Assembly: GCA_000708835.1 (NCBI GenBank)
Contig: DF237346.1
Span: 1-64,000, forward strand
DNA from: Klebsormidium nitens
Lineage: Eukaryota > Plantae > Klebsormidiophyceae
DNA: 64,000 nt
Direction: 5' to 3'
How positions within the stretch are numbered: position 1 is the stretch's first letter; each line of letters begins with the position of its first letter. A program made the translations under genes and the position numbers. This document shows, one piece after another, positions 1 through 64,000 of this stretch. Under the pieces are notes generated by a model that worked only from the letters and a program-made list of their open reading frames with translations, made no database searches and was not told where the DNA came from.

Positions 1-247
1 TGACTGAGCTGCTGAGTAGCATTTTGGTGTCCATCGCGAAATCTGTAAAGCCTAAAGGCGCCGCCCATGGCGGCTTGTGTTGGCTGCTCTTCAGACTCTG
101 TTTGATTGGGATGAAAGATCCTGCGTTAGCGACACCCCCCCTTCATCTTCTGTAAGAAATTGTGGAGGTGGCGTGCGATTGGGGCTTACTATCGTAGAAA
201 CGAGCGTTTGTCTGATACAAGTTCAAGCTGCACAAGATCCTGCGGGC

Positions 248-3061
248 ATGGGACTGGCTGAAGACGGTGTAGGCATGGAATCCGGACAAGTGAGTGGTTC
301 ATGCTCTTCGTGAACTTGCCTTTCATGAGACGTCATGGTGCAAGCTTGTGGAAATGATAAAAGAGGTTCGATTGCCTGAACAATCACTTTGATGATGGGG
401 TTCGAGCGACAGCAGACTCAGAATGCAAGGATTGATTGATCAGCAACTCCCCCGATGTAGGTTGTTGTTTTCACGGCCTCATCATGGTCCATAGGGAATC
501 TTGAGCTGTGAGAAACGTGTGCGAATCTCCAAATACTCCCCTCTATTAAGGCCGGATCTTCCTGAAAGAAACTCGTAGTTGTATTTCAAAAGAAGCCTGT
601 GAATTGCAAGGATGCATTTTGAAAGTGTCTCAAGATGGTCGGCAGTCCTTGAGAGAAAGTTGGGTCTTGCGATTCCTCCGAAATCTGGTTATCATGCTTG
701 TACTTTTGAATGTTCCTATCTTCTTGTATCATTGAATGGTTTCTTTCTTACCCGCTCGACTACATTCCTTATTGTGAAACGGAGTATGTGTCCTGCTCCA
801 TGACTGTTTTGGCACTTCATATGCATCGCAAAGTCGTTCTTCGAATATCCAAGTGGCACACAGATGCATCACATCCTTGATTCTAGAGCTTGTCAATGTT
901 ACACAAGAGGAAAGAGCAGACGTTGATGGTTTGTGGTTGATGGTTTTGTTTGTAAACTTCTCAGGAATAAAACTCTCCTGTAGAGAAGTTGTTGAAACGA
1001 TCTGAAGCTGGGACCAATTTTCTGTTTTTGAATTTTGATGAGCCTAGCATTGTCAATGTTTATTGGGTTGTTTTGTGCACAGCTATGTGTTCAGATCCCC
1101 AGATTTTGCCCAAGCAACATCCAAAGTTTACTTCATGGCCCTCTCCTTTCTCTTATTGTGCTTGTCTCACGCCAACTCTTGCAGGGCTCACCCGCAGAAG
1201 AACAAGGTTTTCTGGAGCGCTGTGTGCTTGTTGTCCTGGGCGTCTCCAGTGCTTTGCTTGTTCAAGTCAGGCGTGCGCCAGGAGTGGGCCCTGTTGTTGC
1301 AAATGTTGAGGATGCTCTGCTTCCTTATGCGGCATCAGCTGAGGAGCATTTGAAACAGCATGGCAAGCCGCTTCTGACTTTTGGGGATAAGCAGGTAAGG
1401 ATTCTACCTCCTGAAACAACTTGTTTTGCATTTGTTAGTAAACAAATCTTGTTGAGGCAAGTCTGCGAGAGTACCCCTTAGAGTACCCTGACGACCGTTC
1501 AAGGCCTTACGAACTTGGTTAGCCAGCTTTGGATAGATTTAGCATCTTGCCTTCTTTTTGAAAGATGCTGAGGCAACATAAATTAGCCAACAGGGACTTG
1601 CTACTTACACAACGTCTTTTGCAAGTGTTTATACAGGAGGATCCAAAATAACTTGATCTTTTTGAAGAGAGAGCAGCTGCGAGCCCTATCCTCTTGTGGT
1701 TCACCAATCTTAGTACATGCTTCTTCTTCTGTGCAGCTTCATAACCTCTACACGCTCGTCAGATCTGCTTTCCCGGTTGTTTCGCCCGTCCTGGAGACCG
1801 CCTCCTCTGTGTCCGATTCTGCCCTCTCCGTCATGTCTGACGCTGCCGCTTCGGCAAAGTCGAGGGGTTTCATTGCAACTGGGGTGACTCTGTACGACCA
1901 ATACAAGCCAGCAGCTACGCGGAGAGGCGAGGCTGCAGCGCAGTACTTGGAACGTTTTCCTGTCGTGGCGACCGCGGTGCCTTTGATGAGGTATGAAACG
2001 AATCAATCAGTCCCTCTGATCAGTCTTCCCTGCTTGCAACTTCTATCTTCTTGAGTCTCCCTTCTTTCAACACGGCTCGTCGAGCGCCATAGTGCAGTAT
2101 TGTCACAGTGAGTCGAGTTTCACTGCCAAAGTCAACTTTTACTGACCCCAATCTGCTGATACAGGTGTGTCGGAGCAAAGGTCAGTGGGGTGATAGACTG
2201 GGCTGTTGACACCGGTCGACCCAAGCAGGACTCTGACCAGTCCGACACCCCTTCTGAGACTCCAAAAGCAGGTAAGGCAAGATCGTTCCAGCAGAAGACC
2301 ACTACTAAAGACCGTTTCTATCACGGCACTGCATAAGGAACCAGTGTCGCTAAGAAGAGTTTCGTTCGGGTGAGTTATCACAGGGGTGACTACTGCAGAT
2401 CTTTGTGTTCAGCTTTTCTAGTGCGTGCTTCTTGACTCTTTGCTCAGTTTCTCATGGGGAGCAGACTCGTCTGTGAAGATAGAAGCCATCTAAGCATGCT
2501 TTAGAAACATCCGTTTGCAATGTTAGGGTAGATGGGGACCGCTTGAGTTTCACTAAACAAAGCTGTTGCCTTCAAAAGGCACGTAGTTTTGTTGGACTCA
2601 GTTGAGGAGTTCGAGTCTTGCTGGCAATCTCCTTAAAACATACATCCGGGACCCCAGCACGTCCCATACTGCTCGGGGCTCGGAAGAGAATGCAAGGCTT
2701 GAGTCAACTCGGAGAATTTGGTTAGTCCGTCCTGAGTTCGTCATTCTCAATCGCTCACATGCTGTGTATGGAAGACTCAAATCTCTTGCATTTTTTCGTC
2801 GTTTCTCCAGAAGACAATATCGGGGAAGAGGTGGCACCGGCGGAGAAGACTGAGGTGGCCACCGCTGTGCCGGAGATAACGGACAAGGACGTGGGAATGG
2901 TCGACGAGGACAAGTCGACGGCGCATGAAAGCAGTCCGAAGGGAAGCGTTCCAGGAGCTAAAGAGCTCGACGATGTCGTCCCTGTCGAGTCTCTCTTTGA
3001 AAGCTGGACAACTGGAACGCGGTCAAGGAGAGGCAGCGTGGTCGGGACTGCTGTCAAGTGA
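248..3061 (+). CDS. REF/SRPP (LDAP, lipid-droplet-associated protein)-like protein, 5 exons, ~287 aa, with acidic C-terminal tail
   Basis: Exons 248-289, 1185-1394, 1737-1990, 2165-2271 and 2811-3061 have GT-AG borders and join in frame (864 nt). Segments GPVVANVEDALLPY...KPLLTFGDKQ and ATGVTLYDQYKPAA...YLERFP align by eye with REF/SRPP motifs (PGVxTVEGTVK...LLKFVDRK; AKSVYxKYEPxA...LNxLP). Exon 1 is the least certain. Confidence 0.6.
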
Positions 3062-4311
3062 GCGTCATGCTGCAAGTAATGTGTACATTGTGTTGATACA
3101 TGAAGGAACGTGCGTCAAAATGTTTAGGGGCTGGTTCATTGGTCAAATGGAAAGAGTTTTACTATGGCCAGAAACGGACGCGCTGCCGCTCGCAGCTATT
3201 GGATACTATAGCAGATTAAGCTTAGTGCTGGTCCAAATGGCGAAGTTCGCCGAAGAGAATATTGCCATTTTTACGTCTTGTATTAGCGAGCTGGTTTGGG
3301 GTTCGTGTCTTTCTCAGGGGTGTACGGAGCTGGCAAAAGCTCATTCCACGGAGTAGTTTCTACATCATTCTTGGATATTCAATTCTGTAGATTCAGCATA
3401 GGTTAGGGCAGGTCTTAGAAAATAACAATACATAGTACTCTGTTGAAGGACGTTTCTGAAGGCGGCGTATGATACTGTAAAGTACCTTGAAGTTGCAAGT
3501 TATGTATATCGGGTTTGGCCCCAGATCAAATATCCATGGCCTGCTTGGCAGTAGAAAATGTGGAGTTTGATTGTTTTAACATGCAATTCATGGCACGACC
3601 TACTTTTCATGACATTTGATGCCGCTTAAGTAATTCAATTGCTAGCTACAGTAGTATCCAATTTCCGTCGCGTCATGCAGCCTGGCTCCGCCTGCTATAT
3701 CTCTCATGCAAGCACGATGATCTATAGCTAACTGACGGTACGCGTGCATTTTGAGAGCCGCAACCATATATATGTGCGTGCACATGCCCTATAGTGCACA
3801 GCCACCGTCAGCATAATTATCACCACAATGATCTTGCAATCGAAGAAGGGACGTTGGGGACCATATGTCACATGTATACCGTATACATACGTCGTTTCCA
3901 GACCCTGCCTTGCTTTTCTCCAGTTCTTTAAGTTAGCTAAGGTATGGACTTGGCTAAGAGGCTTGTTGAACACAAACCTCGTGAACTCGATTGCAGATAT
4001 TGCATTGATCAATTGAGGCAGGCTGGATACAATGCAGTGGATCTTCGAATGCAGTTGACCCTACAAAAGGTCATTTTACAACTGTTGCTAGTTTCAGGGA
4101 CAACTTATTCTACCATACAGGAAATGTGGGCACCCCTTACTAACCTCATCTCAGAGGAGACCTACAGCTACTGTAGCTGACTGTCGACATGGATATTACA
4201 GAGGTTCTTGCCAAAAACAACCGCTAGAGTGGCCATATGGACAGGGCGCTCCGAAGCAAGTTAGAGTTTATGCAGCTTGGACGTTTGAGGAGCGGCCCTT
4301 GCCGTCTCCGG

Positions 4312-5845
<1,534 letters not shown>

Positions 5846-6863
5846 CTATTACAATCACAATCTAGTAGATTAGAGGGACCGCTTAGTTTGGAAAATCACC
5901 ATTCAGCAGTTTGAAGAAACTGGTTGGTTTTTACTAATAACAACCTAGCAGACTGGAGAAAATGGTTGCAAACCAGGTCAGTTACTCCCAAATGAGGTCA
6001 CTGTGGTTGCTTGCAATCGATTGTGAAAGAAGATCACCACCAGCGAAGTAGAGCGCCGCAGTGTTTCTCAACAAGCTTTGCTTCCTTCAGTTGGATCTAA
6101 AAGGGCACCCTGCACACGCGCTTGCTGGAGTACTGCTTGACAATTGGGACGTGCTTTACATCAGGTGCAAACTCATTACCAAAATGCGCCCTTCCACAAT
6201 ACTGTCAGTGTTATATCTAAAAGTGACGAAGAGAAGCAGGAGAAGTGCCAAGTTGAAGAAGTGCGTACGTGCATTCAGACTTGAACAGTTCTCTGGTGAT
6301 CAGGATGCATCATGCAACCAGTTAACCCAATTTGGTCAACTTGCCGCCGAGAAGAGTAAACCAAAGTTAATACCATAGGTTTAGAAACCATAGATGCATC
6401 GGTCAATCACAGGTGTGGTCCCACTCACAAGCTACAGCCGAGAGATACAAGGGAAAAGAAGAGAGAAAAGAAGAAAAAGGAGAGATATACGAGAGTGTTT
6501 TTTAGCTTTATAAGACGACATCAGGAATACCAAACGGCCCCAGATAGCCGTTCGATACAGAGCCTGATTCATCCTGACCGTCCGATCTCCAAAAAGTCAA
6601 GAAGTGACGAACAAATGACGTTGCATCAGATTCTATTTTCGGCGACTCGGACCCCGGTCTATGATCGACACGTGGTCTTTTTGACACGCGGCCCAATCAA
6701 ATTGCCGGATTTAATGTCATGTCGCATACTGAGTGGGACCGAAAAGCGTGAGTGGTACCAATTGTTTAACACAATGGCCCGGTTGCAAACTTTCTCACTA
6801 CCAACCTAGACTAATTGGATCCTGGGGAGATGCCCCGAGTGGAAGCTCTTTTAATTAAATATA

Positions 6864-7665
6864 AGGTGGTAGGACGGTATTCGACAGTGGGAGCACATTC
6901 AAAACCCTATATCTTCATCTAGACATCATGGAATCGCATTCCGTTTTTTCGAGGTGGTTGGGGGCATTGAAAGGCATCTTTAGGAGCCCCTCAACCTGTG
7001 ATACAACATGCCAAAGCAAATCGAAGCACATGATAAGTTGGCAAAATGTGCAGTTTTCGCTGCAGGAACCCCCCGGCAAAACGGGGGCAAAACGGCTTTA
7101 TTGGAATATTTTTGAAAGATAGAATTTGCTCGGAAGGGAGGCATTCAACATGGGGGGAAGATGGGATGTCAGAACANNNNNNNNNNNNNNNNNNNNNNNN
7201 NNNNNNNNNNNNNNNNNNNNNNNNNNNNNNNNNNNNNNNNNNNNNNNNNNNNNNNNNNNNNNNNNNNNNNNNNNNNNNNNNNNNNNNNNNNNNNNNNNNN
7301 NNNNNNNNNNNNNNNNNNNNNNNNNNNNNNNNNNNNNNNNNNNNNNNNNNNNNNNNNNNNNNNNNNNNNNNNNNNNNNNNNNNNNNNNNNNNNNNNNNNN
7401 NNNNNNNNNNNNNNNNNNNNNNNNNNNNNNNNNNNNNNNNNNNNNNNNNNNNNNNNNNNNNNNNNNNNNNNNNNNNNNNNNNNNNNNNNNNNNNNNNNNN
7501 NNNNNNNNNNNNNNNNNNNNNNNNNNNNNNNNNNCTGAGGGGCTCCTAAAGATGCCTTTCAATGCCCCCAACCACCTCGAAAAAACGGAACGCGATTCCA
7601 TGATGTTTACATGAAGATATAGGGTTTTGAATGTGCTCCCACTGTCGAATACCGTCCTACCACCT
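6864..7665. mobile_element. DNA transposon/MITE-like element with terminal inverted repeats of at least 130 bp and TA flanks; interior partly an N gap
   Basis: 6864-6993 (aggtggtaggacggtattcgacagtgggagcacattc...aggagcccctca) is a near-perfect inverted repeat of 7536-7665. TA lies immediately outside both ends (6862-6863 and 7666-7667), as expected for a Tc1/mariner-type target-site duplication. No transposase is visible, and 7177-7534 is N, so the true length is unknown. Confidence 0.8.
7177..7534. other. Assembly gap (run of N)
   Basis: Contiguous Ns. ORF-track entries spanning this interval are artefacts. Confidence 0.99.
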
Positions 7666-7971
7666 TAAGCAGAAAGACCGGCATGGCCCGTCAAGTGAGT
7701 AAGGTAGACTCTACTGGTGGCTTTAGACCATCTTAGGTTAACCGAGGTTAGGTCAACCTAACACTAGCAACAGGATTACTGCCTGCCCTTCCCAGCACTT
7801 CTCATGAGCAGCCCATTTCAGCAGGAAGTTTCGAGAGCTCCCGTATCATCTACGAAGGTTGCAACATTGTCCAACAGGTCCCACAAATCATTCTTTTGTA
7901 AAGTACCAAAAAAACTTCTCCACAACTTTTTAAGGAAGAAGATCTGCGCCTAGGAATGACAATAAGCAGCC

Positions 7972-10900
7972 ATGTCGCGCCACCACCACCAGGACGCGAA
8001 TGCTACTGCCGAAATGCACGTGGCGGGGGTGACATCAGCTCTCTCCGCGCTGCGAGAGCTGATTGCATGGCCCCTCCTTTACTGGGAAGAGGGCCTCTCC
8101 CTGGGGGTGCAATGGCCCCGCGGGGTACTGCTGCACGGCCCCCCTGGAGTGGGGAAAACTCTTCTGGTCAATGCTGTAGCTAAGGAGTGTGGGGCTAGCA
8201 TCCATCCTCTGAGCGCTGCTTCGGTGTTTGGCGCGTTCGCAGGCGAGAGCGAGGAAAGGATGAGAAAGACATTTGCAGATGCAGAGAGGGAGGCACGAGC
8301 TGGCTGTCCGGCTATTGTGTTTATTGATGAGATCGACGCGCTCTGCCCTCGGAGAGACGCACGGTGAGGGGCGTGTGCAGCTCTTTGTGCTTCTCAACAA
8401 ATTGCACTTCAGGGCATTTGCTGCTCTTTGTACCTACAATCATAAGTCAGGTATCAGAATGTAATCAGATATAGACTTTGGGAGAACTTGTCGGTGGTGT
8501 CACTGTTGAGGGCGCCTGCCAGGCTTGGCGCAATTGTTGAATGGGGGAACTTGGCTCCCGTCTTACGCTGCGGTTCCATCAGCGAACCTATCAGATGGGG
8601 CCACATTGACAACCTGGTCTAACCAATGAATAAGTGAATAAGTTTCCTTTTCAATTGGCCTTCAGCTATCGTGCCACCCTTCTCGGTCAGAAGTTTGATG
8701 AACCCGCACCCTGTTTCTTAGACAGTCCTGGTGACAATACCCCAGCATCTTGTAAGGGCCAACTATCTGTTTCTGCACCACCTTCCTTCAATACGGTTCA
8801 CAAGGGCTTGCTGTTTGAATTCAATGGAGCCAAACGGCCCCTCAATTCGACAACATTATATACCGTAATATTTGCTCCCCTGGTTTTACTTTTAACCCCG
8901 AGAAAAGGTATGTGTGGTGGCTCCACTTGGCCAGTAAACAATGTGGAGGCAATCGCAGTGATCAAATATATCCGTCAGTAAAATCGTTTTTCCCATACGC
9001 CAGCAGGAGGCGTGCGTGGTGTCTCCATCGGGTCAGTAGACAAAACCACATAGTAAAGCAATGACCAAATTACGCCTAAGTCACGTTTTCGTCTCCCCAG
9101 GCGCCAGCAGGAGGCGCGCGTGGTGGCCCAGCTGCTGACTCTCATGGACGGTATCACTGGGAAATCGAGCACGAGGCGGAAAGCGAGGGTGCTGGTAGTG
9201 GCGGCGACCAACAGGTGTGGGAGCTCTGCTTTGCGTGTCTGAACGGGTGGTTTGACCAGGTTTACTGTTGTTCTAAAAGCCCTTCAGTTTTCCAAAAGCA
9301 ATCAGGAAATAAAACGGGTTGATCATGGTTCTTGAGTCTGAAGTAAGGCAGGGCTTCGAGCGCTTGAATGCGTGTAAGCTAGTCTTGTGCTACTTCGATT
9401 TTGTTGTTATGCCACTCGGCGTTAGTAGATCAATAATGCTTTGTAGGCCAGCCAATATAGGCCAATATCGAAGCCTACTGTAGAATCCTGGTGAAGCATC
9501 TATAGAGACGAATCTCCCTGGATCCATGTGAAAAAACACATTTCCTATCTATGCGCCCCTTCACCACTTTCTTCAGCACACAGGTCAATCCCGTGAAAGT
9601 TTGCCCCTGCAGCTTTAGCCCATTACACGCCGTCACTATTTGTCCCACACTTACCGGGAGAAATGTTTGCTTGCAAGCGAATCTCTCAATCACCCACGTC
9701 CATTCGCCCCCCTTGCCTTCACGCTTCCTGGAAGAGGTTTTCGTCTGCAAAATTGACCCCCCCAATGAGCACGTTTCCTTTGCAGGCCCAACGCCCTAGA
9801 CCCCGCGCTGCGCCGCCCCGGCCGCTTCGACCGTGAGGTCGCCGTCACAGTCCCCAACACTTCAGAGCGCCTCGCCATCCTGAAACTCCACTCCCGAAGC
9901 CTGCCTCTGGCTGATGACGTCAGCTTGGCGGAGATCGCCGCGGCGTGTAACGGCTACACAGGAGCGGACCTCGCAGCACTGGCCCGGGAGGCGGCAATGC
10001 TGGCAATGGCGCGGGAGAGCCGAGAAGAGGGGGCGGGGGCGGAGCGACCCGAGGGGAGTCGAGCAGGGGTGGGTAACGATCTGACGGAAAGTGGAGAAAG
10101 CCCGAGTACTGGAGTTCAAAGCTCGCGGAATGGTTCAGTGAGGGGCCACAAAGCGGAAGGAAGCGTGGACGATCCGTCAGGACCAGATAGGGGACGAGAA
10201 GCTCTTGAAGATCGGAAGAGTTCGGGAAGTCGATGCGAGACGTCGGGGGAGAGCCGAAATTCAGCGGGGAACGGCGGAGGCCCTGTTGAAGGCACGGTTG
10301 GACGGTCGAGGGGCGTGTGCATGGGTGACTGGCGGGCGGCGATGCTGAGAGTGGGGCCCTCCGTGGTGCGGGGGTCGGCGGCGGAGGTGCCAGCGGTGTC
10401 GTGGGACGACATCGGAGGGCTGCATGACGTCAAGGTATGCAATTTGATATGTCGGAACGCGCTCTCCTTCGCGAGTTTGTTCCTGTGCGGGGATTAGCAA
10501 ACCCAGAACACATACGATGTTTGGATTGATAGTTGCCTCGAGGGTGACGTCGACAGTCGTTATAACACAACGTTCGCGAATCCTTTCGCCATCATAGAAG
10601 ATACTTCGTCGCTCTCTGTTGAGATGCACACTAAGTCTCTGAGAAGTTTTGCACATGAAACTTAGCGCCTGAAGTTGCGCGTCAATGCAGCGGCGACTTC
10701 AACAAGCGGTGGAGTGGCCCATCCAGCACGCAGACTCGTTTCGACGCCTCGGCCTGTCCCCGCCCCGGGGAGTGCTCTTACACGGGCCACCGGGGTAAGG
10801 CCAGCACTTTTGCAGATTCATAAGGGGAGAGTTTATCAGCAGAATGTGATCTCCTGAACTCGAAACACATCGAGCGCTTTTCTTGGCACGGATTAAGGGA

Positions 10901-13632
10901 TTCAAGGGATAGTGATAAGCAATTTGGAATTGAGAAACGTCGAAAGTCGTTTGAAGAACCAGACGCGCTTGCTATTTCACTCTACTTTCGAACATGAACT
11001 TTCCAATTGCTTCAACAACGTCTGTTCCTGTCGTTCAGGTGCTGCAAAACAACTCTGGCAAGGGCTGCCGCACATGCGGCAAAGTGCACGCTCTTCTCCT
11101 TAAGGCAAGTCGCACTTCTATGATATAGACCGGTATTTGGTGGCTTAGACGGGCGGATGCAATCACGAAGTGTTCGACCGAGTAGAGTGGTGCATTCCAG
11201 ATTGTAAGCACTTACGAATGTACATCGAGAAATAGGGCTTCTATCACGACCGCCTTACAAATGATAGCTCGCAGACGGTTCGGCTATACTTTAGCGCAAA
11301 TTGCAAATTGGTTGCGCGGAACTGCTAGAATCCAGAACACTTCGAGTACCTCGAACGCCTTCCAGTGGTTTGCATAAGAGGAGCGCTATGCACCGTCGGA
11401 GCTCAGATAAGTTCTAGCACTGTTGAAGCGCACAGCGCCGTTAACGAGCGCTCCTCGCTCGCTTTCAGTGGCGCCGAGCTCTTTTCCATGTACGTCGGCG
11501 AAGGAGAGGCGTTACTGCGAGAAACGTTCCGGCGCGCGCGGCTGGCGGCCCCGGCCATTGTCTTCTTCGACGAGGCCGACGCGGTCGCGACTCGCAGGTA
11601 TGAAGTTTCTACCGACCGCCTTTTTTAGCTTGTATTACCATGAGCAAACGATGCTCTGCTCAATCCTGAGACGGGACTGAGACAGCGGACAATTCTGGTC
11701 CTTTGTAAAGGCAAGAGTTGAAGAGGAAAAGGCGGGTAGGGGACCGAGACTTTGGTCCAGGTCTAAGTCTGACGCTTCTGGCTTCTGAATAAGCGACTCA
11801 CTTAAGGGAGCAGCAAATCTTTGCCGTGACTGCCACCTGGTTCCTCATTCTCATTTTTTGGCTGCAGGACAAAGTCGGTGTCCTTGCAGGCAAGAGACCG
11901 GGCTCTTTTCCTAATCCAGCATCTCACAAATATTGCCGGCTTTACACTGTGATACGATCCGCGAATCTGACTTTTTCCAAGAACGTCGAGCTTTCAATCG
12001 CGCTAGTGAGTGACGTTCGTCTTCTTGCGCAGGGCGGCGGGAGGCGGAGGCGGCGTGTCAGTCCAGGAGCGGTTGTTAAGCTCCCTGCTCACTGAAATGG
12101 ACGGCCTAGAATTGGCGCAGGGAATCCTGGTTATGGCAGCGACCAACCGGCCGCACGCCCTGGATGCGGCGTTGGTGCGGCCGGGCCGGTTCGACCTGGT
12201 GAGAAAAGGTTCTCATGATCAATCATTTCCGACCGTCCGAAAGAGCACATTCCACGGTTGAACGCAAGTGAAGCACCGTTCCCGAGCCCAGTGGTAACTG
12301 ATATCCCCCAGGCTCTCGAGACACTCAGCGAAGTTCGTGAAGAATGTCTAGAAATAAGAAAAGATGCTTATTCCCATCAACAGCTGAGGCGTTTCAATTA
12401 TCGAAACCATTGCAGACGCGCTCTGAGAACCGGGTTTGCTCAGCAGCGTTCTTTCGTAGCGTGACCGTTCGTTGCAGAGGAGACCGTCCAGTGGTGTAGA
12501 AGGTTCTACGTGGAACACTTTCTGTGCTTCGGGTCGAGCATGTCAGGGTAGTTGCGACCGACGCGACAATGCCCCCGCGATCTTCCAAATTCTGCGCCCC
12601 CAGATTCTCCCGAGAACAAATTGCCATTCTCAAAAGACGCCTGCCTACATTATCACGGAACAAAGCAGCCTGCCCCTCTCGTTTCTTCGTACTTGCAGCA
12701 TCCGACCTTAGAAGCACGACCATCACGTCATGGCGAACCAGACTGAAATCATTTCTGAAAACCTCCGTACTTAACTTTCTGGTTCCTCCTCGGGCTCGTC
12801 TTCCCAGTAACCGATACCTTCTGACGGCAGGTTCTGTACGTGCCCCCCCCGGATGAAGAGGGCCGCCTGGAAGCACTGCGCGTGCACACGCGCAAGATGG
12901 CCCTGGCTGCTGACGTGGACCTCCCCGCGCTCGCGGCGGACACGGAGCTATTCACCGGGGCGGAGCTGGCGGGACTCTGCAGGTAGGGCGGAGCATCTGC
13001 GCTTACCTGCTGTCGCGCTTGCATGCAAATGTGCGTTAATAGATTCTACTCCATCTAGGCGATTGATCGCCGTTTGACAGCATAGGAGATCGGCCAAAAG
13101 ACGCCAAAAGACGCAAATGGTGTCTGCCTGTGTGACGCTGCTTATTTCCTTTTCCGTTCCGTTCGCCTTGAGATGCTGTCGGTTTCTCTTTTGACTGTCA
13201 CCTTTCGAATCCGATTTGTGCATCGCCGTCGTCTTTTCCGCGCCAACTCCACCGCTTTCAGAGTCCTCGGCAACTGGCAAGGAATTCGAAGGCGGATCGT
13301 TTATGTGTAAGCGAAAGAGACGAAGTCTCTCAAACTTGAACTTCAAACCAGCAAAGGAAAGGGAAGGTGACAAACCGGCGCTTTTGTCCAAAGAAGACTC
13401 AGCTTTTCATATGACAGTTGCTAGCTGTTCTTTTAGCAATTTCAAACTCAGTCTCGCCATTGACTGCAGGGAGGCAGCGCTGACGGCGTTGCGAGAGGAC
13501 CTTTCCGCCACCGCAGTTGCGCACAAACACTTTCTCTCGTCGAGGCAGAACACGCGCCCCGCTCTTACGCCCCTCAGCCTCGCTAGCTACGCTTCCTTCG
13601 ACGCCAAATTGAACTCTCGCTCGAGGACGTGA
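7972..13632 (+). CDS. CDC48B: AAA+ ATPase CDC48B / AFG2B (SPATA5L1)-like, two AAA domains, 9 exons, ~644 aa
   Basis: Exons are 7972-8363, 9101-9214, 9786-10434, 10691-10794, 11039-11104 (GC donor), 11469-11597, 12033-12198, 12831-12982 and 13470-13632 (1935 nt, in frame). D1 has Walker A GPPGVGKT and Walker [16 protein letters not shown]2 has [16 protein letters not shown] and [20 protein letters not shown]. There is no N-domain, and [15 protein letters not shown] matches plant CDC48B. Confidence 0.9.
8984..9021 (+). repeat. Degenerate copy of the CDC48B exon 2 start
   Basis: cgccagcaggaggcgtgcgtggtg (8998-9021) versus exon 2 cgccagcaggaggcgcgcgtggtg (9102-9125), 23/24 identical. The acceptor AG is lost in the copy. 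Confidence 0.85.
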
Positions 13633-16600
13633 ATCAATCTTTTGTAAGTCTGTTTGTATGATTGTCTGGCGCGTCTTCGACAATGATCATTGAGGACCAG
13701 ATGGGTCCCGGGGTCCAGCTTGATCGTTGCCTCCCTGTATTGGCATGACGATTTCGCGGTAAGGCTATTTTATTCGTGATCCTATTGGCTAAACCCTTAC
13801 CGTTTTCACCACGTGGGCTTGACACAGTTGACTCGTCAAATTGTCCCATAAACCAAATTCAATTTATACTTTTACCTATCCTTAACTCAAAACCCCAACC
13901 ATAAATTCAAAACATTCCCCGGGCGATTCGATCTTATCGCACCCGGCGGGCCGGCCTAAGCTCCAAGACTCAAGCAACACTGTACCGACCGTAACCCGGT
14001 GAGCGTATCCACGTGTCCAAACCTCGGCAAGTCTATCAGCAGTGCCCAAACTGGCCCCAAACCAAATAACCGGAACCCCGACCACGGACCACGAACAACT
14101 TCTAGGACCTAAACCCCGTCTTAACCCCGAAAAGGCCTCCCGGTTAGGGAGGCCATTTTCAGTGTAGATAACGTTACCAGCGGCTGAGGCACGGCTCCCT
14201 CAATGATGTGCACCTTAGTGCGGGGCCCCTTGTGATTTAAGCGCGGCCCAGGTGGCCAAAACCAAAAAATCATAGTCACCCGGGCCCGCCGCACATGACG
14301 TGATATATAGGGCCCAGCCAACGCGCAATGGCTAGAAGGGCGGGCCACGCCGCTCTCTTCATGGCTTTGGTACTGACCGAGTGCACGTGCACCGTTCGTG
14401 TACTAAGACCGAGCCTGCCTTGCAATCAACGTACAAGAACACTCTGTGGATAACCGTCATATATAGAGGTTCGCTAGCTCATGGTGTGGCCGAATCGACA
14501 AGCTTGGAATATAAGATCGTCGACGTGTTACGATCTAGCCTGCTTCAATGCAGAATATTGTTGGGCTGATAGCCACATCTATTTCAGCTAGCCTGCACTT
14601 AGCTGCATGCATATGTGGACCATTGTACACCGGCCAGCACGCATCATGCATGCATGAGCATGCTCTAGTACTTGAAATCCAATACGTTGGACGTGCTGGC
14701 AGTTTACACTGCTGTCCGCCATTGCCATACGCGCTGTCGCAATCAGACCAGGATGAGCTTTGATCAACGTCTAGGCAGAGGCTTTCGACGAGCTTATACC
14801 CTAGCTCCACAATCATGCTCTTATTAAAGTGGTCGTGTCAGGTATCAGCCGAATTAGTTGTTGATTACCGTTTGCCAGCGCCAGGTTCTGGCTGGGTTCT
14901 GGCATATGACGGCGAGATTCGGAAGGATGCGATACTCGACGGGCGCGGCGCTTGCCGATAACCATGGCGCGCGGCCGGCCGCGGCCCTTCAAACGACTCT
15001 GGCCGCGCGGTTTATGGTAAACCTAGGACTTTGCGCGGGTTTATAAACTCAGTTGTATTCCGCTCTCGATCGATCCGCGCGGCGCGCGGAAGCCTCATGC
15101 AACTTCAAGTTCAAGTTCAATTTCCTGTCTGGCATGAACCTCCGTCCGCTGGCCTGGTTAAGTAATTTTTGGCGTACCGGGCGCAGTCCGGGCATCCAAC
15201 GGTGAAATCGTTCTATTTTCTAAGATCGGACGGTACGCCGATTGCCTTTGCTGAACAGAAGGCTGAGTCCATCCCCGCCTAAAGGTCGCAGAAAGGAGGG
15301 ACAGCGCCCGAAAGTGGTGAAGTCCAAAATTGTTATTTTGCCCAGCACCTCAGACTGGCCGCCATGGCTGCCGACATGGCTGAAATGAGCTGGGAGCAGC
15401 ACCCATGACCAAAATTTCTCAAACCCAACGGCAACCTGAAGCTATGTGCAACCTATAAATTGAATACCAGCTGCTTTCAAAGGTAAATTTGATGCACATT
15501 CTCCCCCCAAATCCAAAATGTGCCTTTCAACCCTAAAAGGAGCCTCGGAGGCGCAATGGAGGTTTTGTTGAAAGTCGCCGGGGCAACTATACATCAAATT
15601 TTGCAATCTCAACGGCAAGACTGCTCTACAAAAAGCAATCCTAGCTTGCTGAAATGCAAAGTTTGTGGAGAAAGACCTTCTACTCTCCCCCCACAGCCCG
15701 TCCCTGCCTCCTCAAGCCCTGAGCACAAGGCAGCCATTGCGGCAGTCTTCTGCTTCAAATTACTGGCTGTAGGTGTTCCGGTTTAGGCCTTGACTTCCGG
15801 GACTTTGGTTTTACTGAGCACTTTGTCAGTCTTGGGCAACCGCTGAAAGTGCCCGGGGATTCAGCGGAAGTGACCGTCGATGTCACTTCCTCTGGTTCTG
15901 AACCGTCCGATGCACATATTTATCTGAACATTCTAGGGGACAAGAAGTTTATGCCAGACAGGAATTTGTTAAAATTGTGATCTGCTGTGGCAGTGCAGCA
16001 GTACCAAGCCTCCAACGAGCTCTCTGATTTGCAAAGGTAGAAGGTGCTTTGCAACAAGAAAGTGTTGCGCGAAAAACGTGCAGTCACTGGCTGAGGAAGA
16101 TAAGCTTTCTTTCATTAGATGCTCAATTGACAGAGGGAACTTTCTGGTCCACTCAATCTTTCCAGTAAGATCGTGCAGGGAACGGCGAAATTTGTAGTGT
16201 GGGAAAATGCAGGGCGCTTACAGCCCCGCTCCGCCTGGCCAGCTTGTGTTCAAGCAAGGGCACTCTCCAAGCATGTCCTCTGGTCCGACAGTTGAGCAAC
16301 AGCAAGCACGATTGAGGAGTCTCAGAGCAGTGGCACTCGTTCTCCAGAAGGTATCATGAGAAACTTCTTTTCCATTGAAGAAAAAACTTTGTGTTTGTGA
16401 GCAGCTCTGTGCTGCTGAGCTCGCAGTGCCCTGCCTTTTCGTACTTTAAGGTGGTGCTCCTCAGCATGCTTGTGGTGCAAAATGCAAGGAACGCGCAGCT
16501 CGATTTGGAAGAGGGGCATCTGAAAGCACACCTTGTTCTTTGCTTTGACACACTCTGCTAAGCCTGTTCAAGTTACACTTCCGTGCTTAGATTGGCACCC

Positions 16601-16802
16601 GCTATTCATGGCTTATTAATCATGCAGGACTTGAAGGTACTATGCCAGATTTATTATATTCCTGCTGTTCTTGAAAGGGCAGAATTCGGCAATCAGACCT
16701 GGCAATGCAACCCTGCCAACTACGAGGGTGGCACCACACAATAAGAAACTGTTGTTTGCAGCCCAGGTCTGTTTCTCATTGGCGCTCTATTTCATGTTGC
16801 AG

Positions 16803-17588
16803 GAGGGGGCCGCTACCCACAACTGGCGATTGCAGCGAACCCAAGAAGATCAGCAGGTGCGGCTGGAAGAGGAAGAGTCCGCACTCGCAAGGTACCAGGA
16901 AAACGCACAGCTGCTCACGAGGCTGTTCACTCCTACAGAGGAGGAGACGGAACAGGGACGATGGGCCGAGCTCAGAGAAAAAAGTTTGCAGTCTGAGTTA
17001 GATGTGGATAGGGTGAGGGCTTACGAAGGAGATGCTAAGGAACCAAGCTCAGCAGGCGCGACTGGCAGGGGGATCAGCGAGGGGGCAATCAGTGGGGGGC
17101 TCGACGTGACAGGGACACGGGGGGTTTTTGAGGATCTCGAGCAGGTGATCAAGTGCCTGCATCCAGGAGAAACCTCTGAGCAAGAGGGGAGTCGGAAGCA
17201 GGCGCTTGAGAAACTGAGAAGTTTGGCTAGGGAGTTTGAGATTGACGGAGGAGGAGGCGAGGGGTCTCTTCCTGTGTCGCCTAGAAAGGGAAAGCGGAAA
17301 GCTGAGCCTCAAGAGGAGGCAAAGGCTGGATGTATCGAGAGCTTTGGGCAGCTCCTTGTGGAGGCCGGGAATGTAACTAGCAACCTAGAGATCAGGGAGT
17401 CTGAGAGGGCATATTTGCAAGCGCTAAAGAAGGCGTGTCATTTGCCGCGCCTGCCGGAGGGAGAGGATGCGATTTCGCAGGAGTGTTGGCCAGTCTGTAG
17501 CAAGCAGTCGTGTAGGACACGTCTTGATGGAGAAGAAGAAGACGACATGCAAAGACATGTTGAGGTATTGACCAGCTGTCAATTGTGA
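16803..17588 (+). CDS. Terminal exon of a conserved uncharacterised plant-type protein; upstream exons unresolved
   Basis: Acceptor ...gttgcag at 16802, then an open frame to TGA at 17588. AATHNWRLQRTQEDQQVRLEEEESALARYQENAQLLTRLF aligns by eye with a recalled land-plant unknown-protein motif (AINEWRFSKLKE...IEVENEAFDRYMQNVSLLEEVF). Not database-verified. Confidence 0.55.
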   Translation, partial: EGAATHNWRLQRTQEDQQVRLEEEESALARYQENAQLLTRLFTPTEEETEQGRWAELREKSLQSELDVDRVRAYEGDAKEPSSAGATGRGISEGAISGGLDVTGTRGVFEDLEQVIKCLHPGETSEQEGSRKQALEKLRSLAREFEIDGGGGEGSLPVSPRKGKRKAEPQEEAKAGCIESFGQLLVEAGNVTSNLEIRESERAYLQALKKACHLPRLPEGEDAISQECWPVCSKQSCRTRLDGEEEDDMQRHVEVLTSCQL

Positions 17589-18548
17589 TTCTAATGAGAT
17601 GGCCGCTTTTGGTGCGACCTATAACGCGCCTTGTTGCCGCCTCTGCCCCGAGTCATTCATGACCAGGCTTCCAAAAATAATAGCCAGTGATTGGGTGCTT
17701 AGGGACTTACTGACGGACGACAACCAACTCAGGAAATGAGCGAAATGAGCCAGATTATAAGTTACTTACCAATAATCCAAGCCATGAGCAGAAAGTACCA
17801 TGCCATACCAATGATGCCATATACTAACCATATACCATACCACGAACTTTTGCATTAAAGTCCCCAGCCCCATGGGCCGCATCACCATGACTGCGGGCTG
17901 CGTATATATGTTGATGTAGCACATGCCATGATGCTTATATCATCTGGAGCATGGCCGGTGCATATACACAAGTTGGCCATGGGCAATGCGACTTATTCGC
18001 GCCATGTAGAATGTTGCATGGTTTCAGTCCGACATAACTCTCAGTGAGTCTGGAAGTCTATGTACGTGTCCCAATGCAGCTAGCGCATGATCTCACATGT
18101 GCAACTTTAAATCAGACGTATAGCCTGGTATACATGTTACGTTCTTGTCCAGACTCTCGTGCCGCGGCAAATCTCCCAGTATGTTGACGGACCACTGCAG
18201 CACAGGTTACCTTGATTCCTAGAGCCAACCTCAGCCTGGCCTAGGTGATCCGCGCATAGCTTCGCATACCCGTTTTCCACCACAGCCGATACATGACGTG
18301 ATCGAATCAGCTCGACCACCGGTGTCGATCAGATACTCGCTAGCCTGAGTGATGGAAAAGTAACACGTCTAGTCCAAGTCCTTTTGGACTGATTGTCTCA
18401 CCTGGGTCCAAAATACTTGCCTCGCAAATCCTTCTCAACTCGATGTTTACTTACACTATAACAAGCTAATAACCAGGTACAGATGGAAGCTCGCTGTGCC
18501 GGGCTTACGAGTATGCAACGCGAGTTATGAATCAGTGCTACACCGAGC

Positions 18549-21500
18549 TTAGGTCTTATGCCGCAACTGAAAAAAGTCTTGCATCTTGTCTGCCATGACC
18601 GGGGGCCACCTCCGTATTCTCCTCAGCCAGTCCTGATCCCGATACTTGGCGCACCCGTCATAAAGCTGCCCCGCATTGATGTTCTCGCACGCAAACTGCC
18701 ACGTGCTCTCAGCCTCTCGCTCTCGTCCCTGAATAATCAGCGGAAGTTTTCAGCATGTCAGGAGGTCGCTTCCAAAAACCGTTTGGGTTCACTTGTCGCA
18801 TCCAAAGAATTGAACAGTCTGCTCTCGAAGCAACCGCAACATTCTCAGGGAAGAAAAGCCAACATATCCGTCCAGTGATTGAAAATGGTAAAGCACACGG
18901 GCTTGCCAAAGGAGGTGAAAAAGAAAGAAGGTCTGCTCACTGTACACGACTGCGCTCAATGCCAAGTCATATACCAAATCGTATGCGAGTGTCTTCCTCG
19001 TTTTGCCCCGTTACCTGAGACCAGTAGAGGGCGGCCAGGGCCGCTCGCATGTCGATGCTCCCGGGCGCTCGCCGGGCCACAGTCGTCAGCTCTTTGAGGC
19101 CCTCCTTCTCGTTGCCAAGCTGGACACGTGAATACAAGCAAGCAGCCAAGATAAGGGGAATTGCGAGATAAGAGGTCGAGTAGATAGAAGCAGCATCTCC
19201 GAGAAACGGCGGTATTTCGAGTAACAAAAGCTTGCAGCAATTGACTTCGTGGGTCTGACTTGGAAACACGAAGAAAACCAAGTCTCAAGCAGCATACCAC
19301 AGCTTCTGTGGAGGCGGCAGATTGAGTGGGCCTCCTTTCGATCATGGCCGCCTTCGGACAATCTGCATTCTCGTAGCTTTGATTCCACACCGCCAACCCG
19401 CTCACCTGGATCTGCATGAGCGCAGCGTTGGCAGCTGAGTAGATAGCCCCGTCTAGTTGCCGGCCCTCTTGAAAACCCTGCAAAACGGGAAGAGAGTTCA
19501 GACGTCGTACGGAGGAGATGCGACGTGCACGTTTCGAAACAGTCGCTTGACAGCGCTGAGGCTTCACCTCTCAAAGCGTTGTAATAGTAAAGCAAGGAAT
19601 GGACGCAGATTCATGAGGAATGCAATTCCTTTGATCAGGGGGTGAGACACAATTGTCCTATATCCGCTTCGTGCTGGCATGTGTGCTCCCCTGTGAGCCA
19701 AATTGAATCGACACCCATGATAATAGGCTAAGTTCGGAAAAAGTAGTTTCTTGGAGGCAACAATGGAGTCGAGCAGACAGTTAGGCAGACCGGCAATGAT
19801 ACCAAAGTCGACCCGGATTGTCTGACACCGAGGAGAAATGGGGACGCTTTCCAGGCATACAAAAAAGAGTACAAGAAGCAACAACAGAGAAAAGATCAGA
19901 AACGGGAACGGTTCACTTCAGACTAGCATGAGAACGAGGATCGCCATTCCCACCTTGACGCTCAACTCGTAGTCCCGCAGCGCCTCGCTCCACTGCCCCA
20001 GCGACGCAAACGCGTTCCCTCGGCTGTTCAACACATAGGGCTCGTCAAAACCGGTGGCCTTCTTCCCCAGGCGCAGTGCGGTTGTGTAATCATCCACCGC
20101 TTTGTCCCAGTAAGACAGGCCCTCGTAGGCAAGGGCCCTGCTGGAGTAGCCCCGGAAGTTGGACGGGTTCCTGATAGAAAGCAACAATGATGTCAGCATG
20201 ATGTCATTTGTCTGAGGCGACATGAGATCAAGAGGACTCTCACGGGTAGAGCCAAAACCGACTTAGCACTCTGAACCAGAGACCAATCTGCTGAGACGTC
20301 GCTTGCGTGGATGGGATCGGAAGTTGATCAAGAGTGGAGGGGCCAGAGCATCTATCCAACTCGCTATGGGGGAATCTCTGCAGGATCGCTGGGGCATGTA
20401 TTCGAAAAGCCGCACGTTGACAGAGGTTCGCAGCAGATTGAATGATTGCATATCTATCCAGCAAGTCAAAAAGGACTTGCAAGTGTCAATACTGCCAGTC
20501 AATCAACCCTATAATGCGATAGATGATTTACAGGTGAAGTACAAAGTCCCTTCAGAATGCAAGGCTTCCGCCACTCACTTCTCAAGCACATAGTTGAAAT
20601 CGTCCAGGGCTTCATTGAACTTCTTGGAGTCCACTCGAAGCTGCACAGAAGGACTAAAAGGACTGAGTCAGAAGCTACTTCAAAAGACCACCCCATAGAT
20701 AATGGATTTTGGACAATATACCACAGAACAACATCCTGTAGGCTCAGTTGCAGGACGGCTCCGCTAAACAGAATGTTAGGCCCTTCTTGTAACAAGGACG
20801 CGCCTCTCAAACTCATGCACTCTTTCGCAGAAACTTCATGCACAGCTGATCTCTTGGACAACAATCGTTCAATACCACAAGTGCCCCGGAGACCGGCACG
20901 GTAGCCTGTGAAAAGCACGTCTCTTGCCTGACGGAACAAGTGAGTCTTCGCACTGTCAAAAAGTTTGAGGGGTTTTCCTGGCAAAACTTGTCACATTGAA
21001 GGCTGGCGGCCTGAATGACAAACTTCCGCCCCAGACCCGGCCAACTCATTATCTATACTTCGGACGGAAGTGGCAAAAAAACATTCACGTTCAGATCGAT
21101 GACTGTGGCATGGGAAGACATAGCCTCGACCAGGTTTTGCTGTGGGATGCTATCCACCTACCTGCCCTCTCGCCTCCCTCCACTCTGTCCGCTCCGGCTC
21201 CAGCGCCACCAATTTATCAAACAGCGTGCACGCCTCTGCCAGTGCGGCCCACCTGTTCTGGCTCGTGGGGTCCAAACCCCGGCCCCAGGCTTCAGACGCC
21301 TGATCTAAGAGCTCCAATGCTTGGGGAGAAGGAACACTAGAAACCACAATGCTGCCTGCCTGTGACTGTGAGGGATGCTTCAAGAACGTGGCGGTGGAAA
21401 AGAAGAGCGCGCCTGCTGCCAAGAGTGAGCGCCGCGTGCTTGGGAGTTGGGGATTTATGGGGCTCGCAGAAGGTACAGAAGTCACGCGTTTTGCAGGATT

Positions 21501-21929
21501 CGAGCAAGTGCATGGATCTTCTTGACAAGTGGAGTCTGAAGGTTGACATTGTCTGCTTTCAGAGGTGCTTGGGAGGGAAAATCTATCGCAGTGACTCTCA
21601 ATAAATCGGCTTCTGCTCCTTTCCGTCAACGTTACATGATCAGAGGTGGTCGAAGCTCTCCACTTGTCTACAGCTTGCAGACTTCTAACAGAGTTCCTTT
21701 GCGAGCTACTGCGTAAGACGCTTCCTAAAAGAGCATCAGCCAGGCCTTCCTGTGATTTCGGATCACTTTTGCCTCTTGCTCGCAGAATATGCTGATGAGC
21801 GCCGCAGCATTGTCTTCCAGAGCTGCTTCGGGCGCACGAATGGCTTCCAGAGGAACCTGCCACTAAGCCTGAGCTGCGAAGCAAGCGGCTGCCAACACAG
21901 GACTCCATGCCGTGCGCCAGTCCCTGCAT
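18549..21929 (-). CDS. Tetratricopeptide-repeat protein, probably plastid-targeted, cyanobacterial-type with C-terminal RRWPP motif, 6 exons, ~467 aa
   Basis: Exons 21929-21162, 20640-20579, 20170-19954, 19477-19406, 19119-19015 and 18728-18549 are all GT-AG and in phase (1404 nt). TPR-like segments are YSSRALAYEGLSYWDKAVDDYTTAL and VLNSRGNAFASLGQWSEALRDYE. The C-terminus reads DMRAALAALYWSQG...AESTW...DWLRRIRRWPP. The long Ser/Arg-rich N-terminus resembles a transit peptide. Confidence 0.85.
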
Positions 21930-22859
21930 TCACAACGCTGTGCTTAACGAAGGGTAGACCCTACGGGCTCACAACCTTCAAATTGACCCGGGCGCGATCG
22001 CCGCGGTCGCGCGCAAAACCACTCTATGAATTTTTCGGCGCACCGTAGACTGCCAACTCTCGTCGACACTCGTCAAATTTCTCCATCGATTTTCACGCCG
22101 CGCCGACTCCCGGTATAGTGGGTACTGACTCTCGCCGAGTCTCGTAGTGGGCTCGTAGTCTCGGACTCCAGCGCGGCCGCCCTTCAGGCTTCAGGCGCTC
22201 TTTTTCCGAATCCTAGCTTCCGCCCCACATTGATCAGCTCTTAAAGTCTAAGTCTCGAGTCTAAAGACTCTAACGATCGCGCCACTGCTCTCCTGACTTT
22301 GCAGAATTGCTTAGAGGACGTGCACGGGTCAAAGCCGTCCGATGTCTCTGACTTGTGTCAAGAGCCGTCCGATAAACTCTTCGTGGGCCGGGAGGCGAAT
22401 AAGGAAACCGGCGTATATCACGCCGTGAAGTGCAAGCATAGTTACAGCAGCTGCAGCATCAATCTTGAGTCCACAATATGAATTAATATTGGCCCAGATA
22501 CCACTAAGGATGTGTTGATAAAAACTGTTTATAATTTCAAAGACGTTCTGCTCTTGAAACCACGAAAAGCATCTTGGATTTCAGTGACATTGGTCCATTC
22601 CGCCCTAGCTAGTCTCAAATTGGCCGCATGCGTCTGATCGAACAGCATTGGAACAAGCTGTCGGAATCTCGGAAGGGCATTGCTGACATGAGTCTGCTTT
22701 GACTGTCGGCCCAGCAACTTGCCCGGACAACAACGTTAAGCAACATCTGGTTGTGCAGCCCCATTGGAAGCCTGGTACGGTATCTTAAACTCGCCTTGAG
22801 CATTTCGGCACGATCGAGCGCACGGCATTGCTTGTCCGCTCAGCACTTTATTTGCCACC

Positions 22860-25800
22860 ATGGCATTGGAGGCGCACCCCTTTACGAGCTTTAATAAGCC
22901 CGGGGCTAACGGGACGCAGACCCTCATTGGGAACTGGGTGGAGGAACGAGTGCTAGAGCAGAGCACCAGTTACTCCCGCTACAAGGTGGGATATCACCTC
23001 AACAAGTTTGTTATTGCTTTGAGGTACAATGCTGCAAGCCAGTCTTAGCGGAAGTGGCTGTTCGTCTCGTATCTGATGGTGCATGCCGCACGGCCGGATT
23101 ATTCTGCTCCAATATCCCGCGGCCGCATCCTTCTTGGTGCTCGTCACTGCACTTTGTTGCATGTGAATGTTTGAGCTTCAACTGTCACCTCCTAGACCTA
23201 GCCCCAGAGGATTCCTTCTTTTCAAAGAACTGGAAAGTGCTCAAAGGTGCCTCAATACGTGCCCACTTAAACAGCAACACTATTTTACTGCCTAATGGTT
23301 GCATTTGACATGAACCAAAAACCATAGTCAGGACAAATCCGGGTAGTTTCCCGACCTCTCTCTCAAATCTCGTACTGCCAGGAATCCACACAACCTGACA
23401 TTGCACTTGAGCCCGACAACCAATCTCGCAAACCGCTAACAAATCTAAACACCCAAGCAAAACCATCACATGAGCTCCCAGAACGTTTGCAGAGTAGCTC
23501 CCAACCTAGTTGCGTACGGTGGTGCTGACTTGACACTTTGCGTCTCTTCAGGACTGGGCCAGCACCGCAGAGAATGGCGGCAGTGTCTACCCAAGGAAGG
23601 TCCCAAGCACAGCGACTGCCATTGAGACGGCTCCTAGAGTCATGCCCACCTCAGAAGATTCTCAGGTGAGCTTTCTAAGATCACTTTACAAGCTTGTCGT
23701 GTGCAAGAATGCATCTTTCCTGGTAAGGTAGATGTAAGAAGAGCTACATGTGCAACATAGTTATGCATCTCCGAGAGTTGGAGTGCTACCTGTGGAAATT
23801 TGAGGACTTGATTGAGCAGTAGATAGTGGTGACTGGAGTGTCCTACAAACGCGCAGCTGTATGAGTCAAATTTAACAATTCGAAATGTCACAGACTTTGG
23901 TCCTCTCTTAAGCGTGAAGAGTATTGATAGACGGCATTCGAATCGCCAATTCAACGGCTTTGAGAGCGATTGGAATGTTACGACGGTTCGCATCGACGAA
24001 GGGAGTTTGGCGTAGTAAGAGCTGCCTTTCGTGGCAGTCGGAGCAATGTTTGCTGCAGCTGTCATGGAGAAGAGGTCAAACAAATTTTGGGGCACAAAAC
24101 ACACAGGCAGAGTTGAGTCTATAAAGGGCTCGCTGGAGTCCAATCTAACAAGGTAGTAGTGCTCGCAGGCAGCGGCAACTCACTTCATGACGGTAAAGCA
24201 GGAGACGTACGCGGACCCCAAACGAACTGAAACGGACGTCCGAACCGCCCACTATGTGGACATGTCTAAGCTGGGCAAGAAGGGCGCCAAGATGGTGGCG
24301 GAGCTCTGGCGGGAAGCGAGGTGAGCCCACGTCTAGTTGCTGTCGAGCAGGCTGTCTTAGGGCGGCATGACGTCGCTCGGTGTGATATTGCTTGTTGATG
24401 TCCCGCAGGGATTTGAGTCTGCCTCTAACAAGGTCGGAAGCAACCTGTGCTTCCCCGTTCATTTCAGGTTCTTCTCGAATCTTGAACAGATCCCGAGTTT
24501 CGAAGCGCTGTTGAGGCCACTTTTCTTTCGATACATCTATCAAAGAAAACGTTGTAGGCACGTCGATAGTTTCTAAAGACGAGATTTTGAAGCACCCCTC
24601 GACGTCGTCTGTTCAGCAGAAGACCTTTCTGACGATTTTTGCGCTTCCTCTCTCTCAGTGCCCTCCCAGAACCCGAGCCGCCTTCGTCTTCTTTCGAGAC
24701 TACCAACCGGACTGTGCATGGGCCCCTCGACACGTCTCTCGTCAGAAATGCGATGAAGGGAAGCAGAGTCATGAAAACCCAGGACGGGAAACTGATTCCG
24801 GCAGGTGGGTTGTACAAATCTGCGAGCGAAGTTCTAATCCCTCTTTTCAGTTCACCAGGGTTCGACCATGCACTGAGTTAGGAAGGCTTCGGTTAACCCA
24901 CAACGAGTAGCAGAACACGAAAAGCCAAGTGAGGGCTGCCTCGCGTAACCTTCTCGTGTGATCAAATCTAGGGGGAAGAAGACGAGCGGACATAGTCGAT
25001 TGTCCTTTATGGTCTTTCCGGATCAGCTACTGGGCGCCTTGCAACGAATACTCAAAACTCAGTAGATTGTCTGCTTCTTCCGACGGTGTAACGCTCCCAT
25101 GGGTTTCCGTACGGAGATCTGTTGTTGATGCTATACCCACCTTTCTTGCTCGATGCAGAATGCCGAGACGGGACCTTTCAAAGCGAGCTGGGACTTCTGC
25201 CGCTATCGAGCCTGAATCGCAATGCGAGCTTTGGTCAGGAGCCGGATCTGGTAAGCGAGTCGTCATAAGTACTGCTGACTTCACATTTGCGTTCTCCATT
25301 TGGTACCAGACAGGTACAAGTCAAGCTTCGAGGATGATTGAGCCGCTAAATATAAGTTGCAAAAGCGGAATCGTAGGAGAACCTTTCCGAAGCCAATCTT
25401 GTGAGGCTGAAGACGAGGAAGCTCTGTCTTCAACGCAGTCCTCGGTACCAATTGCACGACGATGATAGATGCAACGCTGAGAGTCGAACAGCACGACTCT
25501 GAGGAAGCAATAAGTTGGCCAAATGTTCTGCTACGACTTGTCGAGCCTCTTCTCTGAATGCCGCTGATTTTTGCGCTAAGCTTGGCTGCACTTTTGTGAA
25601 GCGAGCGTGTGTGCTGTGAAGTCCCGCGAACTGATTGCGTCCAAGGTCCCACCTTTTGGGCGAGGCATCCCTCCGCAATCCCTCAAAGTCCACCACTACT
25701 GAGGGCCTTTTAGACGCCAGTGGCTGTGCGACCGGGGAGACCTACCGGGCAGCCTCAGAGCTTTGGACGACTACGGTATAACGGCTTGAAACATAGGGAA

Positions 25801-25993
25801 GTTGTGGTCCCGCAAACGCTCAGGACTTACATGTGCATCTGCACCTTTGCAGGATGCTCCGATCACCATCTACTCCACGTCTAAGGAGGGCGACTTCGCC
25901 CAGACACGTGGCGCCGGGGCCGTGCGTTTTGGAAAGTCGTGCAGATTCAGCAAACCGATAGACGACCCGACTAAAGTGGTCACGGATCAATGA
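22860..25993 (+). CDS. Ciliary microtubule inner protein, SPAG8/FAP143-like, 6 exons, ~256 aa
   Basis: Exons 22860-22985, 23552-23665, 24169-24320, 24659-24804, 25159-25250 and 25853-25993 join in frame (771 nt). N-terminal TLIGNWVEER motif shared by axonemal inner proteins; C-terminal DAPITIYS...FGKSCRFSKPI resembles SPAG8/FAP143. Confidence 0.65.
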
Positions 25994-27241
25994 CGTTCGT
26001 CTGTTGCAGCCAAGAGATTGCTGGTCACGGTGCCCACATGTTCATTAGACCGTCTTTGGGAATATAGTGGGACTCAAAAACAGTGCTTCCAGGCTGAGGC
26101 GTGTTATTTTAAAACATTTGACTGCAAGACGGTATTGGAGATATGCGTGTACATTGCCTTCACTGCGGCGCGCCCAGCGTGAGTGCTTACATCTCGTTTG
26201 CGCTTCTGGAATCCGAGACGACTACGCACGGACACATCTGATCAGAGCAAAAGCCCATGAAAACTTTTAACCACTTCAATTGTTTTCGGCCGGCCCGGCC
26301 TAGCTGAACATGTGAAAGGTGTCTCACTAAGCAGTTAGGTATCTCGACTCCATGCCACGCGCGCAGGGGCGCCGCGCGCATGTGAGTGGCCTTCGAGTTC
26401 AGCAAAGTGGCCAACAGCGGCGAGCCGCCCCGCGTGTGTGCAATTAGCTGAAACTCCTCAGCTGCTCAACCTATTTTGGCGGCCGGGGTACCTATATATC
26501 ATGCTCAGTACGTGCCATATATACCTAGCCTGCGAATCACATATGCATATCATTAATTGTGCATGTACATTTACGGAAGCCGCCGATCCACGCCACGACC
26601 CCGGTAGGTGAATATGAGTCAAATCGTTTCATGGAGTTGACAGCCCGTGGCATAGGTATAGTATAATTAATTTACCATGTACTGACATTCAACGCTCTAA
26701 AGTACTGGAAATACTGGCTGCATGAGCTGCATGTCGGACATCACTGGGCCCGAATATTCATAGCGCATATCTTCCAATGATCGCAGGCGCCCCGTGCGGC
26801 CACATGGCGGCAAGGCCTGACTGCATAAACCCTGTCACTGTCTTCTAGATGGATGCACCATGCAACGTTGGCGTGTGCTGATGCACGGTGACGAATTTTA
26901 CATGGTGACTCATGCACCAACGTACGAGCAAACAGGGCGGCAAGGTTCTGTCCCTCTTGCGGTCTTGACGTGCTCGCATATGTTTCTCAAGTTGGTCAGG
27001 GCGGTGTAGTAGCGAATCCGTAGCTCAACTCTATTATCCTACATTCTGCGTGATCGAAGTGCAGTGTCGTCAGGCGGCGCGGGTATCCGTTCCCTGATTA
27101 CCCCTCAATGCACAGCTATGCTAAAGGTTTAAGAAACTCGGCACTGTCGCCTGTTAAAACTACCTATATACATCAAAGACAGGTATTACTCGTACAACAT
27201 TTACAGCATAGATTTCCGCAGGATTTTTAGTTCCCTCTCGT

Positions 27242-30200
27242 TTACTCAAACTCTATGATCACTTGATCAGCGGCGAGGACGGACCCTACTTTCGCGGACA
27301 CGGCCTTCACGACGCCTTCTTGCTCCGCCCGCAACACGTTGCGCATCTTCATCGCTTCAACCACTGCCAGCTCAGCGCCGGGCGATACCTGTACGTGCAA
27401 AAACTTGATGTCAAGAATCCTTCGAATTGAAACTCTCTATATTCGATCAAGCAATATTTCGAAGAGCATGGAAGGAGCTGTCTGCAGCACGCTGACGTGG
27501 CGTTATCGCCAACCAATGCGCGACAGCTCGTAAGTTGCAAGGTTGGGCGTTTGCAGTCAGTACTCACGTTTTGTCCCTCTTTAACGGCAACGGAGATGAG
27601 CGCACCGGGCATCGGGCTCCGCAAGAACTGCACGAGAGGGACATGACACGTGATGTTTAGGCCATAATTCTCGATCAATAGACTCTCAGAAGCCGCTGCT
27701 TGGCACGTGGGCGAGAACGACAGGAAAGTACAACCGATCCGAGTAGTGCTGATCTGCGACAATTCCAGGTCGACCCACGACTTCAAGAATCACGGAACAT
27801 TTTCAGTAAGCCCCAGATATTCAAGTCATTAGACGCAGCTTTGCTCTGCTTAATAAAATTCAGGAAGGCGTTATGATTAGACGGTAGTGGAAGCGCCAAC
27901 CGTATCCCTACCTTGCTGTAGTCCACGACTCGAGGGGGCGGCATATGCTTCGCCATGGCTGCTTGATCCGGCCTCTCAATCAACACGTCATGCTGTAGAA
28001 AAGGGCACAAGCTCAGTCGGATCGCCGTCATGCAGATCCAAAAAGAAAAGTTAAACATGATCTCGAGGCAACAAGGAAAGGAGGACTTGAGGGGACTGGA
28101 TCATACAGAAGGTTCCAAGCGGTGTGTAACGAACGGCAAGAGAGTCACTCTCGTGACTTTAGTGCCAACTTCGATGTTTTGTAGTTTGTAATGTGCGTTC
28201 TACTTATCTTTCGCAAAAGCGTCGAAGCCCAGATTCAATTATGGACAATCCGCGAGCACGGTTTCATGAAGGTACTCAGCAGAGTACCAATGGAAGAGTT
28301 TTAAAAGCGCGTGCAGAACATTCTGCAGTAGTCGCCTCGAGTCTTCTGGATAACGGCAGATGCAGGAGAATCCTGTTTTGGGCTCGCGAGGTCCGCAAGT
28401 TCTCAACCGGAGCGCGTGCCCAATGAAGTCGCGTGCGCCGTATGACCAGCAGCACACCATCTTAGCCTAACTTACTGCCCTCACAAAAAAGCAGTGAGTA
28501 AGAGAGCGCTGTTCGTTGTGCTCGCAATACCCACGACTCAGAACAGTTGAAGGAGCTGTTACTTGCCTGCGAGCCGGCGAAGAGGATGGAGAAGCCTCGG
28601 GGCAGTTTCTTGATAATCTGGAACGACATGGGCTGCTTCTTTCCGTCGAAGTCGACGTCCACTAGGTGCGGTTGCCCCGGATTTGGTGTCAGCAACTGTA
28701 CGGCAATCTTGGAGCCGTCCAACTTCACGTCCTGCATAATGGTTTGGAAAGAAGGTTATCGATTTTGTTGGGTTCATACGAATCTGAAAGACCAAGGTTT
28801 CTTGATGATCTGGAACGACATAAGCTGCTTCTGGCCGTCGAAGTCAACGTCCACTAAGTGCGGTTACCCCTGGATTGGTGTCAGCAGGTGAATGGGAATC
28901 TTGGCGCCATCCAACTTCACGCCCTGCATGGTATGTTGAAAAGAAGGCTCGTGTTTGTCTATGGCTCATTGTTGAGTACAAGAGTCAAATGTTCCTTTCT
29001 TAGGTACCAGTTCCGGCCAGAAGCATGACAGACGAACTCCTGGCAATACAGCTTTTCCATGACCTGGAGGATCGGAGGGTGTGCGAGCAGGGGAACACGA
29101 TTGCGCAGTCCAGTGCTGGCACGTGCTTTCAGGTCCTTTAATGACTACACCCCTTGAACCTGAATTTAAGATTGCCTGCCAATCCAAACACGGGTACAGT
29201 TGACTCAAACGTTGCGAGCTTTCGACAAGTAAGGATTCCCCGCAACTGCCCAGCCGCTCTGGGAAACAAGATGTAAAAGACGATGCACAATACCCACCTT
29301 CCAGCATTATCCGCAATATGCACAGATTTGATCCTGACACTTTGTTGTGATAGCGCACTTTCAAGATCTAGAAAGACTCCTGTCTCTATAACCGGGTAGT
29401 ATCTTACGTATTCGCCCGTCACGTCTGACACCGGCGAGACCACCACCTCGTGCTGCTGCCCGGCGTCGACGGTGAGTGTCAATTTGATGGGATCCCCGCT
29501 GGGGAAAATGGAGAACGACTGCTGATGCAGCTTCGCCACGTGGAGGGCTGCCGCGCTCGCGAGCATCCGGGCCTGAAAAGAAGCATAAAAGACAACGTTA
29601 ATTTGCATCTTGACCAGTATCTCGACATCTTGCCTTGTCCAAAGATGTTTGAGGCTGGCCAGTATATGCCCGTGACTAAAACAAGCAGGAGAAAAGAGGG
29701 ATAAAGAATAGTTGCAAAGGGACGACGATAGGGGAGGAAGCGCCTTAGAAAACGACAGCAGGGCGAGTCTTATCTTCCGTGGATTTGCGGGGATTTTGCC
29801 AGTGGGAAGCTCTCAGGATCCTTCAGCATGACGAAGCCAACGGATATCAGCCCCCACGACTCGCTGAAGTTCTGCGGGTCAATTTCCACAGGTCTTAAGC
29901 GAAGTTTGCAAAATGGAATTTTTGTGTGAGGTTAAAGTTAGAGGGATTGCCAGCCATATTATCCCCCGTGGAAATCAGGTGAGTCCTAGACTGAGCTCAC
30001 CTCTTGAGCGTCTGTCAAGTAGTCGCCCTGCCAACCCTGGGGGTAGTGCTCCTGAATGAACTTGGTCGTGATGTTGCCGGACCGGAAGTCCTGCACACAT
30101 AAACCAACCATCCTTAAAGCTTTGCCTGCAAGCGCGTTTAGAACCACAATTGCTTCTGATGGTCTTCCTACCATCTTCCAAGCCTCAAAGAGCATGAGCG

Positions 30201-33200
30201 GCAACGCCACTTCTCGAATGAATTAGAAGGGAAACCTTTGTGCATGACGGTTCCATTCCTCCCCAGAATGCCAAGCAACGCAGGTAAGTAGACATAGCAT
30301 TGCAGCGACCTTACCGGGTCGGAGATAACGGATCGCAGGAAGGGGATGTTGTGCGTGAGTCCCCGCACGACGTACGAGTCTAGCGCGTGCTCCATGGACT
30401 CTAGGGCCGCCTCGCGGGTGGGACCGTGCGTCGACAACTGCGCGCAGCAGCACAAAAATCACCAGGGTAAGGAGCCAGGTAGACCGGGTTTGGTAGACCG
30501 GATTTTTATTTTTTGTTAAAATGAGTAAATTCATTACGACAGAGTGTTAAGATTGAACTTCCGGTTCCAGTCAGCGGATCAGGCCGCGCAGTTGCACGTG
30601 CGCGAACACGCCCTGGTTTTGCCTAACTAGCCTGGTAAGGAAACATAACGACCCATCCCGACCGGGCCCCGTTTCTTAATCCTTTGAAAGTGAGATCAGC
30701 TTCTGAGCCCTCAATTTTTTTTTTCATACTCGGCCCTCCCCGGATCAGGACGACGTCAGCGAACGAGTGACGCAGTATAGAGTCCGAGGCAAATGCTACG
30801 AGCCCAGCAGAAGCCAACGGTTCCCGTCAAACTGTCTTTTGTGTGCATTTTGCTCCACAAGCAAAGCCTTTACGGACGGACGCTGTTGATTGGTTTTCGG
30901 GCCGCAGCAAATGACCGGTCTCGGCCTATAGTCTCGCACTTTGCAGCCTAGAAAAAGACTGCACACCTAAATCAACTTGTGTATAACCACTCATAACCAC
31001 GTTCAAGCCCCCACCTTGCAGATAAGCGGGTCGTAGTAAATGCTGATCTCGCTCCCCTCCTCCACCCCGGTGTCCAGCCGCACAGTCTCCTGCTCTCGAC
31101 CTCCCTCCGCGGGCCTCGCGCGCGGTTCCGAATACGTGCGCAGCCTTCCGTTGGAAGGGAGGAAGCCCCGCCGCGGGTCTTCGGCATAAACGCGCGACTC
31201 GAGAGCCCAGCCTTGGATGCGGCACGCGCGCTCCTGAGTCAGATTTAGCTTCTGACCAGCGGCTACCTGCAGGAAAAGCAGAAGCATCCGTCAAGCTCAG
31301 GATGGGCGCAAAGGGTTCTGCTTTTTGTTCAAGGCCTTTGTTTTGCTCGCCATGCCACAAGTTTTCTTTGGCTTGTCGTGTCGCTTCCTTCTGGTTGTCA
31401 TCATCGTTCTGCTCCGACTCCGTTGGAAGTCGAAATTTCGACAAGCGGGCGGGATTTTGGATCGGGCGGTACCTCATTCGGGCAATGCCTGCCTGACCCT
31501 TCCTTACCCTATGTTCAGAAGGCCGCACATTCAGCAGTGCGGAAGAGCTTATGCTTTTACGGTACACTCATCGAGGTAAGAGTCCGACAAATCTCAGAAT
31601 GCTCACATTCACCTCCAGGTAAGAGCCCGACAAGTCTCAGAACGCTCATACTCACCTCCAGCAATCCCAGTCGAAGAATCAGCTCTATGAGCGGAAAGTA
31701 AAAGCGAAACCCAAACGCCTGGACTTGTCGCGTTTTCACGCAATCCAAGCTCCATGGCAAGAAGCTCCAGATCCCATCAATAAAAGGGGAAAAGCTTCGA
31801 CCGGCAAACAGAGACCTTGACATCTTCAAACTTCGGTTGAGTACGGGCTTCGAGAGGTCCAGTCCAAGGATGAGCTACGTGGCAAAGAACCAAGACAAAA
31901 TCTTACTTTTCTGAACCAGTCCCGAGCAACAAAGATAAAGAGCTCAGGACCCTCACTTTGAGCATGAACTCCACGAGGTCAAGGGCGATGAGCCCTTTGA
32001 CGGTGCCTGAACCAGAGAAACAGAACCTAGAACCCAGAGCCCAGAACTCGAACACGCAGATGGGTGTCATCAACATTTCAAACGCCTCACTTTGAGCATC
32101 AGCTCCACGAGGTCCAGCCCAGTGATGAGCTCCGTCACGGGATGCTCCACCTGCAGCCGCGTGTTCATCTCCAGAAAGTAAAAGTTGCGGTGCTTGTCCA
32201 CCAGGAACTCGACCGTCCCGGCGGATTGATACCCGACCGCTTTCGCGAGCTGCACCGCCTGCTCGCCCATGGCTTTTCGGGTCTCGGGGGTGATGAAAGT
32301 ACTCGGGGCTTCCTCGATGACCTGGAAACATAAAGGGGCTCTTTTCAATCAAGGCAGAAGCGTCCTCTGACCAAAGCTTATTGGGAAAAAATGCCACAGC
32401 TTTGTGGGTCTCCGGGTTGAGGAAAGTGCTCGGGGCTTCCTCAATCACCTGGAACCAATAAAGGACCCTTTACAATGAAGGCAAAAGCGTCTCCTAAAGC
32501 TCATCGGAGGGATTGCCACAGGTTTCCGGGTCTCCGGGTTGTGGAGCACGCTCGGGGCTTCTTCGATCACCTGGAGAGGGAAAAACGGTACTGTGATTAC
32601 GGCAAAAGCGTCTGCAAACCACACCTTCTTCGAGAAGTGCTCGGGGCTTCCTCAAAACACTTGGTGAAAGAAGCGCGGTGCTTTTGAACAGCGGCGCTGA
32701 GTACAGCTCGTTTGCGAAAAGGCCAGAGCTTTCCAGGTGTCGGTGTTTGAGAAATACGCTCTGGGCTTAATTGATCAGCTGAGAAAGGAACGGGACGCTC
32801 TTATGACCGAGAAGAGAAATTTGTCGCTGAGTACTGCTCGTCTTCAAAACGGAAGTGCGTTTGCTGTGAGACTCTGTCGGAGTCAACAGCTGCAGCTGTA
32901 AAGGAAGAAAGCCTCGGGTTTCGGCTGTTGGGGATACATGACACTCTACTTGCACTTTGTCCCCTTAATTCAGGCCTTGAAACGTGAAGTTTGGGACAGC
33001 TTGCAAGCATCTTTACCACAAATCACCCGTAGTCGTTTCCAGAAAGAGGCCGAATCTGTGCCGAAACTCCAGCTGTTGAAATTACTGACCGATTTGTGAA
33101 TGGGATTCACCCCCCGTTGTATTCTGACAGACGTGCGACGCCAAAGACGAGCGAGTCCCTCGAGACACATGATGTTCCAATCAGAGGTCTCTTTCCGTGC

Positions 33201-36200
33201 TCTGGACCTGATCGTTTCTGTTCTACCTCGCCGAAGTGACCCTAAAGGGCAGCAGCTCACCTTCTGGTTTCTTCGTTGAATGGAGCACTCCCGCTCGGGT
33301 AGATAGAATGTGTTGCCGAACGAATCAGCTATCAGCTGGATCTCGATGTGCCGCGGCTGCTCAATGAACCTGCGACACGTGTCCCATAGGGGTGTGAATG
33401 ATAGGCGCGTATCCACATCGAGCTCCAAAAAGTCATGTTAAAAGCAAGAACAAAGTCTGGTACAACTTAGAGCACACTGTGATGAAAGGACCAATTTCAA
33501 TCGTGAAAGGTACTCATCAGGGGCTGAAAGCAGAGGACCAGCTTCATGTTGCCTAATCGGGCCAGAAAATTGGTTGACTGATGGAAGATGGACGTCAAAC
33601 GGGTCGACACAGCTAGTCGTCGAAGAAACAGGGAGTAGCATTGTTTTCTCACTTAGCTGTCTCGAGCAGATTGCACTTGAGAATTAGCGTTCAACTGAGA
33701 AAGCATGTGCTATGCTCACTAATCAACGGATTGAGCATGACGGGCAGGATGCTTCTCCTTAGTCATCAAGCGGGATAGAGTAGTATTCAACGCTGGAGTA
33801 CGCTCCAGTCTGCTCGAAAAACGTTTCCTTCCCGCCTGAAACCCACAGATGCTCACTTTTCGATGAAGATGCGCCCGTCGCCGAAGCTAGACACCGCCTC
33901 ATCGTGGCACACGTTATACTGCTCCATCACCTCCTTCTCGCTCCTGCAAGCAGCGGTAAATGTCCAAGATCTTCTTCATCTCGAGCATGAGAGAGCATCC
34001 CTGCAACTTCGATCCTGTTCGACCGGAGGCCGGGTGTTCCTGTCGCAACGCTGCCTAGTTGAGTCAACAACTCGAATTCGAATGACTTGGAGAAGTGCTT
34101 CTGTGACGGGCAATCCGTGAAGTCTTATTCCTTCAATAGATAACGAGGGTCTCGGATCCTCAATGGAAGAGGCATATTTGGGAAGCTTCTTTGCGAACGG
34201 AGATCGACTCGACTTCTCAATCAAGACTTCAGATGCAGCATTTTTAAAGTTTCCAGCCTTGTCAAATGTGAGCTTGCTCAACCTACCAAGCAATGCGCAT
34301 GCCCTTTCCTCCCCCTCCCGCCGAAGCCTTCATCATGACCGGGTAGCCAACCGCCTTGGCTGCACCGGCAGTGCAAAGGAAAGGTCAACAACGGGTTTTG
34401 CGCAAACGGCCTGTCCTCACCAGTTTGGCGATCGTCAAAAAGCTGGATTCAGGTTCTTGAGTTCGTTTACCATAAAGAGAGAAAGTACTCTCTGTTACGC
34501 CGTTGTTGAAAGAAAAGCCGGCAACACCAAGAAAGGGGACTGGGGCTCGCCGAGCGTTCTTAGAAGGACAGGAGCGGTCGAACTTTGAGAGCGTGATGGC
34601 TGCAAGAAGGAAGTAAGATGCCACAATATACGATGAGAGAAAAGTCAAGGCAATGTTCAGTCAGGGAAGGGCAAGCGGCTCACCAACTTCTGCGGCGTGC
34701 GCAGCATCCCGGATGACGTCAGGAAATCCCGGGATCGTGTTGACGCGGGCCCGTTTGGCCAGTTCCTTGCTCTCAATCTGGAAAAGGAAGATGCCAATCA
34801 AAGGCAGAAACGAACAAGGGACTTGATGTTGAATGGATCGCAGACTTTCTCGGCCCGAGCCACGCACTTGGCTTGGCCAGGAGAAGTTGAGGGCGATATG
34901 AGGCACGTGCCTACGACTCTTCGAGCAGACGATTTGGACCCGACTCCCATTCAAAAGCGGAACACCATTTTGAGATGTAGTGAAATCCCAATAATTAATG
35001 AATCAGTAACCAATCAAGATGCACCCAGAAACTGCTGGAACTGGCTCGAGGACGGGTCGAATCGTGGATTCTAAGCGTGACAGAGAGGGAGTCGGTTGTC
35101 AATGTAAGAAGTATAGAAGGGGTCGTCCGCATGCGGAGTCAGAACCCTGTGCAGACAAGGAAACATTCGTACCTTGTCCCCCATGGCGGCAATAGCCGAC
35201 GAAGTTGGACCCACGAACTTGATTCCCTCCTGTTCCAGCCGTTCCACAAAGGCAGAGTTCTCGGACAGAAAGCCGTACCCAGGATGGACCTGCAACGCCA
35301 CATGATTGTTGATTAATTGAATAGGCTTTTCAGTAATTGATCGATATAATAGACATAACTATTATAGTGCGATTGATTATTTCGGAATTAGCAGTAAAAG
35401 GGTGGCACATTTGCTCTTAACTTTTCGAAGTCAAGCGCCTGCGTCAGCTTTCAGGCACAGGCAGCATCTTGTCATGATAAGTTCCATATTGCTTTTCTTT
35501 TACGACATTCTGCTTATGAGGGGCCTTCCTGAGCCAGTTCCATGAGCATGAGCACACATGGACCAGGCTCAGCTAAACAGTATTCTTCTTTCGCTTGAAA
35601 AGTTGGCCAAAACAATAAGAACGTGCAAAAGGACTCCGCTTTATCCATGCATACGTAAAACGGAAGAACGTCAACACTTTATGATTGGGGCAAGGTGGCT
35701 CACCGCTTCTGCTCCGGTGCTCTTGCACGCAGCCAGGATCGCATCAATGTTCAGATAGCTCTTGGTGGAAGCTGCAGGGCCCTGAAAGATTAAACCCCAC
35801 ACTCAGATGAGGATGATTCGGAGAGATCACACTGTCGTATGATTTCGACTACGTCACTTCGATTTCAGAACGATTGAGCTACCTCCGAAAGTTTCCACCG
35901 ATAAACGCGAGGAGTCCTAATGATTCTTGAGGAATTCTGATGATTCGTTTGTACTTCTCCTTTGGTGCTCTGACCTTGTTTGGAGAACCTGTGACAAAGT
36001 ACACACTATACTCAGATTCACGTGGTCCAAACTTCGGGACAATGTGAATAAATCTTTCATGTCGACCCCAGAAAGCTTTGCCGGAGACATTTAAGCTGTT
36101 GGAATGTCTGGGATCCTCACCACGCAGACAGCCTCATCTGCCATTCTGACATGGAGTGCATCCGCATCTGGTTCGCTGTGCACTGCAACGGTTTTGATCC

Positions 36201-37336
36201 CTAAGCGTCGGCAGCTTTTGATGACGCGGCAGGCGATCTCGCCACGGTTTGCAATCAGAATCTTGTTGAAAAGCTGCAGGGTTCGCACAGAGGGGCAGCT
36301 GGATGAGCGAATGTTAAAGCACAGGCACGAATTCGAGCTGCCTGAGATCATGAACTTTTGGTCCGGAAATCTACCTCAGGACTTATGCATTCTTATCGTT
36401 CTGGTTACCTGCGGTGAAACTTGGAAAACCCATATGGAAGGGGCAACCGTTTGTGATTGAGGAAGCTGTCACCAACATATCGTTTTGTTGCAACCAGGTT
36501 TGACAAGAATGCCTACAGGAAGTTTGACAAAGAGTTGATCAGAAAGACAGGAATTGCTGTTCTTTGTGAGGCGTCATTCTCCTGTAGCTTTTTGCAGAAT
36601 TTCTCCAGGCATACCTTCAAGTTCTTACGAAAGACTTTCAGTTTTTCAAAACATTCTTCATGGAACATATCAGCAGGGTTGGGGGCAATCTGGTTTACAT
36701 CAAAACCATTTCAGTTTCTTGTTACTACCTGTGTGCCTTTTGCTGGTTTTCTGACACCTTCAGAAGTGATTTGATGAGCTTTGTCCAACCAGGGACGGCC
36801 GATCGATCACCCACCTTTTTATCTGATGAAGCTGGCCTTGCCTCAGCAGCTGCTGCATTCGGCTGACCAGCCGTTGCATATCCTCTCCCTAGATAGAATT
36901 GTGTGAACTTGTCCCGGTCCTGAGTAGCACCACCTTCTGTGCCAAACAGTGTCCCAGCAGGTGCAATCACACCCAATGCTCCACAGGGCCGGAAGTCTGC
37001 AAACCTTCCCTCTAGTTGGCGTCTTGCCCTGAAAGCAGACTTGTTTGAGAGGCCGAAGGTTTTGCGGCGTCCACTCTTTGTAGAAACCCCAGACTCTTGA
37101 CAATCTGGTGGTTGTGCACTTTGCTGCCAATTGAGGTCAAACTGGCTGCCGTTGCTAAGCGCTGGCTCTGTGCCAATGTGAGCACAGCCTGCTAGGTTGT
37201 TGTCATTAACATCTCTGCTACCATTTGGACTATGCCAGCTAGTAGACGCCAGGGCTCTTGCAGCTTTGCGTGCACTCCCTCTCGCGGTGCTGTTTAGCTT
37301 ACGCAAAAGAAGACCTTCCTTCAAAAGACGCGCCAT
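27242..37336 (-). CDS. PCCA: Propionyl-CoA carboxylase alpha subunit (biotin carboxylase + biotin carrier), mitochondrial-type, 17 exons, ~848 aa
   Basis: Exons are 37336-36815, 36273-36121, 35781-35704, 35289-35173, 34777-34684, 34359-34287, 33943-33857, 33369-33261, 32321-32091, 31266-31015, 30437-30315, 30090-30001, 29572-29408, 28731-28567 (GC donor), 27992-27912, 27627-27568 and 27388-27242 (2547 nt, in frame). Motifs include [35 protein letters not shown] and the biotinylation site [24 protein letters not shown] and GLTHNIPFL are PCC-type; MCC has ERDCSxQRRHQK. Confidence 0.9.
28800..28931 (-). pseudogene. Pseudo-exon: partial duplicate of PCCA exon 14 with an in-frame stop
   Basis: Reads cag|[41 protein letters not shown] versus the true exon [42 protein letters not shown]. 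Confidence 0.85.
31853..31996 (-). repeat. Degenerate copies of the PCCA exon 9 end + donor
   Basis: 31951-31996 (cctcactttgagcatgaactccacgaggtc...) matches the true donor region starting at 32085. A shorter copy lies at 31853-31878. Confidence 0.8.
32392..32665 (-). repeat. Three degenerate tandem copies of the PCCA exon 9 acceptor + exon start
   Basis: Copies at ~32392-32456, ~32513-32576 and ~32633-32665 repeat gtrctcggggcttcctc.at.acctgg of the true junction at 32281-32326. Confidence 0.9.
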
Positions 37337-38675
37337 TTAATTTTGGAATCAAGCTCCTCAAACCTTAACAATTGCTTCACTTTTTCGACACAACAATGTG
37401 CATGGTGCTCCCGAAATTCCTAATTGCTTTCTGCCAAAGAGCTTTACGATCGTGGAAAGGTGCCAAGTGCGAACGGGCAGCTGCAAGCTACCTATCCCTT
37501 TGAAAGCGTCTGGTTCAAGCTCCAATTCTCGAAAAATTCACGTGCAATCTTCAAAGCTGAGCTGGATACCGGTAGCATGCTGCCAAGTCACTCTAGCCTT
37601 TAGGACTAACGCCGACGGCGGCCTTCGGGGCCGTCATGCGGCATGCCGACTTGGATAGAAGCATGAGGCCCGGTTTGAAAGGCCGGTGAGAAGTACCATG
37701 CAGGAGTCGGATTTTGGGCCCCTTGAAAGTGTATACTAAGAAGCGTCGGGATAGCAGAAGCGTCAGCCGGCGTGACTTCGAACCGGGTGCAGACTGAAAA
37801 CCGACGGTTCTGATTTTCTAGGGTTCCGGCACGCTTTCATCTTGGATGAAAGTTGAAACTCCCGTTTATCCTGTTCATGGATGCACGCATGACTCGGCCT
37901 GAGTCCGGGGCCGGATCGACCGGAATCGAAAACAGACGGAACGGATCCAAGCCTCTGCAGTCCCACGCACTGCAGATCTCCGATATTAATTTAAGGAATA
38001 TTAGAATGGCTCGTGCAGCTGGCTGGGCAGGCATGCCGCCCTGTTAATAACAACATCAGCCACACGTACACCGGATGTGAGGGCATGCCATACACATGTA
38101 GAGACCATGCCCAGGTTGCATCCGGCCACTATCTACTTCGGCCCGCTTCTTAGTATACACTTTCAAGGTGCCACTGGGAAGTAAATGACCGTCACATAGG
38201 ACAACGACCGTCCAATCTAGTGGCCATATGTATCTGATCATTTGAATGCATCCAATCGACATATCCTACTAACCGTCACGAGGTGGGATGTTCGAAGCAA
38301 TCGTCAAACGTAGGTATGTGATTATTGAACTCAGTCCATCCCAGTCAAGAATATAAGTCAAGCGCTGGAGGATTGCCAGGTTGCCTACGTTGACGGGCAC
38401 TTCATCCTTACATGCAGATTGAGTTCAAGTTTCCAACTGAAGCGCTGGACTGATCAATCAGCTTCGGAATCTCAGGTCTGCATGCTTCTCATTATGCTAC
38501 TTCAGTACCTTAGGGCACCTATACGGGGTTCACATGTCTGGATGCACTCCTCTCACAATGCTTCTTCCTTGCAACACAAAGCAAACAAAGCAGCCGCTAA
38601 CCAAGTTTCTCGTAGATTCACCTGCGTCACCAAGAAGCGACTGACGGGGTCACTAATGGCAACGTACCTCTTTGA

Positions 38676-42413
<3,738 letters not shown>

Positions 42414-44575
42414 GTGAACAGCTAAAATGCTTTCAAGAGGTAGATTCAAGTGACTCAGGAAACCGGGACAGTCAGCAGCAATGCATTGAAGAGGTCCGAT
42501 AACCAGCATTTCTTTAGGTATTATCCTTTCAATTTGATCAAGTACGTTGAAGCCAACACCAAGTGATGTTGACAAAATCGTAGTTAAGAACCTTTTGCCA
42601 GCTGGAGTGTGCCAGGTTTTACGAAAACCATACAAAATATGTGTTCTGAAAGACTAGTGCCTTATGTTTGGTGACAAAGCAGACTGGCCACAAAAGAAGG
42701 ACCCAATTAATCACTTCGTAGCACCACCAATGGCCGGAAGCTTCTTTCACAAGTCCATTCTTTCTAGATTGTACTCAAACCCCCAGTATGTCCAGCATGA
42801 CGTTTCATGCCAGCCAGAAAGAGGTTTTTCCCAGAATGAGAACAGCGATGGATGAGACGGGAATGCTAAGCGGCGGCGGACCGGGCAGCACTTTGCAGCC
42901 AAAGGTCACTCAGCTGGTTCGCCAAAGGTGGTGGCTCACTATTTGTGATAAAGAAGCCCTTAACATGGACTCAAGCCTAAGGTTTCGAAAGTCGAGGCAT
43001 GCTGTAGCAACCCTTTCGCCAGAGACTACTCGAAGAGGTAAAAGCATCAGCAGCTCGGCGGTGTAAGGAATCATGTAAAAAGCAAGCCAACCAGCATCTG
43101 GACCCCCAACCTGTCAATGATCTACAATCACAGAGTCCCTTGGACTCACCAATGGACTTACCACTGGACCCATCACGGACTGCACAGTGGTAGCTATAAT
43201 ATCCACTTTGGCCCTCAAAGTTTCATGACATTGACATATGCAGACCAAAGAGGAAAGCTCAAAGAGGTTACAAGTTCTAAAGAATGCGGCTACCTAAAAC
43301 AGCAAGATCTGCGAGCGGCTTACCTCCACATCCATCTCTCTTATATGCTTGTTGAGTTCGCTCGTCCCTGTAGCGTCATCAGCGAGCTGCGCTGCCTTGC
43401 CCTTCCGCTTCCCCATAGCGTCCTGGCTGCTTGTGGAATCTACCGGGCCAGAAGCTTTGCTGCACTTGCTGGATTATCGCCTCTCACGAGTGTCCGCCAG
43501 AAATCTTCTTGCGTGACTAGCTACCGTCCATGGAACTTTTCAGGTTTTGAAAAGGCCAGAGCTGAGAGAGGGAGTTTGAACTAGCCATGGCAAGGTTTGG
43601 TTACTTACCATTACCGGTCCCCCCGGGCCAGTGGCAGCCGGCCCCGGCCGGACTCAATGTTTACGGGTGCATGTTTGTGAGACGTCCGATCCGCACAAAC
43701 GTGCATCGACGGTCGAACTGACATGACAGCATCATCGTGACACCAATCAGCCTGGGCGGCCGCGTAGATGGGTAGTATCGCCGCACTGATCGGGCAACGG
43801 TCAGGGCCGCCAAGATTGCCGGCTTCAAGTCTGCAGGGGAAAGGCGGCTGCTTCGGCTGCTCACAGGGCATCTTCAACAATCGGCCTTTGAAGTAGTACT
43901 AGAAGTTCTGAATTGGATGAAACAATCTTGGGTACTTGGGCACTGGCCGACGCATGACGCACAAGTGTTCTTGTTCATCAGACGCTCATTGCAAGCCACG
44001 TACGTCATTCGCTTAGTAGTACGTGCGGGGTAATCAACAAGGAAGAAAGGAACTTTGATGCAGCGGCCCGCGGCAGGTTGCACTGCAAGTTGGATTTACC
44101 TGACCATACTAAGCCACACAAGGTCAGGCCGTTCTCCTGGCCGAGGCGGCCGCCGCGATGTACGACACTGGAACACTGCATGAGCTCGAATCTCTGACAA
44201 AGCACAGAAATTCAAATCGCCCCAGCTCTGCTACCTATAGGAGACTTCGATATCGCTCGCTTCATAAGGCAAGCTCAATTGGCTATAATGCCCGCGCCTC
44301 GAAGATTAATGTGAGTGCCAGTGACGGCACCTCAAGTATCTAAGTATATAAATCTCACGTCCTTTCGCCTTTGGTCAAGTACCTGGCTTTGACAAAACTG
44401 CTGATGCGAATCATACTATGTTCTTAGCGCGGCCATATTGGCCCAACTCGAGCGAATCATCAACGCTGAGATCGTCCTTTCGCAAAAGCTATTGGAAGTA
44501 CTTTCAGCAACACTCAAAAACACTTTCTAGATAAATCTAAACTCTGGGGCACCGTTCCCGAGAAGCTTTCGTTCT

Positions 44576-47500
44576 CTAGGTGCAGAAAGTCGGCTGGTAG
44601 GTGTAAACAAAGTTGGTCTTGGTCTGGTCGCCCCTAACCCACGTGGTTAGTGACTGCATCTGCTCGAAGAGGAACTTGGCGTTGCGGACGACGGTCCCGG
44701 TGTAGTCCTCGGAGGAGAGCTCGTACTTGAAAGACGCCTCAACGAGGACTGCACAATGGAGCAAAAGTCTTCAGTCCGATGAATCATCAAGGAATGAATT
44801 TTGGGTGGCTGATCGAACAGTCGCTCCATCTCCGAAGTGGTACAAGGGGGAATTTGCTCCAACCAGGACCGCGGGAAGCCGTTTCCAAGATTGGCAATAT
44901 GAGTAGACAATTCCAAATGAATAATTAATCGCTCTGATACACGTCAGTGGGGCCGACGACGACTTCGAGTTGCCTGCTTTTTGCAAAGGACCTAAGCGGT
45001 GGCCCAATGGTGTTACTAAACACTAGCGGTCGCCCGCTCATAAGAATCCGCAAAGCACTAGCCCACTTGCCGAAGATAGAGGGAAAGCTTCACGTCCGTA
45101 AGTTTCGAACGTACATACACGTGATAGGAGAAGCAACCAAGGTCTATGATCGGCTTTCAACGGAATCACGTGTGGCTCCAAACTGCAGCAGCTTTGTGCA
45201 AGTCCTTCTTTTGACGCGAATCACGGCCAACGACTCGACCTCAAGACGGCATTTCAGAAAAGCCCTTGCAGCGCTCTGCAGAAGATTTCTACCGAGGGAG
45301 GCCTAAAAGAAAAGTCGAGGTCTTGGCCGAAGCACGTTTGACGGCAACAGTCCGACATCATTGCCAGTACAAGGTGAATACATTTAACAGCCTTCTAATC
45401 AGGATATGTAATCGGCAAGCATCCCTGGTTTATCCCGAATTCTTACCGGGCGAGGTGGCCGTTGGTGACGTGTACCAGACGGTCACCGAGAATTCGCAGC
45501 TCAGAGCTCCGAGGTCGACAGTCTGCGGTTCGGACGAAACAGGTCCGGTTAGTATAACCCGCAAGGGGTTCCGATTGCGCCCGAAGAGGTCCGTTAGAAT
45601 TTCAAACGGCAACGTAATACATGATCAGGAAGATAAGATCGGCGATCCTTTCTAGTCTGTAGATATGGCCTGACAAAAAGTCCGGGTTTGAAATCGAGCT
45701 CCCGTCGTCTTCTTGGACGTGCTCATCGACGGCCCACCAAATCCTTGGTGAATACCAAGAAAGGTTCCCCGTATTTGGATTAACTTGCCCTCAAGAAGTC
45801 TGGGTTCAGAAGCGGGTTATTACCTCGTCTTTGTAAACACGCTCCTCAATTGTGAGCCCGCCAACCTTGACCAGCGCGAGTGAGTCGGAGTAGCCGTACT
45901 TGTCACGGAAGCCGTGGAACTGCTCGTTGATGTCTTGCATCTCGTTCAGGTTCTTGCTGCAGAGGAGGGACCGTTTGTTGCACTCATATACTGCCTTCTC
46001 TTTCGACGTGCGCTTCTCGTGAAATTAAAGACTGAACCGAGAGAGACACCTCTTGGCTTATTGTAGGGAAAGTGAATTGGTCTTAGAAACATCCTGAGAT
46101 ATGGGCACAGGGCTTTTGAACACATCCAATAGATGCTCTCATTTATGCGGATGGTTCTCTACGTGCTGTGTGCAAGAAAGCAGCAAACCAATCTCGAAGC
46201 GACGCAGAAGGTTTCAAAAGCGATTTCCAACCGCAGCTACTATTACCAGTCTAAGCAGGCATGTTTGCACTCACTTTAGCCTGCACCAACACTGACCTGC
46301 ACTAACGCTGACCTGCACTAACACTGACCTGCACTAACACTGACCTGCACTGACCCAACCTGCACTAACCCAACCTGCACTCACCCAGCACCGATGCTGA
46401 CCGTGTTCGAACTGGACCACTTGGAATTGAAGGGAGCAGCAATATCCTCTTCGAACTTGGAGCTGCCGGGGTCGACTGCAGTAGACAATCAGCGTTCCGA
46501 ATGAGGAAAAGCGGGTTGAAAGGCTCTTTGAAACCGGTCGAAGCTCTGATTATGAACTGAACAGCCGTAAGTCGGTTTTATGCCGCAGCTTAAGTAGTCT
46601 GCCTTCGCAGCTCGGTCCAGCGGTACGCATGTGCCAAGCCAGTAGTGGTGACGCAATCAAAACGGCCTAAAACCAGTTGTACTTGTTATGTTGGCCTTCT
46701 CAAAATTCAGCTTCCCAGTAAAGTGGTTCTAGCTACACGAGGAAGAGATCCAAGAATGGACTTCAGTGATATTATCCCTCGCTTCAGTACAACTCACAAA
46801 GAGCTCCTGCAGGCTCGTCAAGGCTTCAAGGCTCGTTATGGAACGTGCATGATTCACTACAGAGGAGGCACAGCGAGCCGGACCTCGGGAGTTTACAAAC
46901 TACTGAAAAGAAAAAGATGCGAGTACACATGTACGACAATAAGCACAACGTCGAACTTCAGACATGTGGTATGTACCAGAGGTGACGTCCTCCTTGGCAG
47001 CAATGTAGCGGTCCGGGGAACGGAACTTGAGGGTCACCTCGCGCGCGCCGCCCTCGTTGCGCTCACGGTATGCGTAGCCATTCTTGTTGACCAGGCATGT
47101 TCCTGCGCATAGCAGAACGAAAGGTTCAGTATTCCTTAATTCTCGAGTGCTTCGAACTCCAAAAACGTAGCTTCTTTGTGCGGACCTTTGTCAGCCCATC
47201 CAGTCGGAATGCTAAGAAGTTCGAACAGGGCGTCAAGGGATCTCTTTACTACACAGAAGCTTAGAGATGGTTTGAATGTGCACTTTGATGAAGCAGCAAC
47301 GAGGGTGTTTCTCCCGAAAATTTCAATATCCGAAGCTCGCTTTGAATAGGATATCTTGCATAACGAGGATAGAAAGGGCCAATCGCCAGGACTTGTTACG
47401 CCTGCAGTAAGCGTAGTCTACTCTGCAGACTGATGCTGCTAGAACAGGGGGACTAATGTACCAAATCCCGTCACTTCTTATGCTGTACATAGTGTCACGT

Positions 47501-49352
47501 AACAAGATATCAAACAGGAAACTTTCCATTTTTGACATAAGCTGTCACAGGTGCTGCAGCTGTTTAAGGTTCAGTGGCCTGGGGCCTGGGCCTTCCCTTT
47601 CAGAGTTTCGTTTGCTACCATGGGCTACACCTTATAAATTGGTGTGTAACAACAATTGAGACTGAAAGCATATCCTGCTGCAGTCTGGAATCACTCAAGG
47701 CTAAAAATAAAAGGGTTAACCGCCATATTTGCCCACCCTGGGTGTCGTAGAAGGAGATAGCCCGGGAAGTGCGGAGGTCGAAGGCACTCCCCCCGATGGT
47801 GCAGCAAGTAATCTTGGGGGCAAGGGCGGTCCACCAGTTGCGCACCTGCCAGCAATGCTTGTTGTCAAAACTTCCCTATCCTCAAACGACCAGGAACTTA
47901 CAGGTGACTTGAATTAACCAGTGGAGTACCTGTTCTTATGGCCCATGAAGTAATGGATCTACGGCAGCTGCCTCCTGGTCCCTCCTGCATATAAGGAGGT
48001 TATGCCGGAACCCAGCTTGTTGAGAAGTGGTTAAGCTTTCCTTGCCTTGGTTGTTTTACCTGTAGAAACAGTCAACAGACACCTACCAAATTTTCATGAA
48101 GGCAACACTTCTGAGTTAGATTGCCTTCCTCAGCTTAGTGACCCAACTTTCGCATCTCAATGACCCCGCCAATACTTACTGCGGTCTGGGTGGCGGCAGA
48201 CCCCGGCGCGCCAGCAAACTTGGTCTCGTCCAGCAGGATCTTGTACTCGCGAGACCCGACCAGGGGGCTGCAAGCAGCGGCATCAGCACCTGGTGAAACA
48301 GGGATTCAGAGAGGTCAACTTTTGATCCAGATTCAGTCTTCGTCATTCAATATCTGGCAGGTACGATTGTCTGGCAGGTACGATTGTCAAGGAGTTGTAT
48401 GCTCATTGTGATAAGGGAGGAGGTCAAAAAAAGGGGATGACTGAGCAGATTGCGTGAATGATTCTATGAAGCAGGGTCCAAAGCAAACGTTTCAATGTGC
48501 GCATACATGCTAAGGTGGATAGCCAATGAGCTCTTGAGAGATGCTGACTGCATCATTGAAGTGAAAAAGATTCAGAGACATGTCCAACTGTTTGGAAAAT
48601 CCTCTCGAAAGATGAGCGGTTGTGTGGAAAGATCGGTAGGATCAGTAACCAATAAGATTCCTTGGTGCCATAGACATGGAGTTTGAGGACCCGAGTACCA
48701 GGTTGATGTTGAATGCAAGCTTGGCATATCATCGCCGATTGTTTGAGCGCCAGTGAAAGCAGGGGAATCGCATCGATGGCTTTGGTTTGATATTTGCGCT
48801 GAGGCGTCAACATGCAATAGTTGGACAGCAAGAGGATGCTTTGGGCCGCTCTGTAAATCAACCTGGTGAATTACAGGGAGTAATACAAGACTTGCGCGAA
48901 TGAGCGCTGCAGCAGCCTGGAGGCAGCTTGAGCAATGTGGGTTCCACCAATCTGTGTCCGGAAAGACTACTTGCCTAGCAGGGATTTGAAAGACAGTCTC
49001 AGGATTCTTTTGGGAGGCGACAAATTGGCCGCTCGTATTCCTGCTAAGCTCGCCATCAATGCTTGTCATACATAAGCAGAGGAATGGTACAGGAAAAAAA
49101 GAATGATACACAACTATCCCAGCACCACCAGTACTACTATTGAAATGCAAGCAATTGATGTGATTTCGAATAGAAATGTATGTCAGGAACTGAATACTAT
49201 ACTGATGGGCACCCAAATTCCCTAATATGCCTGCGTTATTGATCAGAACAGATCCAGACAGGAAGAGGCACAGGCTCACCTTGGAAAAGCAGGCATGCTG
49301 ATGCGAGCACAATAGCCACGATGGCCAGCTGGGTGGCGGTCACGGAGGCCAT
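44576..49352 (-). CDS. Secreted CYTH/triphosphate-tunnel-metalloenzyme-like protein, 8 exons, ~296 aa
   Basis: Exons 49352-49280, 48289-48180, 47845-47737, 47102-46977, 46475-46385, 45956-45824, 45522-45447 and 44748-44576 are all GT-AG and in phase (891 nt). The protein begins with a signal-peptide-like MASVTATQLAIVAIVLASACLLFQGADA, followed by CYTH-like motifs SREYKILL, ISFYDT, YRER, EVTLKFRSPDRY, KFEEDI, VEASFKY and TKTNFVY. Confidence 0.75.
46280..46385. repeat. Tandem repeat of ~15-16 bp unit (acctgcactaacactg), ~7 copies, at the 5' end of intron 5 of the CYTH-like gene
   Basis: cctgcaccaacactga cctgcactaacgctga cctgcactaacactga cctgcactaacactga cctgcactgacccaa cctgcactaacccaa cctgcactcaccc. 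On the minus strand the first unit is the true donor (GG|gtgagtgcagg). Confidence 0.9.
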
Positions 49353-52300
49353 GGCGGTAGGGCACACGTCCAAACGGTCCTGAGCTTTTCTGATAAACGT
49401 ACCTTTGGTGATCGCAAATGCAGAGCACACAACGCCTGATGTGAGGGGTCAGTTGTTCCTAGCAGGGACACGGAAGGCTGGGGTGCAAATGTTGTAGGAC
49501 ATTGGAGCAGTGGACAAGGAACGTCAGGGAAGCGATGAGTGCTGTGCTCGGAGCTCCCTCGCTACAACAGCACAGCTGAGCACAACCAAGCACAGCCGCT
49601 GCTGCGGCGCTGGTGTGGATCAATTTGGAAGTGTCGTCACGCTGACCTCAGCAGATGCCTAGCTCACCCTATTGCACTGCGCAGCGGAATCGGGGATTCC
49701 ATCGAATGAGCTCCCCATATTTAAAGCAATAGAGAAAGGACTCATTCTCAAAGCCAGCGACATTATTTCGCCCAGTTTTTCAGCCGGCAGGGGACCTCAG
49801 CAACACAGGAATTGGAATCACAATTCAGTATCCATTGTTCAAGGAAAGGAGAGGAGTGAAAGTGGAGGGCTGAGCTTCGCAACGAGTTCTTCAGTTCTTC
49901 GACCGAGCCATGACATGTGCACCTGTGCTGTGCGGCCAGCTGGCAATCCGCAATTATACTCCGTGCCTCCGAATATTCTTGAGGGATGACCACATACATT
50001 GGTACTCGGCTGTCGCCGGAAACTAGCCCGGCGCAAATGACCACCTAGGTCATGCCGGTTCAAGACTTTAACCTTACCGGTAAACTGCTATGCCCGGTAA
50101 CGGGGCCAGCCTGCAGGAAATGATTAAGGACATGGGTTCCCTTGCGCATTTTACGGGGCCAGCCGGCGTGAACTTGCTCGACTTCCCGGGCTGTTTCCCC
50201 GGACTATGAGCATCAAAAACACAGTGCCTTGTCGCATTTATTAGGGCATCTTAAGCTGATTGACACGTCAGCCCGGAGAAGGGTGCCAATCATTGCACGG
50301 CCGGAGCATCGGATACGGCCGAGTCCCCGGTCTCTACTAGCTTCCCTACAGTACTCCAACCGGGGACTCCCAAGACTCCACTCGACCAGTGGCAGAGTGG
50401 CCCGTTCAGTAGGTATGTCAGTCGGAGTTGTCAAGTGATACGTTCAAAGAAGGCCGCATGCCCACCGAGGCACTAATTGACTTCCTCCTCAGCTGAACCT
50501 ATGCGACGGTCCTTCGCAGCCGGTTGCACTTTGCCAGTACTGCACGCGTGAGTGTTAAACAAGTTGGATCATATCAGTCATGAAGCAAGGCTTTCGAACG
50601 AAGTCTACGGATCTCTGCATGCTGCATACCGTATGATAATGTAATCACGCTCGTGCTAGTGACGTCCGGCCTAGACGGTGATTACAAGATATTTGTAGTG
50701 GCACTGCTCCTACGTCACCGCATGCGCGGGCCCGTCAGAACGGTGTTTCAGGCAACGATTTATCAACGTGTAACTCTGTAGCCTGACGTACTAGTGTTAT
50801 GGTCTACCCGTGGCACTTGTCCTCGTGCGTAAAGGGCCGCGCATCAGAACATACCGGCGGCCAGGGTATATCGTTCAAGCTCCATCTCTCTGCAATGAGC
50901 GCGAAATCCGGGCACGGGCCTTTTGAAGAGGAAGAGAGTTTAGTAGCAACGAATACCCAGGAGCTTTGATCTTCGGACAAGCTTCGAACACTCGGAACAC
51001 TCCGATGCTTCAACGTTCAATTGAGAAGGGCCGCGCTCTTGGCGGCAACGGCGATGCCAGAAGTCAAAGCACTTGAGTCAGGTATACGTACCACGGAAGA
51101 CTGCCAAAATGTATGCGCAAAGCTGGATTAATGGTGTCGATATAGTACCTGCATAGAAGTGAATTAAGATATATCGTGCGTTGAGGTTGCAGCGCTGTGT
51201 TTGCCTGATCGAGCACAGTCCCAATGTTGCATCTGATTTTCAGAATCAAGGCCCATCAACTCCGCGCAAGAGTGAGGAGGAGGCTCACCTGCAACTACTT
51301 GGGGGAATTCAAACACACAGTCGGTTTGGCGGTACTGTGAAACCGACGAGATGTCTCGAAATTAAAGAACGGCCTCCGCCTCGAAGGGAAGATAAGACAC
51401 CAGGGTACTAAGAACGAGAAGCAGAGGTAAGAAGAAGAGAAGGAGTTGGGGATGTCTGTCGGTGGGATAAAACAAGAAGGAATAAACCAAAATTTCCACA
51501 CCATCAATCTCAGATAATAAATTTTGCACGTTTAATCAAGTCAGGTGTCATCCGTTTGAAAGAATTACAGAAGCGACCGAAATCCGGAAATGCCCACTTG
51601 CGACGGAAAAGTAGCTGCCGGCCAGGCGAAGTGTCCGAAATGGATGAAGAATTGAATCAAAATTCCAGCGGCGCTTCTGAACATGGCACTGATCAGGGAT
51701 GGCAAAACATTCTCGTTGAAGTCGTCGCACTCGATTGATCCGAAATTGTTTTAAGAAAGGCGCCTCCGCGGGATGGTACCCCTCCGTTGCAAAACTGGAA
51801 GCATGTGCAAGAGCTGTGATCGCATGTGCATAGTGCCATGCGATTGAATCCCAAAGCCAGAGACAACTGTAGAGGGGATAGTGCAAACAGATAAGGTGTA
51901 AAAGTGCCTGATGCCACGGAGGATGGCCTTTTTCGCGCGCCGCAAGTCGCTCCAGCGTAATGCACACTCGAGTGTCCAGGGTGACTGTGCCAGTACTAGT
52001 CTGTTCAAGTAAACCATACATCCGGTTTTGAGGTGCTAGACGACGATTGATGGATTGAGGACAAGCTGAAACGGAGACCTTGAATTTAGACAATAGAGTA
52101 GTCACTCCCACAAAAATTTAAACCGAAAAATGGAACAGTACTGGCAATGTCCTGCAGGTAATCATGCGCGAAGGTCAAGGAAAACAGAATGTAGTATCCG
52201 GCCTCAAAAGTTTGAAGAAAGCGAGCCCAGTGGGGTTTGCATTGCGAAATTTCACCTTTTCAAATGTGTGATCGTTTTCCTGAGTTGACAACTCTTCAGA

Positions 52301-53919
52301 GCTACGAGATTCTCGAAATCTTTGTTACGTGTTCCACTGTCGTGATACGCGCCAGAGTCACATGTATATTCAGCCCGAACACGTCGGGGCATTTACCGGT
52401 CAGCTTGCACTACTTTCGAGAACGATCATTGGTCAGCTGGCTGAGCAGATGCATTTGATTACAGTTGCTGATCGTTGCCGTGGGCTTCATGAAAGAGGAG
52501 TATGGCTGACTCCTCACTATATTGTCCTGACATGACGGCTGACAGCAGTGTATTAAAGCTCTCTCATCGCGGATTGGAACCTGTCCCGGGAAAAAAATAA
52601 AATGCGGTTCAACATTTCGCTTGAGCCCGGTCCGTACTCAATCCGACCAACTAGTCGTCTTCCAGAATTAGCACTCGGTCAAGGTTGAATTATACCGTGA
52701 AGGTAGTAAAGACTCTGCGCGGCACCTTTCGGATATCGATGTAGCACGGATTAGCCGATGATTACGTGTCGCGGCCCGCTGGCAACAAGATCCCCGGCTG
52801 GGATAACCTGGACACGCACACCAGCACACAGTACTATCCTTTGCTAATACTTGTCTATCCTAGCGCATTGAGGTGCAATCCTATTGTCTCAAAGTATTCC
52901 ATGGTTACGACTCGGATGCCGCTGCGCCGACTGCGCGCGCAGCGGTCGTATGGCTGCCTGCGACGACGCCGGTCCCCAGCGCCTTGAGTCAAAGGGTGCT
53001 AGAAAACATGGCAGGCCGGCTACTGAGCTCAATGAGTCACCAGGTCGGAGGCTCTTGCCGCATGATCGTTACACCTGTCAGCTTGCCGAGCCACTGCCAC
53101 GTGGCGTGGTCAGAGTCGCGCGAATCAGGTGCGGGCTGCCCGCCTGCGCCATGGCGAGACATCAGTACTGAAGCGGACGCAGCGGGTCACCGTGAATTCT
53201 TAAAGGCGTCAAAGCACTCTATTTATTCTCTCCTTTTTTGCATCAGCAGGAGTAAAATTGCATCCGTTTTGACTCTGTATCGCGTGATTCGCACCCTTGA
53301 GGATAGATTTGGCACGCGCGGCCGCGTACCGCAAGCATCCGGCGCGGCCGGCCGGGGGCCACGATTCAGAGCGGCCGCGGCGGCGGCCGAACTGTGACCC
53401 CCCCCCGCTTACGTGGCACGCGGCCGCGGGCTCCAGACGCGCTCGGATGCCGCGCCAATTGCTTGAGTAAGCAACTTCGAATTTTGCAGAATATTACATA
53501 ATGCTTTCCATAGGAATGGGAAGTTTTTGAAGTTCGATGATTGTCGGAAACTCATCACCGTCAGAAGGAAGGTGATTTGCGCGGGTTGACGGCACAGATC
53601 TGCTGCCCCGTCACCGCCAATCTCGGGTGGCGGCATAGGGCCTCCATACGCAGGCGGAACTGCGAGTGGATCAGTAACGTAACCTGAGGTTACGTTACTA
53701 AAGCTGGTCTGACGTCAGGGTCACCGAAACTAGCATGATGGGGCTAGTTTCGGCTGAGACGGTGATGAGTGATGTGTCCCTTTTGACGTTTTGTTCATAC
53801 CAGAGTCAGAGATTTGAGGGGCCGCTGTTTAGATCAGAACGACTTGTAGGAGGCGCTGCGGCTGTGCACCTCTATAGCAGTGAGACGTCTCAGTGGATTG
53901 TGACGCGTCGAGGCTCAAT

Positions 53920-56900
53920 ATGGCTGCGTTGCTTGAGAGCCCGTGTGGTGCAACGAGTGAGGTTGCAGGGAGGAGTGAGGGAGTCTTCAGCAACGACGAG
54001 ATGACCATGCGCAGAAAAGGCGAGCTGAGCGAGTGGGTAGGAGGGCGGGTGAAAATTTCTCAGCAGCGCCGCCTTTGGCAGGCGCTCAACGCTGCTCAGC
54101 AAACTCTTTTGAATTGAGTGTTGAAGCGACCAGAATGAACAAGCGCCAAAGTGAGGCGCTTTTGTTCAAGAGGCTCGCTAGAGGCGACTATCTGGCGTCG
54201 CTGACTCATCTTTGAATTGTTTCCTTGCCTTGTCTCAAAGTTCTTTTCAGTTTTCTCGCTCGTCCTGAGGAACTCAAGTCGGACCAGGCACCGAAGCAGG
54301 ACGCCTCAGCTCTTTGACATACAAGGGCTTCGCACCCACGCTTGAAAAGTTCGTAAGAATTCCCTAAGAGTTCCACAATACCGTCCATAGAATCGTACTA
54401 ACCGCCCGTGGGCGCTGGCCGTATCTTCGGTCGGCGGCAGCGCGGCCGCGATGGCCGCGGCTAGCCGGCCGCGGCCGCACCGGGCCGGGCGGCTTGCGAC
54501 TGGCGGCCGCGAACGTCGGCAAAGAACGTGCTTGAAGCACGCGCCAGGGACGAAAGGTCTGCTCAACTGAAAGTACTAGGGACGCTGCGCTTCCTCGACG
54601 TTCTACAGCTTTCGCGAGGCTTGCGTCACAAGCTTTGCCCTCCTTCTCAAAACTGCATAGACGATTGCAAGGATGGAATGCTTCAGCGGGATGATGCACT
54701 TCGCGGATGGCAAGAAGCTGACACCACAGCAATTTCAGTACCTCATGCTTTTCTGCAACATCCCGAGATTCAAGCGGAACGTGGAGCTCTTGAAAAGCCA
54801 CTCTGATCCGCTCAGAGAGGCGGTGGGACTGCCGTTGGGAGAGGAGGGGGAGTACTTTGTGAGCAGCCAAGAGTATGAAGGATTGTCAGAAGAACTGAAG
54901 GTAAGCCTTTGAACGGATTCTTTCGCTATTGTGTACGGAAAGATGCGAGCTTTATCCAGAGCATATATGACCACTCCCTTTGTTTCACTAGACCTATCCC
55001 CTGAACAATATAAGATTGAGAATTTTAGAAATTTATAGCACTTGTACTGTCTGAGACCTTCTCGACTTGAATCAAATTTGAAGAACGGAGGCGGAAGTGA
55101 CTCGACCCTTGGAAGCTAAGAAAAGAATATGACGGTGGTTTGACCAAGGATAGTTGGACTTTTGAACAACCACTTTTGTTAATTATTGTCTGTTCCACGA
55201 ATATTGGTTTCTGTTTGTTCAAAACATTTGAGGGTCTCATCACCTCACCTCTCCTTCTGGGCAATACCGCAGGTTAAAGTACAACGGGATCCTCTATCCT
55301 CTATTTATATCTCTTCTGAACCAGGCGCTGTCAATCACACTCCATGCTGATGCGAAGCTTGGGGTTACCTTGGGGATGTATCTGCTGATTGGGCTTAGCT
55401 TGAGTCAAATCCTACGAACGTCACAGTAAATCAAGACCCGGTTGAAGGACGCTTTTCAGTATGGGCAGGGAGAAGTAAGTCCACCACCAATCTGATAAGA
55501 GGAGACTTTTCAGACGATGCTTTTCTCACAATACGCAGTGAGATATCAGAGCGCATAGGTACTTAAAAAGGGGACTTTCCAGTCGGAAGCGTTCTCAAAA
55601 TCGTTTTAAGACCGTACTTATTCCTGGTCCTGATTAATAGTGCGTCCTCGGGCTGAGATTTCCCCCTCGATCCAGACCATTTTAAAGACAAACTTTTGAT
55701 CAATATAATGGGAACTGCATCTCCGCTATTGCCAGGTCAACTTGCAATGTTCTGGGATTCCGATGCCTGCAGGAAGCCGTTCGCAACTTCTCCAACAAGT
55801 TAAATGGGGTTCGCTGGTACAACGGTGCGGGCATCAGTGTCGAATGCGAAACACCTGCCGGTGTTCCGGACTTGTATTGGTGTCACTGGAGGCCCTCAAC
55901 CACCTACAGGGGAATCAAGTGAGAGGACTAGTCAAAAACCTTCAGAAGATGGTTGGGGCAATTGAATAAACTCTCAAATCCAGTCCTTCGTGCTGAAAGC
56001 TTAGAAGGGAGCATGCGACCCCTGCCTCATACTCCAGATTCATACTTTGATGCCTACTTGATTAGTGCGCAAAAGAGTGGACTGGAAAGATCGTATTATT
56101 TTTGGACGTGGTAGTTGCGAGCAGAGCAGAATCATAATCTCCATCATGAGACTTTTCATTCCTTACATAGGAAAAGTAGATTCATTGATGTGGAGGTTTC
56201 GCGCTTCGAGTGCGGTCCTAGCTACCACGCTGGCTTTCTTTCTGGCTTAGTATTTCATTGGCGTTAAGTACTACCGAAAGAAATTACTAGCAGAGTCTAA
56301 AGCATTTACGTGATCCGCAGGTGGATAGGTTACTTCGGCAAAAGTATCACGTTTTTTCATGCGACCGAGTGGATGCAATGGATCTCCAAAAACATCCTGC
56401 AGAAGTGGGGGCTGCGGCTTGAAGGAGAGATTTGGTACCAAGGCAAGTGGATTTTATGCCGCCTAATCGGCGCCAGTCGCTCATCGTGTCCTTCATATCT
56501 CAGATTGGTCGAGAAACGTTTTGTAGACCCTGCGAAGTAGGCAGACCACACGCTTGTTCGCTTCTCTGAACCTTCAAAATACGGAGAATGTTGTACAATT
56601 TCGAATGCAAAGGACTGACCTTCAAAGGTTTCTCGATATTCTGCAACAACTGATTGAAGAAAAGCACGGCTAATCGTAACATACAGAATCACTTAGACTC
56701 CCACATTCGTTGCATACCTGCTTGCGGATGAGCATCGATTCTAAAACCGGCTCATGCATATCGTCGCAGCCATTTTTTTACAATCTGAAGAATTGATTCT
56801 GAGGCCGGCTTTCTATGCACATCCTTGCAGCAATTTATTCCAATCTGAAAGCCTTGTTGTTCTACAGGTGAAAACAGATCACTAACGGGCAGATTTGTAG

Positions 56901-58600
56901 CGACCACAACTGGAAAGATCACAAAGCAGGATGCGAGGTCGAGCCGGATGCAGAACCTGCTGGGTGCCGCAGCTAGAAACGATGTTGCGCTGGCCAAAAG
57001 TCTGCCCCGAGCGCAGCTTACGAGGAGAGACGCTTTTGGGAGAACGCCGTTGATGCTGGCCGCGTGCTTCGAAGCTTATGAGATGCTGGAATGGCTGACG
57101 GAGCAATCGTCTTCCGAAGAGCTGTACCTGGATCAGGCGAAATGCACGCCCGGGGTGAGGGTCTGTTTACGATCTGTTACGTTCTGGCAGTATATGAAAT
57201 TCTCAATTCAATATATGGTAGCATACGTCTACTGTCCACCGTCTCTTTGAGAGACCGAAACGGACTCGAGCTGGCTGTGGCTTATTTCAGGCATAGAGAG
57301 TCAACAGATTAGCCTGTCGACCGTTCTTTAGTAGAAAGAAGGAACACGCCTGGCAAAAGCCGAAGGAAATAGACCGTAAATTGCAGATGCTTGGATCTCA
57401 CAGCATCTCGTTGCACTTGTCTGTTCTTTTTCTGCACCGAGAGGGGCTCTTGTCTATCTGCGCTCTGCTTTAACCCGTTTTCAAAGAGTTCTAGGATCCC
57501 AGATTGACCCGAAGTGACTGATGCCGACACAACCTTAGTTCAGCTGATACTGACACTGATGATGTCAATCAAACGTTCCTGGTTTTACCCTGCATATAAC
57601 GGATGGAAAGAAGGTGTGCATTCTTCCTCTTCTCTGATCGTAGTCGGAAAAATAAGTGAGTTGTCTCAATACTCGGCGCGCTAGGATACGTGTCAATTAA
57701 CGCGACAGTCGGCTGGCTGGACGTGAAATTTGACTCTCTCTTCCTTTTATTCAGACGATGAACGGCCTTGACTTCGAAAAGGAGACTCTCTTCCATCTCC
57801 TCGCGCGCCTCGACCTCCAAAATCCCGCCTTCCAGCGCGCCCTGAAACACCTTTCCGCGCACCCCGTTCCGCCGGAAGCGCTGAGCTCCTTCACCGGAGA
57901 GCACCTCGACGGACCAACACCCCTGGGCCTTGCAATTGAGCGGGGAAACCGGGTCTTCGCGGAGTGGCTGATAGCGAAGGGGGCTGACGTCAACTTCCAC
58001 GGGTGGGGTTTCAACTTCAACCCGGAAGGCGAGAGCTACTACTCTTATCCGCTGATGACTGCCGCAGCCGTAGAGGATCCTTACTTCGTAGAGCTGCTGT
58101 TGAACAAGGGAGCTCGCATCGACTGCGAGAACGAGCCCAGACAGTCCCTCGTAGGCAGCACGCTTGGCAAGATGACCCCGCTTCAGTTGGCTGCATACAT
58201 GGGCCGCTTCGAAAACGTGCGCCTTTTGGCCTACTACGGCGCACGATTCGAAGACACGTGGCTGAGCCAGTTCACCACGAGCCGCGATGACCCGGAGGAC
58301 ATCGCCGAGCTCACTGCTCAAACGGTGCGGCAAGGCGTGATCTACCGGGATTACAGTAAACCATGGAAAAGCGCGGAAGCGCTCAAAGACGCACTGAAAA
58401 GGTTCGACGCAGCGGCACGGGAGGGCCTCTCCCGCCGCAGACTGCTGGTGGTGTCTGGGATGACGCGCCGAACGGTTCCGAGACTTCCGGAGCATTTGCT
58501 CAAGCACGTTATGGAGCTGGCAGGTCTGTTTCCGGTCGTGCAGTTTCCTGAAGATCGGCAGCTGCAGGCTCGAGCGGAGAAGTCCATAGCAAAGTACTGA
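53920..58600 (+). CDS. Fusion protein: N-terminal phage/bacterial-type domain of unknown function + ankyrin repeats + C-terminal F-box-like motif, 6 exons, ~585 aa
   Basis: Exons 53920-54036 (tentative), 54661-54900, 55773-55918, 56321-56442 (GC donor), 56868-57154 and 57755-58600 join in frame (1758 nt). Ankyrin motifs: GRTPLMLAA, GPTPLGLAI...LIAKGADVN, YPLMTAA...LLNKGARID, MTPLQLAA...LAYYGA. C-terminal LPEHLLKHVMELAG. Confidence 0.75.
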
Positions 58601-59744
58601 CGAAATTGGTACGAGTCACTTTTGGGATGAGCGCTTCCAGGGATGTGGCACGGGTCTAGGTGGGGCAGCAAGAATTGACCACTGCAATTACAGTTACCAT
58701 GGACTACAGCATTAGCTGAAGGGCCGAATCCATACCATTTCTTTTTACGCCTGGAACTCATTAGACTTTCCATGAAGCTTGCCGCTGAATTTTTCTTATG
58801 GTATTCTTAGGCCGCCCGTCACCTCGGCCGGGCACTTAGACAAGCTTTTACCTAACAGCTGATTGTTTGAGCAACGCACTGTTTAACGATCAATCAGGCA
58901 ATCAACACTGAATTGTGTACGTAAGCCCATTCCCAGTCTGGCGGGATGGCGGCCGGGCCGCTGGCGTGTCTGGATGCGAAGACATGAAAGCATGTTCTGG
59001 CAAAGCTGAGTAGCAGTCTCATCATCATGCGGGCGGCCCCGGGGCACTATATTTCCTTAAGCTTGATAGCGCGCGAACAGACTGGAATTCCGTGCGCCGG
59101 AGGCTTGTGCAAGGGCGTAATTTGCGACCATGTGCATATGATCCCAGCCATGCCGGGCAGAGTCGCAAGACTTCCATGACACGTACGCCGGAAACATCGT
59201 ATCTCATTGGTGTACGGCCTCGTCACGCGGACGGTCACGCGGACGACGACTCAAGTGTGCACCGCCGGCCCGCCGTACATGATCCCGCATATCTCTGCAT
59301 ATCGGAAACAGGGCGCGGCAGCACATGCATCCAATGATCGCCAAGGCCGGCCAAGCTGTGTGTTAACGCAGGCCCGGCGCACGGCCGCGCCGTACTGAGC
59401 CGCCCCGGCCCCAAAGTGACGTACAGTGAATTGATCTGAGACCGGCGAAGTGCAAGTGACCAGAATGAAGTTTGAACCAGTCCGACTGATACATTCTGGG
59501 CGGCCCGGGGCGGCCCCGCGGGCCGGGCCCATATGCACCAGAAGATCACAAGCGCGGGCAACATGGTTTGCATGAGTCAATGATAGGATCGATTGCATGT
59601 TGATCGTTTGGACAGTAATTACAAGACTTGCTTAAACGATGCCACCTAACAGCGTTGGAACCAAGCGCGGCCGATTATGCATTTTTAAGGGTCAACAGTT
59701 CACAGGCAATCGCCGCCATGAAGTCAACGTCAAGTAAGTCGTAT

Positions 59745-62700
59745 TTAGTTTCCAAGAGTCTGCCCTGCTTTCATGAAGAATCTGGGGAGTGTTCGCTTGG
59801 AGGACTTGGATCCTCTGTGCTGCCCCGTATGCGCTTTTAGATCTCCCTTACAGCCGGCCGCCGCTGCAGCCGACTCACAACACGTGTCAGCACGACTCGC
59901 GTCCGCAATCCACCTGTCATGAGCTTCAATATACCAATCCGGTAACACAGACGCCAGACCACCTGCTTCGTTCTTACTCAAACACTGTTCGTTGCTGCCG
60001 ACCTGAGTCTCGGAGCGTTGCAAGTTCCTCTCCGGACTTGACACCTGTGCAGCCACCCCTTTGCCGAACTCCTCTTGCTTGACTTCCCGCCGGACGTCCC
60101 ATTCTAAACACGCTGCGTCCGTGTCCGCACTCGCTCGGAGCCGAGCCTTGTTATGCAACCCCGACGACCATTCCCCGGCTAGCCCCCGCAGCAAATCCTG
60201 CTCGTCCAGGAGAGTATTCACACCGCTGTCCAGAGCGCCAAGTCCCCCAGGTCTCAGTCCGCCTCTTTCCTCAGGAAGCGGCCCCGTTCCTTCGTCGAAT
60301 GTCGCGAAGTCCGCGGCTTTTGGCGCAACGCTTGCCGATGCTTTAGGCGGGGATATCGAGCAGACTCGGAAGCGCTTGCTCCTGATCACGACCCGGCGCA
60401 CCTTTGGAAGGGCGCTCCGTTTCCGGTTCCGTTTACCCCTCAGCACAAGGGCGTCTTCCCCGTCGTCTACAAACCCGACCCTGTCAACTCCGTCCGCACA
60501 CACCGGGTTAGCCGAAACCTCTGCCAAAACCGGGTGGGGTTCTTGCAAACCACGCCCCTGACCCCACTGCTTGCACAGCTCCCCGAAGTGCGCGTTTGGA
60601 CACGTGTCCAAACCGTACGGGTCCTTTCCGGCGATCGGACGGATGACGCTCGGCCTCACCAGCCGCACGAAAGCGTCCAGCTCCACGAAGCACGAGTGCA
60701 ACGAGTAGGGAACCCTAAAGAGAAGCGGCTCCCTGGGGGCGCTGGGCTCAGGCAGGGGTTTCTTTAGGCGTTCCCTCGCGGCCGCTGCCGCGCCCTGAAC
60801 TTGCACCGCGCCTTTTCGCCGTGAACTGGGGAGATGCCGCTCTTGAATATCCTGCGCCGCGCCCTCAATTCCAGAACACTCCCTTGCCGACGTCAGCACG
60901 TCCGCTGCAGGCGTCACAGCCGGCATCGCGCTCCGCAACAATTCTGCCTGCTCCTCGTTCGAAAAAGTTCCGCACCCCCTGCCTTCCTCCTCCGCTTCGT
61001 CAGAACGCCTTTGCTTGCTGACACCCTCAGTAGGCCAGCCCCGGTTACCAAAACCAGGAATGGGAACCTGGGCGGTACCGCCGCTGACTCTGCTCCCAGG
61101 CGCACGATTCCCATGGCCCGGTACGGCCCCCCGGTGGTTTGGTTCGCCCGGTTGACGGTCGAGACTCCGCCAGCCTGAGGGGACGATCCCGATGGTGGGC
61201 GCGCGCGCGTTGAGAACGCGCAGGTGGTCGAAGTTGACGCTGCGGCGCGGGACGGCGCAGATGCGGGGGCGAGCTGTTTCGGACACTTCAGGCGGTTCCA
61301 GCGGTTGGGAGCGTTCGGCACTATCGGACGGTCCGCATGATCTGGAGGGCTCCGATGTTGACGGCTTTGCAGGATGACCCGACCCGGAGGTTGCGGACGG
61401 TCCGGAAGGTTCGGACGCGTTTGAGGATTGGAGTGCGTCAGACGGTTCTGATGGGGAAGACGTTCTGGAGGCTTCGACCGGTTCGGACCGTTCGGACCGT
61501 GTCGGGGAAGCGTCGGACGGTTCAGAAGGGGCGGAGGAACCGGAGGCTTTGAGTGGTTCGGACCGTGCGGACGGTGGGGCTGTGGCGTAGATGGAGGGGC
61601 CCGGGAGGAGGGTGAAGACGTCCGGCAGGCCGAGGACCCGGGCGAAGGCGAGGCGCTCGGGAGAAACGGCGATCTGCCGGCGGGAGGAAGCGTCACAACG
61701 GGTTTCAAAAGTCGCTCTAGTTGGAAGGGTCCTTAACATTTGGTCGTTTGATCTGGCCTACTCACGGAAAATTAAAGCTTTTGAGCTTTCATAAATTGGT
61801 TGTATGGCAACAATGCGTGTGCCAAGGTTCTTTTCTACAGCAGTGGTTTCGCGAAAGGAAAAAGAAAGCATCTTGAAAGCAGACTTCAGTGGATATTGCC
61901 TCTATCTTGTAGAGACAGAAGAACAACTCAACCTCACGAGAAACGAAGAGGGGCAAAGTCAAGAGACTGCTTCAAAGTAGCATAGTTCCCAACTAAATCA
62001 AGAAGAAGCTGAGCAGCGGATCAAGTCGTGCAGGACGCTTCGCAAGCAGCGTCGTCTCTGCAAAGTATTGTGCATTCGAGCGGCATATGAATCATCCTCG
62101 AAATAGATGGGAAGCTTTTGTAGCATCACACAGTGTGCCCTTTTCGAAAGTTAACCTTCGAAACCCTTTCCATCCTCCGCTCAACCTTCTGTAATGCGAC
62201 AGAGCCGCCTGTGCCCTACCTTGGTTCGGAGCCTGGTGGCGATTGACACTAACAAGTCCTCCTTGCCCAGGGAGTCGACTCCAATCAGTACTTGGTGTCT
62301 CGGGTGGGCTTCCAGTATCGCGCACACCTGCCGGCAGGAGAACGAAGGAGTCCGTGAAGAGAGATTGACGCCAGCTGTTCAGTGAAATCAAACATGAGCC
62401 TTGCCGGCTGGGAGCCAATCGTAAAGAAACGCCTTTGAAAAGATGATGCACAAAGTCCAACAATTCCTGTATCACCGAGGATCGCAGGGTTGTGCTTCAG
62501 ACGAAGTTAGAAAAAACGCCTCGGATGTCCTCAGTTGGGGCCAAGTTTTTGAGCAGGGAGTTCAGAACGGTCTGGAATCTTACAACCGCACTCAGTGAGC
62601 TGAATCGAGAGATTTTTGATGATTTCAGGTGCATTTCTCTTTCAACTATGACGAAGATCAGTAATGTGCAATTCCGGCTTTCGCAATGATTGTCAGGTCC

Positions 62701-63989
62701 TCCTGTACAGTGTAAACCCTGTACATAAACACAGTGTAAATCAGCAGATTTCCCAAAAACTTTTTGGTCCGTTTGTCACTCATCAGTAAAATTCGGAAAG
62801 CGCTCCTTACCTGCTCCAGTGCTTCCGCCCGGTTGGGAAACCAGTACATCGGATGGCAATACGTGTTGTCCAAAAAGAGGACGTCAACCGGACGCCCCTG
62901 GAGGGCCTCCTGCAGCTGACGCAGTCCTGACGTCAGCGGCCGCGCGGCCTCGTCGGCGCAACCTTCTGAGCACGTGAGAGCTAGTTTGCTGGTCTCTGGA
63001 AGGGGGCGGGAGGGGGAAGGGGCGGGGGAACTAGATGTGGGAAGAAAAGCGTCCCAGCGGAAGTCGCCGGTGTGCAGCCGGGTGCCGAAGCTGCCCCGGA
63101 AGAGGAACATGACGGAGCCTGCAAAGGAGTGGACGGGACGATTCACAACCTCCGGTAATCCGAGTTTGGGTACTCAACAGAGAGTTACTGCATGTAGCTG
63201 CCCAACGGGATCATTAATGTCCATGACAAGTACAGGGCGTTCTCCGGAGGTTGTATCCTGGCAAGGTCAAATGAATGCATCTCGTAGGACGTACTGAAAT
63301 TAAGATGGAGCTTGAGAGATTTTTCAAGACAATCGGTACAGCCAACCTCCATGAGAAAGTCATTGAGCAGAGGTAAACATCAGGTAACCCATACTTTCAG
63401 AACACCTCAGGTCAAAAAGCCATGCGTGCACGATATATTGTAGGAGACTCTCTCCACCGTTTGTTGACTTGCATTCGCACTATCAACACCGGTAGCCGAG
63501 GACCAAAGGGTTGGCAGAATTAGGAGTCGCAACTTAGCCAAAGGCCGGCTGGCTCTCGCCGTCTTGGTATTTCATTTTTGCATGATGGGGCAGGAACGAG
63601 ACAAATTAAGCCCTTGGAGTCAGTCCATGAACAAGTCAGTGAGCCCGTTCTGTCAAGACCCATACTGGCCGCTTCCGTACTGAGAGAAACAACCTGAGAC
63701 GAAACAAACAAGCGGAGACTTCACAGTTCTTTCTCTGTCTGCAAAACTTCACCATTGACTCACCGGGGCAGTGGTGCGCATCGATGGGCGTGACCTCCAT
63801 CAACTCCTGTCGCTGCTGCTTGCCCCAAACTTCGACCATGGTGTGAACACCGACTTCCAAGGGGCGCAGCAGCCCCTTGCTGAAGCCGGGAAAGCGGACG
63901 CAAAGCAACTGAGCGGTCACGTGGGAGCAGTAGAGGGGCCCCCGAGACCAGGTGCTTCCCAGGCCCTTGATGTGGTCGCCGTGCATATG
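59745..63989 (-). CDS. SNM1B/Apollo-like DNA cross-link repair nuclease (metallo-beta-lactamase + beta-CASP); first exon(s) lie beyond the window end
   Basis: Exons 63989-63764, 63118-62811, 62327-62220 and 61673-59745 are in phase. MBL motifs: HMHGDH, DAHHCPGSVMFLF, LHTGDFR, LFLDNTYC. beta-CASP motifs: GVDSLGKE, PTIGIVPSG, VPYSLHSCFVEL. Confidence 0.9.
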
Positions 63990-64000
63990 CTGCACGAGAG

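What the first reader, a model, noticed from the sequence alone, without database searches (positions are those of the whole stretch)
53920..58600. Intron-containing algal gene fusing a phage/bacterial-type unknown domain to ankyrin repeats and a terminal F-box-like motif
Seen: fragments that the ORF track lists separately splice into one ~585-aa frame. The N-terminal half reads FSGMMHF..KLTPQQFQYLMLFCNIPRFKRNV..DPLREAVGLPLGEEGEYFV..TPAGVPDLYWCHWRPS..EWMQWISKNILQKWGLRLEGEIWYQGENRSLTGRFV. From recall (not searched), this follows in order a family of stand-alone hypothetical proteins of phages, bacteria and giant viruses (GYxTxFxG..YLxxFxxTRRMKR..DPxREAVGLPxGxEGEYFV..PPxxQPxLWCQWxP..EWLxYLIxxxLxPxGYxLNGxVxWQGE). 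Established: ankyrin + C-terminal F-box-like/PRANC architecture is typical of poxvirus proteins and intracellular-bacterial effectors that recruit SCF ligases. Inference: this could be a horizontally acquired domain domesticated (five introns gained) into a ubiquitin-ligase adaptor or an integrated-decoy-type antiviral sensor.
Basis: partly seen in the sequence, partly recalled or inferred. Interest (0 to 1): 0.78.

Follow-up and report, generated by a model that had tools for sequence, protein, structure and literature searches.

The report
Alga gene joining virus-type domain to ankyrin
A green-lineage alga expresses a spliced gene that joins an unstudied protein domain, otherwise found in bacteria, phages and giant viruses, to ankyrin repeats; the gene is real, conserved and probably acquired by gene transfer, but the proposed F-box (ubiquitin-ligase) tail is not supported by any test run here.

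Summary
The gene is real. Spliced RNA contigs from four public runs join the fragments into one polyadenylated mRNA of 5 exons and 4 introns, one of them GC-AG. It encodes 542 aa starting at ATG 54673.

Residues 1 to about 185 are a full-length member of an uncharacterised family of about 165 aa (consensus start MGYTTxFxG). The family has no Pfam or NCBIfam model; phrog_38666 (function unknown) matches its C-terminal half. I found it in 135 bacterial or archaeal loci, 175 IMG/VR viral contigs and giant-virus-like contigs. It is usually stand-alone and sometimes fused to TIR, HEAT, TPR or an RNAP alpha-CTD-like domain.

About 5 ankyrin repeats and a conserved C-terminal helical module follow. 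An orthologue with conserved synteny and several paralogues exist in related algal contigs, with dN/dS of 0.18-0.24. The algal copies form one clade; the donor is unresolved.

The F-box, PRANC or SOCS-box reading gets no profile support, and two paralogues end 15-17 residues after the "LPE" motif. The function of the N-terminal domain is unknown.

Two other first-reader notes from this scan report more copies elsewhere in the same genome; I did not test them.

The parts
53808..54900 (+). Exon 1: 5' leader 53808-54672 (contains a 65-aa in-frame uORF from 53920) and the CDS start, ATG 54673 to 54900 (residues 1-76)
   Evidence: RNA contigs (X14 record 8 collinear 53808-54898; X11 and X19 contigs break at 54384/54407-54516); ORF analysis
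54901..55772 (+). Intron 1 (872 nt, GT-AG, phase 0). A minor isoform uses a donor at 55474.
   Evidence: Joint found in all four runs; splice-site sequence
55773..55918 (+). Exon 2 (residues 77 to about 125, includes the YWCHWRPS motif)
55919..56320 (+). Intron 2 (402 nt, GT-AG)
56321..56442 (+). Exon 3 (residues about 125-166, EWMQWISKNILQKWGLRLEGEIWYQG)
56443..56867 (+). Intron 3 (425 nt, non-canonical GC-AG, donor AG|GCAAGT)
   Evidence: The joint 56440>56866 carries a 3-nt ambiguity; the sequence shows the only standard splice-site reading (GC-AG) within that ambiguity is at 56443/56867
56868..57154 (+). Exon 4: end of the N-domain (to about 56926) and the first ankyrin repeats
57155..57754 (+). 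Intron 4 (600 nt, GT-AG).
   Evidence: Joint found in all four runs
57755..58938 (+). Exon 5: ankyrin repeats, C-terminal module, stop at 58598-58600, 3' UTR, poly(A) site near 58938
   Evidence: (loose AAAAAAAA end in X20)
54673..56926 (+). Coding span, interrupted by introns 1-3, of the N-terminal 'MGY-family' domain (residues 1 to about 185)
   Evidence: 133 bits, E 1e-40 against a family HMM built without the alga; 32-36% identity over 170-185 aa to bacterial members; the core invariant residues tabulated are kept
56957..58261 (+). Ankyrin-repeat region (residues about 196-430, about 5 repeats, interrupted by intron 4)
   Evidence: Pfam Ank_2 at 48.2 bits (cutoff 27.3) and Ank at 46.1 bits on the exon-5 piece; sub-threshold Ank hits on the exon-4 piece
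58403..58528 (+). Conserved C-terminal helical module FDAA..G..RRLLVx.G..(loop)..PE.LL..hhEhA.L (h = hydrophobic), residues 478-519.
   Evidence: Alignment of five orthologues and paralogues; helices predicted but pLDDT 60; no Pfam or PDB-sequence match

Best explanation
This is an expressed, spliced, polyadenylated nuclear gene of a green-lineage alga. Other agents of this scan call the genome Klebsormidium nitens; I did not test that. The gene encodes a 542-aa chimeric protein.

Architecture:
- Residues 1 to about 185 are a complete, selectively maintained copy of an uncharacterised alpha/beta domain of about 165 aa (here called the MGY family). Its natural range is bacteria, phage-like contigs and giant viruses.
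- About five ankyrin repeats follow.
- The protein ends in a lineage-specific two-helix module of about 45 aa.

Evolution, inferred from distribution and the tree: the domain entered the algal lineage once by horizontal transfer. The donor is unresolved, and a giant virus is a plausible vector. It then gained three spliceosomal introns, was fused to host-type ankyrin repeats, and duplicated into a small gene family.

Mechanism, inferred and not shown: I think it most likely works as a modular binding or scaffold protein in virus-host or stress signalling.
- The MGY domain keeps a conserved basic patch (R/K-rich helix plus the invariant D..R motif). It would bind a phosphate-bearing ligand or a partner, as its prokaryotic relatives would when fused to TIR, HEAT, TPR or HhH modules.
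- The ankyrin repeats and the C-terminal helices would tether it to host partners.

The tail should not be called an F-box on present evidence.
For: - One mRNA: spliced contigs in four runs, four canonical or GC-AG introns, and a poly(A) end.
- Family membership: phmmer of exon 1 found 152 representatives at E<=1e-3. The spliced N-domain scores 133 bits over the whole HMM. Y24, F28, R36, D46, R49, V52, L54, P55, G57, C95, W97, W120, W132 and G138 are kept in every algal copy whose recovered sequence covers them.
- Range of the family: 135 confirmed loci in species-representative bacterial and archaeal genomes, many of them filamentous cyanobacteria, Planctomycetota and Streptomyces or Kitasatospora. 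A further 175 loci in IMG/VR, including a GVMAG contig. A giant-virus-like contig, L162, carries P0004, the best non-algal match to exon 1. A Tupanvirus protein is the top hit in BFVD at E 1e-9. phrog_38666 matches 52 of 55 members.
- Fusions in prokaryotes: TIR_2 twice, HEAT twice, TPR, RNAP alpha-CTD.
- Fold: the AF2 model of a family member has pLDDT 94.4, with no convincing PDB match.
- Conservation: the orthologue (L163b plus L165) sits next to the same downstream DRMBL gene. Nucleotide similarity is confined to exons, and dN/dS is 0.18-0.24.
- Paralogues L163a and L164, and the more distant copy L001, share the same architecture and tail.
- The algal copies are monophyletic, SH-aLRT 87-93.
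- NCLDV core genes have been reported in the Klebsormidium genome (PMC5294986).
Against: - No biochemical function is known for any member of the MGY family.
- Gene neighbourhoods in bacteria are uninformative (Uma2, VTT, STAS, FHA-wHTH).
- PADLOC has no hit.
- The window copy and its orthologue lack the otherwise near-universal N-terminal MGY(T)T, so their activity may differ from that of the prokaryotic proteins.
- The position of the algal clade in the tree is unresolved, so the donor and even the direction of transfer rest on distribution alone.
- The search for other eukaryotic homologues used only the 79-aa exon-1 piece.
Confidence: 0.6

Rival explanations
1. The C-terminal LPEHLL... segment is a truncated F-box, PRANC-like or SOCS-box-like motif. 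The protein would then be a cullin-RING ubiquitin-ligase substrate adaptor, and the ankyrin or MGY parts would select the substrate.
For: - The motif h-P-E-x-L-L-x-x-h-h-E-h-A-x-L (h = hydrophobic) is conserved in all five orthologues and paralogues, at the C-terminus and behind ankyrin repeats.
- Its hydrophobic spacing resembles helix 1 of an F-box. From memory only, it equally resembles the LPxP/YL end of ASB SOCS boxes.
- The tail is under purifying selection.
- A giant-virus-like contig that carries an MGY protein also encodes an F-box-ANK-SAP protein, as a separate gene.
Against: - No F-box, F-box-like, PRANC or SOCS_box Pfam hit at E<=10 for four tails, or at E<=1 for the whole exon-5 piece.
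- A profile of five tails found only ribosomal S7 and aminotransferases at E>0.2 in PDB sequences, although many F-box and SOCS-box chains are there.
- The tails on contigs L164 and L001 end 15-17 residues after the LP/FP-E motif, so a full F-box cannot start there.
- The AF2 model of the tail has pLDDT 60 and pTM 0.28.
- The tail is not found on other proteins by word search, apart from the orthologue.
Confidence: 0.2
2. The gene is a passive remnant of an endogenised giant-virus or mobile-element insertion. It is still transcribed but does not serve the host.
For: - NCLDV core genes are reported in the Klebsormidium genome.
- Earlier scan notes place a virus-like replicative element about 9 kb beyond the window's end (untested).
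- The family is common in viral contigs.
Against: - Four spliceosomal introns with positions shared by paralogues.
- dN/dS of 0.18-0.24 in both the N-domain and the ankyrin-plus-tail exons.
- Conserved synteny with a host DRMBL gene in a related species, while the introns have diverged beyond alignment.
- Steady expression in seven studies' runs.
Confidence: 0.08
3. The gene is an antiviral sensor of the integrated-decoy type. The MGY domain would mimic a viral protein or a viral target, and its perturbation would trigger a response through the ankyrin and tail part.
For: - The domain is shared with viruses.
- The multigene family has tandem duplicates (earlier notes).
- In bacteria the domain is fused to TIR, a typical immune effector.
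Against: - No NB-ARC, STAND, TIR or other signalling scaffold is present in the algal protein.
- Selection is purifying rather than diversifying between orthologues.
- PADLOC has no hit for the family.
- No expression data under infection are available.
Confidence: 0.1
4. The domain is ancestrally eukaryotic, or was passed from algae to viruses and bacteria, rather than acquired by the alga.
For: The tree does not resolve where the algal clade sits.
Against: - Hundreds of intronless prokaryotic and viral copies are spread over many phyla, against a single monophyletic algal clade.
- The only close hits to exon 1 are exon-like fragments from related algal contigs.
Confidence: 0.04

Closest known systems
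Uncharacterised 'MGY' family (phrog_38666; ESM Atlas 'hypothetical protein' clusters of Cyanobacteriota and Actinomycetota; Tupanvirus soda lake protein A0A6N1NUV7)
   Same: Colinear over the whole domain of about 165 aa. The core invariant residues tabulated are kept. HMM score is 133 bits.
   Different: The algal copy is interrupted by three introns and lacks the N-terminal MGY(T)T. It is fused to ankyrin repeats, a fusion partner not seen among the 150 representatives listed (partners seen: TIR, HEAT, TPR, HhH).
Poxvirus or intracellular-bacterial ANK plus PRANC/F-box proteins, and metazoan ASB (ANK plus SOCS box) proteins
   Same: Ankyrin repeats followed by a short conserved C-terminal helical motif with an LP-E-x-L-L-like start.
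   Different: No Pfam F-box, PRANC or SOCS_box match, and no PDB-sequence match. The conserved module is a helix-loop-helix (FDAA..RRLLVL..PE.LL..) that ends the protein in two paralogues. Binding to SKP1 or Elongin C is untested.
YubB/Api92 ferredoxin-like domain (Pfam DUF1281_C, PDB 2ijr)
   Same: Weak similarity of shape: VIA Z 3.8; Atlas TM 0.45; repeated low-ranking BFVD hits. Such genes lie near MGY genes in 13 viral contigs.
   Different: The profile-profile comparison gives 0.2% probability. No shared motifs.
Horizontally acquired genes of streptophyte algae and endogenised giant-virus genes in green algae
   Same: A prokaryote- or virus-type domain in a nuclear, intron-bearing, expressed algal gene.
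   Different: Here the acquired part is a domain of unknown function built into a new multidomain protein family, not a whole enzyme gene or a viral hallmark gene.

Membership tests
MGY family (uncharacterised; phrog_38666-related) | Full-length match to a profile built from family members without the alga | tested here: met
   hmmsearch gives 133.4 bits, E 1e-40, envelope residues 2-190; blastp gives 32-36% identity over 170-185 aa
MGY family (uncharacterised; phrog_38666-related) | Invariant or near-invariant core residues (Y24, F28, R36, D46, R49, V52, L54, P55, G57, C95, W97, W120, W132, G138 in P0016 numbering) | tested here: met
   All are kept in the window copy, and in the other algal copies wherever the recovered sequence covers them
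   The window copy starts MECFSG behind an in-frame stop; the orthologue starts MESFSG; the copy on contig L001 keeps MGYVT
Ankyrin repeat (Pfam PF12796 / PF00023) | Pfam match above the gathering score | tested here: met
   Ank_2 at 48.2 bits (cutoff 27.3) and Ank at 46.1 bits (cutoff 21.1) on the exon-5 piece
F-box / F-box-like (PF00646, PF12937) | Profile match to the 40-50-aa three-helix F-box | tested here: not met
   No hit at E<=10 on four tails or at E<=1 on the exon-5 piece; no F-box chain in the PDB profile search
F-box / F-box-like (PF00646, PF12937) | About 40 residues available C-terminal to the LP motif in all family members | tested here: not met
   The window copy has 38, but the tails on contigs L164 and L001 end 15-17 residues after the motif
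F-box / F-box-like (PF00646, PF12937) | Binding to SKP1 | not testable with these tools
PRANC (PF09372) | Pfam match at the C-terminus behind ankyrin repeats | tested here: not met
   No hit
SOCS box (PF07525) | Pfam match; BC box L-x-x-x-[CSA]-x-x-x-h (h = hydrophobic) followed by a Cul box | tested here: inconclusive
   No Pfam hit. The RRLLVL[SCGE]G stretch fits L-x-x-x-[CS] in three of five copies, but the fourth hydrophobic position is not kept (read). The resemblance to ASB tails is from memory only.
YubB/Api92 (DUF1281_C, PF18406) | Sequence-profile homology | tested here: not met
   hhalign probability 0.2%; no Pfam hit on family members

The most novel reading that the evidence does not exclude
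The MGY domain is a so far unrecognised module of virus-host conflict systems. It would be carried by phages and giant viruses, fused to TIR effectors and repeat sensors in bacteria, and captured by a streptophyte alga. The alga would have built it, with ankyrin repeats and a new C-terminal docking module, into an expanding family of immune-type sensors or ligase adaptors. That would be an independent eukaryotic invention of an immune receptor from a viral part.
Probability: 0.15. Interest if true: 0.8.

Novelty: new variant of a known kind. Interest (0 to 1): 0.55.

Why it matters
- It is a clean, RNA-verified case of a prokaryote- or virus-type domain that was domesticated in a streptophyte alga. 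The domain gained introns, was fused to ankyrin repeats, duplicated, and is under purifying selection.
- It draws attention to a large, well-folded protein family that has no Pfam model, no solved structure and no known function. The AF2 model has pLDDT 94 and no convincing PDB match. I found the family in 135 bacterial or archaeal loci and 175 viral loci.
- The family's fusions to TIR and repeat domains suggest a role in signalling or conflict. The algal fusion offers a eukaryotic handle on that function.
- The result also corrects the gene model and removes an attractive but unsupported F-box label.

Tried and rejected
- **Pfam, NCBIfam, PHROG on the separate N-domain exon pieces:** nothing significant. 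The pieces are too short; the spliced sequence could only be used in scripts.
- **tblastn of family member P0016 against 50,697 GenBank phage records:** no match. PHROG 38666 and IMG/VR do hold the family.
- **Foldseek against PDB:** nothing at E<=0.001.
- **VIA wide search:** best Z 5.0, to PPM phosphatases and proteasome or Ntn-type sandwiches, aligning under half the model. I treat this as a common arrangement, not homology.
- **DUF1281_C / YubB relation:** rejected by hhalign, probability 0.2%.
- **PDB sequence search with the family profile:** only chance-level CNBD hits, E 0.19.
- **PADLOC:** no hit.
- **Gene neighbourhoods:** the conserved neighbours reflect synteny among close Microcoleus genomes (Uma2, VTT, STAS) or phage blocks (GP88, DUF1281_C). 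There is no cross-phylum partner. The contexts of the TIR fusions are not defence islands.
- **Phylogeny for a donor:** the algal clade sits on a long branch, and its sister relations have no support. The careful IQ-TREE run did not finish in time, so the quick tree was used.
- **Tail tests:** Pfam at E<=10, a PDB profile search, a word search in 5.8 billion proteins, and AF2 gave no F-box or SOCS evidence. The low-confidence tail model was not sent to fold search, because matches would be meaningless.
- **First related-loci run with the 55-sequence alignment:** failed for lack of a conserved stretch. It was repeated with 12 closer sequences.
- **Organism identification from exact protein look-ups:** the window's proteins are not on record. 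The species name comes from earlier notes only.
- **Paralogue inside the window:** none.
- **Not run:** Complex prediction, because no SKP1 or Elongin C sequence could be obtained.


Full report
**1. Observation**

I looked for sequencing runs holding window 53900-58700 and laid the contigs of four of them on 53400-59000.

All four runs contain spliced contigs with the same joints. After resolving the stated 1-3-nt ambiguities against the sequence, the exons are:

| Exon | Coordinates |
|---|---|
| 1 | 53808-54900 |
| 2 | 55773-55918 |
| 3 | 56321-56442 |
| 4 | 56868-57154 |
| 5 | 57755-58938 |

- Introns 1, 2 and 4 are GT-AG.
- Intron 3 is a GC-AG intron with the donor AG|GCAAGT.
- Run X20 ends in a loose poly(A) stretch at 58938.
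- X19 record 15 spans exons 1-4, X20 record 22 spans exons 2-5, and X14 record 8 spans exons 1-3. Together they support one mRNA carrying the N-domain and the ankyrin exons.
- Low-depth contigs show some intron retention. One minor alternative donor at 55474 (X11) would truncate the protein.

The longest ORF of the spliced mRNA is 542 aa. It starts at ATG 54673, preceded by an in-frame stop at 54658-54660, and stops at 58598-58600.

It has one intron too many: the extra small exon it implies within 57155-57754 is skipped in every run. About 40 residues at the N-terminus are also wrong. The ATG at 53920 opens a separate 65-aa upstream ORF, and no splice joins it to the CDS.

The 5' leader is either 865 nt long or belongs partly to a separate upstream transcript. 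Contigs of X11 and X19 break between 54384/54407 and 54516, and depth differs on the two sides.

**2. The N-terminal domain**

The separate exon pieces hit nothing in Pfam or PHROGs.

A phmmer search of the 79-aa exon-1 piece against 1.84 billion cluster representatives gave 152 proteins at E<=1e-3.

The consensus reads MGYtTdFxGxF..PL....YL..F..TRRMKRD...DPLREAVGLP.G.eGeYFVG...N.PP..QPGLWCqW.P..dG..L.WDG.EKFY.YvEWL.YLI..FL.PWGY.LNG.V.WqGEd..D.G.I.V.DN.

The spliced algal residues 1 to about 185 align colinearly over the whole domain.
- They score 133 bits (E 1e-40, envelope 2-190) against an HMM built without them.
- They are 32-36% identical over 170-185 aa to cyanobacterial members.
- Every core near-invariant residue tabulated is kept (Y24, F28, R36, D46, R49, V52, L54, P55, G57, C95, W97, W120, W132, G138).
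- The N-terminal MGY(T)T, R32 and several peripheral positions are lost.

Family members themselves have no Pfam or NCBIfam model. 52 of 55 match phrog_38666, function unknown, over their C-terminal half.

**3. Range of the family**

- In one genome per bacterial or archaeal species, 135 loci were confirmed by tblastn. Among the 80 listed, many are filamentous cyanobacteria (Microcoleus, Coleofasciculus). Planctomycetota, Streptomyces or Kitasatospora, scattered other phyla and one Promethearchaeota MAG also appear.
- In IMG/VR, 175 loci were confirmed. Many lie on contigs of 100-370 kb, and one is labelled GVMAG.
- The contig of P0152 looks like a phage: dozens of small co-directional genes, plus AAA_5 and DUF2201.
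- P0004 is the best non-algal match to exon 1 (51% identity). It lies on a compact, intron-less contig with F-box-ANK-SAP, poly(A) polymerase, MIOX, Arf-type GTPase and NADAR genes. That is a giant-virus-like gene set.
- In BFVD, the only strong structural match of the family model is a Tupanvirus soda lake protein (E 1e-9, 26% identity).
- GenBank phage records gave no tblastn hit with P0016.

C-terminal fusion partners seen among the representatives are TIR_2 (P0069, P0147), HEAT (P0099, P0042), TPR (P0142), an RNAP alpha-CTD-type HhH (P0146) and a tandem duplication (P0006). None carries ankyrin repeats.

**4. Fold and function of the domain**

AF2 on P0016 with 55 aligned relatives gives a confident model: pLDDT 94.4, pTM 0.89. 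It is a mixed alpha/beta domain with seven strands and two long helices.

- Foldseek finds nothing in the PDB at E<=0.001.
- The exhaustive VIA search peaks at Z 5.0, to PPM phosphatases and Ntn or proteasome sandwiches, with under half the residues aligned. By the tool's own calibration this is in the noise range.
- The ESM Atlas returns three 'hypothetical protein' clusters of Cyanobacteriota at TM 0.87-0.88, then DUF6205, DUF1281_C, DUF6806 and Imm7 at TM 0.39-0.52.
- YubB/DUF1281_C proteins recur as weak BFVD hits, and such genes sit near MGY genes in 13 viral loci. A profile-profile comparison gives only 0.2% probability, so I reject homology on present evidence.
- PADLOC has no model for the family.
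- Gene neighbourhoods give no cross-phylum partner.

The function is therefore unknown. The conserved basic stretch (TRRMKR; R-F-K-R in the alga), the invariant D46 and R49, and the fusions to TIR, HhH and repeat modules lead me to favour a ligand- or partner-binding regulatory domain, with low confidence. A catalytic role is not excluded.

**5. The rest of the protein**

Pfam finds ankyrin repeats above threshold in the exon-5 piece (Ank_2 at 48.2 bits, Ank at 46.1 bits) and below threshold in the exon-4 piece. By eye there are about five repeats between residues 196 and 430.

A variable linker follows; one paralogue has a 25-aa insertion there. Then comes a conserved module, FDAA..G..RRLLVx.G, an 8-10-residue loop, and h-P-E-x-L-L-x-x-h-h-E-h-A-x-L (h = hydrophobic).

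- Pfam on four tails at E<=10 gave nothing. There was no F-box, F-box-like, PRANC or SOCS_box hit.
- A profile of five tails against all PDB chain sequences returned only chance-level ribosomal S7 and aminotransferase hits.
- A word-indexed search of 5.8 billion proteins with the tail alone returned only the orthologue.
- AF2 predicts three helices but with pLDDT 60 and pTM 0.28, too poor for a fold search.
- The tails on contigs L164 and L001 terminate 15-17 residues after the P-E motif. The conserved unit is therefore a C-terminal helix-loop-helix, not a 40-aa F-box beginning at LPE.

From memory, the end of the module resembles the LPxP...YL end of ASB SOCS boxes about as well as it resembles F-box helix 1. 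That is a lead only.

**6. Relatives of the fused gene**

Five related algal-type contigs carry the same architecture with introns.
- L001 is a 95-kb metagenome contig.
- L163 holds a complete tandem paralogue followed by the 5' end of the true orthologue.
- L165 holds the rest of that orthologue.
- L164 holds a further paralogue from the same sample.

The orthologue is 73-83% identical in protein and lies beside the same downstream DRMBL-domain gene. Its nucleotide similarity to the window is confined to the exons (78-84%), while the introns do not align. NG86 dN/dS is 0.18 for exon 1, 0.18 for exon 4 and 0.24 for exon 5. Both the acquired domain and the ankyrin-plus-tail part are therefore under purifying selection.

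Intron positions inferred from HSP boundaries coincide among the copies. There is no second copy in the window.

Two unchecked first-reader notes of this scan (s1-328818, s1-324361) report further copies, one of them triplicated, elsewhere in the genome.

**7. Origin**

In trees of the domain the four algal sequences form one clade, with SH-aLRT 87-93. Their position among the other members has no support, and the branch is long.

Single acquisition followed by duplication is therefore supported. The donor is not identifiable.

The direction of transfer, into the alga, rests on distribution. There are hundreds of intron-less prokaryotic and viral copies across many phyla. Against them stands one algal clade, and the only close matches to its exon 1 are exon-like fragments from related algae.

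A giant virus is a plausible vector for three reasons:
- The best non-algal exon-1 match is on a giant-virus-like contig.
- Tupanvirus has a homologue.
- NCLDV core genes have been reported in Klebsormidium genomes (PMC5294986).

The species name Klebsormidium nitens comes from other agents' notes and was not verified here. The window's own proteins are not retrievable from the collection.

**8. Verdict**

- The homology claim, made from memory, is confirmed.
- The horizontal-transfer inference is well supported as to direction and single origin, but not as to donor.
- The F-box, ubiquitin-ligase and decoy interpretations are unsupported, though not excluded.
- The protein is a new architecture built on an undescribed but very widespread domain family, whose function remains the main open question.

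Noticed in passing
window 53808-54672: The 5' leader is unusually long, up to 865 nt. It holds a 65-aa uORF starting at 53920, in the same frame as the main CDS but closed by stops. RNA contigs of two runs break at 54384/54407-54516 with different depth on either side. There may be two start sites, or a separate upstream transcript.
   Followed up: partly
window 56443-56867: Intron 3 is a non-canonical GC-AG intron (donor AG|GCAAGT). It is used in all four runs.
   Followed up: yes
window 54901-55772: A minor isoform in run X11 keeps the first 574 nt of intron 1 and splices from 55474 to 55773 (GT-AG). It would stop translation three codons after residue 76.
   Followed up: no
window 56387: The run X20 contig has one extra A inside an A5 run in exon 3. 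This is probably a homopolymer sequencing error of a 2012 run rather than a real frameshift.
   Followed up: partly
window 59745-61739 (-): A single 664-aa ORF with a DRMBL (SNM1/Artemis-type DNA-repair metallo-beta-lactamase) domain lies tail-to-tail with the gene. It is syntenic with the related species (64% aa identity on L165).
   Followed up: partly
window 5117-5839 (-): An exon-sized ORF encodes a WDR5-type WD40 propeller (Pfam Beta-prop_WDR5, 350 bits).
   Followed up: no
window 7177-7534: A run of 358 N, an assembly gap.
   Followed up: no
L163:1200-4990 and L163:6133-7118 with L165:1-2966: In a related alga, a complete paralogue sits about 1.2 kb upstream of the orthologue, as a tandem duplication. 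The window has no such upstream copy.
   Followed up: yes
L162:479-1747 (-): The giant-virus-like metagenome contig that carries the MGY protein P0004 also encodes a separate F-box plus ankyrin plus SAP protein. The other genes called on the stretch shown include NADAR, 2OG-Fe(II) oxygenase, poly(A) polymerase, MIOX and an Arf-type GTPase.
   Followed up: no
L167:6324-7933 and L168:2943-4552: A bacterial MGY-TIR fusion gene starts 9 bp after an FHA plus winged-helix (Trans_reg_C) gene. The pair may be an operon that links the family to phospho-threonine signalling.
   Followed up: no
L096:7786-8388 and 12 other viral loci: DUF1281_C (YubB/Api92-like) genes, which begin exactly with MPNWC, lie a few genes downstream of MGY genes in a conserved phage block that also holds a GP88-family gene.
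   Followed up: partly
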